From: Candidatus Korarchaeum cryptofilum OPF8
GTDB taxonomy: Archaea > Korarchaeota > Korarchaeia > Korarchaeales > Korarchaeaceae
Direction: 5' to 3'
Assembly: GCF_000019605.1 (NCBI RefSeq)
Contig: NC_010482.1
Coordinates: forward strand, 360,001 to 392,000
DNA: 32,000 bases
In this document: piece by piece, positions 1 to 32,000 of the stretch
Layout of the letters: each line of letters begins with the position of its first letter
Position numbering within the stretch: the stretch's first letter is position 1
Program-made: the position numbers and the translations under genes
The notes under the pieces: generated by a model
What the model was told of the DNA's origin: nothing
Databases searched by the model: none
Seen by the model: only the letters and a program-made list of their open reading frames with translations

Positions 1-666
<666 letters not shown>

Positions 667-704
667 GGACTTATCTTTTTATTTTTAGGAGCTCCAATTT
701 TATT

Positions 705-959
705 ATGAGTGGGGAACTCAAGCTCAGGGCTATCGTGAGCATAGCTCAATTAGTTCTGGGAATACTCCTCTTCATAAGCGGGCTTGTCCTTTACTTCACC
801 CCATCTGGAAGGGCTCATGAGTTCATAATCTTCATGAGCAGAGGATCCTGGCGCTACTGGCATGATATCTTCGCATTCGCTTTCTCTGGATCATCCCTAA
901 TTCACATATACTTCAACTTCAGATCCCTGAAAGTCCTGGCTAGGAGGTTGTTCTCATGA
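705..959 (+). CDS. Small integral membrane protein (2-3 predicted TM helices, DUF4405-like)
   Basis: The ORF-track entry starts at 621 but overlaps the upstream gene. An internal ATG at 705 (MSGELKLRAIV...) follows an AT-rich TATA-like stretch at 675-700. Hydrophobic helices and conserved His residues are present. The stop overlaps the next start (ATGA at 956-959). Confidence 0.5.
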   Translation: MSGELKLRAIVSIAQLVLGILLFISGLVLYFTPSGRAHEFIIFMSRGSWRYWHDIFAFAFSGSSLIHIYFNFRSLKVLARRLFS

Positions 960-1273
960 AGAAGCTAATCCTAGTGATCTTAATAGCTATGATCTTGGCC
1001 GCCATCCCCCTGATCTACAGACCGGAGGAGAGGGGCTACGTAGTGAGGGGGAAGTTGAAGGACGTTGGCTCTAGGATAATAGTCGTGGAGACTGAGGAAG
1101 GAGATGAGGCCTTCGAGCTGAGGGGGGATTATGAAGGTGGATATAAGTGGCATCAAGTACTGGAGAGGCTCAGGGGGATGATAGGAGAGGAGGTAGTTGT
1201 GAGAGTGGAGATAAGAGGGAGAGCAGCTGTAGCGGTGAGTATAGAGCTGCCCAGGCTGGGGATAAAGTATTAG
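956..1273 (+). CDS. Hypothetical protein with N-terminal signal/anchor helix
   Basis: MKKLILVILIAMILAAIPLIY is a hydrophobic N-terminus, followed by a charged soluble domain. Translationally coupled to the upstream gene through an ATGA overlap. Confidence 0.5.
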   Translation: MKKLILVILIAMILAAIPLIYRPEERGYVVRGKLKDVGSRIIVVETEEGDEAFELRGDYEGGYKWHQVLERLRGMIGEEVVVRVEIRGRAAVAVSIELPRLGIKY

Positions 1274-1295
1274 TTTATCTCATCATATTATCGAG

Positions 1296-1769
1296 ATGCG
1301 GGGGAAGATAGGAAGGTTCCAGGTGATGGCTCTCCTGCAAGCAGCTAGATACTTCCTCCTGAAAGGAGATCTAGAGAGAGCGAAATCCTTCGGGCTGAAC
1401 AGAGCTATATTTTACGCTTGGGCGAAGAGATCGGGAGGGAAAGTTCGCATGCACAGGGCTGCGGGTGCATCGGCTCCCTCGATACCCAGGGCCACTAGAG
1501 GAATCGAGCAACTGGGCGATGAGAGAGCTTACGTGAACGATGAGGGTCTCTTCACAATAGGGGACGAGGTTCAGAGGCCTGAAGATTACGATGAGCAAGT
1601 GGCGAGGAGGATAGAGGAAGTAGTCCCGTACGATAGGGCATGGAAAGCTGCCCTGAATTACTTGAGATCCTTCCCCACGGACATTCTGCTCGATCAGAGG
1701 AAGTTCTATGAGCGCGTCTACCTCCCGGTGAGGGATAGGTTCGAGGAGCTCGTGAGCTCTTATAGTTGA
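1296..1769 (+). CDS. Hypothetical protein (157 aa), no recognisable motif
   Basis: Long ORF with the same codon usage as its neighbours and co-directional with them. No family signature recognised. Confidence 0.45.
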   Translation: MRGKIGRFQVMALLQAARYFLLKGDLERAKSFGLNRAIFYAWAKRSGGKVRMHRAAGASAPSIPRATRGIEQLGDERAYVNDEGLFTIGDEVQRPEDYDEQVARRIEEVVPYDRAWKAALNYLRSFPTDILLDQRKFYERVYLPVRDRFEELVSSYS

Positions 1770-1796
1770 GAGGGCATCGCTAGGGGAAATTGAGGG

Positions 1797-2465
1797 GTGA
1801 GCTCCCTGTCGATGGGGATAGATGAAGCTGGGAGGGGCCCAGTGATAGGGCCAATGGTTGTGGCAGCTGTTATCCTGAAGAGGAGGGAAGCTAAGAGGCT
1901 GAAGGAAATGGGAGTTACTGATTCGAAGCTCTTGAGTGCTGAGAGGAGGGAGGAGCTCTTCCCAATGATAATTGAGAGCGCTGAATCCTACTTAATAAAG
2001 GTAATCGAGCCTAAGAGGATAGATGAAGCCGTCTCTAAGAATATGCTCAATTTACTCGAAGCTGAAGTGATGTCCGAGCTGATAAGGGAGCTCAGGCCCG
2101 CTAGAGTAATAGTTGATTCTCCTATGAGGAACTGCAGGAAGTTCTCAGATGTACTGAGGGAATTCCTGGGGGATTCGAGCGTTAAAATAATAGCTGAGAA
2201 TAAGGCCGACTCCAAATATATTCAAGTGGCTTCAGCCTCCATAATAGCTAAGGTGGAGAGGGATAGGAGGATCAGGGAGTTGAGCGAGCTGACTGGAGTT
2301 GAGATAGGCTCAGGCTACCCAGGAGATCCTAAGACTAGGGAGGCTATTAGGATGATCCTCAAGGGGGCCGAGTTCCCCAGGGATCAGGTGAGATGGAAGT
2401 GGGCGACGATAAATAGGCTCCTGGAGGAGATCAGGGGGAATGATTTGACCGAGTTCCTGGATTGA
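1797..2465 (+). CDS. rnhB: Ribonuclease HII
   Basis: GIDEAGRGPVIGPMVVAAV is the N-terminal catalytic motif, with VDSP and a C-terminal GSGYPGDP motif. The start could be GTG at 1797 or ATG at 1812 (MGIDEAGRG). Confidence 0.9.
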   Translation: MSSLSMGIDEAGRGPVIGPMVVAAVILKRREAKRLKEMGVTDSKLLSAERREELFPMIIESAESYLIKVIEPKRIDEAVSKNMLNLLEAEVMSELIRELRPARVIVDSPMRNCRKFSDVLREFLGDSSVKIIAENKADSKYIQVASASIIAKVERDRRIRELSELTGVEIGSGYPGDPKTREAIRMILKGAEFPRDQVRWKWATINRLLEEIRGNDLTEFLD

Positions 2466-3318
2466 TAACGCTAGCTATTATCTCAGCTATCCTCCTTATC
2501 TCCGCTTGAGCCGATCTATCCAGTCTGAGCTTCAGGAAATGATGCCAGTCCGATTGCCTCCCGCTGACGAAAATAGCTGTCCTCAATGCCGATGGGAGTA
2601 TGTACCTGGCATCTTCCATCCTCACCCCCATGCTCAGGAGCCTTTCATATAGCTTAACGCTCATCTCAGCGTGCTCTCTCATGAGCCTCAAAGCCTCATC
2701 ATTCACCTCTGGGAATATGAAGCCCTCGGGTTTAGTCACCCTCCCGGATCTCTGAGTGAAGCTTAGCCTCCTATGCCTGACGAATTGATGGGAGGCGACT
2801 CTGGACATCTCGATCCAGAAGGCATAGAAACCATGCCTAGGATCCTCATGAGGGGACTTCAAGAAGCTGTAAAGTAGGGGCTCATCGCTCAACTTCTCCA
2901 TCTCAACTGAGAGCCTCGGCTCCGCTTCAGATTCTATACCGAGGATGCGGGATATCATTGGGAGCTCCCTCATGGCTTCCAGGCCTATGACTCTAGCTTC
3001 ACTATCCAGGAGCTCCATAGCTGTCCTTGGATTGAGGGAGATCAAGCTGGGATTTCCTAGAGTTATCTCAACGTATTTATGATTTATGAGGAGCCTCAGC
3101 AGTTCTCGATGGTCGCAATCTATCCAGAGCCTTATCAGGCTGTGCTCGAGGACTGAGTAGTGCCCCATCCTTATGATGTTCGATAGAAGCCTCTCGACCC
3201 TCTCCCTATCATTCAGCTCCTCAGCTATTTCTTCAGGACCCCCAGTGCTCCTAGATACTCTCGTAGCTAGGTAAATTAGACCTTCCCCACCTATTAACTC
3301 CTTCCTCACGACCTCCAT
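2431..3318 (-). CDS. thyX: Flavin-dependent thymidylate synthase ThyX (with internal insertion)
   Basis: Three signatures are present: GHYSVLEH, the ThyX signature RHRRLSFTQRSGR (RHRxxSxxxxSxR), and ARYILP followed by a RLDRSAQAEIR tail. The 3' end overlaps convergent rnhB by 35 nt. Confidence 0.8.
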   Translation of the reverse strand: MEVVRKELIGGEGLIYLATRVSRSTGGPEEIAEELNDRERVERLLSNIIRMGHYSVLEHSLIRLWIDCDHRELLRLLINHKYVEITLGNPSLISLNPRTAMELLDSEARVIGLEAMRELPMISRILGIESEAEPRLSVEMEKLSDEPLLYSFLKSPHEDPRHGFYAFWIEMSRVASHQFVRHRRLSFTQRSGRVTKPEGFIFPEVNDEALRLMREHAEMSVKLYERLLSMGVRMEDARYILPSALRTAIFVSGRQSDWHHFLKLRLDRSAQAEIRRIAEIIASVINPGTRSNHSP

Positions 3319-3640
3319 GCTAAACCCGATGAATGGAGGTAAGATAAAACGCTAGCTGCGTGCATGAGACCTCAAAGACAGCAGATTACTCAAGATTTTT
3401 ATCCTAACATGGATTAACAATGATCTCCTATAAATTACAATTCGATAACTCCATAATAAATTTTAGAAAATGGGCGATAAATCAGGGAATTTTTAATTTT
3501 TTCAATGATAAAATCATGAATATATTTTATAAAATAATGGGATAATTATAGAAAAATTTTTGTAATATGAGCCGGGAGTTTTTATAATTTATGATTAAGC
3601 GGTATCCTCATAAATTCTCTTATGTTTAATTAACTTTTTA
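3319..3640. promoter_or_regulatory. Very AT-rich divergent intergenic region between thyX (-) and the LysW-like gene (+), with several BRE/TATA-like boxes
   Basis: The stretch is roughly 25-30% G+C by eye, against about 50% in the flanks. TATA-like gttttatctt lies on the minus strand about 25 nt upstream of the thyX ATG. ctttttaat at 3634-3642 lies about 30 nt upstream of ATG 3674, with a GGGGTGA Shine-Dalgarno-like sequence at 3663-3669. Confidence 0.5.
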
Positions 3641-3673
3641 ATGGGCTCGCGAGCTTGGGCTGGGGGTGACCCT

Positions 3674-3895
3674 ATGGAGTTTGAGTGTCCCGTATGCGGA
3701 GCTGTATTCGATATAGAGGATGTAGAAGAGGGCGATGAGGTCAGATGCCCTGAATGCGGCGCTCTACTCGTCGTCATGAAGAAGGGCAAGAAACTCTACT
3801 TGGAGCCCGTTCCTGAGGAGGAAGAGGAGGAATGGGAAGAGGAGGAAGAGGAATGGGAAGAGGAGGAAGAGTGGGAGGAGGAAGAGGAGTTCTGA
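3674..3895 (+). CDS. LysW/ArgW-like zinc-ribbon amino-group carrier protein homologue with extended acidic (EEW)n tail
   Basis: The sequence MEFECPVCGAVFDIEDVEEGDEVRCPECGALLVV...LYLEPVPEEEEEEWEE has the CPxCG...CxxCGA ribbon plus LEPxPEE..W.E tail pattern of LysW. I chose ATG 3674 over 3641 because of the TATA at 3634-3642 and the SD-like GGGGTGA 4 nt upstream. Confidence 0.65.
   Translation: MEFECPVCGAVFDIEDVEEGDEVRCPECGALLVVMKKGKKLYLEPVPEEEEEEWEEEEEEWEEEEEWEEEEEF
3815..3889 (+). repeat. 75-nt polypurine tract (72 purines, 3 T, 0 C) built of imperfect 21/18/18-nt tandem units encoding W-E5-6
   Basis: Read directly from the sequence: gaggaggaagaggaggaa-t-gggaagaggaggaagaggaa-t-gggaagaggaggaagag-t-gggaggaggaagaggag. 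Confidence 0.9.
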
Positions 3896-3896
3896 G

Positions 3897-4643
3897 CTAT
3901 CGAGGCATCCTGTAAAAAGCCATCTTTTTTCCTATCCCGAGGTCATCCAGCTTTTTCTCCCATTCATCAGATATAGAGATCACCGAGAAGACCCCCCATA
4001 GCTTAGCTCCCGCATCGTTCACTATATCAATTATCGCCTCTAGGGATTCCAAGTTCTTCACGATATCCCTAACCAAGATCACTCTATCATCCACCTCTAT
4101 CTGGCTAGGTACGTAGAGCTCGACAACAGCCCCTCTATCGAGGGAGACGTAAGAGCTCCTCAAGTAAGACTCTAAGGAGAGACTTGCATGTTCCATGCAG
4201 CTTAAAGCCTTCGCTTTGAGCCAATCGCTAGCGATTAGGGCTAGGGGGAAGGATCCCTGTGGGGATACTATCACGTTAACCTCCTCATCCCCGACGAAAC
4301 TCGATATGACATATCCCATGAGCTCCAGGAACTTGTAGTTGCTCATAAGCCTCCAGGACTCTATGTAATTGTACCTGTTGACCCTGAGATTTCTCCTGAG
4401 AGCTTCCTCTATAAGGTTCAGGCTCTCTATCCTCTCTATTATCTTCCTAGCTGTCGTCTTCTCCGGTGTGCTCTTGAGACTTATGTATCTCCATATGACT
4501 TGGTACGGTATTCCTAGCTTCGATTCAAGCTCCTTCAATGTGAAAAAACCCTTTAGGGAGCTCAAAAGCCTGACGGAGATGTAAGGAGACTCGAGCCTCC
4601 CGTTCCTCATGACCACTTTACCTTTCCAAGAAGCGTAACTCAC
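3897..4643 (-). CDS. Putative transcriptional regulator: N-terminal winged HTH fused to a degenerate phosphoribosyltransferase (PRT)-like domain
   Basis: The N-terminus FTLKELESKLGIPYQVIWRYIS is HTH-like. The C-terminal domain has PRT topology, but the PRPP loop reads VILVRDIVKNLESL instead of hhhhDDxxxTGGT. The start is GTG at 4643 or, more consistent with the tttaaat TATA at 4646-4655, ATG at 4610. The stop lies 1 nt from the LysW-like stop. Confidence 0.6.
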   Translation of the reverse strand: MSYASWKGKVVMRNGRLESPYISVRLLSSLKGFFTLKELESKLGIPYQVIWRYISLKSTPEKTTARKIIERIESLNLIEEALRRNLRVNRYNYIESWRLMSNYKFLELMGYVISSFVGDEEVNVIVSPQGSFPLALIASDWLKAKALSCMEHASLSLESYLRSSYVSLDRGAVVELYVPSQIEVDDRVILVRDIVKNLESLEAIIDIVNDAGAKLWGVFSVISISDEWEKKLDDLGIGKKMAFYRMPR

Positions 4644-4712
4644 TTAGATTTAAATTCAACTCCGCTGGGCAATATGGTGCCACTCCGTTAGCATTGAATT
4701 CGTCTAGAAAAC

Positions 4713-4720
4713 CTTTATAA
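4713..4720 (+). promoter_or_regulatory. Candidate TATA box (ctttataa) with purine-rich BRE (agaaaa) for the 4751-8673 operon
   Basis: Centred about 35 nt upstream of ATG 4751. A GGATC-N5-GATCC inverted repeat at 4725-4739 sits between the TATA box and the start. Confidence 0.4.
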
Positions 4721-4750
4721 CAATGGATCCACGAGATCCGAAGTTGAGTC

Positions 4751-5710
4751 ATGAAGATGCTTCAGCAGGCAACCTTGCTTGAGGAGTTCAGGTTCCCCGG
4801 GACTCTTTTTAGAGTGAGGAAAATCCCGATAGCTCAGGGATGGAGGAAGATATACATCAAATGGGAGGGAAATAACCCCACGGGGACCCAAAAGGACAGA
4901 GCGGCTTACATGCACGTGAGGAGGGCTATAGAGCAGGGATACGATACGGTGACCGTGGGCACCTGCGGGAACTTCGGGGCTTCCTTAGCCTACTTCGCTA
5001 ACCTCCACGGGATGAGGGCAGTGATATACGTACCGTCACGCTACACCAATGGGAGGGTTAGGGAGATGAGGAAGTACAATGCTGAGATAGTTTACGTAGA
5101 TGGCAGCTACGAGGACGCTGTGGAGAGGAGCGTGCTCGATGCTATGAAATACGGATACTACGATTCCAATCCCGGGAGCGTTAACAGTAGGGTAGCCCTA
5201 GAGTCCTTCAAGGCCATCGCTTATGAGATAGTTGCAGCCCTGGGCTCGGTCCCAGATTTAGTCTCCGTCCCAATGGGAAACGGCACCACTCTAGCTGGTA
5301 TCTACATGGGCTTCCGCGAGATGCTCGATATGGGGATCTCGAGGAAGCTCCCAGTGATGCTAGGGGCAACTACGGGACTGGGGAATCAGATAGCTGAGAC
5401 CCTCAAGAGAGGCTCCGAGGAGCTAGTCCCCCTGAGGGAGGATGAAGTGAGGGAAACTGAGTATAATGAGCCATTGGTCTCGATAAAGGCTTTCGATGGT
5501 GAGTACGCCTTGGAAGCTATAAGGAGGAGCGGCGGCTTAGCTTTCGAATTCTACGATGAGGAACTGCTTCAGCTCGCTGAGGAGCTTAGAATGGAAGGTA
5601 TAGACCCTCTTCCAGCATCCTCCTCCTCTTTAGGGGCTATAGAGAGATATTTAGAGTTCGGGGGATATTTCGAGAATGCAGTGGCAGTCGTCACAGGGAG
5701 AAGGTTCTGA
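4751..5710 (+). CDS. PLP-dependent fold-type II enzyme (threonine synthase / cysteine synthase / TrpB superfamily)
   Basis: NPTGTQKDR contains the PLP-lysine motif (canonical NPTGSFKDR). GTCGNFGASLAYFA and the glycine loop PMGNGTTLAG are also present. Length is 319 aa. Confidence 0.8.
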   Translation: MKMLQQATLLEEFRFPGTLFRVRKIPIAQGWRKIYIKWEGNNPTGTQKDRAAYMHVRRAIEQGYDTVTVGTCGNFGASLAYFANLHGMRAVIYVPSRYTNGRVREMRKYNAEIVYVDGSYEDAVERSVLDAMKYGYYDSNPGSVNSRVALESFKAIAYEIVAALGSVPDLVSVPMGNGTTLAGIYMGFREMLDMGISRKLPVMLGATTGLGNQIAETLKRGSEELVPLREDEVRETEYNEPLVSIKAFDGEYALEAIRRSGGLAFEFYDEELLQLAEELRMEGIDPLPASSSSLGAIERYLEFGGYFENAVAVVTGRRF

Positions 5711-6758
5711 AGTCCCCGAAGCTCTGATACTAGCTGAGGGAAAATACGATACTTCCGATGCTAAGACAGCTCACGGCCTCGTCAGGAAGTCCATGAGGTA
5801 CAGGATAGTCGGCGTCATAGACAGCAGGTTCGCTGGGATGGACGCTGGTGAAGTGCTGGATGGGAAGAGGAGGGGCATAAAGATCTATAGGAGCTTGGAT
5901 GAAGCGCTGAGTGAGAGGCCAAATGTCAGAGTGCTGATAGTCGGTGTAGCCACAGCGGGAGGAATGCTCCCACCTGAGTACAGGGGCTACATAAGGGAAG
6001 CCATAGAGAGGGGGCTCAACATAGTATCGGGGCTCCACGAGTTCCTGAGCGATGATCCAGAGTTCTCAAAGATATCTAAAGAGAGAGGAGTCGAGATAAT
6101 AGATGTCAGGAAGATCTATCAGAAGATGAGGCTTTTCTATACAGGGAAGATAAGGGAAGTGGATTCTTACAGAGTAGCTATCTTAGGGACCGATGCTTGC
6201 ATAGGGAAGAGGACGACGGCCTGGATGATAGTAGATGAGCTCAATAAGAGGGGTATAAAGGCGGTTTTCGTCGGGACCGGTCAGACCGCTTGGATGCAGG
6301 GAGCTAAATATGGGATAGTGCTCGATGCTATGATAAACGATTTCATACCAGGAGGATTGGAGCATGAGGTCTGGAGGGCTTACGTCGAGGAGAGGCCAAA
6401 GGTAATAGTGGTCCCTGGCCAGGGTTCATTGCTGCATCCGGCATTCCCGGGTAGCTTCGAGATAGTGAATTTACTAACGCCTAACGCTATAGTGCTGCAG
6501 CACGCACCTGGGAGGAAGCATTTAGAGGACTTCCCGGAGTTCCCAATGCCCTCGCTGGAGAAGTACATACGCTTAATAGAAGTCATGACGGATAGGAAGC
6601 CTCTAGCTATCACTATAAACACAGAAGGGATGAGTGAGGAAGCTGTGGAGAGTTATGTCAAGGAGGTGGAGGCCAAGTACGGAATAGTGGCATGCGCTCC
6701 CCTGATCCATGGCGTGGGTAGGATAGTCGATGCCATAGCTAAGGAGGTGGAGGGTTGA
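5676..6758 (+). CDS. DUF1611 (COG3367) family protein with BioD-like P-loop
   Basis: The N-terminus LAEGKYDTSDAKTAHGLVR and the central ILGTDACIGKRTTA P-loop-like motif are characteristic of DUF1611. It overlaps the upstream gene by 35 nt and the downstream gene through a TTGA overlap. Confidence 0.65.
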   Translation: MQWQSSQGEGSEVPEALILAEGKYDTSDAKTAHGLVRKSMRYRIVGVIDSRFAGMDAGEVLDGKRRGIKIYRSLDEALSERPNVRVLIVGVATAGGMLPPEYRGYIREAIERGLNIVSGLHEFLSDDPEFSKISKERGVEIIDVRKIYQKMRLFYTGKIREVDSYRVAILGTDACIGKRTTAWMIVDELNKRGIKAVFVGTGQTAWMQGAKYGIVLDAMINDFIPGGLEHEVWRAYVEERPKVIVVPGQGSLLHPAFPGSFEIVNLLTPNAIVLQHAPGRKHLEDFPEFPMPSLEKYIRLIEVMTDRKPLAITINTEGMSEEAVESYVKEVEAKYGIVACAPLIHGVGRIVDAIAKEVEG

Positions 6759-8194
6759 GCATCTGCTTCGATAAGATCAGGATAGGGAACCTGAGGGTGA
6801 AGGATAGGGCTATACTAGCTACTTACGAGCTCGAGGTGGACGGCGTCAGGAAGGAGTACGATCTCATAGAGGTGTACGAGGAGAGTATAAGGGATATAAG
6901 GGGTATCGAGGAGATAGCTGCGTTGATAAGCATAGTTCCGGCGATAAATTACACATTATTTGCGAAAGAAATTGATATAGAATTCCCAATACATGAGTTA
7001 GACCTAAAGTTCTTCATGGATATGAGCGAGATAACTGCTAGGGATATCTTCGTCAATAGGATAGTCAAGAGGACTGGCCTCATCAAGGATGAGTTCATAC
7101 CGGACCCCGAGAGCTTGAGGCCCGAGGATGCTAGCCCGAAAGCTGAAGTTAATGCGAAGATAGGGTCAACGGTCCTCGATTACTCAGGGGATGAGTTGAA
7201 ATGCGGTGTCATGGTCTCCGGGGGGAAGGACAGCCTCCTCTCCTTCATGCTCCTGAAGGAAGCTGGGTGCGAAGTTCATCCCTTCTTTTTCAATGAGAGC
7301 GGGAGGCATTGGCACGTCTCCCTGAAGGCGTACAGGTACTTCAGAGCTGGGGAACCTAGGACAAGCAGGGTCTGGAGCAACGTAGATAGATTATTCAACT
7401 TCATAGAGTCAAACATGAGGATCCTTGTCAAAGATTTCAGGAAAAAGACGAAGGAAATATATCCGATAAGGCTCTTCTGGTTCGAGCATTGGGCTTTCTC
7501 CTTCCTCCCGATCATGATGAGGAGGGGTATAGGGAACATAATCTTCGGGAACGAGTACGATGATCCATCCTCAGTTTCCTCCTACTTCAAGGGGATAAAG
7601 CATTATAATGCGGTTTACGACCAATCCCAGGACTTCGAGGATTACATGACGAACTGGTTCAAGGAGAGGGGGCTTGGAATAAAGCAATGGTCTCCAATAA
7701 GATCTATCTCTGGATTGATAGTACAGAGAATCCTCTACAGGAGGTATAAAGATATCATGAAGCTTCAGATGAGCTGCCATACTCCTAGGTATGCTAGCGG
7801 GGAGCTGAGGCCATGCGGGAGCTGCTATAAATGCATAGGGATAAGGATCTTCCTGCTGGCTAATGGGATAGATCCAAAGATAATAGGTTACGGGGATGAG
7901 CTGAGCGATATAGTGGAGCACGTCGAGGCCGGGAAGTACAGGTTGGATGAGGATGAGCTGGAGCACTCACTGTACCTCATAAGCGAGAGGCTCGGGGTTA
8001 AGCTCCCCAGGGCCCATCCTCATCCCGAAGTAGAGACAGTGAGGTTCAACGATGTAACTGCGAGGATAGATCATATTCCATATCCTGAGTTAAGAAGAAA
8101 AATTTTTAATATAATTGAGGAATATGTGAATGGATATTCCATTCTGAGGGATGGGAAATGGGTAAGAGTAGGGAGAGAGGAATTGGGGCTGTAG
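6755..8194 (+). CDS. PP-loop (adenine nucleotide alpha-hydrolase) ATP pyrophosphatase, 479 aa, with an unassigned N-terminal domain of about 150 aa
   Basis: VMVSGGKDSLLSFMLLKEAGCEV carries the SGGKDS PP-loop. A C-terminal CGSCYKC cysteine motif is present. The TTG start is preceded by a strong SD (aaGGAGGTGgaggg) and overlaps the upstream stop. Confidence 0.7.
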   Translation: MSICFDKIRIGNLRVKDRAILATYELEVDGVRKEYDLIEVYEESIRDIRGIEEIAALISIVPAINYTLFAKEIDIEFPIHELDLKFFMDMSEITARDIFVNRIVKRTGLIKDEFIPDPESLRPEDASPKAEVNAKIGSTVLDYSGDELKCGVMVSGGKDSLLSFMLLKEAGCEVHPFFFNESGRHWHVSLKAYRYFRAGEPRTSRVWSNVDRLFNFIESNMRILVKDFRKKTKEIYPIRLFWFEHWAFSFLPIMMRRGIGNIIFGNEYDDPSSVSSYFKGIKHYNAVYDQSQDFEDYMTNWFKERGLGIKQWSPIRSISGLIVQRILYRRYKDIMKLQMSCHTPRYASGELRPCGSCYKCIGIRIFLLANGIDPKIIGYGDELSDIVEHVEAGKYRLDEDELEHSLYLISERLGVKLPRAHPHPEVETVRFNDVTARIDHIPYPELRRKIFNIIEEYVNGYSILRDGKWVRVGREELGL

Positions 8195-8673
8195 CGATAG
8201 AGTTTAGGGATCTGGGGCCTGAGGAGATAGAGGAATACATAAAATTCGATGCTAAGATAAGCTGGGATTTCCTAACTGATGAGGAGAAGATGGAGCTGGG
8301 ATACGATGATTATCTGAGGAGGCATAGGGAGGTAGTGTACTCGCTCTACAGAGCTAACATGAGGAACAGGATGATAGCGGCTTATGCGGACGGCGAGATT
8401 GTAGGAGTGGTCTGGGTGGGCATGAGGGTAGATACGGTCCACTTCGTGGGCGTGGGCTACATATACGATATCGAGGTGATTAGGGATCTGAGGGGGAAGG
8501 GGATAGGGAGCAAGCTACTCCAGATGGCCGAGGAGACCTGCAGGGAGTGGGGAGTCAAGGAGGTCATGCTGGCTGTCGAGGCGAATAATTTTGAGGCAAT
8601 TAAGTGGTATGAGAGGATGGGATACGCTCCGAAGAGGTATCTGATGAGCAAGAGGTTGCGAGCGTTTGAATGA
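8158..8673 (+). CDS. GNAT-family N-acetyltransferase
   Basis: Motif A reads IYDIEVIRDLRGKGIGSKLLQMAEE (R/QxxGxG), followed by NNFEAIKWYERMGY. It overlaps the upstream gene by 37 nt. Confidence 0.85.
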   Translation: MGKSRERGIGAVAIEFRDLGPEEIEEYIKFDAKISWDFLTDEEKMELGYDDYLRRHREVVYSLYRANMRNRMIAAYADGEIVGVVWVGMRVDTVHFVGVGYIYDIEVIRDLRGKGIGSKLLQMAEETCREWGVKEVMLAVEANNFEAIKWYERMGYAPKRYLMSKRLRAFE

Positions 8674-8706
8674 AACCTTTATTATGTAGCAGTAAGTGGT
8701 GACCCG

Positions 8707-8976
8707 ATGCAGGGATCCGATCTGATCTCAGCTGTGAAGTTCATAATAGAGATCTTATTGAAGTTAGCGAGCTGGTTCGATCAGCTCTTCAAGGCGATAA
8801 TAGTGCCCATAATGAATCAGATAGGCATAAAGGGGGATGCCGCTAATGCTATAACTTTCATAATAGAGCTCATGATATTCGTAGTGCTCATAGAGAAAGC
8901 AGCGGGGCTCGTCAAATGGGTCCTCCTCGCACTGCTCATACTCCTAGTTATAGGGGCCCTCTATCCCTACCTATGA
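8707..8976 (+). CDS. Small membrane protein (89 aa, 2-3 TM)
   Basis: Hydrophobic segments are present (ITFIIELMIFVVLI, VLLALLILLVIGALY). A TATA-like cctttattatg sits about 25 nt upstream. Confidence 0.5.
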   Translation: MQGSDLISAVKFIIEILLKLASWFDQLFKAIIVPIMNQIGIKGDAANAITFIIELMIFVVLIEKAAGLVKWVLLALLILLVIGALYPYL

Positions 8977-9015
8977 GGTTTAATAAGATCCCCTTCATGG
9001 AGCTAGGGGTCGCTA

Positions 9016-10041
9016 TTGAGGGCTGTGGTGATACGCAAGCACGGGGGTCCCGAGGTACTGGAGTTCGAGGAGGATTATCCTGATCCTAAGATAGGCCCTA
9101 ATGACGTTCTAGTCGAGGTCAAAGCAGTCGCTATGAATCATTTAGACATCTGGGTGAGGAAAGGCGTGAGAGGGGCGACTCTACCGAGGATACTGGGCTC
9201 GGATATCTCGGGAATTGTTAAGGAAGTTGGGAGTGGCGTGAGCGATGTCAAGGTGGGAGAGGAGGTCATAGTCTCCCCGGGTTACGGCTGCGGGAAGTGC
9301 GAGTACTGCCTGAGCGGTAGGGAGAGTATGTGCAAGCAGTATAAGATGCCCGGCTATCACGTCGATGGCGGTTACGCTGAGCTGACATCGCATCCTGAGA
9401 GGGCGATACTCAGGAAGCCAGCAAATCTGAATTTCGAAGAGGCAGCATCGGTCCCTTTAGTCTTCCTTACATCTTGGCACATGCTCAGGACTCTCGCTGA
9501 TGTGAGGGAAGATGAGTGGGTCCTCATATGGGGCGCTGGGAGCGGAGTGGGCATATCATCGATACAGATAGCGAAGCTCCTCGGGGCCAAAGTTATAGCA
9601 ACTGTCGGGGATGATTGGAAGGTGGAGAGGGCCTATAAGATAGGGGCGGATCACGTGATAAACAGGAAGAAGGAGGATGTCATCGCTAGAGTGAAGGAAC
9701 TCACTGGGGAGGGGGTGGATGTGGTCGTAGACTCGGTGGGCAGCGAGACTTGGATGAGCAGTCTCAAGTGCTTGAGGGTAGGGGGCAGGATGGTCAGCGT
9801 GGGAGCCACTTCAGGGGAGCAAGCGAGTATAGATGTCAGATACATTTTCTCAAGGCAGCTCAGAATATTAGGCTCTTACATGGGGAGCAGGGCTGAGCTG
9901 ATCGAAGTTCTGAAGTTCTTCGAGAGGGGGAAGCTCAGGCCAGTCATAGATTCTGTATTCAAGCTTGAGGAAGCTAGGAAGGCTCATGAGAGGATGGAAG
10001 GGAGCGAGATGTTTGGAAAGATAGTTATCCTGCCGAGGTGA
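9016..10041 (+). CDS. Zinc-type alcohol dehydrogenase / quinone oxidoreductase (MDR superfamily)
   Basis: GCGKCEYCLSGRESMC is the structural-zinc cysteine cluster and GAGSGVGISSIQIAKLLGAKV is the Rossmann motif. The TTG start gives MRAVVIRKHGGPEVLE. Confidence 0.85.
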   Translation: MRAVVIRKHGGPEVLEFEEDYPDPKIGPNDVLVEVKAVAMNHLDIWVRKGVRGATLPRILGSDISGIVKEVGSGVSDVKVGEEVIVSPGYGCGKCEYCLSGRESMCKQYKMPGYHVDGGYAELTSHPERAILRKPANLNFEEAASVPLVFLTSWHMLRTLADVREDEWVLIWGAGSGVGISSIQIAKLLGAKVIATVGDDWKVERAYKIGADHVINRKKEDVIARVKELTGEGVDVVVDSVGSETWMSSLKCLRVGGRMVSVGATSGEQASIDVRYIFSRQLRILGSYMGSRAELIEVLKFFERGKLRPVIDSVFKLEEARKAHERMEGSEMFGKIVILPR

Positions 10042-10045
10042 TCTC

Positions 10046-10369
10046 ATGTTCGATGTGGAGGAGTTCTGGAAGTTCGATCTCAGGGTGGGGAAGGTGCTGG
10101 CAGCAGAAAGGGTATCGGGCTCTAAGAAGCTGATAAAGTTGGATGTCGATTTCGGGAGCGAGAGAAGGACGATAGTGACTGGGATAGCTGATCAAGTAGA
10201 TCCCGAAATCCTAGTTGGGAAAAAGATGATATTCGTCCTCAATTTGAAGCCGAAGAGGATGATGGGAGTTGAGAGCCAGGGGATGCTATTGCTGGCTGAG
10301 GAGGATGGCGGGAGGATACATTTGATAGAGGTGCCCGATGAGGTCCCCGTAGGCACTAAAGTTTGGTGA
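10046..10369 (+). CDS. tRNA-binding domain protein (Trbp111/CsaA/MetRS-C-terminal-like)
   Basis: The motifs DLRVGKVLAAERV...KLIKLDVDFG...RTIVTGIA...GVESQGMLL are typical of the OB-fold tRNA-binding domain. Confidence 0.8.
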   Translation: MFDVEEFWKFDLRVGKVLAAERVSGSKKLIKLDVDFGSERRTIVTGIADQVDPEILVGKKMIFVLNLKPKRMMGVESQGMLLLAEEDGGRIHLIEVPDEVPVGTKVW

Positions 10370-11246
10370 TCAGACCAGCTGACTTTAGAGCGTTCTTAAT
10401 TTCCTCCCTCTCCCCCTCTGATAGAGGTTGAGATGGCATCCTGGCGAAGCCTCCCGGAAGGCCCCTCAGCCTCAAAGCTTCTTTAGTAGCGCTTAACTGA
10501 TTGTACTTCTTCACTATAACTTCATTCAACATGGTGAGGGTCAGCTGGATCTTGGAAGCTCTCTTCAGATCACCAGCCATGAAGGAGTTGTAGAGCTCGA
10601 CTGTGAGCTCGGGGGCGAATATAGAGACAGCCACTATTCCCCCATCCCCTCCTAGGACTAAGGTATCGAGGAGTACATCTCCAGTCCCAGCTAGAACTGA
10701 CTTCTTACCTCCAATTAGCCTGATGAGCTCTGAGATCCTCCATATTAAGCCGCTAGACTCCTTTATGCCCGCGAAGTTATCGAAATCGGAGAGCTTGGCT
10801 ACGATATCTATCGGTACATCGTAACCGACGAACTTAGTCACATTGTAAAGGAGTATGGGGATGTTGGAGGACTTGAGGATGAGGGTGTAATGTTCTAAGA
10901 GCTCCTTGGGGCTCGGTTTGAAGTAGTAGGGAGGGGTCAGGAGGACCGCATCGGCCCCTATCCTCTCAGCCATCTGTATCTGCCTCATGAGGGCTCTAGT
11001 CGATGGGTTGCTCACGCCAGCTATCACCGGCACCTGCCCCCCTGCTTTATCTATGACGGCCCTCAGGACCTCGCCCCTCTCCTCATCATCGAGGAGAGGC
11101 CCCTCCCCGTTGCTCGCGCAAGTAGCTAATCCATGAACCTTAGCTTCCAGCCAGAAATCGAGGAGCTTGTCGAGGGATCTGAGGTCCAGATCCCCTTCCT
11201 GAGTGAAAGGGGTGACATGAGGCGGTATTATACCGTGGAACCTCAT
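10356..11246 (-). CDS. DapA/KDG-aldolase family class I aldolase
   Basis: The N-terminus GIIPPHVTPF, the TPPYY motif, and the Schiff-base lysine motif GIKESSG are present. Length is 296 aa. Substrate cannot be assigned from sequence alone. Confidence 0.8.
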   Translation of the reverse strand: MRFHGIIPPHVTPFTQEGDLDLRSLDKLLDFWLEAKVHGLATCASNGEGPLLDDEERGEVLRAVIDKAGGQVPVIAGVSNPSTRALMRQIQMAERIGADAVLLTPPYYFKPSPKELLEHYTLILKSSNIPILLYNVTKFVGYDVPIDIVAKLSDFDNFAGIKESSGLIWRISELIRLIGGKKSVLAGTGDVLLDTLVLGGDGGIVAVSIFAPELTVELYNSFMAGDLKRASKIQLTLTMLNEVIVKKYNQLSATKEALRLRGLPGGFARMPSQPLSEGEREEIKNALKSAGLITKL

Positions 11247-11283
11247 AAAGAAACTTCCCCCCTGAAAAATAAAAAGTTGAGCT

Positions 11284-12204
11284 TCATAGCGAGGACTTTA
11301 TATGCTCTATAACACCCTTAATCTCTCCGGGCAAGTAGAACCTCCATAGGAGCCTGCAAACTAACCTCTTCAGGAAGGAAAGCTTTATTCTACCTCCGCA
11401 TGCGTATGGATGGCCTCCTCCGCCGTAACTCTCACATATAACCCTTAGATCGACTTCCTTCATCCTCCCGGCGTATAGGGAGAACCTCTTACAGTTAAAA
11501 ACGAAGCAGAAATCAGCTCCCAGATCCTCACTAGCTTTCCTAGCTATTAGGGACCCCGGACCTCCCGCTCTAATATCTATAACGCAGAATCTCCTGCCTC
11601 CATGAGTTTCCTCTATCCTAACTCTCTTCAATGCCTCCTCGACTTGCGACTCTATGGATAGGAGCTTCTTCCTGCCGAAATCCTCCAGCCCCTCATCTAT
11701 TAAATATCCTTCCACCAGTTTCCCAATTAGCTTAACTTTCATTTTCTTACTTGTGGAGATCGCATTATATATTCTAGATATCTCCAGCGCGTATTTGCCC
11801 GTATCCGCATCATCAGCTATCTCGACCAGCCTCCTCTCGAAATCTCCGCCACCTAACCACTCCAGAACTAGCCTAGCGTTGCTCTGAGATGGCTTGAGTC
11901 TCAGCTCTATGAGCTCCGATAACCTAGAGGAGCTCTCATCATCCCATCTATGGTGATCGCACCAATAGACCCTGCAGCCGGAACCTATCAACCTCCTGAG
12001 CTCAGCCTCCACTCCCTCCAATTTCGATTTATTCAGCCCTATATCAAGTATTAGGAGCTCATCGACTCCCCTGACCTTTGAGAGAGCTTTATCTATAGAA
12101 CCAGGCCCGGAAAACTTCAATTCAGATTCTCCGAGCCTCCTGATAGCTATAGCTGCGCTCAGGATCCCATCGACATCTCCATGCGTTATTATCAAACGCT
12201 TCAT
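11284..12204 (-). CDS. DHH-family phosphoesterase (DHH/DHHA1)
   Basis: Four motifs are present: THGDVDG (motif I), LDIG (motif II), CDHHRW (DHH), and GGGGHPYACGG (DHHA1 GGGH). Confidence 0.75.
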   Translation of the reverse strand: MKRLIITHGDVDGILSAAIAIRRLGESELKFSGPGSIDKALSKVRGVDELLILDIGLNKSKLEGVEAELRRLIGSGCRVYWCDHHRWDDESSSRLSELIELRLKPSQSNARLVLEWLGGGDFERRLVEIADDADTGKYALEISRIYNAISTSKKMKVKLIGKLVEGYLIDEGLEDFGRKKLLSIESQVEEALKRVRIEETHGGRRFCVIDIRAGGPGSLIARKASEDLGADFCFVFNCKRFSLYAGRMKEVDLRVICESYGGGGHPYACGGRIKLSFLKRLVCRLLWRFYLPGEIKGVIEHIKSSL

Positions 12205-12205
12205 C

Positions 12206-13060
12206 CTATCCCTCTACCCAGCTCACGTTAACCGAGCCCTCTAGCTCAGCTATTAAGTTCTCATCTATCTTGCAAGGTCCCTCGTGAAGAGTGGAAGCTG
12301 TGGCTGATGCTACGGAGAATTTAGCTAGATCCTCGAGCTCCAGGCCCCTGAACAGAGCTATGCCTAGGGCTGCTGAGAATACATCCCCAGCCCCCACTTC
12401 ATCCTTAGCATCAACTTCCGGGGCTTCAGCATATAAGATACCCTCCGGGAAGCTGAATAGAGCCCCCTGCCTCCCTAATGTTATAGCCACTATCGGGAAG
12501 TGCCTGGATAACTCTTTCAAAGCTCCTCTAACATCCTTACCAGTCGCAGCAATAGCTTCGAGGTCGTTCAAATGAACTACAACTTCCAAATCGAGGAATT
12601 CATCTAAATAGCCTCTGGAAAGCTTTATTCCATTATCGAATACTCTCAATATCCCCTGTAGGTCCAGCAAAACTATTCTGGAGATCTTAATAGATTCAAG
12701 AGCTACCTCCCTGTTTATCTCATTAGCCACAGGGCCTAAATGTATTATATCGGCATTTAAAGAGCTGAGATCATCGACTGAAATATTATCGCAACGGGAC
12801 GATAGGGAAAGGGGATATGAGCTCTTGCTTATCGAGAACCTAGTGGTCCTCTCGCAAGATCTCTTCACTCTCGAGGTATCCACGCCCTCCTCCTCGAGCT
12901 TAGCGAGGAACTCCTCAGGCATGTCCCTCCCAACTCTGGATACTATAGAAGCCCTCATCCCGAGCCCAGTGGCGAATAGGGATCCGTAAACTACGCTACC
13001 GCCTATCCTAACTTCATTCATCTCATCTATCGTTATATGGCCTACAGCGGCGTAACTCAT
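12206..13060 (-). CDS. PfkB/ribokinase-family carbohydrate or nucleoside kinase
   Basis: The C-terminal motif DEVGAGDVFSAALG is the PfkB signature 2. The N-terminal GG dipeptide region is present. The ATGA overlap couples it to upstream trmO. Confidence 0.8.
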   Translation of the reverse strand: MSYAAVGHITIDEMNEVRIGGSVVYGSLFATGLGMRASIVSRVGRDMPEEFLAKLEEEGVDTSRVKRSCERTTRFSISKSSYPLSLSSRCDNISVDDLSSLNADIIHLGPVANEINREVALESIKISRIVLLDLQGILRVFDNGIKLSRGYLDEFLDLEVVVHLNDLEAIAATGKDVRGALKELSRHFPIVAITLGRQGALFSFPEGILYAEAPEVDAKDEVGAGDVFSAALGIALFRGLELEDLAKFSVASATASTLHEGPCKIDENLIAELEGSVNVSWVEG

Positions 13061-13524
13061 TCAAATCCCCTCTCTATCAGTCGCGAGTACCAATCGGGGA
13101 ATGAGGGGTTCCTGACGATCCTGGATACAGTATAAGGCTTTATATCGAGGACGGGGGTCCCGTCATACGCATCCATATTGGAAACGTATATCCTTCCATC
13201 AGAAATACCATTAACTCTAACTAAGTGGAGCCCTATGGGGTTAGGCCTGTGAGGGGAATCCGTCGCGAAGACACCTACTTCGGGAGCCTCGAGTCCAAGC
13301 CTCAGGAACCTCTTAGGCCTGACGATGAGAGTGGCTCTGCTCTCCTCGGGGACCTCGTGTAAGTATGATATGATGAAGATGTGAGAGAAGCCATTTAGCC
13401 CGATTAGACCATCCCTATATTCCTCCAAGATCTCTATGTAACCTTCGACGCCATCGAAGCTTCCCTTAACTTCCTCTCTAGAGGCCCCTGTCCTGAAGAA
13501 GCCTATGGGTTTGAAGCATATCAT
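13057..13524 (-). CDS. trmO: TsaA/TrmO (YaeB, UPF0066) family tRNA methyltransferase-like protein
   Basis: The motifs RPNPIGLHLVRV and GTPVLDIKPY are characteristic of the TsaA-like fold. A TATA-like gctttttagcc lies about 28 nt upstream. Confidence 0.8.
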   Translation of the reverse strand: MICFKPIGFFRTGASREEVKGSFDGVEGYIEILEEYRDGLIGLNGFSHIFIISYLHEVPEESRATLIVRPKRFLRLGLEAPEVGVFATDSPHRPNPIGLHLVRVNGISDGRIYVSNMDAYDGTPVLDIKPYTVSRIVRNPSFPDWYSRLIERGFE

Positions 13525-13742
13525 AGCTAGGGGGAGGAAGAGGAGGCTAAAAAGCGTTCAGACTCACGCGCCGATATTGAAGTGTAAATAATTAAAATAG
13601 GGCACGAATTTTGACAGATATTTTTATGTAGTGGGATATTTAGAAAAGAATTTTTTATACGGTGGAGATTCAAAAAATGAAGCTAGGGGCGAGGAGTCGA
13701 GCTGGAGTTTTATTTATTGAATGATAAGCCGGAGGGGATCTC

Positions 13743-14876
13743 ATGAAAAGGATCACCGAGACCTTCGGACAGGAGAGCATGGTGATGGTGATAGCTGGTA
13801 ACATATCATCCGTTCTGATAGGCTCGATTATATGGATATTGCTCGCAGGAGTCCTCCCTGTGAGCGATTACGGTAGAGCCAATTACATACTCTCCCTGGG
13901 GGCCTTCCTCTCCACTTTCACATTGCTCGGGTTCAACGTAACGCTAAGGACCTATCTCCCGAGGGGGAGGGATGAGATACTTCCCCCATCGATACTGCTC
14001 ACCTCTCTAATCTCCATAATCTTGGGAATGCCCTTCATCAACTTGCACCCATCGATACCGCTGATAATATTCAGCAACTCCATCTTCATCCTACTGACCT
14101 CTGAGAGGCTAGGCCATCTCAAGTACAGGGACTTCTTCATACTCCAGACAGTTACTAGGGTGCTCCAAATAATTCTGATAATATTGATAGTCCCTATATC
14201 CGGTTTGGATGGAGCTATTTACTCTATAACGCTCCCATTCACACTATTCTCAATTCCCATGCTCCTCAAGGCCAGGGGCGGATTTAGGGGCATTAAGGGG
14301 CTCCTCAGTTACTTCCGCTTCTCCCTTCTCTCCTACTTGAGCGGGATAGTGGGTGCTTTGGGCAATAGGTTCGATAAAGTGCTCATAGGCTCTCTCTACG
14401 GGGAGAGGGCCTTAGGGCACTATCAACTCGCTTTCCAGTTTTATTCAGCTATGCAATCGATTCCCACGGCCCTCGGCAGCTATATACTACCGATGAGATC
14501 TTCGGGCAGATCCACGAAGACCCAGGAAATGATAGGATTCTCGCTCTCAGTCCTCACATCGATAGCCGGCTACTTCCTCATACCGATTTTCGTCAAGGTA
14601 CTGTTCCCAAACTTCTATCCTGAGTCCGCTTTAGCCGGGAAGATAGTATCACTAGCGATAATATTCGATTCCCTCTACTCAATATACTCATCCAGGAGGT
14701 TGAGCGAGGAGGATCCGAGATCCGTCTTAGTAGCGAGTATGCTATCGATCCCGATACTCTTCTCATCAATCTACTTCCTAGGGTCATCCCTAGGGATAGA
14801 GGGCCTCGCGATCTCCATCCTGCTTTACAGGATCTCGGCTCTCTCCTTCATGATTCTAGTGACGAGGATCAGCTAG
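13743..14876 (+). CDS. Multi-pass membrane protein, oligosaccharide flippase (Wzx/MOP)-like
   Basis: About 10 hydrophobic helices. The pattern DYGRANYILSLG ... LGHYQLAFQFYS resembles polysaccharide-biosynthesis flippases. At 377 aa it is shorter than typical family members. Confidence 0.55.
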   Translation: MKRITETFGQESMVMVIAGNISSVLIGSIIWILLAGVLPVSDYGRANYILSLGAFLSTFTLLGFNVTLRTYLPRGRDEILPPSILLTSLISIILGMPFINLHPSIPLIIFSNSIFILLTSERLGHLKYRDFFILQTVTRVLQIILIILIVPISGLDGAIYSITLPFTLFSIPMLLKARGGFRGIKGLLSYFRFSLLSYLSGIVGALGNRFDKVLIGSLYGERALGHYQLAFQFYSAMQSIPTALGSYILPMRSSGRSTKTQEMIGFSLSVLTSIAGYFLIPIFVKVLFPNFYPESALAGKIVSLAIIFDSLYSIYSSRRLSEEDPRSVLVASMLSIPILFSSIYFLGSSLGIEGLAISILLYRISALSFMILVTRIS

Positions 14877-14970
14877 GCTGCGTGTAGCAATTACATGAGA
14901 TTAAGTTAAGCTATTTTTATAAGAAAGTAAAGTTTATTAGGTAGAGCTCCCCCCTAACCCAGGTGATACC

Positions 14971-15702
14971 ATGAGCGCTGCGGACTCGAGCCTCGTATCG
15001 GCTCTCAAGGACCTGAAGCTCGGATCGATACTATCGATACTCTCCGACGTCCTAAGTATAATATCAGTCCTCCCAATATTGCTATCCCTCCCTAGGATGT
15101 TCATGAGAGCGGAAACTCCCAGGGAAATGTTGAGGCAGATGATGCCCGGCATCGTCCCAACAGTCTTACTATTCGCTGCTGCCCTCGCAGTAGGGATAAT
15201 ATCGCTCTACTTCTGGTTCAGGGCATCTAACGAATTCAAGAGGCATGATGAGAGGCTGGGAATAGGTAAGATAGGGGCTATACTCTCTATAATAGGGACT
15301 GGCATAATCATAGTATCATTACTCATCCTTTTCGCTTTCCTCCCTCAGATGATATCTATGATTGGATCGGCGATTGAGATGCCACCTGGTGTGACTGATG
15401 AGACTATTGGAAGGCAGTTTGCGATGAGATTCCTCAGTCTGATCCCTATAGTGGTAGTGATGCTCATAGGCGCCCTGATATACTTAGTAGGTTGGATCCT
15501 CTACGGTGTTATGGTTATGAGGCTGGGGGAGGTCCAGGGATTGAATCCTGATTTCAAGTACGCGGGCATACTCATGATAGCTGGGACCTTGCTCTCTCTT
15601 ATCGGGAATCTGGCGATAATAGGCCTTGTATTGGAGCTAGTTTCACTCATAATGATCTTAGTCTACTCCGATATGTCGATAAAATCGCTCACATCCTCCT
15701 AA
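14971..15702 (+). CDS. Multi-pass membrane protein of unknown function
   Basis: Six or so hydrophobic segments. A perfect SD-like AGGTGAT sits 4 nt upstream of the ATG. Confidence 0.5.
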   Translation: MSAADSSLVSALKDLKLGSILSILSDVLSIISVLPILLSLPRMFMRAETPREMLRQMMPGIVPTVLLFAAALAVGIISLYFWFRASNEFKRHDERLGIGKIGAILSIIGTGIIIVSLLILFAFLPQMISMIGSAIEMPPGVTDETIGRQFAMRFLSLIPIVVVMLIGALIYLVGWILYGVMVMRLGEVQGLNPDFKYAGILMIAGTLLSLIGNLAIIGLVLELVSLIMILVYSDMSIKSLTSS

Positions 15703-15753
15703 GCTCAAGCCACCCCAACTAGTTAATTTTTTTACTTAGCATGAGAGGATCTA

Positions 15754-16038
15754 TTGATGCCGGAGCTCGTGAGGGCCCACTTGAGGATATACGGGAGAGT
15801 TCAAGGTGTTTTCTTCAGGTCAACGATGAGAGAAGTAGCTTTAGAGTTAGGAGTCAATGGATGGGTTAGGAACATGCCAGATGGGAGCGTCGAGGCTGTC
15901 GTTGAGGGGGAGAGGGAGAAGGTGGAGGAGTTGATAAAATGGGCCCATCGCGGTCCTCCTCTGGCCAAAGTCGAGAGGGTCGAGGTGAGATGGGAGAGCT
16001 ATAGAGGGGACTGGGAGGGGTTCAGCGTAGTGAGGTAG
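15754..16038 (+). CDS. acyP: Acylphosphatase
   Basis: GRVQGVFFR and [17 protein letters not shown] are the acylphosphatase signatures. ATG at 15757 is the likely start (the ORF-track TTG is at 15754). Confidence 0.9.
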
Positions 16039-16210
16039 AGGCTGTCCTAACGTTGAATTTTCACGGTAAGCAAAAATTAAAGATAACACATCCGGAAGCT
16101 CTCAAATTCACTCGGCCCTCGGATTTAAGCTTCAGCCCTTCCATATTCTCGCTGAGAGAGGAGGGCAATATATTTAAAACGATCGATCTTAATCATGAGT
16201 GGTGAGGTGA

Positions 16211-17152
16211 ATGGCCGGAAGGGGTTTCTCGCTCCTCGGTTTGAGGCTCGATATGGTCTTCACGCTATCCCTCATAATAGTGATATCCACATTCGTCTTC
16301 ACACTGCTAATAGGATCATCAATCGGTTTGATAGGCGGAGTACTGGCTGCCTTGCTCTTCAACGCCTTCATGTGGATGATCTCGCCTTACCTACTGGTAT
16401 CCATGTACGGGTTGAGGCAGCTGAGCAGGAGCGATATACCGTGGCTCTACGACTCCCTAGAATATTTAGCTAGAAAGAGTGAGTTGAAATCAACGCCTAA
16501 ACTTTACATAGCTCCGATTGGTGTTCCGAATGCGTTTGCATTCGGGAGCCCGATATTCGGTTACGGAGTGGCTGTAACGGATGGCTTGCTGAGGAACCTG
16601 AGCGAGGATGAAATTGAAGCTGTCGTAGGGCATGAGATAGGCCACATAAAGCACGGTGATATGCACGTCATGATGATAGCTACAGCCCTGCCCTCTATAT
16701 TCCTACAGATAGGTAGATGGGTCATGCTGAGCTCTATGTACTCCGGAGGGGGGAGGGATAGGGAGAGCAATGCTGGAGCATCCTTCTTGATAGGCTCGGC
16801 CCTCATGCTGATAGGGTGGCTCCTCTACCTATTGGCCCTGAGGTTGAGCAGGCTCAGGGAGTTCTACGCTGATGCTCACTCAGCGATGACCGTGGAGAGA
16901 GGGGCTGAGAAGCTTCAGAGCGCCCTAGTTAGGATAGTCAGGGCGACGGACCCCAGGAAGGGTGAGCAGCTGGTAGCGGCGAAGGCCCTGATGATAGCGG
17001 ATCCGACCCAGAGAGTGAGCTATAGTGAGATAAGGGAGTATATGGAGAGGGAACCTTCTCTCTTCGAGAAGATAATGAACTTATTCTCAACGCATCCCAG
17101 GATAGAGGAGAGACTGAGGAGACTGGAGGCTCTGAAGTCCCTCTACAGCTGA
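16211..17152 (+). CDS. htpX: HtpX-type M48 zinc metalloprotease (membrane)
   Basis: HEIGHIKHGD (HExxH) sits between TM helices, with the downstream motifs EFYAD and STHPRIEERL. TATA-like atatatttaaaa lies about 35 nt upstream. Confidence 0.85.
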   Translation: MAGRGFSLLGLRLDMVFTLSLIIVISTFVFTLLIGSSIGLIGGVLAALLFNAFMWMISPYLLVSMYGLRQLSRSDIPWLYDSLEYLARKSELKSTPKLYIAPIGVPNAFAFGSPIFGYGVAVTDGLLRNLSEDEIEAVVGHEIGHIKHGDMHVMMIATALPSIFLQIGRWVMLSSMYSGGGRDRESNAGASFLIGSALMLIGWLLYLLALRLSRLREFYADAHSAMTVERGAEKLQSALVRIVRATDPRKGEQLVAAKALMIADPTQRVSYSEIREYMEREPSLFEKIMNLFSTHPRIEERLRRLEALKSLYS

Positions 17153-17233
17153 TTTTTCAATAGAGGCTCCTCCCGATACCTTTAAAATTTAATACATTAA
17201 CTTTTTATGGGAGGCTTGCGTACTTCGTAGGAG

Positions 17234-17578
17234 GTGCGCCGGTTGGAGAAGATAGCGATACCAGCTAAAGGTCCCGAAGGGCTGGATGCCCTCACCTTCG
17301 GCCAGCCAATATACGCGCCTTTCTTCACTATAGTTACGATAGAGGGAGGTGAGGTGAAGGAGGTTGAAGTGATAAGGAATCCTGCATCAGCCCTACTACC
17401 TTACAGGGGCCCTAGTTTGGCTTCTTGGCTCAAACACATGGGTGTGAGCGTCGTAATAGCTATCTCATTCCCCGAGGACGTCATATACAGCCTTACATCC
17501 TGGGGCATAAAGCCCGTATTCATAGTTGGTAAGAGAGTCAGGGAGCTGCTAGAGGCTTATCTCTCAGCCCTAAAATGA
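17234..17578 (+). CDS. NifB/NifX-like (dinitrogenase FeMo-cofactor-binding fold) small protein
   Basis: The pattern KIAIPAKG...APFFTIVTIEGGEVKEVEVIRNP...GVSVVIA...GIKPV matches PF02579-type proteins. GTG start. Confidence 0.5.
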   Translation: MRRLEKIAIPAKGPEGLDALTFGQPIYAPFFTIVTIEGGEVKEVEVIRNPASALLPYRGPSLASWLKHMGVSVVIAISFPEDVIYSLTSWGIKPVFIVGKRVRELLEAYLSALK

Positions 17579-17581
17579 ACC

Positions 17582-18670
17582 TCAGGATTTTTGACCCTTT
17601 GTTCTCCTCTTCCTCCTCTCTATAGGTTTACTATACTTCACCAGAAGGGATACGACGCTATCTACACAATCCTCATCGTCGCAGAGCTTAGCTAACTCAA
17701 GGAACTCCCTGAAACCGAAATCAGAGAAGAGGGATGACTTCCCTGCTATATAATTAGCTAATTTCTCACTCTTACCACTCCTCTCCATGACAAGCTTCGT
17801 CACGATCTTCCTCCTCAGTTCCTCATCCTCTATGGGCGGGAGGTGGAGGGTGATGAAGTATGAAACGAGGTCCCTCGGTATCCCCCTCTCGCTCGAGGAA
17901 GATGCTGTCACAGTGGATCTGTGCTGCACCAAGTCCCCCACTTTCCTGACGAATACTCTGTTCGAGGAGACGAAGTTCACCAGGGTCGATAGATCGACTG
18001 AGGATCTCATCTTATCTAAGTTAGGGATTATCAGGGGATTGGGCTTAACGCTCCAGAGCACTTCATCTAAGGATGGATCGGCGCTCGGGACGTAGAAGTA
18101 GGAACCCGGTATCCTGGTGAGTTCCTCTATAATTAAGCTCTTGAGCGAGATCTTCGGCCCTAGGAGGAGGAAGTGGGCGGAGCCTCCGCCCTTCACCGAC
18201 TTTAGAATGAGGTTAACGATATTCCTGAAGTCCGATATCAGGCTGATGAACTCCTCTGACTCTAATTCACCCTCGAGCTCGGGCAATTCTATCTTAGGCA
18301 GCTCCTCAATGAAGCCCTTATTCTCGAGGGCCCTCTTAACGAGCTCGGGTTTGACGAGAACATAGCTGATACCCTTGCTCCCCCCATGGGCTGCCTCTAT
18401 GATGCCCAAATTCACCAACTCAAGCATGTGAGAGAACGGGATGTTGGGTGAGAAGTCTGATGGGGAGAACGAGGGATATATCAAAGTGGATCCGCACTGC
18501 TTGCATTTGTACTGAAGCAAGGAGATCTTCTCCAATTCGGAGGATCCACACTTAGGGCACTTGAATACTCTCGAATGATAATCGTATATGAGCTTCAGTG
18601 TGTGGAGAAGCTTAGGATCCTTCTCCAGGGCCTTGCTTAATCTATCCAGCTCTTGCTCAGTGTACGACAT
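17582..18670 (-). CDS. Zn-ribbon + winged-helix + degenerate AAA+ (clamp-loader/Cdc6-like) protein
   Basis: CPKCG-x17-CKQCG is the zinc ribbon. MLELVNLGIIEAA...YVLV resembles a winged helix. HFLLLGPKISLKS is a Walker-A-like motif in which the second Gly is replaced, and LIIPNLD is a Walker-B-like motif lacking DE. The C-terminal tail is basic. Confidence 0.55.
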   Translation of the reverse strand: MSYTEQELDRLSKALEKDPKLLHTLKLIYDYHSRVFKCPKCGSSELEKISLLQYKCKQCGSTLIYPSFSPSDFSPNIPFSHMLELVNLGIIEAAHGGSKGISYVLVKPELVKRALENKGFIEELPKIELPELEGELESEEFISLISDFRNIVNLILKSVKGGGSAHFLLLGPKISLKSLIIEELTRIPGSYFYVPSADPSLDEVLWSVKPNPLIIPNLDKMRSSVDLSTLVNFVSSNRVFVRKVGDLVQHRSTVTASSSSERGIPRDLVSYFITLHLPPIEDEELRRKIVTKLVMERSGKSEKLANYIAGKSSLFSDFGFREFLELAKLCDDEDCVDSVVSLLVKYSKPIERRKRRTKGQKS

Positions 18671-18911
18671 GGTCGAGTAATTTGATACGGACTCCTAGAT
18701 AATCGTTTCGCTCCCCTGAGGGCTTCTAAAGTATTGAGGGGTGCTCACTCAACCCGATGGGTGATGCCTAAAATCATCTCAGAATGCCTCCCCCCAACCC
18801 AAAAAATATTTCAGCATTATCCTGATCAGCCGGAGTAAGCCTGAATACTTAAGGGTCCTAAATGATGCCGGAATCCTGTCCATGAGCAGCTCTCAGCTAG
18901 CTAAATTGCCC

Positions 18912-20693
18912 TCATCGATAAATGACATCTACGTACCTGAAGTTGACGGTGTCGATCAATCCCCTATCAGTTATCCTCAGCTCGGGCAGCACATCCAGCG
19001 CTAGGAGGGACATTGTCATGAAAGGAGATACCCATTCGCATCCTCTCTCCCTCCAGATCTCATACGTCCTCTCCAGCTCCTCAGCCACGCTCTCAGGCTC
19101 CTCCGTTGACATCAAACCGGCCAGGGGGAGCTTGACTAAGGAGATGACTCTCCCCTCATCTACCGTGACGATACCTCCTCCCACTTCGGCTAGCGTATTC
19201 GCAGCGATAGCCATATCCTCATCCCTCAGCCCCAGGACGAGCAAGTTGTGGTTATCGTGAGCTACTGTTGAAGCTACTGCCCCCAGCTTGAAGCCGAATC
19301 CCTTCACGAACCCTAAACCCATGTTTCCAGTTGCTTTATGCCTCTCCAAAACAGCCACTTTATATATGCTCCTCTCAGCATCGGGGAGCACTTCCCAATC
19401 CCTCACTCGGAGCTCCTCGATACTGCACTTAGTGAGGACATTACCCTCTATAGCCTCTATGGCTCTAACCCTCACCCTTCCATCCTTTATAGGGGCTTTT
19501 ATCGAGAAATCGCTGGCCTCCACTTTCCTCCGCAATCTTACTGTCCTCAGGTACTTCTCATCGTAGCTAGGTGCCCTTATCTCCACTAATAATTTCCCTT
19601 CCCTCGCTACTATCCTGCCGTCAGCTATAACAGTATCCACATCCACCTCAGTTAAGTCCCTCAGCAAGAGCATGTCCGCATACCTGCTCGGGGCTACGCT
19701 CCCTATCTCCCTAGCCAATCCGTAATGCTCAGCCGGATTTATTGTAGCCATCTGTATCGCTCTGATCGGATCTAACCCCTCCTCTATAGCTCTCCTAACT
19801 ACATGATCCATGTGACCCTGCTTTATTATAGAATCGACCTCCCTGTCATCCGTAACGAGGCAGGCATGCCTCGAATCGAGCTTGGCCTCAGTTATAGCTT
19901 TTATAGTCTCCTTGACATCGAGCCAAGCAGAGCCCTCCCTCATATACGCGTACATCCCTAGCCTGAGCCTCTCTATAGCATCTATCTTACGAGTCATCTC
20001 GTGAGACGATGATATGCCTGAAGCTGAGTAAGCCGCGAGCTCCATTCCGAGGAGCCCAGCATCGTGGCCCTCGACGACCTTACCCATCCTATGAGCTGCA
20101 TTTATCTTACCCATCACCTCGGGATCCGTCGCTAGGACGCCAGGATAGTTCATCATCTCCCCTAAAGCTATAACTTCCTTCAATCTGAGCATCTCCTCTA
20201 CTTCCTTCACCCCTAAGTGAGCTCCTGATGTCTCGAACATAGGGTTAGCTGGTACGCATGATGGAGCTGTCACGAATACTTTCAATGGAAGCCCTTTGGA
20301 CTCCTCTATCATCAATCTAACTCCATCCAATCCCAGGACGTTAGCTATCTCATGCGGGTCTATGAAGACGGCAGTAGTCCCCCTGGGAAGCACGACTTTA
20401 GCGAAGTTAGTCAAGCTCAGCATACTGCTCTCAACGTGGACGTGGGCATCCAAGAACCCGGGGACTAAGTACATTCCCTTAGCGTCAATAACTTCAGTAT
20501 CCGGGCCTATTGTATGGGATACCTGCCCTATAGTAGCGACTCTATCCCCCTTTATAGCCACGCCGAAGTTCTCGAGGATTTCCCCTGAGTTGACGTTGAC
20601 GAATGTAGAATTTATTATCACTAGATCGGCTTTCTCCTTACCCAGAGCCACTCTGACAAGGGTATCTGAGATCTCCCATATATTGCTCCTCAT
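18912..20693 (-). CDS. ade: Adenine deaminase
   Basis: PGFLDAHVHVESSM is the metal-binding motif. The 593-aa amidohydrolase architecture is typical of Ade. TATA-like gatttttatttag lies about 30 nt upstream. Confidence 0.9.
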   Translation of the reverse strand: MRSNIWEISDTLVRVALGKEKADLVIINSTFVNVNSGEILENFGVAIKGDRVATIGQVSHTIGPDTEVIDAKGMYLVPGFLDAHVHVESSMLSLTNFAKVVLPRGTTAVFIDPHEIANVLGLDGVRLMIEESKGLPLKVFVTAPSCVPANPMFETSGAHLGVKEVEEMLRLKEVIALGEMMNYPGVLATDPEVMGKINAAHRMGKVVEGHDAGLLGMELAAYSASGISSSHEMTRKIDAIERLRLGMYAYMREGSAWLDVKETIKAITEAKLDSRHACLVTDDREVDSIIKQGHMDHVVRRAIEEGLDPIRAIQMATINPAEHYGLAREIGSVAPSRYADMLLLRDLTEVDVDTVIADGRIVAREGKLLVEIRAPSYDEKYLRTVRLRRKVEASDFSIKAPIKDGRVRVRAIEAIEGNVLTKCSIEELRVRDWEVLPDAERSIYKVAVLERHKATGNMGLGFVKGFGFKLGAVASTVAHDNHNLLVLGLRDEDMAIAANTLAEVGGGIVTVDEGRVISLVKLPLAGLMSTEEPESVAEELERTYEIWRERGCEWVSPFMTMSLLALDVLPELRITDRGLIDTVNFRYVDVIYR

Positions 20694-20912
20694 GGGGGGT
20701 CATTTTCGCTTAACCCACTAAATAAAAATCTTTGGCTCCCGAACGGATGGGGGCTCATAGTCTAGAGATGTGATGGGAGATCGGATTCCCAGCCCATCTC
20801 AGGATGAGAGAGAAGCTCTCAATTAACGGGAGAAATCACTATCGATGAACTGACTACCCTCAGCTCCCGCTGGGAGGCATCTGAGGATTGAAGTCTGAGA
20901 GGACTTAACTAA

Positions 20913-22868
20913 TTAGCTGTTCTCGCTGCGAATAGTGTCGATTAGAGTACTGTACATCCTTTCTATCTCCCTCTCCGGATCCTCGATACCGATGAATTTA
21001 GCGACGGAGAGATCGAGCTCATACCTGTAATCCTCACCCAATTGGTCGTAGAGAGGAGGTAGCCTCATATCCATCATCCTGCTTATACTCTCAGCTATCT
21101 CATTAGCCCCCTCACTGGGGTTTATCACCGGAAGCTCGAGGTAATCATTCTCCAGGAACCTGGTCCACGTATCGGATATCCTCCTGCCCAATAAGGCGAG
21201 GGTTGAGATGAAGAAAGTGCTGTTGAGCCAGCCGGCGAGTGGCTTAGCTAAAGCTTCATCCCTTACTATGTAAAAGTTTTTGGATGCAGCTACCTCCTCC
21301 TCACTGTAATTCGCGAACACTCCCCTCCTCCTGAAGAGCAGATCCACTTTGTCGGGTATGAAAACATGACCGAAGGGTTCCTTCGCTCTGATCTGCCCGT
21401 AAACATGGCTATACCATTTGCTCCCATAAGCTTTAATAGCTGGTTTAGCTGCTCCCGACTCGATCCCCCACTCTATGTAGATACGCAGGTCCTCCGGGAG
21501 CTCGCTGATATCTTTGGGAGGCACTGAGAGCATGAAGCTATCCGCATCGACCTCTATTCTATCAAAGTAGAGGCCCGGTCTCCTCAGAGTCTTCACGAGG
21601 AATTCTCTACCGATGACTAGCTCCATCCCGCCATTCTCAATGACGATGCGATCTTCCCTCTCGCTAGTGATCTTCCAGAACTTATTCGGGATGAAGAAGA
21701 AATCTGGCCCGTACATCTCGATGCCCCTTATAATATTCTTCCCTAGGATCTCCTCCCAATAGCCGAGAGTCCCCTTTCTCAGCCCTAACTCGAATATCCT
21801 GACTAAAATATCCCTCAATTCTCTCTCGAAGAGAGCTAACCAATTGAGCTCTAGGAACTTAGGGAGGGAGTCCAGATCTAATCTCTGGTAATCCTCTATA
21901 TCGAAATCCCGGGCATTGAGCCTGATGAGCGCCGTTAATCCCTTATCTGATCCCTTGGATGCGATTATAATGACTTCCTTGAAACCGCTACCCTCTGAGA
22001 GAGATGCTCTATCCCTCGATTCGACTATGGCATGTAAGCAGTACTCCTCCCTCAGGAAGGACTTATATCCCCTCCCGTATATCGTGTAAAAAGTAGATGC
22101 GGGAAGAACTGAGACTAGCAATCCCCCTCTCCTCAGAGCTCGATCGCATAAGAACATCGAGAGCACCTGTAGGCTGCTCTCCCCCCTCATGTACTTCCCA
22201 TAACCCAGCTCCCTCATCAGGGAGAGCAGGGATTCCCTGTAGTCCCTCTCCAGGTACTTCCATCTGGTGAAAGGAGGATTCGTTAGGATGATATCGGCTT
22301 TCGGCAGATCGCGGGAAGGGACTTCCCTGAATGAATCACCGACTATCACATCTATAGCTTCCCTCCTGCCCTTCATCGATTGGAGGAGGGAAGCGTAAGC
22401 TATTAAGGCTGGTAGAGGCAGCAATTCGATCCCCCATACCTTCAGAATTCTCTCAGGTCCTATCTTATCGATTGCCGCTGTTAAAGTGATCCCGCTGCCG
22501 AGGAAGGGATCGGCTATGATTAAACTTTCACTATCATGTAAATCCCTGGCTAACTTAACCATTAGCTCGGCTACCTGACGTATAGTATAATAAGCTGCGA
22601 ACCTCTTCCTCCTCTCCCTCGGGATCATCCTCTGGACTTTCTCCTGAAAATCCTTCACCGAAAGTTTTATCCTTTCAGCCTCCGATAAGAGGAGCTTTAT
22701 CTCATTCAGATCCAATTTATCCACGGGTAATATCGAGGAGACCCAGTCTGAAAGCGTATCTAGGTCGCCAGCGTACTCTAGTATAGCCTTTAAGCTGACT
22801 GCAAGCGCCTGGAAGCCCTCAAAATTAGAATATATTCCAAGCTTCTCCATTATTCCCTTGATCCTCAT
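20913..22868 (-). CDS. Gamma-class N6-adenine DNA methyltransferase with C-terminal target-recognition region
   Basis: Motif X (AAYYTIRQVAELM), motif I (ADPFLGSGITL) and motif IV (ILTNPPF) occur in the order X-I-IV. No nuclease motif is seen. Confidence 0.85.
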   Translation of the reverse strand: MRIKGIMEKLGIYSNFEGFQALAVSLKAILEYAGDLDTLSDWVSSILPVDKLDLNEIKLLLSEAERIKLSVKDFQEKVQRMIPRERRKRFAAYYTIRQVAELMVKLARDLHDSESLIIADPFLGSGITLTAAIDKIGPERILKVWGIELLPLPALIAYASLLQSMKGRREAIDVIVGDSFREVPSRDLPKADIILTNPPFTRWKYLERDYRESLLSLMRELGYGKYMRGESSLQVLSMFLCDRALRRGGLLVSVLPASTFYTIYGRGYKSFLREEYCLHAIVESRDRASLSEGSGFKEVIIIASKGSDKGLTALIRLNARDFDIEDYQRLDLDSLPKFLELNWLALFERELRDILVRIFELGLRKGTLGYWEEILGKNIIRGIEMYGPDFFFIPNKFWKITSEREDRIVIENGGMELVIGREFLVKTLRRPGLYFDRIEVDADSFMLSVPPKDISELPEDLRIYIEWGIESGAAKPAIKAYGSKWYSHVYGQIRAKEPFGHVFIPDKVDLLFRRRGVFANYSEEEVAASKNFYIVRDEALAKPLAGWLNSTFFISTLALLGRRISDTWTRFLENDYLELPVINPSEGANEIAESISRMMDMRLPPLYDQLGEDYRYELDLSVAKFIGIEDPEREIERMYSTLIDTIRSENS

Positions 22869-22900
22869 CTCCCTGCCCTTATCACATCCTGAAGGAACTG

Positions 22901-23137
22901 CTAACTTATGATGACCAATTTAACCTTGAGTCCCCTCCTCGAGAAGCTCTCCACATTGAAACCGTTCATCTTGAGGAGAACTAAGAGATCCTCGAGCCTA
23001 ACTCCCTCCTTCATCCTCATCTTGACCTCTATGCAGCTTATCCTCTCCCCATCCGCTGTAACAGCATCGGATATTATGAGGCCCTCCAGCTCCCCGAACT
23101 TCCTGAGGATATCCATGAGCGATCTAGCCGACATCAT
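22901..23137 (-). CDS. Hypothetical 78-aa protein, probably co-transcribed with the methyltransferase
   Basis: It lies 32 nt upstream of the MTase start with no TATA box between them. A TATA-like cgatttttagg lies about 20-27 nt upstream of its own ATG. The predicted alpha/beta pattern is not HTH-like. Confidence 0.45.
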   Translation of the reverse strand: MMSARSLMDILRKFGELEGLIISDAVTADGERISCIEVKMRMKEGVRLEDLLVLLKMNGFNVESFSRRGLKVKLVIIS

Positions 23138-23252
23138 GAGCTCGGGATGGACGGCCTAAAAATCGAGCGCGTGGACAAGTAATCCAAGCTTATTACGGCA
23201 TTCATAAAGCATAACTTTTTTATGGTGAATAGCGTAATATCTAGGAACGATT

Positions 23253-24254
23253 TTGGTGGTCGTAATGAGCACCGAGGAGGGCCCAAGTTGGCTCATCTGG
23301 ATGATAACGGCATCATGCAATCTGAATTGCCCCTACTGTTATTCCACTCACTATCTGAGGGAGAGGCCCCTGGGAAGGGAGGAAGTGATGAGGCTGCTCA
23401 GGGAAGCGGCATCTAGTGGCATTAAGCACATAGACTACACCGGAGGAGAACCCTTAACGAGGAGAGATATATCGGAGATATTAGAGGAGACAGCTGACCT
23501 AGGGATTAGTGCATCGATATTCACGAATCTCACCCTCCTGAGCCAGGATATCGCTTCTAAGATCTCCAGACTTGACATAGAAGTTGCTACGAGCCTAGAT
23601 GGTCCTCGCGAAATCTATGAGAGGGTGAAGGGCCAAGGGACATGGGAGAAGTTCTCGAGGGGAATAGATGAGCTCAAGAGGAGGAACATACCGTTTCACG
23701 TGAATATAACTGTATCCACAATGAATTATGATAGGGTAGGGGATGCGATAATCCTAGCAAATGATCTGGGAGCTGATAGCATCTCTATAATACCATCGAT
23801 GGCATTCGGTAGGGCGTTGGAGACTAAAAGCTTCATAGGGAGGGAGGAGTTCCTCAAGAGCGTCATTCAGGCTGACAGGGTAGCTGAGGAAATAGGGATA
23901 AGGGTCAGTGTCTGGTGCTCCCCCTTCTTGGGGGTCCTGGGGCTGAGGAACCTCTACTACAGCGACTGCAGGGAGTTCAGGGAGCTGGATGTATCGCCTG
24001 GAGGTAAGGTTCTGATATGCGATGTCATGGGGGTGGAGGTAGCTGATCTAATGAAGGATGGGATAAAGGGGGCTTGGAGGAAGTTAAATGAGAACGAAAT
24101 TTACCTGAAGGCGAAGGAGCTACCACTAGAATGCTTAGATTGCGGAGCTTGTAGGGGAGGGTGCTACGCTAGGGCTTTCAATCACTGGGGGAGGCTCCCC
24201 TCAATAGACCCTCTCTGCCCTAGAACCTTCATCAAGCTTCCTCCTCGGACTTAG
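23253..24254 (+). CDS. Radical SAM enzyme with C-terminal SPASM/twitch domain
   Basis: CNLNCPYCY (CxxxCxxC), GGEPL, and a C-terminal cysteine cluster (C...GGKVLIC and CLDCGACRGGC) are present. ATG at 23265 is the likely start (the ORF-track TTG is at 23253). Confidence 0.85.
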   Translation: MVVVMSTEEGPSWLIWMITASCNLNCPYCYSTHYLRERPLGREEVMRLLREAASSGIKHIDYTGGEPLTRRDISEILEETADLGISASIFTNLTLLSQDIASKISRLDIEVATSLDGPREIYERVKGQGTWEKFSRGIDELKRRNIPFHVNITVSTMNYDRVGDAIILANDLGADSISIIPSMAFGRALETKSFIGREEFLKSVIQADRVAEEIGIRVSVWCSPFLGVLGLRNLYYSDCREFRELDVSPGGKVLICDVMGVEVADLMKDGIKGAWRKLNENEIYLKAKELPLECLDCGACRGGCYARAFNHWGRLPSIDPLCPRTFIKLPPRT

Positions 24255-26016
24255 TTTCCTCAACTTCAACCACTTTCAGCTGCTCCTTATACATCTCTAT
24301 TATCTCCTCCTCAGTCGTCGCGTCCTGAGGCCCCTTATCATCCCTCCAGCCCATGAACCTGGGGAACCTTATAGCGAGGCCGGCGTTCTTCCTCACTTTA
24401 TTCCATCCGCACGTATGAGTGGGACTAAGCGTTATCTCATCCCCCAGGACCTGAGCTACCTTGACGGGGACGAAGTAAACATCGGCCTCTATATTGGATA
24501 TGACGCTCGGGTGCTTGTGATCTATCTTGTAATCTTCTAGCAGTTTAGGCATTCTAGCGAGTTCCTCATCCGTGAAACCGGATCCCATCTTGCATACAGT
24601 CTTGAAGACGTCCTCCTCGGGTGAGTAAGCTGCCATTAGGAGAGCTCCATAAGTTCCAGCTCTCTTCCCCTTCCCCCAGAAAGCCCCTACAACTACTAGA
24701 TCGACGGGCTCTATCATCTTGCTTATGTAACTCCTCTTCAGCTTTATCCAGGACCATCCCCTAACTCCAGCCTGATATATCGATTTCGGATCCTTAACTA
24801 CCAAGCCCTCGGTCCCCATCTCAACAGCATGCTCGAAGAACCTCTCAAGCTCCTCAACATTACCATCTATCTCCTCATACTGGACTAACCTAGCTTTCTC
24901 GTTCTCCTTCAATATCTCCTTCAGTATCTTCCTCCTATCATCTAGCTGCTCATCTAAGAGCTCCCTTCCATCTAAGTAGAGCAGGTCGAATGCGTAGGTC
25001 ACGGTGGGATAGGTTTTCATCGCCTCCTCGACACCGTACTTCCTCCTCCTGTGCATCAGCTCTTGGAAGGGGAGTATCTCACCGGTATCGGGATTTATGG
25101 CAACTGTCTCGCAATCCAGAACCACTTCATGCCCCTCAACGGCCTTAGAAACGTATTCCCTCACATCTGGATAAGGCTCGGTTATGTCCTCCAGCCTTCT
25201 GGAGAATATCTTCACCTTCCCATCCTTCCAAACGTGGATCTGCATCCTCTCCCCATCGTACTTGAACTCCGCGAATATCCTGGGACCGATCTTCTCCATT
25301 ATCTCCTCAGCCGACCTCAGCCTCTGAGCTAGCATGGGCCTGACCGGGATTCCGAGAGTTATGGTTATTTCATCTAAGCCCTTAATCCCCTTTTCCGCGA
25401 CGACCTTAGCTATCTTCCCTATATCCGGATATATGTTGTACTTCCTCTCCAGCTTATCCCTGTAAGCCCTCCCCTTGAGGAAAGCCTCTGATAGAGCATC
25501 CAGGACGGTCATATCCCTCACTCCAAGCCTAAGCTTCTCTGTAACTATCCTAGCTATGTACCTAGCTTCCAGAGGCTTAGCATCGCTCAAAATCCCAGCT
25601 ATCAGCCTCACCTTCAGGTCCTGGGCTCCCTCCCCAGTAGCTCTCGCTACCTTGCTCAGAGTATCGAAGACCCTCTCCACAGTGAGATCTTCGGTGAAGA
25701 ATGATTGAGCCGCTTTCTTACTGACTGCCCACTCAGCTAACTTCCCTATATCCCCGAGCTTAGGGTACTCCTCCTCCAGCCTCTCCTGGGGGATGCCGGT
25801 GGCCAAGGAGAGGGCCCTGAGGAAGAGCTTCTCCCCGACCCCGAGCTCGATGCCCTCGAAAGAGGCTGCTATATTCCCTAGGGTGAGATAGACTATCTTA
25901 TCCAATATCTCCGGAGGTGTGCTGAGGAAAAGGTTCTTCAGATAATCTATCATCTCTAGCCTTCCTGTAGTTGCCTCTATCTTCTCATATATTTTCGCCA
26001 CATCTATGAAATTCAC
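24232..26016 (-). CDS. lig: ATP-dependent DNA ligase (archaeal/eukaryal type)
   Basis: The adenylation motif EFKYDGERMQIH (KxDGxR), plus EGLVVK and WIKLK. I prefer the GTG start at 26016, which overlaps the hsp20 stop as GTGA, over the ORF-track ATG at 26061. Confidence 0.9.
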   Translation of the reverse strand: MNFIDVAKIYEKIEATTGRLEMIDYLKNLFLSTPPEILDKIVYLTLGNIAASFEGIELGVGEKLFLRALSLATGIPQERLEEEYPKLGDIGKLAEWAVSKKAAQSFFTEDLTVERVFDTLSKVARATGEGAQDLKVRLIAGILSDAKPLEARYIARIVTEKLRLGVRDMTVLDALSEAFLKGRAYRDKLERKYNIYPDIGKIAKVVAEKGIKGLDEITITLGIPVRPMLAQRLRSAEEIMEKIGPRIFAEFKYDGERMQIHVWKDGKVKIFSRRLEDITEPYPDVREYVSKAVEGHEVVLDCETVAINPDTGEILPFQELMHRRRKYGVEEAMKTYPTVTYAFDLLYLDGRELLDEQLDDRRKILKEILKENEKARLVQYEEIDGNVEELERFFEHAVEMGTEGLVVKDPKSIYQAGVRGWSWIKLKRSYISKMIEPVDLVVVGAFWGKGKRAGTYGALLMAAYSPEEDVFKTVCKMGSGFTDEELARMPKLLEDYKIDHKHPSVISNIEADVYFVPVKVAQVLGDEITLSPTHTCGWNKVRKNAGLAIRFPRFMGWRDDKGPQDATTEEEIIEMYKEQLKVVEVEETKSEEEA

Positions 26017-26348
26017 TCCACCTTCACCCTCCTGAAAGTGACCTCCTTGGGCGGGGCCCATATGTAGAGGATCCCGTTGCTGAACTTCGCCTCTATCCTC
26101 TCGGGATCTATCTGTATCGGGGTCCTTATCAGCTTCTTGTACCTGACCCTAGCTCCACCTACATGGGAGAGGGCCTCCACGTATATAGCCTCCTCACTAG
26201 CGTTGAGAACTAAGTCCTCCTTCCTGACGCCCGGGAGGTCGACGGTTATGACTACACCATCCTTAGTGAGTCTCACATCGTAGAGGGGCTCCTCAACATC
26301 CCTAACGGCGAAGTAGCCCCACCTAATCTCCCTGTAGAACCAGCCCAT
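26013..26348 (-). CDS. Small heat-shock protein (Hsp20/alpha-crystallin domain)
   Basis: VITVDLPGVRKEDLVLN ... IEAKFSNGILYIWAPPK matches the beta-sandwich ACD pattern. Length is 111 aa. Confidence 0.75.
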   Translation of the reverse strand: MGWFYREIRWGYFAVRDVEEPLYDVRLTKDGVVITVDLPGVRKEDLVLNASEEAIYVEALSHVGGARVRYKKLIRTPIQIDPERIEAKFSNGILYIWAPPKEVTFRRVKVE

Positions 26349-26360
26349 CGCATCACCCCC

Positions 26361-27089
26361 CTAACCTATGTAAGCAGTCGTAGGCGTTTCCCTGACAGTT
26401 TGGATGGTCTTAGCCATCAATTCCTTCATCTTGAGCCTTATTGTCTCAGATTCGGCCTCCAGCTGAGCTATATCTATGCTGAAACCTAACGCGGGCTCTA
26501 TAGCTTTTAGGAGCTCTGCAGCAGCTCCTGGATCTGGATAGGCGTCGAAGCTCTGCACCATGACTGCGGCAGCTGGTATCCCTCTCCTTATAGCCTCCCT
26601 GAGGAAGTAAGCAGCGTAACCTGATAAATAGCCGCCTTTCATCAACTCCCCACCCATGTTGTTCGCAGCAGCTTTAGCTTCCTCGCTGCTGAATACTATC
26701 ATCACTTGCGGCCTCTCTATGTTCATCCTGTTCTCATCGGGTATACCTCCTATCACCATGACGAGCCTCGGCCTCTTCTTAGCTACCCAGTCGAGGACGG
26801 CTTCCGTCATCCTGAGGAGGGGTTCCACGGGCAGGGGGACCTCCACCTTGACTATGTAGAGGCCCTTCCCACTGTATATCTTGATCGTATGGGATGCGAC
26901 TCCCTCCTTAACCTCTACTACAGGCGGGAATATAGGGGAATCTATCTTCCCGACTTCCTCGAGGCCGGCTGTCCTTATTATGTGATCGGCTGAGATAGTC
27001 CCGACCAAACCGGCTCCGGGGACGGAGAGTATGAGTATGGGATTCCTGACCTCAGGGGCGCTCTCTATTATATCAACGCTCATATGCAT
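26361..27089 (-). CDS. PAC2-family proteasome assembly chaperone (archaeal PbaA/PbaB-like, COG1938)
   Basis: PILILSVPGAGLVGTISADHII, GYLSGYAAYFL and YPDPGAAAELLKAIE are typical of PAC2/DUF75 proteins. Confidence 0.75.
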   Translation of the reverse strand: MHMSVDIIESAPEVRNPILILSVPGAGLVGTISADHIIRTAGLEEVGKIDSPIFPPVVEVKEGVASHTIKIYSGKGLYIVKVEVPLPVEPLLRMTEAVLDWVAKKRPRLVMVIGGIPDENRMNIERPQVMIVFSSEEAKAAANNMGGELMKGGYLSGYAAYFLREAIRRGIPAAAVMVQSFDAYPDPGAAAELLKAIEPALGFSIDIAQLEAESETIRLKMKELMAKTIQTVRETPTTAYIG

Positions 27090-27126
27090 CTAGCGATATC
27101 GCACTACGAAGCTTTAACCTTAACCA

Positions 27127-27219
27127 TCAAAACATTTCCAAATCGAGCCCGAAGGGCGGCTCCCTCAAGATGAATTCATCGACCTTATCTATGAATTCCC
27201 TCCTCTTCCTCCTATGATC
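27127..27219 (-). pseudogene. Displaced 3'-terminal coding remnant of trpS (30 codons plus stop), now out of frame
   Basis: If one 23-nt repeat unit is removed, the trpS frame continues as DHRRKRREFIDKVDEFILREPPFGLDLEMF and ends at TGA 27129-27127. Confidence 0.6.
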
Positions 27220-27265
27220 CTCAATTAGATTTATCAGAATCTCTCAATTAGATTTATCAGAATCT
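27220..27265. repeat. Perfect tandem duplication, 2 x 23 nt (ctcaattagatttatcagaatct)
   Basis: Read directly: 27220-27242 is identical to 27243-27265. The unit length is not a multiple of 3, and the repeat spans the annotated trpS stop codon. Confidence 0.95.
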
Positions 27266-28244
27266 CCTTCGCCCTCCTCTTAGCTTCCTCGCATCCATAA
27301 GCCTTATTCTCGATGTAAGAGGCTAAGGCATCTTCGTAGCCCTGAGTATCGAATGCCCTCAAGTAATGGAGCGATGGAGGGAGCTCGCTGCATGAGGACC
27401 TATCTATCTTCTCAGATACCGAATCCGCTGCATCCGTTAGGAATATAGCTGAGCTAGGGTCACTAGTCCCCATCTTAGGCTCGCCGTTTATCCCGGGGAG
27501 GAAGACTGAGTGTATCAACGCGGGCTCCTCGAGACCGAGCCTCCTAGCTGCTATTAAGGAGGGCATCATGAGGGGGTGCTGATCTACAGCCATGGGGACG
27601 ATGCACCTATACTTCCCCCCGAAGAGCTGAAACATCAGAGCTGGCAATGACTGAAGTAGTGCGTAATACAGTATAGCTGGATTCGATGTATCATCCAGCT
27701 TAATGAAGCTCTTGAGCTCGGCTATCCTGAGCTTCTTAGCTATTATCAAGCTAGCTGGGTAGAGCCAGCTCGACTCACTGTCCCATATTATCTTGACATT
27801 TCCATCGAAGAAGGCCAAGACATCAACTATATTTTCCCTTGCCCATCTCCTAACTTCCCTGAAGCTGAGATCCGGCCTTAGGGAGTACTTCTCATCATCC
27901 GATATCTGGAAGTAAAGAGGGGAATTTAGCTTCTCCTGAATGAACTTAGCTAGCATTAGAGGGACCAAATTTCCTATATGTATAGGTCCTGAAGCTCCTC
28001 TCCCGGTGAATATGTAAGAAGGATCCCCTTCCCTGATCCCGAGGAGGAAGCTCCCCAGATTCTTGTGAGCGAAGAATACATCCCTATCTATGAGGTGATT
28101 ATCCCCCAGGATCTTCCTTATCAAAACCTTAAGATTGGAATCTATCCTCTCTATCCCGAAATCGCATAGGAGCCTCTCATAATCTATTTTATCCCCCCTC
28201 ACTTCCCAGGGCGTCACTCTGAAGCTGGGGAGCATCTCAATCAC
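27234..28244 (-). CDS. trpS: Tryptophanyl-tRNA synthetase (class I), 3' end truncated by a frameshifting duplication
   Basis: Signatures present: VTPWEVRGD-IDYERLL N-terminus, GPIHIGNL (HIGH-type motif), ISDDEKY, AVDQHP, and KMGTS (KMSKS-type). The start is GTG at 28244 or ATG at 28235. Confidence 0.75.
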   Translation of the reverse strand: MIEMLPSFRVTPWEVRGDKIDYERLLCDFGIERIDSNLKVLIRKILGDNHLIDRDVFFAHKNLGSFLLGIREGDPSYIFTGRGASGPIHIGNLVPLMLAKFIQEKLNSPLYFQISDDEKYSLRPDLSFREVRRWARENIVDVLAFFDGNVKIIWDSESSWLYPASLIIAKKLRIAELKSFIKLDDTSNPAILYYALLQSLPALMFQLFGGKYRCIVPMAVDQHPLMMPSLIAARRLGLEEPALIHSVFLPGINGEPKMGTSDPSSAIFLTDAADSVSEKIDRSSCSELPPSLHYLRAFDTQGYEDALASYIENKAYGCEEAKRRAKEILINLIERF

Positions 28245-28716
28245 CTATGAGCTCCATCAACTTCCTGAAGGAGAAGCAGTCCCCAGCTGGGTGGAATCTT
28301 ATCGTAATTATTTTAGGGAACTTCGACCTCACTTTCTCGAGCATGTAGTCCCTGTCATCCACGTATACTACTTCCTCCTCCCTCACCCCTAAGCTCCTCA
28401 GGATCCTCTCCATCATCAGCTGCTTCTCTGGATGCGGCTCTATCATGAGGAGATCGAAGTATTTATCTAAATCGAAGGCCTTGAGGACCTCTAGGGCCTT
28501 ATCGAAGTGGTTCCAGCTGCAAGTCGAGAGCTTTATACCTCTCCTCTTAGCGAATGAGAGGAACTCCCTGACATCATCCCTCAGCGTCACTACCTCGCCG
28601 AATCTGTCCTCTATCATCCTCTCGCTTATCCTCCTGAACGGGGGAGTCAGATCGCTCACGTTGTGATGATCCCAGAGCACTTTATCGAGATCCAACACTA
28701 TCAACTTAGGCCTCAA
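28237..28716 (-). CDS. Magnesium-dependent phosphatase-1 (MDP-1) family HAD phosphatase
   Basis: LIVLDLDKVLWDHH (DxDxxLW), the PPF motif, FDLDKYFD...EPHPEK and VYVDD are present. Confidence 0.8.
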   Translation of the reverse strand: MRPKLIVLDLDKVLWDHHNVSDLTPPFRRISERMIEDRFGEVVTLRDDVREFLSFAKRRGIKLSTCSWNHFDKALEVLKAFDLDKYFDLLMIEPHPEKQLMMERILRSLGVREEEVVYVDDRDYMLEKVRSKFPKIITIRFHPAGDCFSFRKLMELIGD

Positions 28717-29494
28717 TTATACCTCCCCTCTCCCTCAGTTTATTCGATATGAACTCCGATGCAGCTCTAACGTTCCTCTCAGCCTCATCCTCATTCGGGG
28801 ATGATGACGTCACGTTTATCCTCAGGACGGGTCTCATGACCTCCTGGCCGGAGGGATGGCTCTTCACGTAGACATCGTACTTCCTCATTGCTTCCTCTAT
28901 TACGGGAGCTGCATCGGACTCCGGGACCCCCTTGACGATGATATCTAAGCTGCTATAATATAGCTTCGGGGCCCTCGATCTCATCATGTCCTCGACCCTC
29001 TCGAATATATCCATCATCTCAGAAGGTACTCCTGGCAGGACAAGTATGAGGACTTTCCCCTCCTCAACTAAGATCCCGGGGGCCGTCCCCACAGCGTTAT
29101 AAATGGCCTTAGATCCCTCGGGCATCATAGCCATCTTAATCCTGTGCTCAGTTAGAGGGAGGTTCCTCTCAGCGTACTTCCTCTCGACAATCCTTAATGC
29201 TTCCTCATTAATCACATGCTTCCTTCCTAGTGCCTTGGAGAGGCACTCCGAGGTCATGTCATCGAAAGTAGGTCCCAGGCCTCCCGTTGAGACTATTAAG
29301 TCAGCTCCCCTATCTATAGCCAGCCTGAAGGCCCAAGCTATATCATCGCAATCGTCCCTCACCGTTATCGCGCATCTAACTAAGTAGCCATCGATAGTGA
29401 GCTTCTTAGATAGCCAGGAGAGGTTAGAATTGACTATCCTCCCGTTAAGGAGCTCATTACCTACAGAGATTATCCAAGCCTCTGGAAGCCTCAT
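28706..29494 (-). CDS. CinA N-terminal-like / MoCF-binding domain protein (COG1058)
   Basis: AWIISVGNELLNGRIVNSN and DLIVSTGGLGPTFDDMT are typical motifs of this family. Confidence 0.75.
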   Translation of the reverse strand: MRLPEAWIISVGNELLNGRIVNSNLSWLSKKLTIDGYLVRCAITVRDDCDDIAWAFRLAIDRGADLIVSTGGLGPTFDDMTSECLSKALGRKHVINEEALRIVERKYAERNLPLTEHRIKMAMMPEGSKAIYNAVGTAPGILVEEGKVLILVLPGVPSEMMDIFERVEDMMRSRAPKLYYSSLDIIVKGVPESDAAPVIEEAMRKYDVYVKSHPSGQEVMRPVLRINVTSSSPNEDEAERNVRAASEFISNKLRERGGIIEA

Positions 29495-30044
29495 CCCTCA
29501 GCATCACCTCCAGCTTACTTATCCTCAACTTAGCCCTCCTCAGCATTCGGTTAGCGGTCCCCACTATTAAGCGGATCCCCTCGGGATAGACTATATCCCT
29601 CCCCTCCAACCTGAGAGGGACCTCGAGCCTCTCAGTCCCTCTGGCCTCTATAAAGGGCCTGGATAGGTTCATTATGCAGGCTCTCTTGAATCCAGCCTCC
29701 CTCATTATCTTCAGGAGGAAGGTGGAGGCTTCTAAACTGCAGGTGAAAGCGTGTATTATGGGTGGGAGGAGGGCCAGCCATAAGTTAGCTCCCCTCATCC
29801 TGCTCAGGATCTCATCCGGCTCCACTGGTGAGTGCCACTTCCCCAGGCTCACCATATCGAATTTCTCCCCCGGTGCCCTAGCTTCGTAGAGCTGTATCCT
29901 CCCGGAGCAACTGCTAGTAGTGTAGGCGAAGGGGAGGGAGTTTATAGCATCCAGGAGGCTCAAGATATCGGGATCAACCCTGCCTTGAGCTAAGTGAACT
30001 CTCAACCTCTCTAGAGCAGCTCTCTTCCTCTCCTCCCATCCCAA
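29457..30044 (-). CDS. taw3: tRNA wyosine-derivative methyltransferase Taw3 (TYW3 family)
   Basis: VDPDILSLLDAINSLPFAYTTSSCSGRIQL is the hallmark TYW3 motif. Confidence 0.8.
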   Translation of the reverse strand: MGWEERKRAALERLRVHLAQGRVDPDILSLLDAINSLPFAYTTSSCSGRIQLYEARAPGEKFDMVSLGKWHSPVEPDEILSRMRGANLWLALLPPIIHAFTCSLEASTFLLKIMREAGFKRACIMNLSRPFIEARGTERLEVPLRLEGRDIVYPEGIRLIVGTANRMLRRAKLRISKLEVMLRDEASRGLDNLCR

Positions 30045-31208
30045 TCAGAGACCCCTGGCCGCTAGCTCTAAAGCCATCTTGAGTTGAGCTTCCACAGGCC
30101 TGGGGAGGCCCTCTATCTTGACCTCCATGAACCCCCTCACCAATATGCTCTTAGCTTCCTCCTCGCTGAAGCCCTTTGTCATCAAGTAGTAGAGCTGCTC
30201 CTCGCTGAGCCTACCTACGGCAGCCTCATGGGAGAGCTGGACATCATCTATTTTAGCGTCAAGAGCCGGTAGAGTGAGTATCCTGGAGCTATCGGAGAGG
30301 AGGAGCCCATCGCACTCTATGTGCCCCCTAGCACCTCTGCCCTCAGCCGATATCAGGGATCTAGTTATAACATCAGCCCTATCCTTCGTTATCACCTTTG
30401 ATACTATCTCAGCTGACGTATTCTCAGCTCTCAAGAAGACGCTCCCTCCAACGTCCATCTTCGATTCTCTTGGGGCCACTATAACTGAGGAGAGGTAAGC
30501 TTTCGCTCCCTCACCGACTAAATAGACCTTAGGATCCGTCTGGAGGCTGGCTATGGGGCTCATGTTTATGTAGTGGCTGACGTACTCCCCTCCCCTCTCC
30601 ACTATCACTCCGGTCCTTGGCCTCACGTGGGAGGTCGGGGCCCACTGATGTATCATCGTGAAAGTCAGCCTCCCCCCTTCCTTAACGTAGAACTCTGAGA
30701 TGCCAGCGTGCAAGCCCGGAGCCTCAGCGGAGGTAAGGCATCCTGTTATAACGTGGAGCTCCGCTCCCTCCTCCACTATAACTATGTTGTGAGGAGCTTG
30801 TAAGGATCCAGGGGTGGAGAGGAGCAGGCACGATAGGACGGGCTGCTCGACCTTCCTACCCCTCTCGGCTATGAATACGTAGCCCTCATGCCCCCCGAAT
30901 AACTCAGCTGCTGCTGTGTACTTATCAGTATCGACTTTAACGGCATTCCAGAAGTAATCTTGAACTAGCCCCTCCTCTAGAGCCTGAGAGAGGGTCAATA
31001 CCTTGACTCCAGGTATAGAGGGCCTGACCTCAACTGGCCTATTATCTACTTGGATGTAAGAAGCGCTCTCAGGATCTATTCCTATGCTGGAGAGCGCTTC
31101 CAGACCCATAGAAGAACTGGCCCTGGGCTTCAGGAAGTCCTCTATCCTCAAGTCTATCCCATAGGGGGATGGCTTATTCAAAGCTTCCTCAGCCGCTTTC
31201 TTCAACAT
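30045..31208 (-). CDS. SufB/SufD-family Fe-S cluster assembly scaffold protein
   Basis: The C-terminus reads SHEAAVGRLSEEQLYYLMTKGFSEEEAKSILVRGF. I prefer the ATG at 31208, which overlaps the sufC stop as TGATG, over the ORF-track start at 31235. Confidence 0.85.
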   Translation of the reverse strand: MLKKAAEEALNKPSPYGIDLRIEDFLKPRASSSMGLEALSSIGIDPESASYIQVDNRPVEVRPSIPGVKVLTLSQALEEGLVQDYFWNAVKVDTDKYTAAAELFGGHEGYVFIAERGRKVEQPVLSCLLLSTPGSLQAPHNIVIVEEGAELHVITGCLTSAEAPGLHAGISEFYVKEGGRLTFTMIHQWAPTSHVRPRTGVIVERGGEYVSHYINMSPIASLQTDPKVYLVGEGAKAYLSSVIVAPRESKMDVGGSVFLRAENTSAEIVSKVITKDRADVITRSLISAEGRGARGHIECDGLLLSDSSRILTLPALDAKIDDVQLSHEAAVGRLSEEQLYYLMTKGFSEEEAKSILVRGFMEVKIEGLPRPVEAQLKMALELAARGL

Positions 31209-31957
31209 CAGACCACCCTGACGCACCTGAGGCATTCTGAGAACCCGTACTTCTCTATGTCCTCTATCAGATCAGCTGGATTCCCGAAGCACTTCACCTC
31301 CCCATTCAGGATTATATAAGCTCTGTTAGCGTTCCTAACGTGCTTCAATATCTTCCCCATGTGAGTTACTATTATAGCAGATCTCTTCTCCCTCGCCCTA
31401 CTATCGGAAGCTCCAACTATCTCATTTATGACCTTCCCAATTATAGGGAGGCTCTCCAGATCAACTCCGGAGTCAGGTTCATCTAAAAGAGCTAATTTGG
31501 GGTTCTGAGCAGCGAGAAGCAGGAGCTCAACTTTCTTCATCTCCCCTCCGCTGAAGCCCCTGTGGAGCTCCCTATCCAATAGTCTCTCTATCCTCAGCTC
31601 CTCCGAGATCCTCCTGAGAGTATCTTGATCAGTCCCATAAATTTTAGAGAGCCTCTTTATCAGATCCCTGAGCCTAACCCCCTTAAGAGCTGGGGGAATC
31701 TGCATCATGAACCCTATCCCGAGCTTCGCCCTCTCGCTAGCGCTCATCCCAGTTATGTCGATTCCATTGAAGATTATCCTACCGGATACCTCATACCCCG
31801 GCCTCCCCATTATAGCGTGCAGGAGAGTGGATTTCCCAGAGCCGTTGGGCCCTAGCAGGGCGACTATCTCCCCCTCCCCGACTTCGAAGCTGACCTCCCT
31901 CAGTATCTCCCTCTCCCTCACCTTCACGCTCAATTCCTCGACTTTCAGCATGGCCAT
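31208..31957 (-). CDS. sufC: Fe-S cluster assembly ATPase SufC
   Basis: Walker A is GPNGSGKST, the ABC signature is FSGGEMKK, and Walker B is LALLDEPDSGVD. Confidence 0.9.
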   Translation of the reverse strand: MAMLKVEELSVKVREREILREVSFEVGEGEIVALLGPNGSGKSTLLHAIMGRPGYEVSGRIIFNGIDITGMSASERAKLGIGFMMQIPPALKGVRLRDLIKRLSKIYGTDQDTLRRISEELRIERLLDRELHRGFSGGEMKKVELLLLAAQNPKLALLDEPDSGVDLESLPIIGKVINEIVGASDSRAREKRSAIIVTHMGKILKHVRNANRAYIILNGEVKCFGNPADLIEDIEKYGFSECLRCVRVV

Positions 31958-31981
31958 CTAGATTACTAAAGTTATAAAAGA

Positions 31982-31988
31982 TTTAAAC
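31982..31988 (-). promoter_or_regulatory. Candidate TATA box (tttaaat on the minus strand) for the suf operon
   Basis: It is centred about 27 nt upstream of the sufC ATG (31957), which is consistent with a leaderless or near-leaderless transcript. Confidence 0.4.
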
Positions 31989-32000
31989 TTTGTAATCCGA

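Follow-up and report, generated by a model that had tools for sequence, protein, structure and literature searches.

Protein-tethered amino-acid biosynthesis was first exemplified by LysW. LysW and ArgW (Thermus thermophilus, PDB entries 3WWL, 3WWN and 5EIO; Sulfurisphaera tokodaii, 3VPB; Thermococcus kodakarensis, 5K2M) consist of a Cys4 zinc ribbon of ~45 residues and an acidic, Trp-containing C-terminal extension. LysX and ArgX recognise the EDWGE end of their carriers LysW and ArgW through a GSWGR motif (PMC10433800). As reported in the same work, the terminal Glu is required for carrier function, and the ArgW variant E54A is auxotrophic (PMC10433800). The protein described here, encoded in the window (the whole stretch of 32,000 nucleotides analysed), has both elements in common with LysW/ArgW. 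In contrast to them, it ends without EDWGE or a terminal Glu and carries a basic hairpin, and its tail is variable in length and ~17 residues longer than that of LysW. Moreover, it scored below the curated carrier cut-offs (NF041070 and TIGR01206), is encoded outside any lys/arg cluster with no ligase of its own found, and falls into a separate clade.

The gene (Table 1) was complete in the window, and its genome (G000) is also complete, forming a single contig of 1,590,757 bp. Translation of positions 3674–3895 gave the 73-residue product described in the original prediction, with a CPxCGA...CPECGA ribbon and an acidic Trp-containing tail. The order along the chain is CPVCGA...CPECGA, KKGKKLYLEPVPEE and EEEEEEW-EEEEEEW-EEEEEW-EEEEEF, and three parts can be distinguished, namely the Cys4 ribbon, a strand-turn-strand element (VVMKKGKKLYLEP) and a 26-residue tail. 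There are two candidate start codons. ATG 3674 is the better one, because the Shine-Dalgarno-like GGGGGTGA precedes it and because the upstream ATG 3641 is not preserved in an open frame in the orthologues; in G015, the frame opens just three codons before MEFEC.

Table 1. Features of the locus, the second paralogue and the tails of orthologous proteins. Positions refer to the window unless a contig is named.
Feature	Position	Strand	Details
TATA-like A/T-rich stretch TTTAATTAA	~3625-3633	+	further upstream of GGGGGTGA; putative promoter element
Shine-Dalgarno-like GGGGGTGA	3662..3669	+	4 nt 5' of ATG 3674; putative ribosome-binding site
A-type LysW-fold zinc-ribbon CDS	3674..3895	+	complete; 73 codons + TGA; acidic tail, aromatic end
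Globular zinc-ribbon domain, residues 1-47	3674..3814	+	presumed Zn ligands Cys5, Cys8, Cys25, Cys28
Basic beta-hairpin turn KKGKK, residues 36-40	3779..3793	+	from alignments; A-type subfamily signature
Predicted disordered polyanionic tail, residues 48-73	3815..3892	+	pLDDT <55 from residue 50 onward
PurR-like regulator, winged HTH + PRT-fold domain	3897..4643	-	converges on A-type gene, stop codons 1 nt apart
B-type paralogue	G000:C1:1235038-1235268	-	LysW-like ribbon, tail ...EEEEWLEDEDFWEEGEEETSWEEEEEF, ends WEEEEEF
Orthologue tail, G000, G001 and G017			E6W-E6W-E5W-E5F; 73 aa total
Orthologue tail, G015			E8W-E5W-E3W-E5F; 72 aa total
Orthologue tail, G016			E6W-E5W-E5F; 66 aa total
Orthologue tail, G005			E6W-E5F; 60 aa total
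Orthologue tail, G004 (55% identical)			without Trp, ends ...AEEEDY; 70 aa total

The head of the protein matched the Pfam profile PF21344 (Zn_ribbon_LysW) with 41.1 bits against a gathering cut-off of 27, and residues 4–48 covered positions 2–46 of the 46 in the profile. In a search of PDB sequences with the subfamily profile, LysW came first (3wwl, 5k2m and 3vpb, at 7e-10 to 5e-8), and the RpoP zinc ribbon was the next family at 4e-4. The AF2 model of the ribbon comprises five β-strands. Its confidence is high, with 33 residues at a pLDDT of at least 90; averaged in blocks of ten, all four blocks over residues 1–40 reached at least 90, and the blocks over residues 1–50 ranged from about 79 to 92. 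When this model was compared with the PDB by Foldseek, the top six matches were all LysW chains, with TM scores on the target of 0.76–0.87. The rmsd was ~1.7–2.1 Å for five of these chains and 3.7 Å for 3wwl. Judged from the profile matches and the predicted model, the ribbon is homologous to LysW in both sequence and fold, as had been proposed.

The hairpin turn differs from that of the carriers. Among A-type homologues, as we call the subfamily of the window protein, it reads KKGKK, RRGKR, KRGKR, KKGRR or RRGRR, whereas the same position in canonical LysW of the lineage is acidic or neutral (FNDNGA in the canonical LysW of the same genome). An ESM Atlas search returned only bacterial LysW-like clusters of 71–85 aa, with no functional lead.

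A canonical lysW (MEARCPICG...GGVLEDWGE) is located ~457 kb from the window gene, between lysZ and lysX, in a lysY-lysZ-lysW-lysX-lysJ cluster at about 819–824 kb of the genome. The window protein is therefore not the sole LysW homologue in its genome. The canonical LysW scored 79 bits on NF041070 (carrier_LysW_Arch, cut-off 75), LysX of the cluster 330.8 bits on TIGR02144 (cut-off 275.6), and LysZ 280 bits on NF010662 (cut-off 194). The window protein reached 27.9 bits on NF041070. On TIGR01206 (cut-off 53.2), the window protein and the canonical LysW scored 35.1 and 35.3 bits, respectively; since the canonical LysW is also below this cut-off, NF041070 alone discriminates the carrier here. 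PF08443 had a single match in the complete genome, the LysX beside the canonical lysW, which is the sole RimK/LysX-type ligase found and carries the GSWGR motif. Searching the 32-kb window with the lys-cluster proteins of the genome returned no homologues, in line with the stand-alone position originally described. The A-type orthologues of other genomes are likewise located outside lys clusters, and every A-type genome examined also has a lys cluster that includes lysX. Because the tail ends in EEEEEF, without EDWGE or a terminal Glu, and because a separate canonical lysW and lysX are present, the sequences indicate that the window protein is not the amino-group carrier of its genome.

We also considered a module in which a RimK-type enzyme builds the tail or a peptidase trims it, or in which it undergoes tubulin-like tyrosination. 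Such a module is out for this genome, in which PF05618 (DUF785 peptidase) had no match, PF08014 (MATCAP) had no match either (a weak negative, as the control matched in no genome), and there was no second RimK-family gene.

The tail consists of 22 Glu residues, Trp54, Trp61, Trp67 and the terminal Phe73 (codon 3890–3892). Given the low AF2 confidence, it is presumably disordered. The original prediction correctly read the last residue as Phe and not Glu. It also described the tail as about 20 residues longer than in the carriers; it is indeed longer, by about 17 residues when compared with the LysW of the same genome. The tail is encoded by an imperfect tandem array of GAG/GAA (TRF periods 6–36), and the total length of A-type proteins within the genus varies from 60 to 73 aa, with three, two, one or no Trp, while the last residue is always Phe or Tyr. 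The triplicated Trp element that had been noted is thus present in the window protein and is not a conserved feature. Since the orthologue tails differ in length and Trp number, the comparison indicates that the threefold Trp is a strain-level state of a slippage-prone array rather than a conserved triplication. The features that are conserved in the A-type are the ribbon, the basic (K/R)(K/R)G(K/R)(K/R) hairpin, an acidic tail of any length and the aromatic end.

Among all stop-to-stop frames of 40 aa or more in the genome (15,660), two have a long acidic tail with an aromatic end, namely the window gene and one paralogue. By this count, the acidic aromatic-ended tail is not due to chance. 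Beyond these two paralogues, no other protein of the genome carries a C-terminal EEEF code.

The A-type gene was found in 7 of the 20 genomes of the genus (G000 and six others), and the closest database homologue of the window protein is labelled Candidatus Korarchaeum sp. When 5.8 billion proteins were searched with a profile, a discrete A-type cluster of 19 proteins emerged at 74–95 bits, with canonical LysW at 64 bits or below. Including the query, 14 of the 20 cluster members end in Phe, Tyr or Trp, far more than the ~9% expected by composition, although the comparison is an informal one because the sequences are related. About 30% therefore lack an aromatic last residue, and most of these have an aromatic within the last five positions. 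Among the named sources are Korarchaeum- and Thermofilum-labelled MAGs, and Bathyarchaeia follow immediately below the cluster. A degenerate DNA pattern, CPxCG...(K/R)(K/R)G(K/R)(K/R)xxLE, gave six matches in metagenome contigs, two of them outside the Korarchaeum clade. In 401 archaeal genomes, the same pattern was confined to the Korarchaeum subclade, and a profile search at E ≤ 1e-15 agreed. Most of what a related-locus search of genome contigs retrieved was canonical LysW (EDWGE) of bacterial or Desulfurococcales origin, and only the Korarchaeia orthologues were informative. A literature search on LysW-like paralogues, DUF1611 and EDWGE found no work on the A-type subfamily.

The same genome encodes a second paralogue, which we call B-type. 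It shares with the window protein the LysW-like ribbon, the long Glu/Trp tail and an identical WEEEEEF end. Unlike the A-type, it has IERGE in place of KKGKK in the hairpin, and it was found in most Korarchaeia genomes searched, with Phe, Tyr, Trp or Leu as the last residue. Its neighbours also differ, being genes for a DsbB-like membrane protein and 2-oxoacid:ferredoxin oxidoreductase (OFOR); across the B-type copies, M20 peptidase and PP-loop genes occur as neighbours as well. In a maximum-likelihood tree of the ribbon, which has low resolution as it rests on 49 columns, canonical LysW was separated from the archaeal A- and B-types with 96/94 support. The window protein grouped with P0003, P0011 and P0174 at 97/97, and the B-type paralogue falls on the same side of the split. 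Long-tail forms of bacterial appearance (P0006–P0010) have the same architecture with the carrier end lost, and nest among bacterial canonical LysW, outside the archaeal A/B clade. With these forms on the canonical side of the tree, the long acidic tail may have had more than one origin. From the ribbon tree, the window protein is a member of an uncharacterised archaeal A/B sister family of LysW, defined here by a ribbon that clusters apart from canonical LysW, an acidic tail of variable length and a hydrophobic, in most cases aromatic, last residue, with the basic hairpin as a further mark of the A-type.

Three genomes of another Korarchaeia genus (G021, G041 and G043, 96–97% complete) contain long-tail paralogues, and neither a RimK-family match nor a canonical LysW was found in them. 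In two genomes of a third genus (G022 and G051), two or three long-tail paralogues and no canonical LysW were found, and the RimK-family gene that they do have is not surrounded by lys genes. Since long-tail paralogues occur in genomes where LysX was not found, the genome comparison indicates that the A/B clade is independent of LysX, as shown for the B-type relatives and not for the A-type.

The A-type gene is monocistronic. Upstream, across a 355-bp A/T-rich spacer, thyX lies on the other strand, and downstream the gene meets that of a PurR-like regulator. Within the genus, the order is thyX, the A-type gene (forward), the PurR-like gene (reverse), and then the ThrC-like, DUF1611, PP-loop and GNAT genes, all forward. 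The PurR-like protein scored 109 bits on NCBIfam PRK08558, which is below the cut-off. Its AF2 model has a pLDDT of 87.5, and the top Foldseek match was full-length Bacillus subtilis PurR over 262 columns. Its PRPP loop is degenerate (VILVRDIVKNLES); distant homologues have VLIVDDVxxxGET in this region. An archaeal precedent for an HTH-PRT regulator that no longer binds PRPP is GfcR (PMC10838023).

The PurR-like gene is present in all seven A-type genomes and in G014 and G019. With the PP-loop gene as the query, the operon or pieces of it were detected in G014 and G019 and in six of the seven A-type genomes, where it was adjacent whenever the contig was long enough to show this. In G001 (83% complete), there was no PP-loop match, and the contig ends ~2 kb past the PurR-like gene. 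The contigs of G014 and G019 end exactly at the PurR-like gene, so they are not informative as to the A-type gene. Among the other 11 genomes of the genus, none of the three (A-type gene, PurR-like gene or operon) was found. We must also note that a synteny block shared by related genomes of one genus counts as roughly one observation.

Outside the genus, the unrelated metagenome contig L112 carries an A-type gene (46% identical, ending ...EEEFR) that again faces a PurR-like orthologue (44% over 89 aa) in the tail-to-tail orientation; its upstream gene is AMP-phosphorylase-like, at the place where the genus has thyX. On a second contig (L110, labelled Thermofilum), the A-type protein ends in ...ENEY and there is no PurR-like neighbour. 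Distant HTH-PRT homologues in other archaea (20–32% identity) included none with an adjacent zinc-ribbon gene. Because the tail-to-tail pairing recurs, including on L112, we tentatively take the PurR-like HTH-PRT regulator as the best local candidate partner of the A-type protein, and consider it rather unlikely to be the actual one.

Taken as a whole, the data incline us slightly towards a protein that has kept the LysW-type head, has lost the carrier features, and works by binding through docking of its tail and not by substrate carriage. The A-type protein is probably a non-carrier docking or regulatory protein. We draw this reading from the LysW fold, the lost carrier end, the lack of a ligase of its own, the variable tail with its conserved aromatic end, the basic hairpin, the purifying selection and the sister paralogues in genomes where LysX was not found. 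Of the two possibilities offered in the original prediction, a non-carrier acidic zinc-ribbon protein is thus favoured over a recruited carrier paralogue.

In the proposed mechanism, the polyanionic poly-Glu tail would provide a flexible tether. The aromatic last residue and the scattered Trp residues would anchor in a hydrophobic pocket of the partner flanked by basic residues, and the zinc ribbon with its basic hairpin could provide a second contact or a handle. If the PurR-like protein is the partner, the tail might compete with DNA or an effector for binding to it. Bacterial SSB and T7 gp2.5 dock on partner proteins by acidic tails with a terminal Phe, and in both of them the terminal aromatic is the key anchor for this binding. 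The window protein resembles SSB (DDDIPF) and the phage T7 proteins gp2.5 and gp4 in having a presumably disordered acidic tail that ends in an aromatic residue. The likeness is an analogy between proteins of different folds, an OB fold in the one case and a zinc ribbon in the other. According to work cited in PMC10433800, the Trp of the LysW EDWGE end is recognised by LysX, a principle that may be likened to the docking of the tail.

Several observations weigh against docking. The gene contexts of the relatives differ, as seen from L110 with no PurR-like neighbour and from the varied surroundings of the B-type genes. The A-type and PurR-like genes co-occur mostly within one genus, where one event of gain or loss may account for the pattern, and convergent genes are not co-transcribed. 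The share of family members without an aromatic end also counts against it, and the argument for LysX-independence comes from the B-type, whereas all A-type genomes examined have lysX. In its broadest form, the proposal is that archaea have put the LysW fold to a new use in a family of small tail-docking regulators, as bacteria probably did on their own. Here, the protein would be an anti- or co-regulator of a PurR-type HTH-PRT factor without a PRPP loop, which itself would control the ThrC-like/DUF1611/PP-loop/GNAT operon. The DNA-like poly-Glu tail and its aromatic anchor would then plug into nucleic-acid- or effector-binding sites. We regard this extended scenario as improbable.

The tail could also have a non-specific role, in solubility, in cation binding or as a general polyanion chaperone. 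In its fullest form, this alternative makes the protein a polyanionic nucleic-acid mimic or chaperone for basic proteins (histones, Alba or ribosomal proteins) with no single partner. The extreme tail composition with interspersed aromatics, the predicted disorder, the tolerated length variation and the varied genomic contexts are all compatible with it, and eukaryotic histone chaperones bind through acidic-aromatic motifs. Nevertheless, the conserved placement of the aromatic as the final residue, together with the basic hairpin that is likewise conserved, suggests docking with a specific geometry, and the patchy presence of the A-type (7 of 20 genomes) would be odd for a housekeeping chaperone. 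We consider this alternative unlikely.

A new carrier is less likely still. The window protein would then be an alternative amino-group or acyl carrier for the ThrC-like/DUF1611/PP-loop/GNAT operon, with intermediates on a Glu side chain or on the C-terminal carboxylate. Its homology to LysW fits this idea, as does the occurrence of the operon or its pieces in six of the seven A-type genomes, with neither gene nor operon in 11 others. The PP-loop protein is faintly similar to the carboxylate-adenylating epimerase MurL (E 1.6e-4), and the DUF1611 protein shows a likeness, below the cut-off, to the D-Glu N-acetyltransferase DgcN; a PDB sequence search with the PP-loop protein gave no match. However, neither the block nor the genome has an ATP-grasp ligase besides lysX, the terminal residue is Phe or Tyr and not Glu, and the tail length is unconstrained. 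The A-type gene is a transcription unit separate from the DUF1611/PP-loop operon, and the convergent regulator gene lies between them. In a genome of another family (G030), a ThrC-like/DUF1611/PP-loop operon occurs without the PurR-like gene and without a LysW-like gene anywhere, while other members of the family are found in unrelated contexts. The link to the neighbouring operon suggested by the original prediction therefore did not hold up beyond synteny within one genus, to which the co-occurrence is confined and which is thus not independent evidence.

It is equally doubtful that the protein serves the LysW pathway as a decoy or regulator. Such a protein would curb the synthesis of lysine and arginine by sitting in the LysW sites of LysX, LysZ, LysY, LysJ or LysK while having no terminal Glu to offer. 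The fold of the head is that of LysW, some tails resemble LysW cut after the aromatic (...EEGW and ...EEGY versus ...EDWGE), and a lys cluster is present in all A-type genomes examined. Moreover, LysX of the genome has the GSWGR motif that reads EDWGE (PMC10433800). Against this, sister B-type paralogues persist where no LysX or LysW was found, the basic A-type hairpin contrasts with the acidic or neutral one of LysW and implies a changed enzyme-contact surface, and the gene is unlinked to the lys cluster 457 kb away. The family also has members reported from lineages such as Diapherotrites MAGs, which would be expected to lack the LysW pathway.

The last alternative, a low-complexity GAG/GAA repeat following a short ORF by chance, could appeal to the tandem-repeat nature of the tail DNA and to the two assemblies (G014 and G019) that break at the locus, but it is vanishingly improbable and effectively refuted by the conservation data: over 47 ribbon codons compared with same-genus orthologues, dN/dS was 0.03–0.055 at dS up to 1.5, every orthologue, whatever the indels in its repeat, keeps the frame open to an aromatic codon and a stop, a Shine-Dalgarno-like site precedes the ORF, and homologues occur in other archaeal lineages. 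By these measures, the window ORF is a real gene under strong purifying selection on its ribbon.

With docking retained as the preferred reading, the locus has consequences for how LysW-like proteins are viewed. Small LysW-like ribbons tend to be called carriers by annotation pipelines and by readers. Where a PF21344 match lacks both EDWGE and a neighbouring lysX, it should not be taken to indicate an aminoadipate pathway. The new elements are an archaeal clade distinct from LysW, a tail-length polymorphism between species with a fixed aromatic end, and a candidate regulator partner. One complete genome holds a true carrier system and two probable non-carrier paralogues side by side, and the LysW fold appears to serve a second purpose, as yet uncharacterised, in proteins that bear an acidic tail with an aromatic end. 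The identity of the partner would give a role to many mislabelled 'LysW' genes. The combination of a polyanion with a C-terminal aromatic may represent a simple, portable docking code.

The PurR-like gene and the uncharacterised four-gene operon are divergently transcribed, and the HTH-PRT protein is probably the operon's regulator. Its degenerate PRPP-binding loop is shared by the orthologue on L112, a metagenome contig. The ThrC-like PLP enzyme of the operon matched PRK06381 (461 bits), and the PP-loop-like protein (479 aa) showed faint similarity to MurL; a sequence search of the PDB returned no relative of the latter. Operon genes 1–3 recur in G030, a distant genome from another family, without the regulator and without the ribbon gene. 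On the other side of the ribbon gene, the spacer separating it from thyX is well above the length that two promoters need.

Features of the ribbon-gene neighbourhood and of related loci (G000, the organism's own complete genome; G133, a compared genome; L numbers, loci read)
Feature	Location	Strand	Remarks
thyX–ribbon gene spacer	window 3319-3640		~320 bp, very A/T-rich
PurR-like HTH-PRT protein	window 3897-4643	-	PRPP-binding loop degenerate, VILVRDIVKNLES
Four-gene operon, uncharacterised	window 4751-8673	+	ThrC-like PLP enzyme, DUF1611/DgcN-like, PP-loop-like, GNAT
Second LysW-fold paralogue, 83 aa	G000:C1:1235038-1235268 = L003:1369-1620, outside window	-	tail end WEEEEEF
Short frame ending ...WLEEEWEEEEWEEEEWEEEWEEEEW	L156:1240-1401, G133	-	without zinc ribbon
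95-aa CxxC...CxxC ribbon protein	L156:1489-1776, G133	+	acidic end

In two same-genus genomes, the contigs L107 (G014:C130) and L108 (G019:C39) both break off right at the PurR-like gene, just before the expected position of the ribbon gene. Short-read assemblies may fragment at the GAG/GAA repeat, and the ribbon gene could therefore be under-counted in MAGs.

The 83-aa paralogue, present in most Korarchaeia genomes searched, has the same tail end as the window's ribbon protein. In the organism's own genome, a DsbB-like membrane-protein gene lies 44 nt upstream of the paralogue gene, and 2-oxoacid:ferredoxin oxidoreductase genes are convergent with it. Another Korarchaeia genus carries a long-tail LysW-like gene ending in WEEEEW (L090/L093 of G022 and G051; L157/L158), with an M20 peptidase gene on one side and methyltransferase and radical-SAM genes on the other. 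This peptidase belongs to the same family as LysK. G022 and G051 yielded no canonical EDWGE LysW, and the RimK-family ligase that they encode does not lie in a lys cluster. In G133, the short frame is divergent from the 95-aa ribbon protein gene. The short frame may encode a free-standing Glu/Trp tail peptide.

Follow-up and report, generated by a model that had tools for sequence, protein, structure and literature searches.

A cluster of four overlapping, co-directional genes, encoding a threonine-synthase-like pyridoxal-phosphate (PLP) enzyme, a DUF1611 protein, a PP-loop protein and a GNAT acyltransferase, is best explained as one operon for a so far undescribed small-molecule amino-acid pathway with a wide distribution among heterotrophic archaea. 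The cluster most likely activates and remodels an N-acylated amino acid, and probably inverts its handedness. It was analysed in a 32,000-nucleotide stretch of the Candidatus Korarchaeum cryptofilum OPF8 genome (positions 360,001 to 392,000 of NC_010482.1; here named the window), coordinates being counted from its first nucleotide. An earlier note on this DNA had stated that the set matches no known pathway, and the literature searched indeed yielded no published account or pathway covering the four genes together.

All four genes are located on the forward strand: those for the PLP enzyme (4751-5710; 319 aa), the DUF1611 protein (5676-6758; 360 aa), the PP-loop protein (6755-8194; 479 aa, TTG start) and the GNAT protein (8158-8673; 171 aa), the last being also identified by a domain match (Pfam Acetyltransf_1, 78.8 bits). 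As read from the sequence, the DUF1611 gene starts with the ATG at 5676 and overlaps the PLP gene (TGA at 5708-5710) by 35 nt, no alternative start codon being found downstream of it. The DUF1611 and PP-loop genes share the TTGA at 6755-6758, with a Shine-Dalgarno sequence GGAGGTG at 6743-6749, 5 nt ahead of the TTG, and the GNAT ATG at 8158 is positioned 37 nt ahead of the PP-loop TAG (8192-8194). The four reading frames, the three overlaps (35 nt, TTGA and 37 nt) and the Shine-Dalgarno sequence were all found where the earlier note had placed them, as were, within their respective proteins, the motifs it had quoted (NPTGTQKDR, GTDACIGKRTT, SGGKDS and CGSCYKC). Its description of one tightly packed four-gene unit is borne out by the overlaps in the window, by the same gene order elsewhere and by gene fusions. 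A BRE/TATA-like element, AGAAAACCTTTATAA, on the forward strand at 4706-4720, some 30 nt ahead of the first ATG, is a putative archaeal promoter and would fit a single promoter for the operon. A sequence resembling this element, ACCTTTATTA, occurs at 8655-8664, at the 3' end of the operon.

The comparison set consisted of 80 genome loci besides the window, from Thermoproteota/Korarchaeia, Nitrososphaeria, Bathyarchaeia, Thermococci and Thermoplasmatota. Of the 73 loci in which this could be judged, 66 have the DUF1611 gene immediately 5' of the PP-loop gene. The DUF1611 gene is itself preceded by the PLP gene in 52 of 60 judgeable loci, and in 48 of 71 loci the first open reading frame beyond the 3' end of the PP-loop gene encodes a GNAT. 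The order PLP, DUF1611, PP-loop, together with its strand, is shared by at least five archaeal classes, with median gaps across loci of -8.5 nt (PLP/DUF1611) and 29 nt (DUF1611/PP-loop), and de novo clustering of the neighbours returned the PLP, DUF1611, PP-loop and GNAT families as the only conserved ones. The arrangement is far beyond chance, its order and strand being kept in dozens of distantly related genomes, and the four families, whose lack of co-localisation in related genomes would have refuted the earlier reading, decisively stay together.

The DUF1611 protein is furthermore tied to the PP-loop enzyme because fusion proteins exist: P0135 is a DUF1611~PP-loop fusion, and in P0136, P0138, P0168 and P0170 the PP-loop protein is fused to a creatininase-type amidohydrolase (PF02633), the corresponding contexts being PALP-(DUF1611~PPL)-Creatininase-MR_MLE and PLP-DUF1611-(PPL~Creatininase)-MR_MLE. 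Genes for an M14 carboxypeptidase and an enolase-superfamily (MR_MLE) protein are added to the cluster in 14 loci, the best model for the latter being L-Ala-D/L-Glu epimerase (236 bits; DgcA, 150 bits). An Asparaginase_2 gene (isoaspartyl-peptidase family) adjoins the PP-loop and GNAT genes in four Thermofilaceae loci, and transporters (MFS, EamA, ECF) border the cluster in several lineages. The accessory enzyme genes suggest that N-acyl amino acids or dipeptides are inverted between their D and L forms.

The DUF1611 protein matches both DUF1611_N (111 bits) and DUF1611 (221 bits) of Pfam, and contains the P-loop GTDACIGKRTT at residues 171-181 (nt 6186-6218). Its best NCBIfam match is DgcN, a model bearing the name N-acetyltransferase (183.5 bits versus a cut-off of 480), and its PDB matches are 2g0t, 7xrj and 2obn, the DgcN structure 7xrj being retrieved at 2.9e-43. 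Judged by these matches, the protein can be assigned to the DgcN family, and as DgcN itself has been characterised, the reading of the P-loop as BioD-like, given in the earlier note, is not the best lead. According to a 2023 study, DgcN reportedly acetylates D-Glu. The D-glutamate catabolic pathway DgcN-DgcA combines such a DUF1611 N-acetyltransferase with an enolase-superfamily N-acetyl-D-Glu racemase; the window protein shares the DUF1611_N plus DUF1611 architecture, and MR_MLE and amidohydrolase genes accompany the archaeal cluster in the 14 loci as well as in the two fused variants. However, the window protein falls below the DgcN cut-off, an MR_MLE gene is absent from the window, the obligatory archaeal partner is a PP-loop ATPase for which the bacterial pathway has no equivalent, and the archaeal cluster adds the PLP enzyme and GNAT.

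No Pfam family was found for the 479-aa PP-loop protein, in which an N-terminal domain (nt 6755-7204) is followed by SGGKDS at residues 155-160 (nt 7217-7234) and by CGSCYKC at residues 354-360, within a Cys4 motif SCH...CGSCYKC (nt 7772-7834); neither the SGGK[DE]S PP-loop nor C(x12)CxxCxxC varies within its family. The best structural matches of its AF2 model (pLDDT 92.8) are QatC, Cap9 and QueC, with QatC ranking first in Foldseek (E 1.5e-5, 460 aligned columns, TM-scores 0.39/0.43). All three adenylate a carboxylate (PMC13329287), a chemistry predicted for the PP-loop protein also, which further resembles them in its SGGxDS PP-loop and Cys4 zinc-type motif. In contrast, it reaches 13 bits against Pfam QueC (cut-off 22), YxQxHxxE and YPDC, the canonical substrate motifs of QueC (PMC13329287), are absent from its family, it is longer by a 145-aa N-terminal domain and, at the C-terminus, by approximately 120 aa, and its gene has no que or defence neighbours.

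The only curated family matched by the PP-loop protein and its relatives is the NCBIfam model for MurL, recovered for 9 of 24 members at approximately 20 bits versus a cut-off of 700. A profile search from the family retrieved intermediates of ~440-475 aa (1e-18 to 1e-30), and the MurL model aligns to these over both the PP-loop and the Cys motif (7e-10 to 1e-5). MurL is of similar length, shares the arrangement of an N-terminal region of ~110-145 aa, a PP-loop and a Cys-rich motif, and acts downstream of an enzyme making an N-acyl bond; it is an ATP-dependent, AMP-forming, unidirectional epimerase acting on the carboxylate of C-terminal N-acylated Glu (PMC5808125, PMC8788868). Differences are that the archaeal cluster has no Mur ligase partner, that archaea have no peptidoglycan, that its partners are DUF1611, the PLP enzyme and GNAT, and that an epimerase role is putative. 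Membership of the MurL superfamily does not imply epimerase chemistry, since other members sit beside QueC or inside a viral 7-deazaguanine cluster. The PP-loop protein appears to be an adenylating enzyme with a QueC-type fold and Cys4 zinc motif, its unnamed family belonging to the MurL/QueC superfamily, and profile and defence-system searches indicated that it is not a QueC, TilS, QatC or MurL orthologue. The first ~150 aa, said earlier to match nothing, indeed gave no convincing match by sequence or structure search, but this region falls within the wider MurL superfamily.

From these relationships we tentatively infer a pathway that would acylate, adenylate, and then epimerise or transfer an acidic amino acid or dipeptide, its core being the DUF1611 enzyme physically working with the new PP-loop enzyme. 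An amino acid, most plausibly acidic (such as Glu or Asp), or a dipeptide with such a residue at its end, would be N-acylated by the DgcN-like DUF1611 protein and/or GNAT, after which the PP-loop enzyme would adenylate the alpha-carboxylate (ATP to AMP + PPi). The resulting N-acyl-aminoacyl adenylate could, as proposed for MurL, lose its stereochemistry, an oxazolone being one possible intermediate, so that the opposite epimer is released (D to L or L to D), or the activated acyl could be handed to an acceptor. In variant clusters the acyl group would be removed by the creatininase-type or M14 amidohydrolase, and the free amino acid may be supplied or consumed by the ThrC-like PLP enzyme, which must act before acylation or after deacylation because it needs a free amine. 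A D-to-L pathway of Geobacillus reportedly achieves irreversible conversion by GNAT, an N-succinyl-amino-acid racemase and a deacylase, and mpaA-ycjG of Escherichia coli is said to be a murein-peptide module, mirrored by the M14 and MR_MLE companions. GNAT, an MR_MLE epimerase and a metallo-amidohydrolase (M14 or creatininase type) likewise stand beside the core in many loci, whereas the PLP, DUF1611 and PP-loop core has no counterpart in those systems and its ATP consumption is new. Against stereo-inversion, clusters with an enolase-type epimerase would seem to have no need of another one driven by ATP, the window operon encodes two putative acyltransferases and no deacylase, the scheme does not explain the role of the ThrC-like enzyme, and for fermenters a purely catabolic use would be energetically implausible at a cost of acyl-CoA plus ATP-to-AMP.

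The earlier note had read the operon as making or salvaging a modified (N-acylated or amidated) amino-acid-type metabolite; N-acylated amino-acid chemistry is compatible with everything found, although the accessory genes point instead to stereo-inversion. If the product were an amide of an N-acylated amino acid, or a small metabolite resembling a peptide, which we regard as possible though doubtful, the PLP enzyme would make an unusual amino acid by beta/gamma-replacement, attack of ammonia or an amine on the carboxylate adenylated by the PP-loop enzyme would give an amide, as with QueC, NadE, Cap9 and QatC, DUF1611 may be an acyl-transfer partner, and GNAT would acetylate the product (e.g. 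a compatible solute or signal, or for self-protection). The QueC-type fold and zinc motif, the amide formation from adenylated carboxylates common to the solved structural neighbours (PMC13329287), the conserved GNAT and the adjoining transporters favour this proposal; the DUF1611~PP-loop fusion would suit an adenylation and transfer ligase, and the energy cost would be better suited to biosynthesis than to catabolism. It is opposed by the absence of a glutamine amidotransferase or obvious amine-donor gene, by the recurring epimerase, carboxypeptidase and amidohydrolases, which degrade or invert rather than build, and by the epimerase MurL being the sole characterised HMM relative of the PP-loop protein.

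Improbable, by comparison with stereo-inversion, is activation by the PP-loop enzyme of a nucleobase-type carboxylate (7-carboxy-7-deazaguanine or a related purine/pterin derivative) and its joining to a PLP-made amino acid, yielding a conjugate or an archaeosine-type step. In its favour, QatC and Cap9, the top structural matches, ligate carboxy-deazaguanine to amines (PMC13329287). Distant members P0230, P0264 and P0254 adjoin QueC, QueC-like, QueD/QueE/FolE or TGT genes, and a PRT-domain protein resembling PurR is encoded divergently next to the operon in the window. A hydrolase of a GTP-derived formamide also belongs to the creatininase family. Yet the QueC motifs are missing, queD, queE, folE and tgt were found in none of the 80 loci, the conserved partners are all amino-acid or peptide enzymes, and the PRT-like protein occurs in only seven loci.

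Very unlikely is an accidental packing of a genuine threonine synthase with unrelated housekeeping genes, a possibility raised by the PLP enzyme. This fold-type-II protein (Pfam PALP, 170.8 bits) carries NPTGTQKDR at residues 42-50 (nt 4874-4900), K48 being the PLP lysine, and shares with ThrC the PALP fold, the PTGxxKDR lysine motif and the nearest PDB sequences, which are solved ThrC structures (~1e-26). Since it passes the cut-off of the NCBIfam equivalog NF004996 'threonine synthase' (461 versus 266 bits), a pipeline would map it to a known pathway, and JGI names its homologues threonine synthase, NCBI using only 'pyridoxal-phosphate dependent enzyme'. However, this short-form enzyme (319 aa) remains under the cut-off of TIGR00260 thrC (105 versus 167 bits), and T88, N154 and R160 (T. 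thermophilus numbering), which we take to be the phosphate-binding positions of ThrC, are replaced in its family by Y/F, G and a variable residue. The family has its own motifs (TCGN[YF]G, YDANPG, NGTTLxG, NEPL, DG, LPAS and TGR), of which C72, YDANPG, NEPL and TGR are invariant, and neither hom nor thrB was present near the cluster in any of the 80 loci. We therefore argue that the name threonine synthase is unsafe, considering the TIGR00260 score, the changed phosphate contacts, the synteny with DUF1611 and PP-loop genes and the NCBI naming; the earlier note, which saw no assignable pathway, is corrected to the extent that NF004996 is passed. Accidental packing is also at odds with synteny kept across phyla and with the fusions. 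Scarcely credible is an anti-phage module akin to QatABCD or type IV CBASS, with a QueC-like enzyme that would modify the N-terminus of a protein: QatC is the best Foldseek match, but at TM-scores of just 0.39/0.43, PADLOC gave no match for any of five proteins, QatA, QatB, QatD, CD-NTase and TGT partners are absent from the loci, and the genomic position is stable and vertically conserved among housekeeping genes.

Two flanking genes had been considered part of the setting. The divergent gene at 3897-4643 (reverse strand; 248 aa), described as the operon's own HTH/PRT-like regulator, does encode a PRT-domain protein, possibly a PurR-like regulator, with sub-threshold NCBIfam matches to PRK08558 (109 bits, cut-off 184) and PurR (22.7 bits), but neither an HTH domain nor any Pfam match was found in it, and among the 80 other loci only 6 have it next to the cluster (seven with the window). 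The neighbouring LysW-like carrier is a zinc ribbon by Pfam (40.6 bits), but accompanies the cluster in only two other loci and is not part of the system. Both neighbours are lineage-specific, being confined to the window's close relatives, and lie outside the conserved core.

The four genes under study constitute a genuine, widely conserved and undescribed archaeal operon, one of whose components, coupled to DUF1611, represents a new family within the MurL/QueC superfamily. All four co-directional ORFs were found as previously described, being a PLP enzyme (4751-5710, +), a DUF1611 protein (5676-6758, +), a 479-aa PP-loop protein with a TTG start (6755-8194, +) and a GNAT (8158-8673, +), and every motif quoted in the earlier note was located. 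The overlapping junctions it had claimed were read from the sequence: a 35-nt overlap between the PLP and DUF1611 genes (ATG at 5676, TGA at 5708-5710), a TTGA start/stop overlap at 6755-6758 with GGAGGTG 5' of it at 6743-6749, and a 37-nt overlap between the PP-loop and GNAT genes (ATG at 8158, TAG at 8192-8194). Reading of the three junctions revealed no downstream alternative start codon that would abolish the overlaps. A BRE/TATA-like sequence, AGAAAACCTTTATAA, is located approximately 30 nt 5' of the first ATG, with an ACCTTTAT(A/T)A element at 4711-4723, while a similar element, ACCTTTATTA, again conforming to ACCTTTAT(A/T)A, is found directly after the GNAT stop codon at 8654-8664 and precedes a small membrane-protein gene (8707-8976). 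Both elements are likely archaeal TATA boxes at the operon boundaries. From the overlapping junctions and the upstream element it is reasonable to infer that one promoter drives four translationally coupled genes. An Rfam search over the whole window and a tRNA search gave no matches, and therefore no riboswitch or leader; repeats in the promoter region were limited to short chance-level matches.

Conservation of the gene set was assessed by a genome scan employing one genome per species, in which 206 loci encoding a relative of the PP-loop protein were retrieved and the best 80 kept. These best 80 of 206 loci derive from Thermofilaceae, Desulfurococcales-type archaea, Korarchaeia (Methanodesulfokora included), Conexivisphaera and other Nitrososphaeria, Bathyarchaeia, Thermococci and many Thermoplasmatota, the closest being an uncultured MAG (92% identity); for a Korarchaeum MAG the identity is 79%. 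Synteny was determined by tblastn with the proteins of the window, judging those loci with enough sequence, and the four families proved to be co-localised in the same order across archaeal lineages. Among the best 80 of 206 loci, DUF1611 lies directly 5' of the PP-loop gene on the same strand in 66/73 (median gap 29 nt), the PLP gene lies 5' of DUF1611 in 52/60 (median overlap 8.5 nt), and in 48/71 the ORF that adjoins the PP-loop gene on its 3' side encodes a GNAT. When all neighbouring ORFs of the same best 80 of 206 loci were clustered all against all, without prior selection, only four families emerged as broadly conserved, these being PP-loop (76), DUF1611 (64), GNAT (53) and PLP (51). 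The adjoining GNAT gene is co-directional with the PP-loop gene in Thermoproteota, Korarchaeia, Nitrososphaeria and Thermococci, and convergent in Thermoplasmatota and Bathyarchaeia. Reduced forms occur as well, since some Thermofilaceae retain the PP-loop and GNAT genes alone and acidophilic Thermoplasmata retain DUF1611 and PP-loop genes without an adjacent PLP gene; in Thermofilum pendens the ORF after the PP-loop gene is not a GNAT. A locus labelled as a Myxococcales bacterium MAG (L078:8001-9404) carries an archaeal-type PP-loop gene (38% identity) and a GNAT, without PLP and DUF1611 genes, which could mean that the genes were acquired horizontally or that an archaeal contig was binned wrongly.

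The 479-aa PP-loop protein has no Pfam family, and a search at permissive E-values with this protein and 24 relatives produced noise-level QueC and tRNA_Me_trans matches only; a PF26299 tag on two homologues was not reproduced. The family comprises >2,000 full-length homologues, annotated as 'hypothetical' almost throughout, with conservation running end to end, first 145 residues included, and with SGGK[DE]S, NESGxHW, WxNxDR, YPxRL, GxExDD, DQ, QWS and SCH...PCGxCxKC (Cys4) as invariant elements. A sequence search against the PDB retrieved no relative. The AF2 model of the whole protein (pLDDT 92.8, pTM 0.91) is grouped by Foldseek against the PDB with QatC, Cap9 and QueC, all of them QueC-family enzymes, which adenylate carboxylates (PMC13329287). 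The statement that the N-terminal ~150 aa match nothing recognisable holds for solved structures: a separate AF2 model of residues 1-150 (pLDDT 92.5) gave in Foldseek only weak matches of RNase H-like topology (TM <=0.35, rmsd ~12 Å), which are not taken as homology.

The link to MurL was traced both directly and through intermediates. MurL model NF041275 matches the PP-loop protein of the window at 20.3 bits (E 1.6e-4; cut-off 700) and matches 9/24 family members, weakly. With a profile of the PP-loop family, 488 relatives were recovered from 1.8 billion representatives, including proteins of 440-475 aa matched at 1e-18 to 1e-30; for these the MurL model in turn gives matches of 7e-10 to 1e-5 that span the PP-loop as well as the Cys motif. 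Because these intermediates bridge to the MurL model, the PP-loop family is a new deep branch of the MurL/QueC-like superfamily, and by sequence criteria the window protein is classified as a superfamily relative of MurL rather than a MurL member. MurL was on its description said to be 'lacking known conserved domains', and the proposed mechanism is that the alpha-carboxylate of a terminal N-acylated glutamate is adenylated and the D-epimer then released (PMC5808125, PMC8788868). MurL is accompanied by an adjacent MurD2-type ligase and a peptidoglycan context, whereas the window and the best 80 of 206 loci are without any Mur ligase.

Other superfamily members occur in diverse settings. The 448-aa P0230 (L087:7001-8347, L088, L089) is encoded between QueC and a TGT/DpdA-like gene, in a cluster which also carries QueD, QueE, FolE, a nucleoside deoxyribosyltransferase and a family-B DNA polymerase; on gene content this cluster looks viral, and P0230 is possibly an extra step in 7-deazaguanine DNA modification. 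P0264 directly follows canonical QueC and P0254 directly follows a small ThiI/QueC-like PP-loop protein (L093:796-3281, L094-L095; L096:4368-6332, L097), a placement that suggests paired PP-loop enzymes. At L085:4785-8368, amid purine-biosynthesis genes, a KamA-like radical-SAM aminomutase, a D-Ala-D-Ala-ligase-type ATP-grasp enzyme and the MurL-like PP-loop protein P0227 are encoded in a row, the latter two being reminiscent of the MurD2/MurL pair. Considering these neighbours, the superfamily is chemically diverse.

The DUF1611 assignment was borne out by PF17396 (DUF1611_N, 111 bits) and PF07755 (DUF1611, 221 bits), an architecture common to the window protein and DgcN. Its best curated match is the DgcN model NF041892 (183.5 bits, below the cut-off of 480), and it matches the DgcN structure 7xrj (E 2.9e-43) and two structural-genomics entries; judged on these matches it is a DgcN-family member, not an orthologue. 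DgcN/DgcA are described as acting on N-acylated glutamate undergoing a change of configuration (PMC12363236, PMC10845958). DgcN is partnered by DgcA, an enolase-superfamily racemase, whereas the window is without any such enzyme. An enolase-superfamily (MR_MLE) partner is present in 14 of the best 80 of 206 loci and in two fused variants; the best model of these partners is L-Ala-D/L-Glu epimerase (236 bits), with DgcA at 150 bits, below its cut-off of 400.

The 14 loci in question, from Thermoplasmatota and Bathyarchaeia, encode the GNAT followed by an M14-like carboxypeptidase and the MR_MLE enzyme. Gene fusions were detected in the representative search: P0135 is a DUF1611_N-DUF1611 protein fused to the PP-loop protein, P0136, P0138, P0168 and P0170 are PP-loop proteins fused to a Creatininase-family (PF02633) metal amidohydrolase, and P0137 is a PP-loop protein fused to a methyltransferase. 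Two fusion contexts are fully co-directional, namely PALP-(DUF1611~PP-loop)-Creatininase-MR_MLE and PLP-DUF1611-(PP-loop~Creatininase)-MR_MLE; the contexts of the stand-alone fusions P0168 and P0170 are cut by contig ends or uninformative, and the contigs of P0137 and P0202 are too short to be informative. In four Thermofilaceae loci without adjacent PLP and DUF1611 genes (L004, L005, L006, L014), an Asparaginase_2 gene (isoaspartyl peptidase / L-asparaginase family, 298 bits) lies just 5' of, and divergent from, the PP-loop-GNAT pair. Transporters flanking the cluster are of the MFS (Thermococcus, L081), EamA (acidophilic Thermoplasmata) and ECF (components, T. pendens) types.

Three recurring families, namely DgcN/DgcA, L-Ala-D/L-Glu epimerase with M14 murein-peptide amidase, and MurL, have characterised members that in each case act on N-acylated glutamate undergoing a change of configuration. 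Adenylation of the carboxylate of an N-acyl amino acid renders its alpha-proton labile through oxazolone formation, so that N-acylation would be a logical prerequisite for a MurL-type reaction, and this prerequisite would account for the fusion of an acyltransferase-type protein to the PP-loop enzyme and for the amidohydrolases following it. In the pathway proposed here, acylation by DUF1611 and/or the GNAT would be followed by adenylation by the PP-loop enzyme, epimerisation or transfer and, where a hydrolase is present, deacylation, with the PLP enzyme working at one end of the route on the free amino acid. This order of steps is a real possibility that we hold tentatively; for it we infer which substrate is used, what follows adenylation, which way the reaction runs and what the PLP enzyme and the GNAT contribute. 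Somewhat more doubtful is the specific proposal of a hitherto unrecognised ATP-driven configuration change of an N-acylated amino acid or dipeptide (for making or salvage of D-amino acids), common to heterotrophic archaea of at least five classes, in which a new MurL/QueC-superfamily branch would form a complex, in some cases a fusion, with a DUF1611 acyltransferase, a ThrC-like PLP enzyme of non-canonical type feeding the route.

Several points count against the proposed pathway: the similarity to MurL is remote, the superfamily is chemically diverse, an ATP-driven epimerase beside an enolase-type epimerase looks redundant, the operon of the window contains no deacylase, and the cost in ATP and acyl-CoA argues against simple catabolism. 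Biosynthesis of a derivative of an N-acyl amino acid through amide formation, the view of the earlier note, may apply instead, with a comparable measure of doubt. Conjugation of a nucleobase carboxylate is improbable. The PP-loop family shares with QueC the SGGxDS PP-loop (SGGKDS at residues 155-160) and a Cys-rich zinc motif (C341, C354, C357 and C360, invariant), the latter spaced C(x12)CxxCxxC as opposed to C(x8)CxxCxxC in canonical QueC (PMC13329287). The QueC substrate signature YxQxHxxE / VPxRN / YPDC is not in the family, its counterparts being NESGxHW, YPIRL and E[YF]DD. With PF06508 at 13.3 bits, below the gathering score of 22, the protein is not a bona fide QueC orthologue, nor is it part of the recent QueC-family survey, which was restricted to PF06508 members.

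A real threonine synthase accompanied by unrelated genes is very improbable. The PLP fold is clear (PALP, 170.8 bits), the nearest solved relatives are threonine synthases (~1e-26), and the protein scores 461 bits against NF004996 'threonine synthase' (cut-off 266); it scores 105 against TIGR00260 thrC (cut-off 167) and falls far below the cut-off of five other ThrC equivalogs. Residues were compared by alignment to 1uim (T. thermophilus ThrC) and column counts over 53 cluster-linked homologues, taking the phosphate contacts of O-phosphohomoserine in this enzyme to be T88, N154, S155, R160 and N188. Of these, only S155 and N188 are retained in the family, together with the PLP lysine; T88 is replaced by Y/F, N154 by G, and R160 is variable or absent. 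The family is marked by invariant elements of its own (C72 in TCGN[YF]G, YDANPG, NGTTLxG, NEPL, DG, LPAS, TGR), and its homologues are named by NCBI only as 'pyridoxal-phosphate dependent enzyme' or 'threonine synthase-related'. The PLP enzyme is thus ThrC-like and probably not a threonine synthase. A Qat/CBASS-like defence module, to which the grouping with QatC and Cap9 might point, has the slightest probability of all, the QatC/Cap9-type reading having been rejected on the absence of PADLOC matches, and neither QatABD nor CD-NTase neighbours being found in the window and the best 80 of 206 loci.

A search of the full-text literature on DUF1611, COG3367, PF07755 and MurL-like proteins or MurL homologues retrieved nothing describing this cluster, in agreement with the view that the four-gene set matches no known pathway. 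We rate the chemistry, acyl-dependent stereo-inversion or adenylation of amino acids, as known, and the components and host range as new. If the proposed epimerisation is true, it would provide a function for the unnamed ~480-aa PP-loop family with its thousands of members, for archaeal DUF1611 and for the 'PRK06381 threonine synthase' group, a name that is probably wrong in many genomes. MurL-type ATP-dependent epimerisation, to our knowledge so far restricted to a few bacteria with an alternative peptidoglycan pathway, would likewise be extended to archaea, which have no peptidoglycan. Archaeal D-amino-acid metabolism, and the handling of racemised or bacterial D-amino acids by sediment and hot-spring heterotrophs, are largely uncharted. 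Even if the reaction is amide ligation and not epimerisation, an operon of four genes that is kept from Thermococci to Bathyarchaeia and has no known product offers a well-defined target amenable to experiment.

The GNAT assignment is borne out (Acetyltransf_1, 78.8 bits; gathering score 20.7); the protein reached no specific equivalog and is a generic GNAT. The remaining neighbours in the window are less constant. The operon had been credited with its own HTH/PRT-like regulator: a PRT-like gene (3897-4643, -) does adjoin it, though only in the window and 6 of the best 80 of 206 loci, and Pfam detected no HTH domain in its product. This protein resembles archaeal PRK08558 (109 bits, cut-off 184) and PurR, below cut-off, and has VILVRDIVKNLESL in place of the usual acidic/Thr-Gly motif of the PRPP loop, which points to a regulator that senses a ligand and not to an enzyme. 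The LysW-like neighbour (3641-3895, +; 84 aa) does possess a zinc ribbon (Pfam 40.6 vs 27), while TIGR01206 (35.1 vs 53.2) and NF041070 (35.1 vs 75) remain below cut-off. Its unusual 30-residue tail consists of Glu runs punctuated by Trp, EEEEEEWEEEEEEWEEEEEWEEEEEF, and ends in Phe (...EEEEF), whereas LysW carriers use a C-terminal Glu as attachment site. Among the best 80 of 206 loci the gene is kept with the cluster, beside the PRT-like gene, in only two (L001, L003), and the LysW-like protein was on this ground dropped as substrate or carrier of the cluster; the PRT-like and LysW-like genes are local features. A zinc-type medium-chain dehydrogenase is encoded just 3' of the operon in the window (9016-10041, +), L001 and L029, and a distant relative (27-31% identity) is divergent and 5' of DUF1611 in two acidophilic Thermoplasmata (L031:376-1221, L035:5511-6359); this association may be accidental, or the gene may be a loose accessory of the cluster. 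Finally, a ThyX homologue (2431-3318, -) is long, with 295 aa and ~140 extra N-terminal residues, its Thy1 domain being matched in two stretches from residue 144 onwards only.
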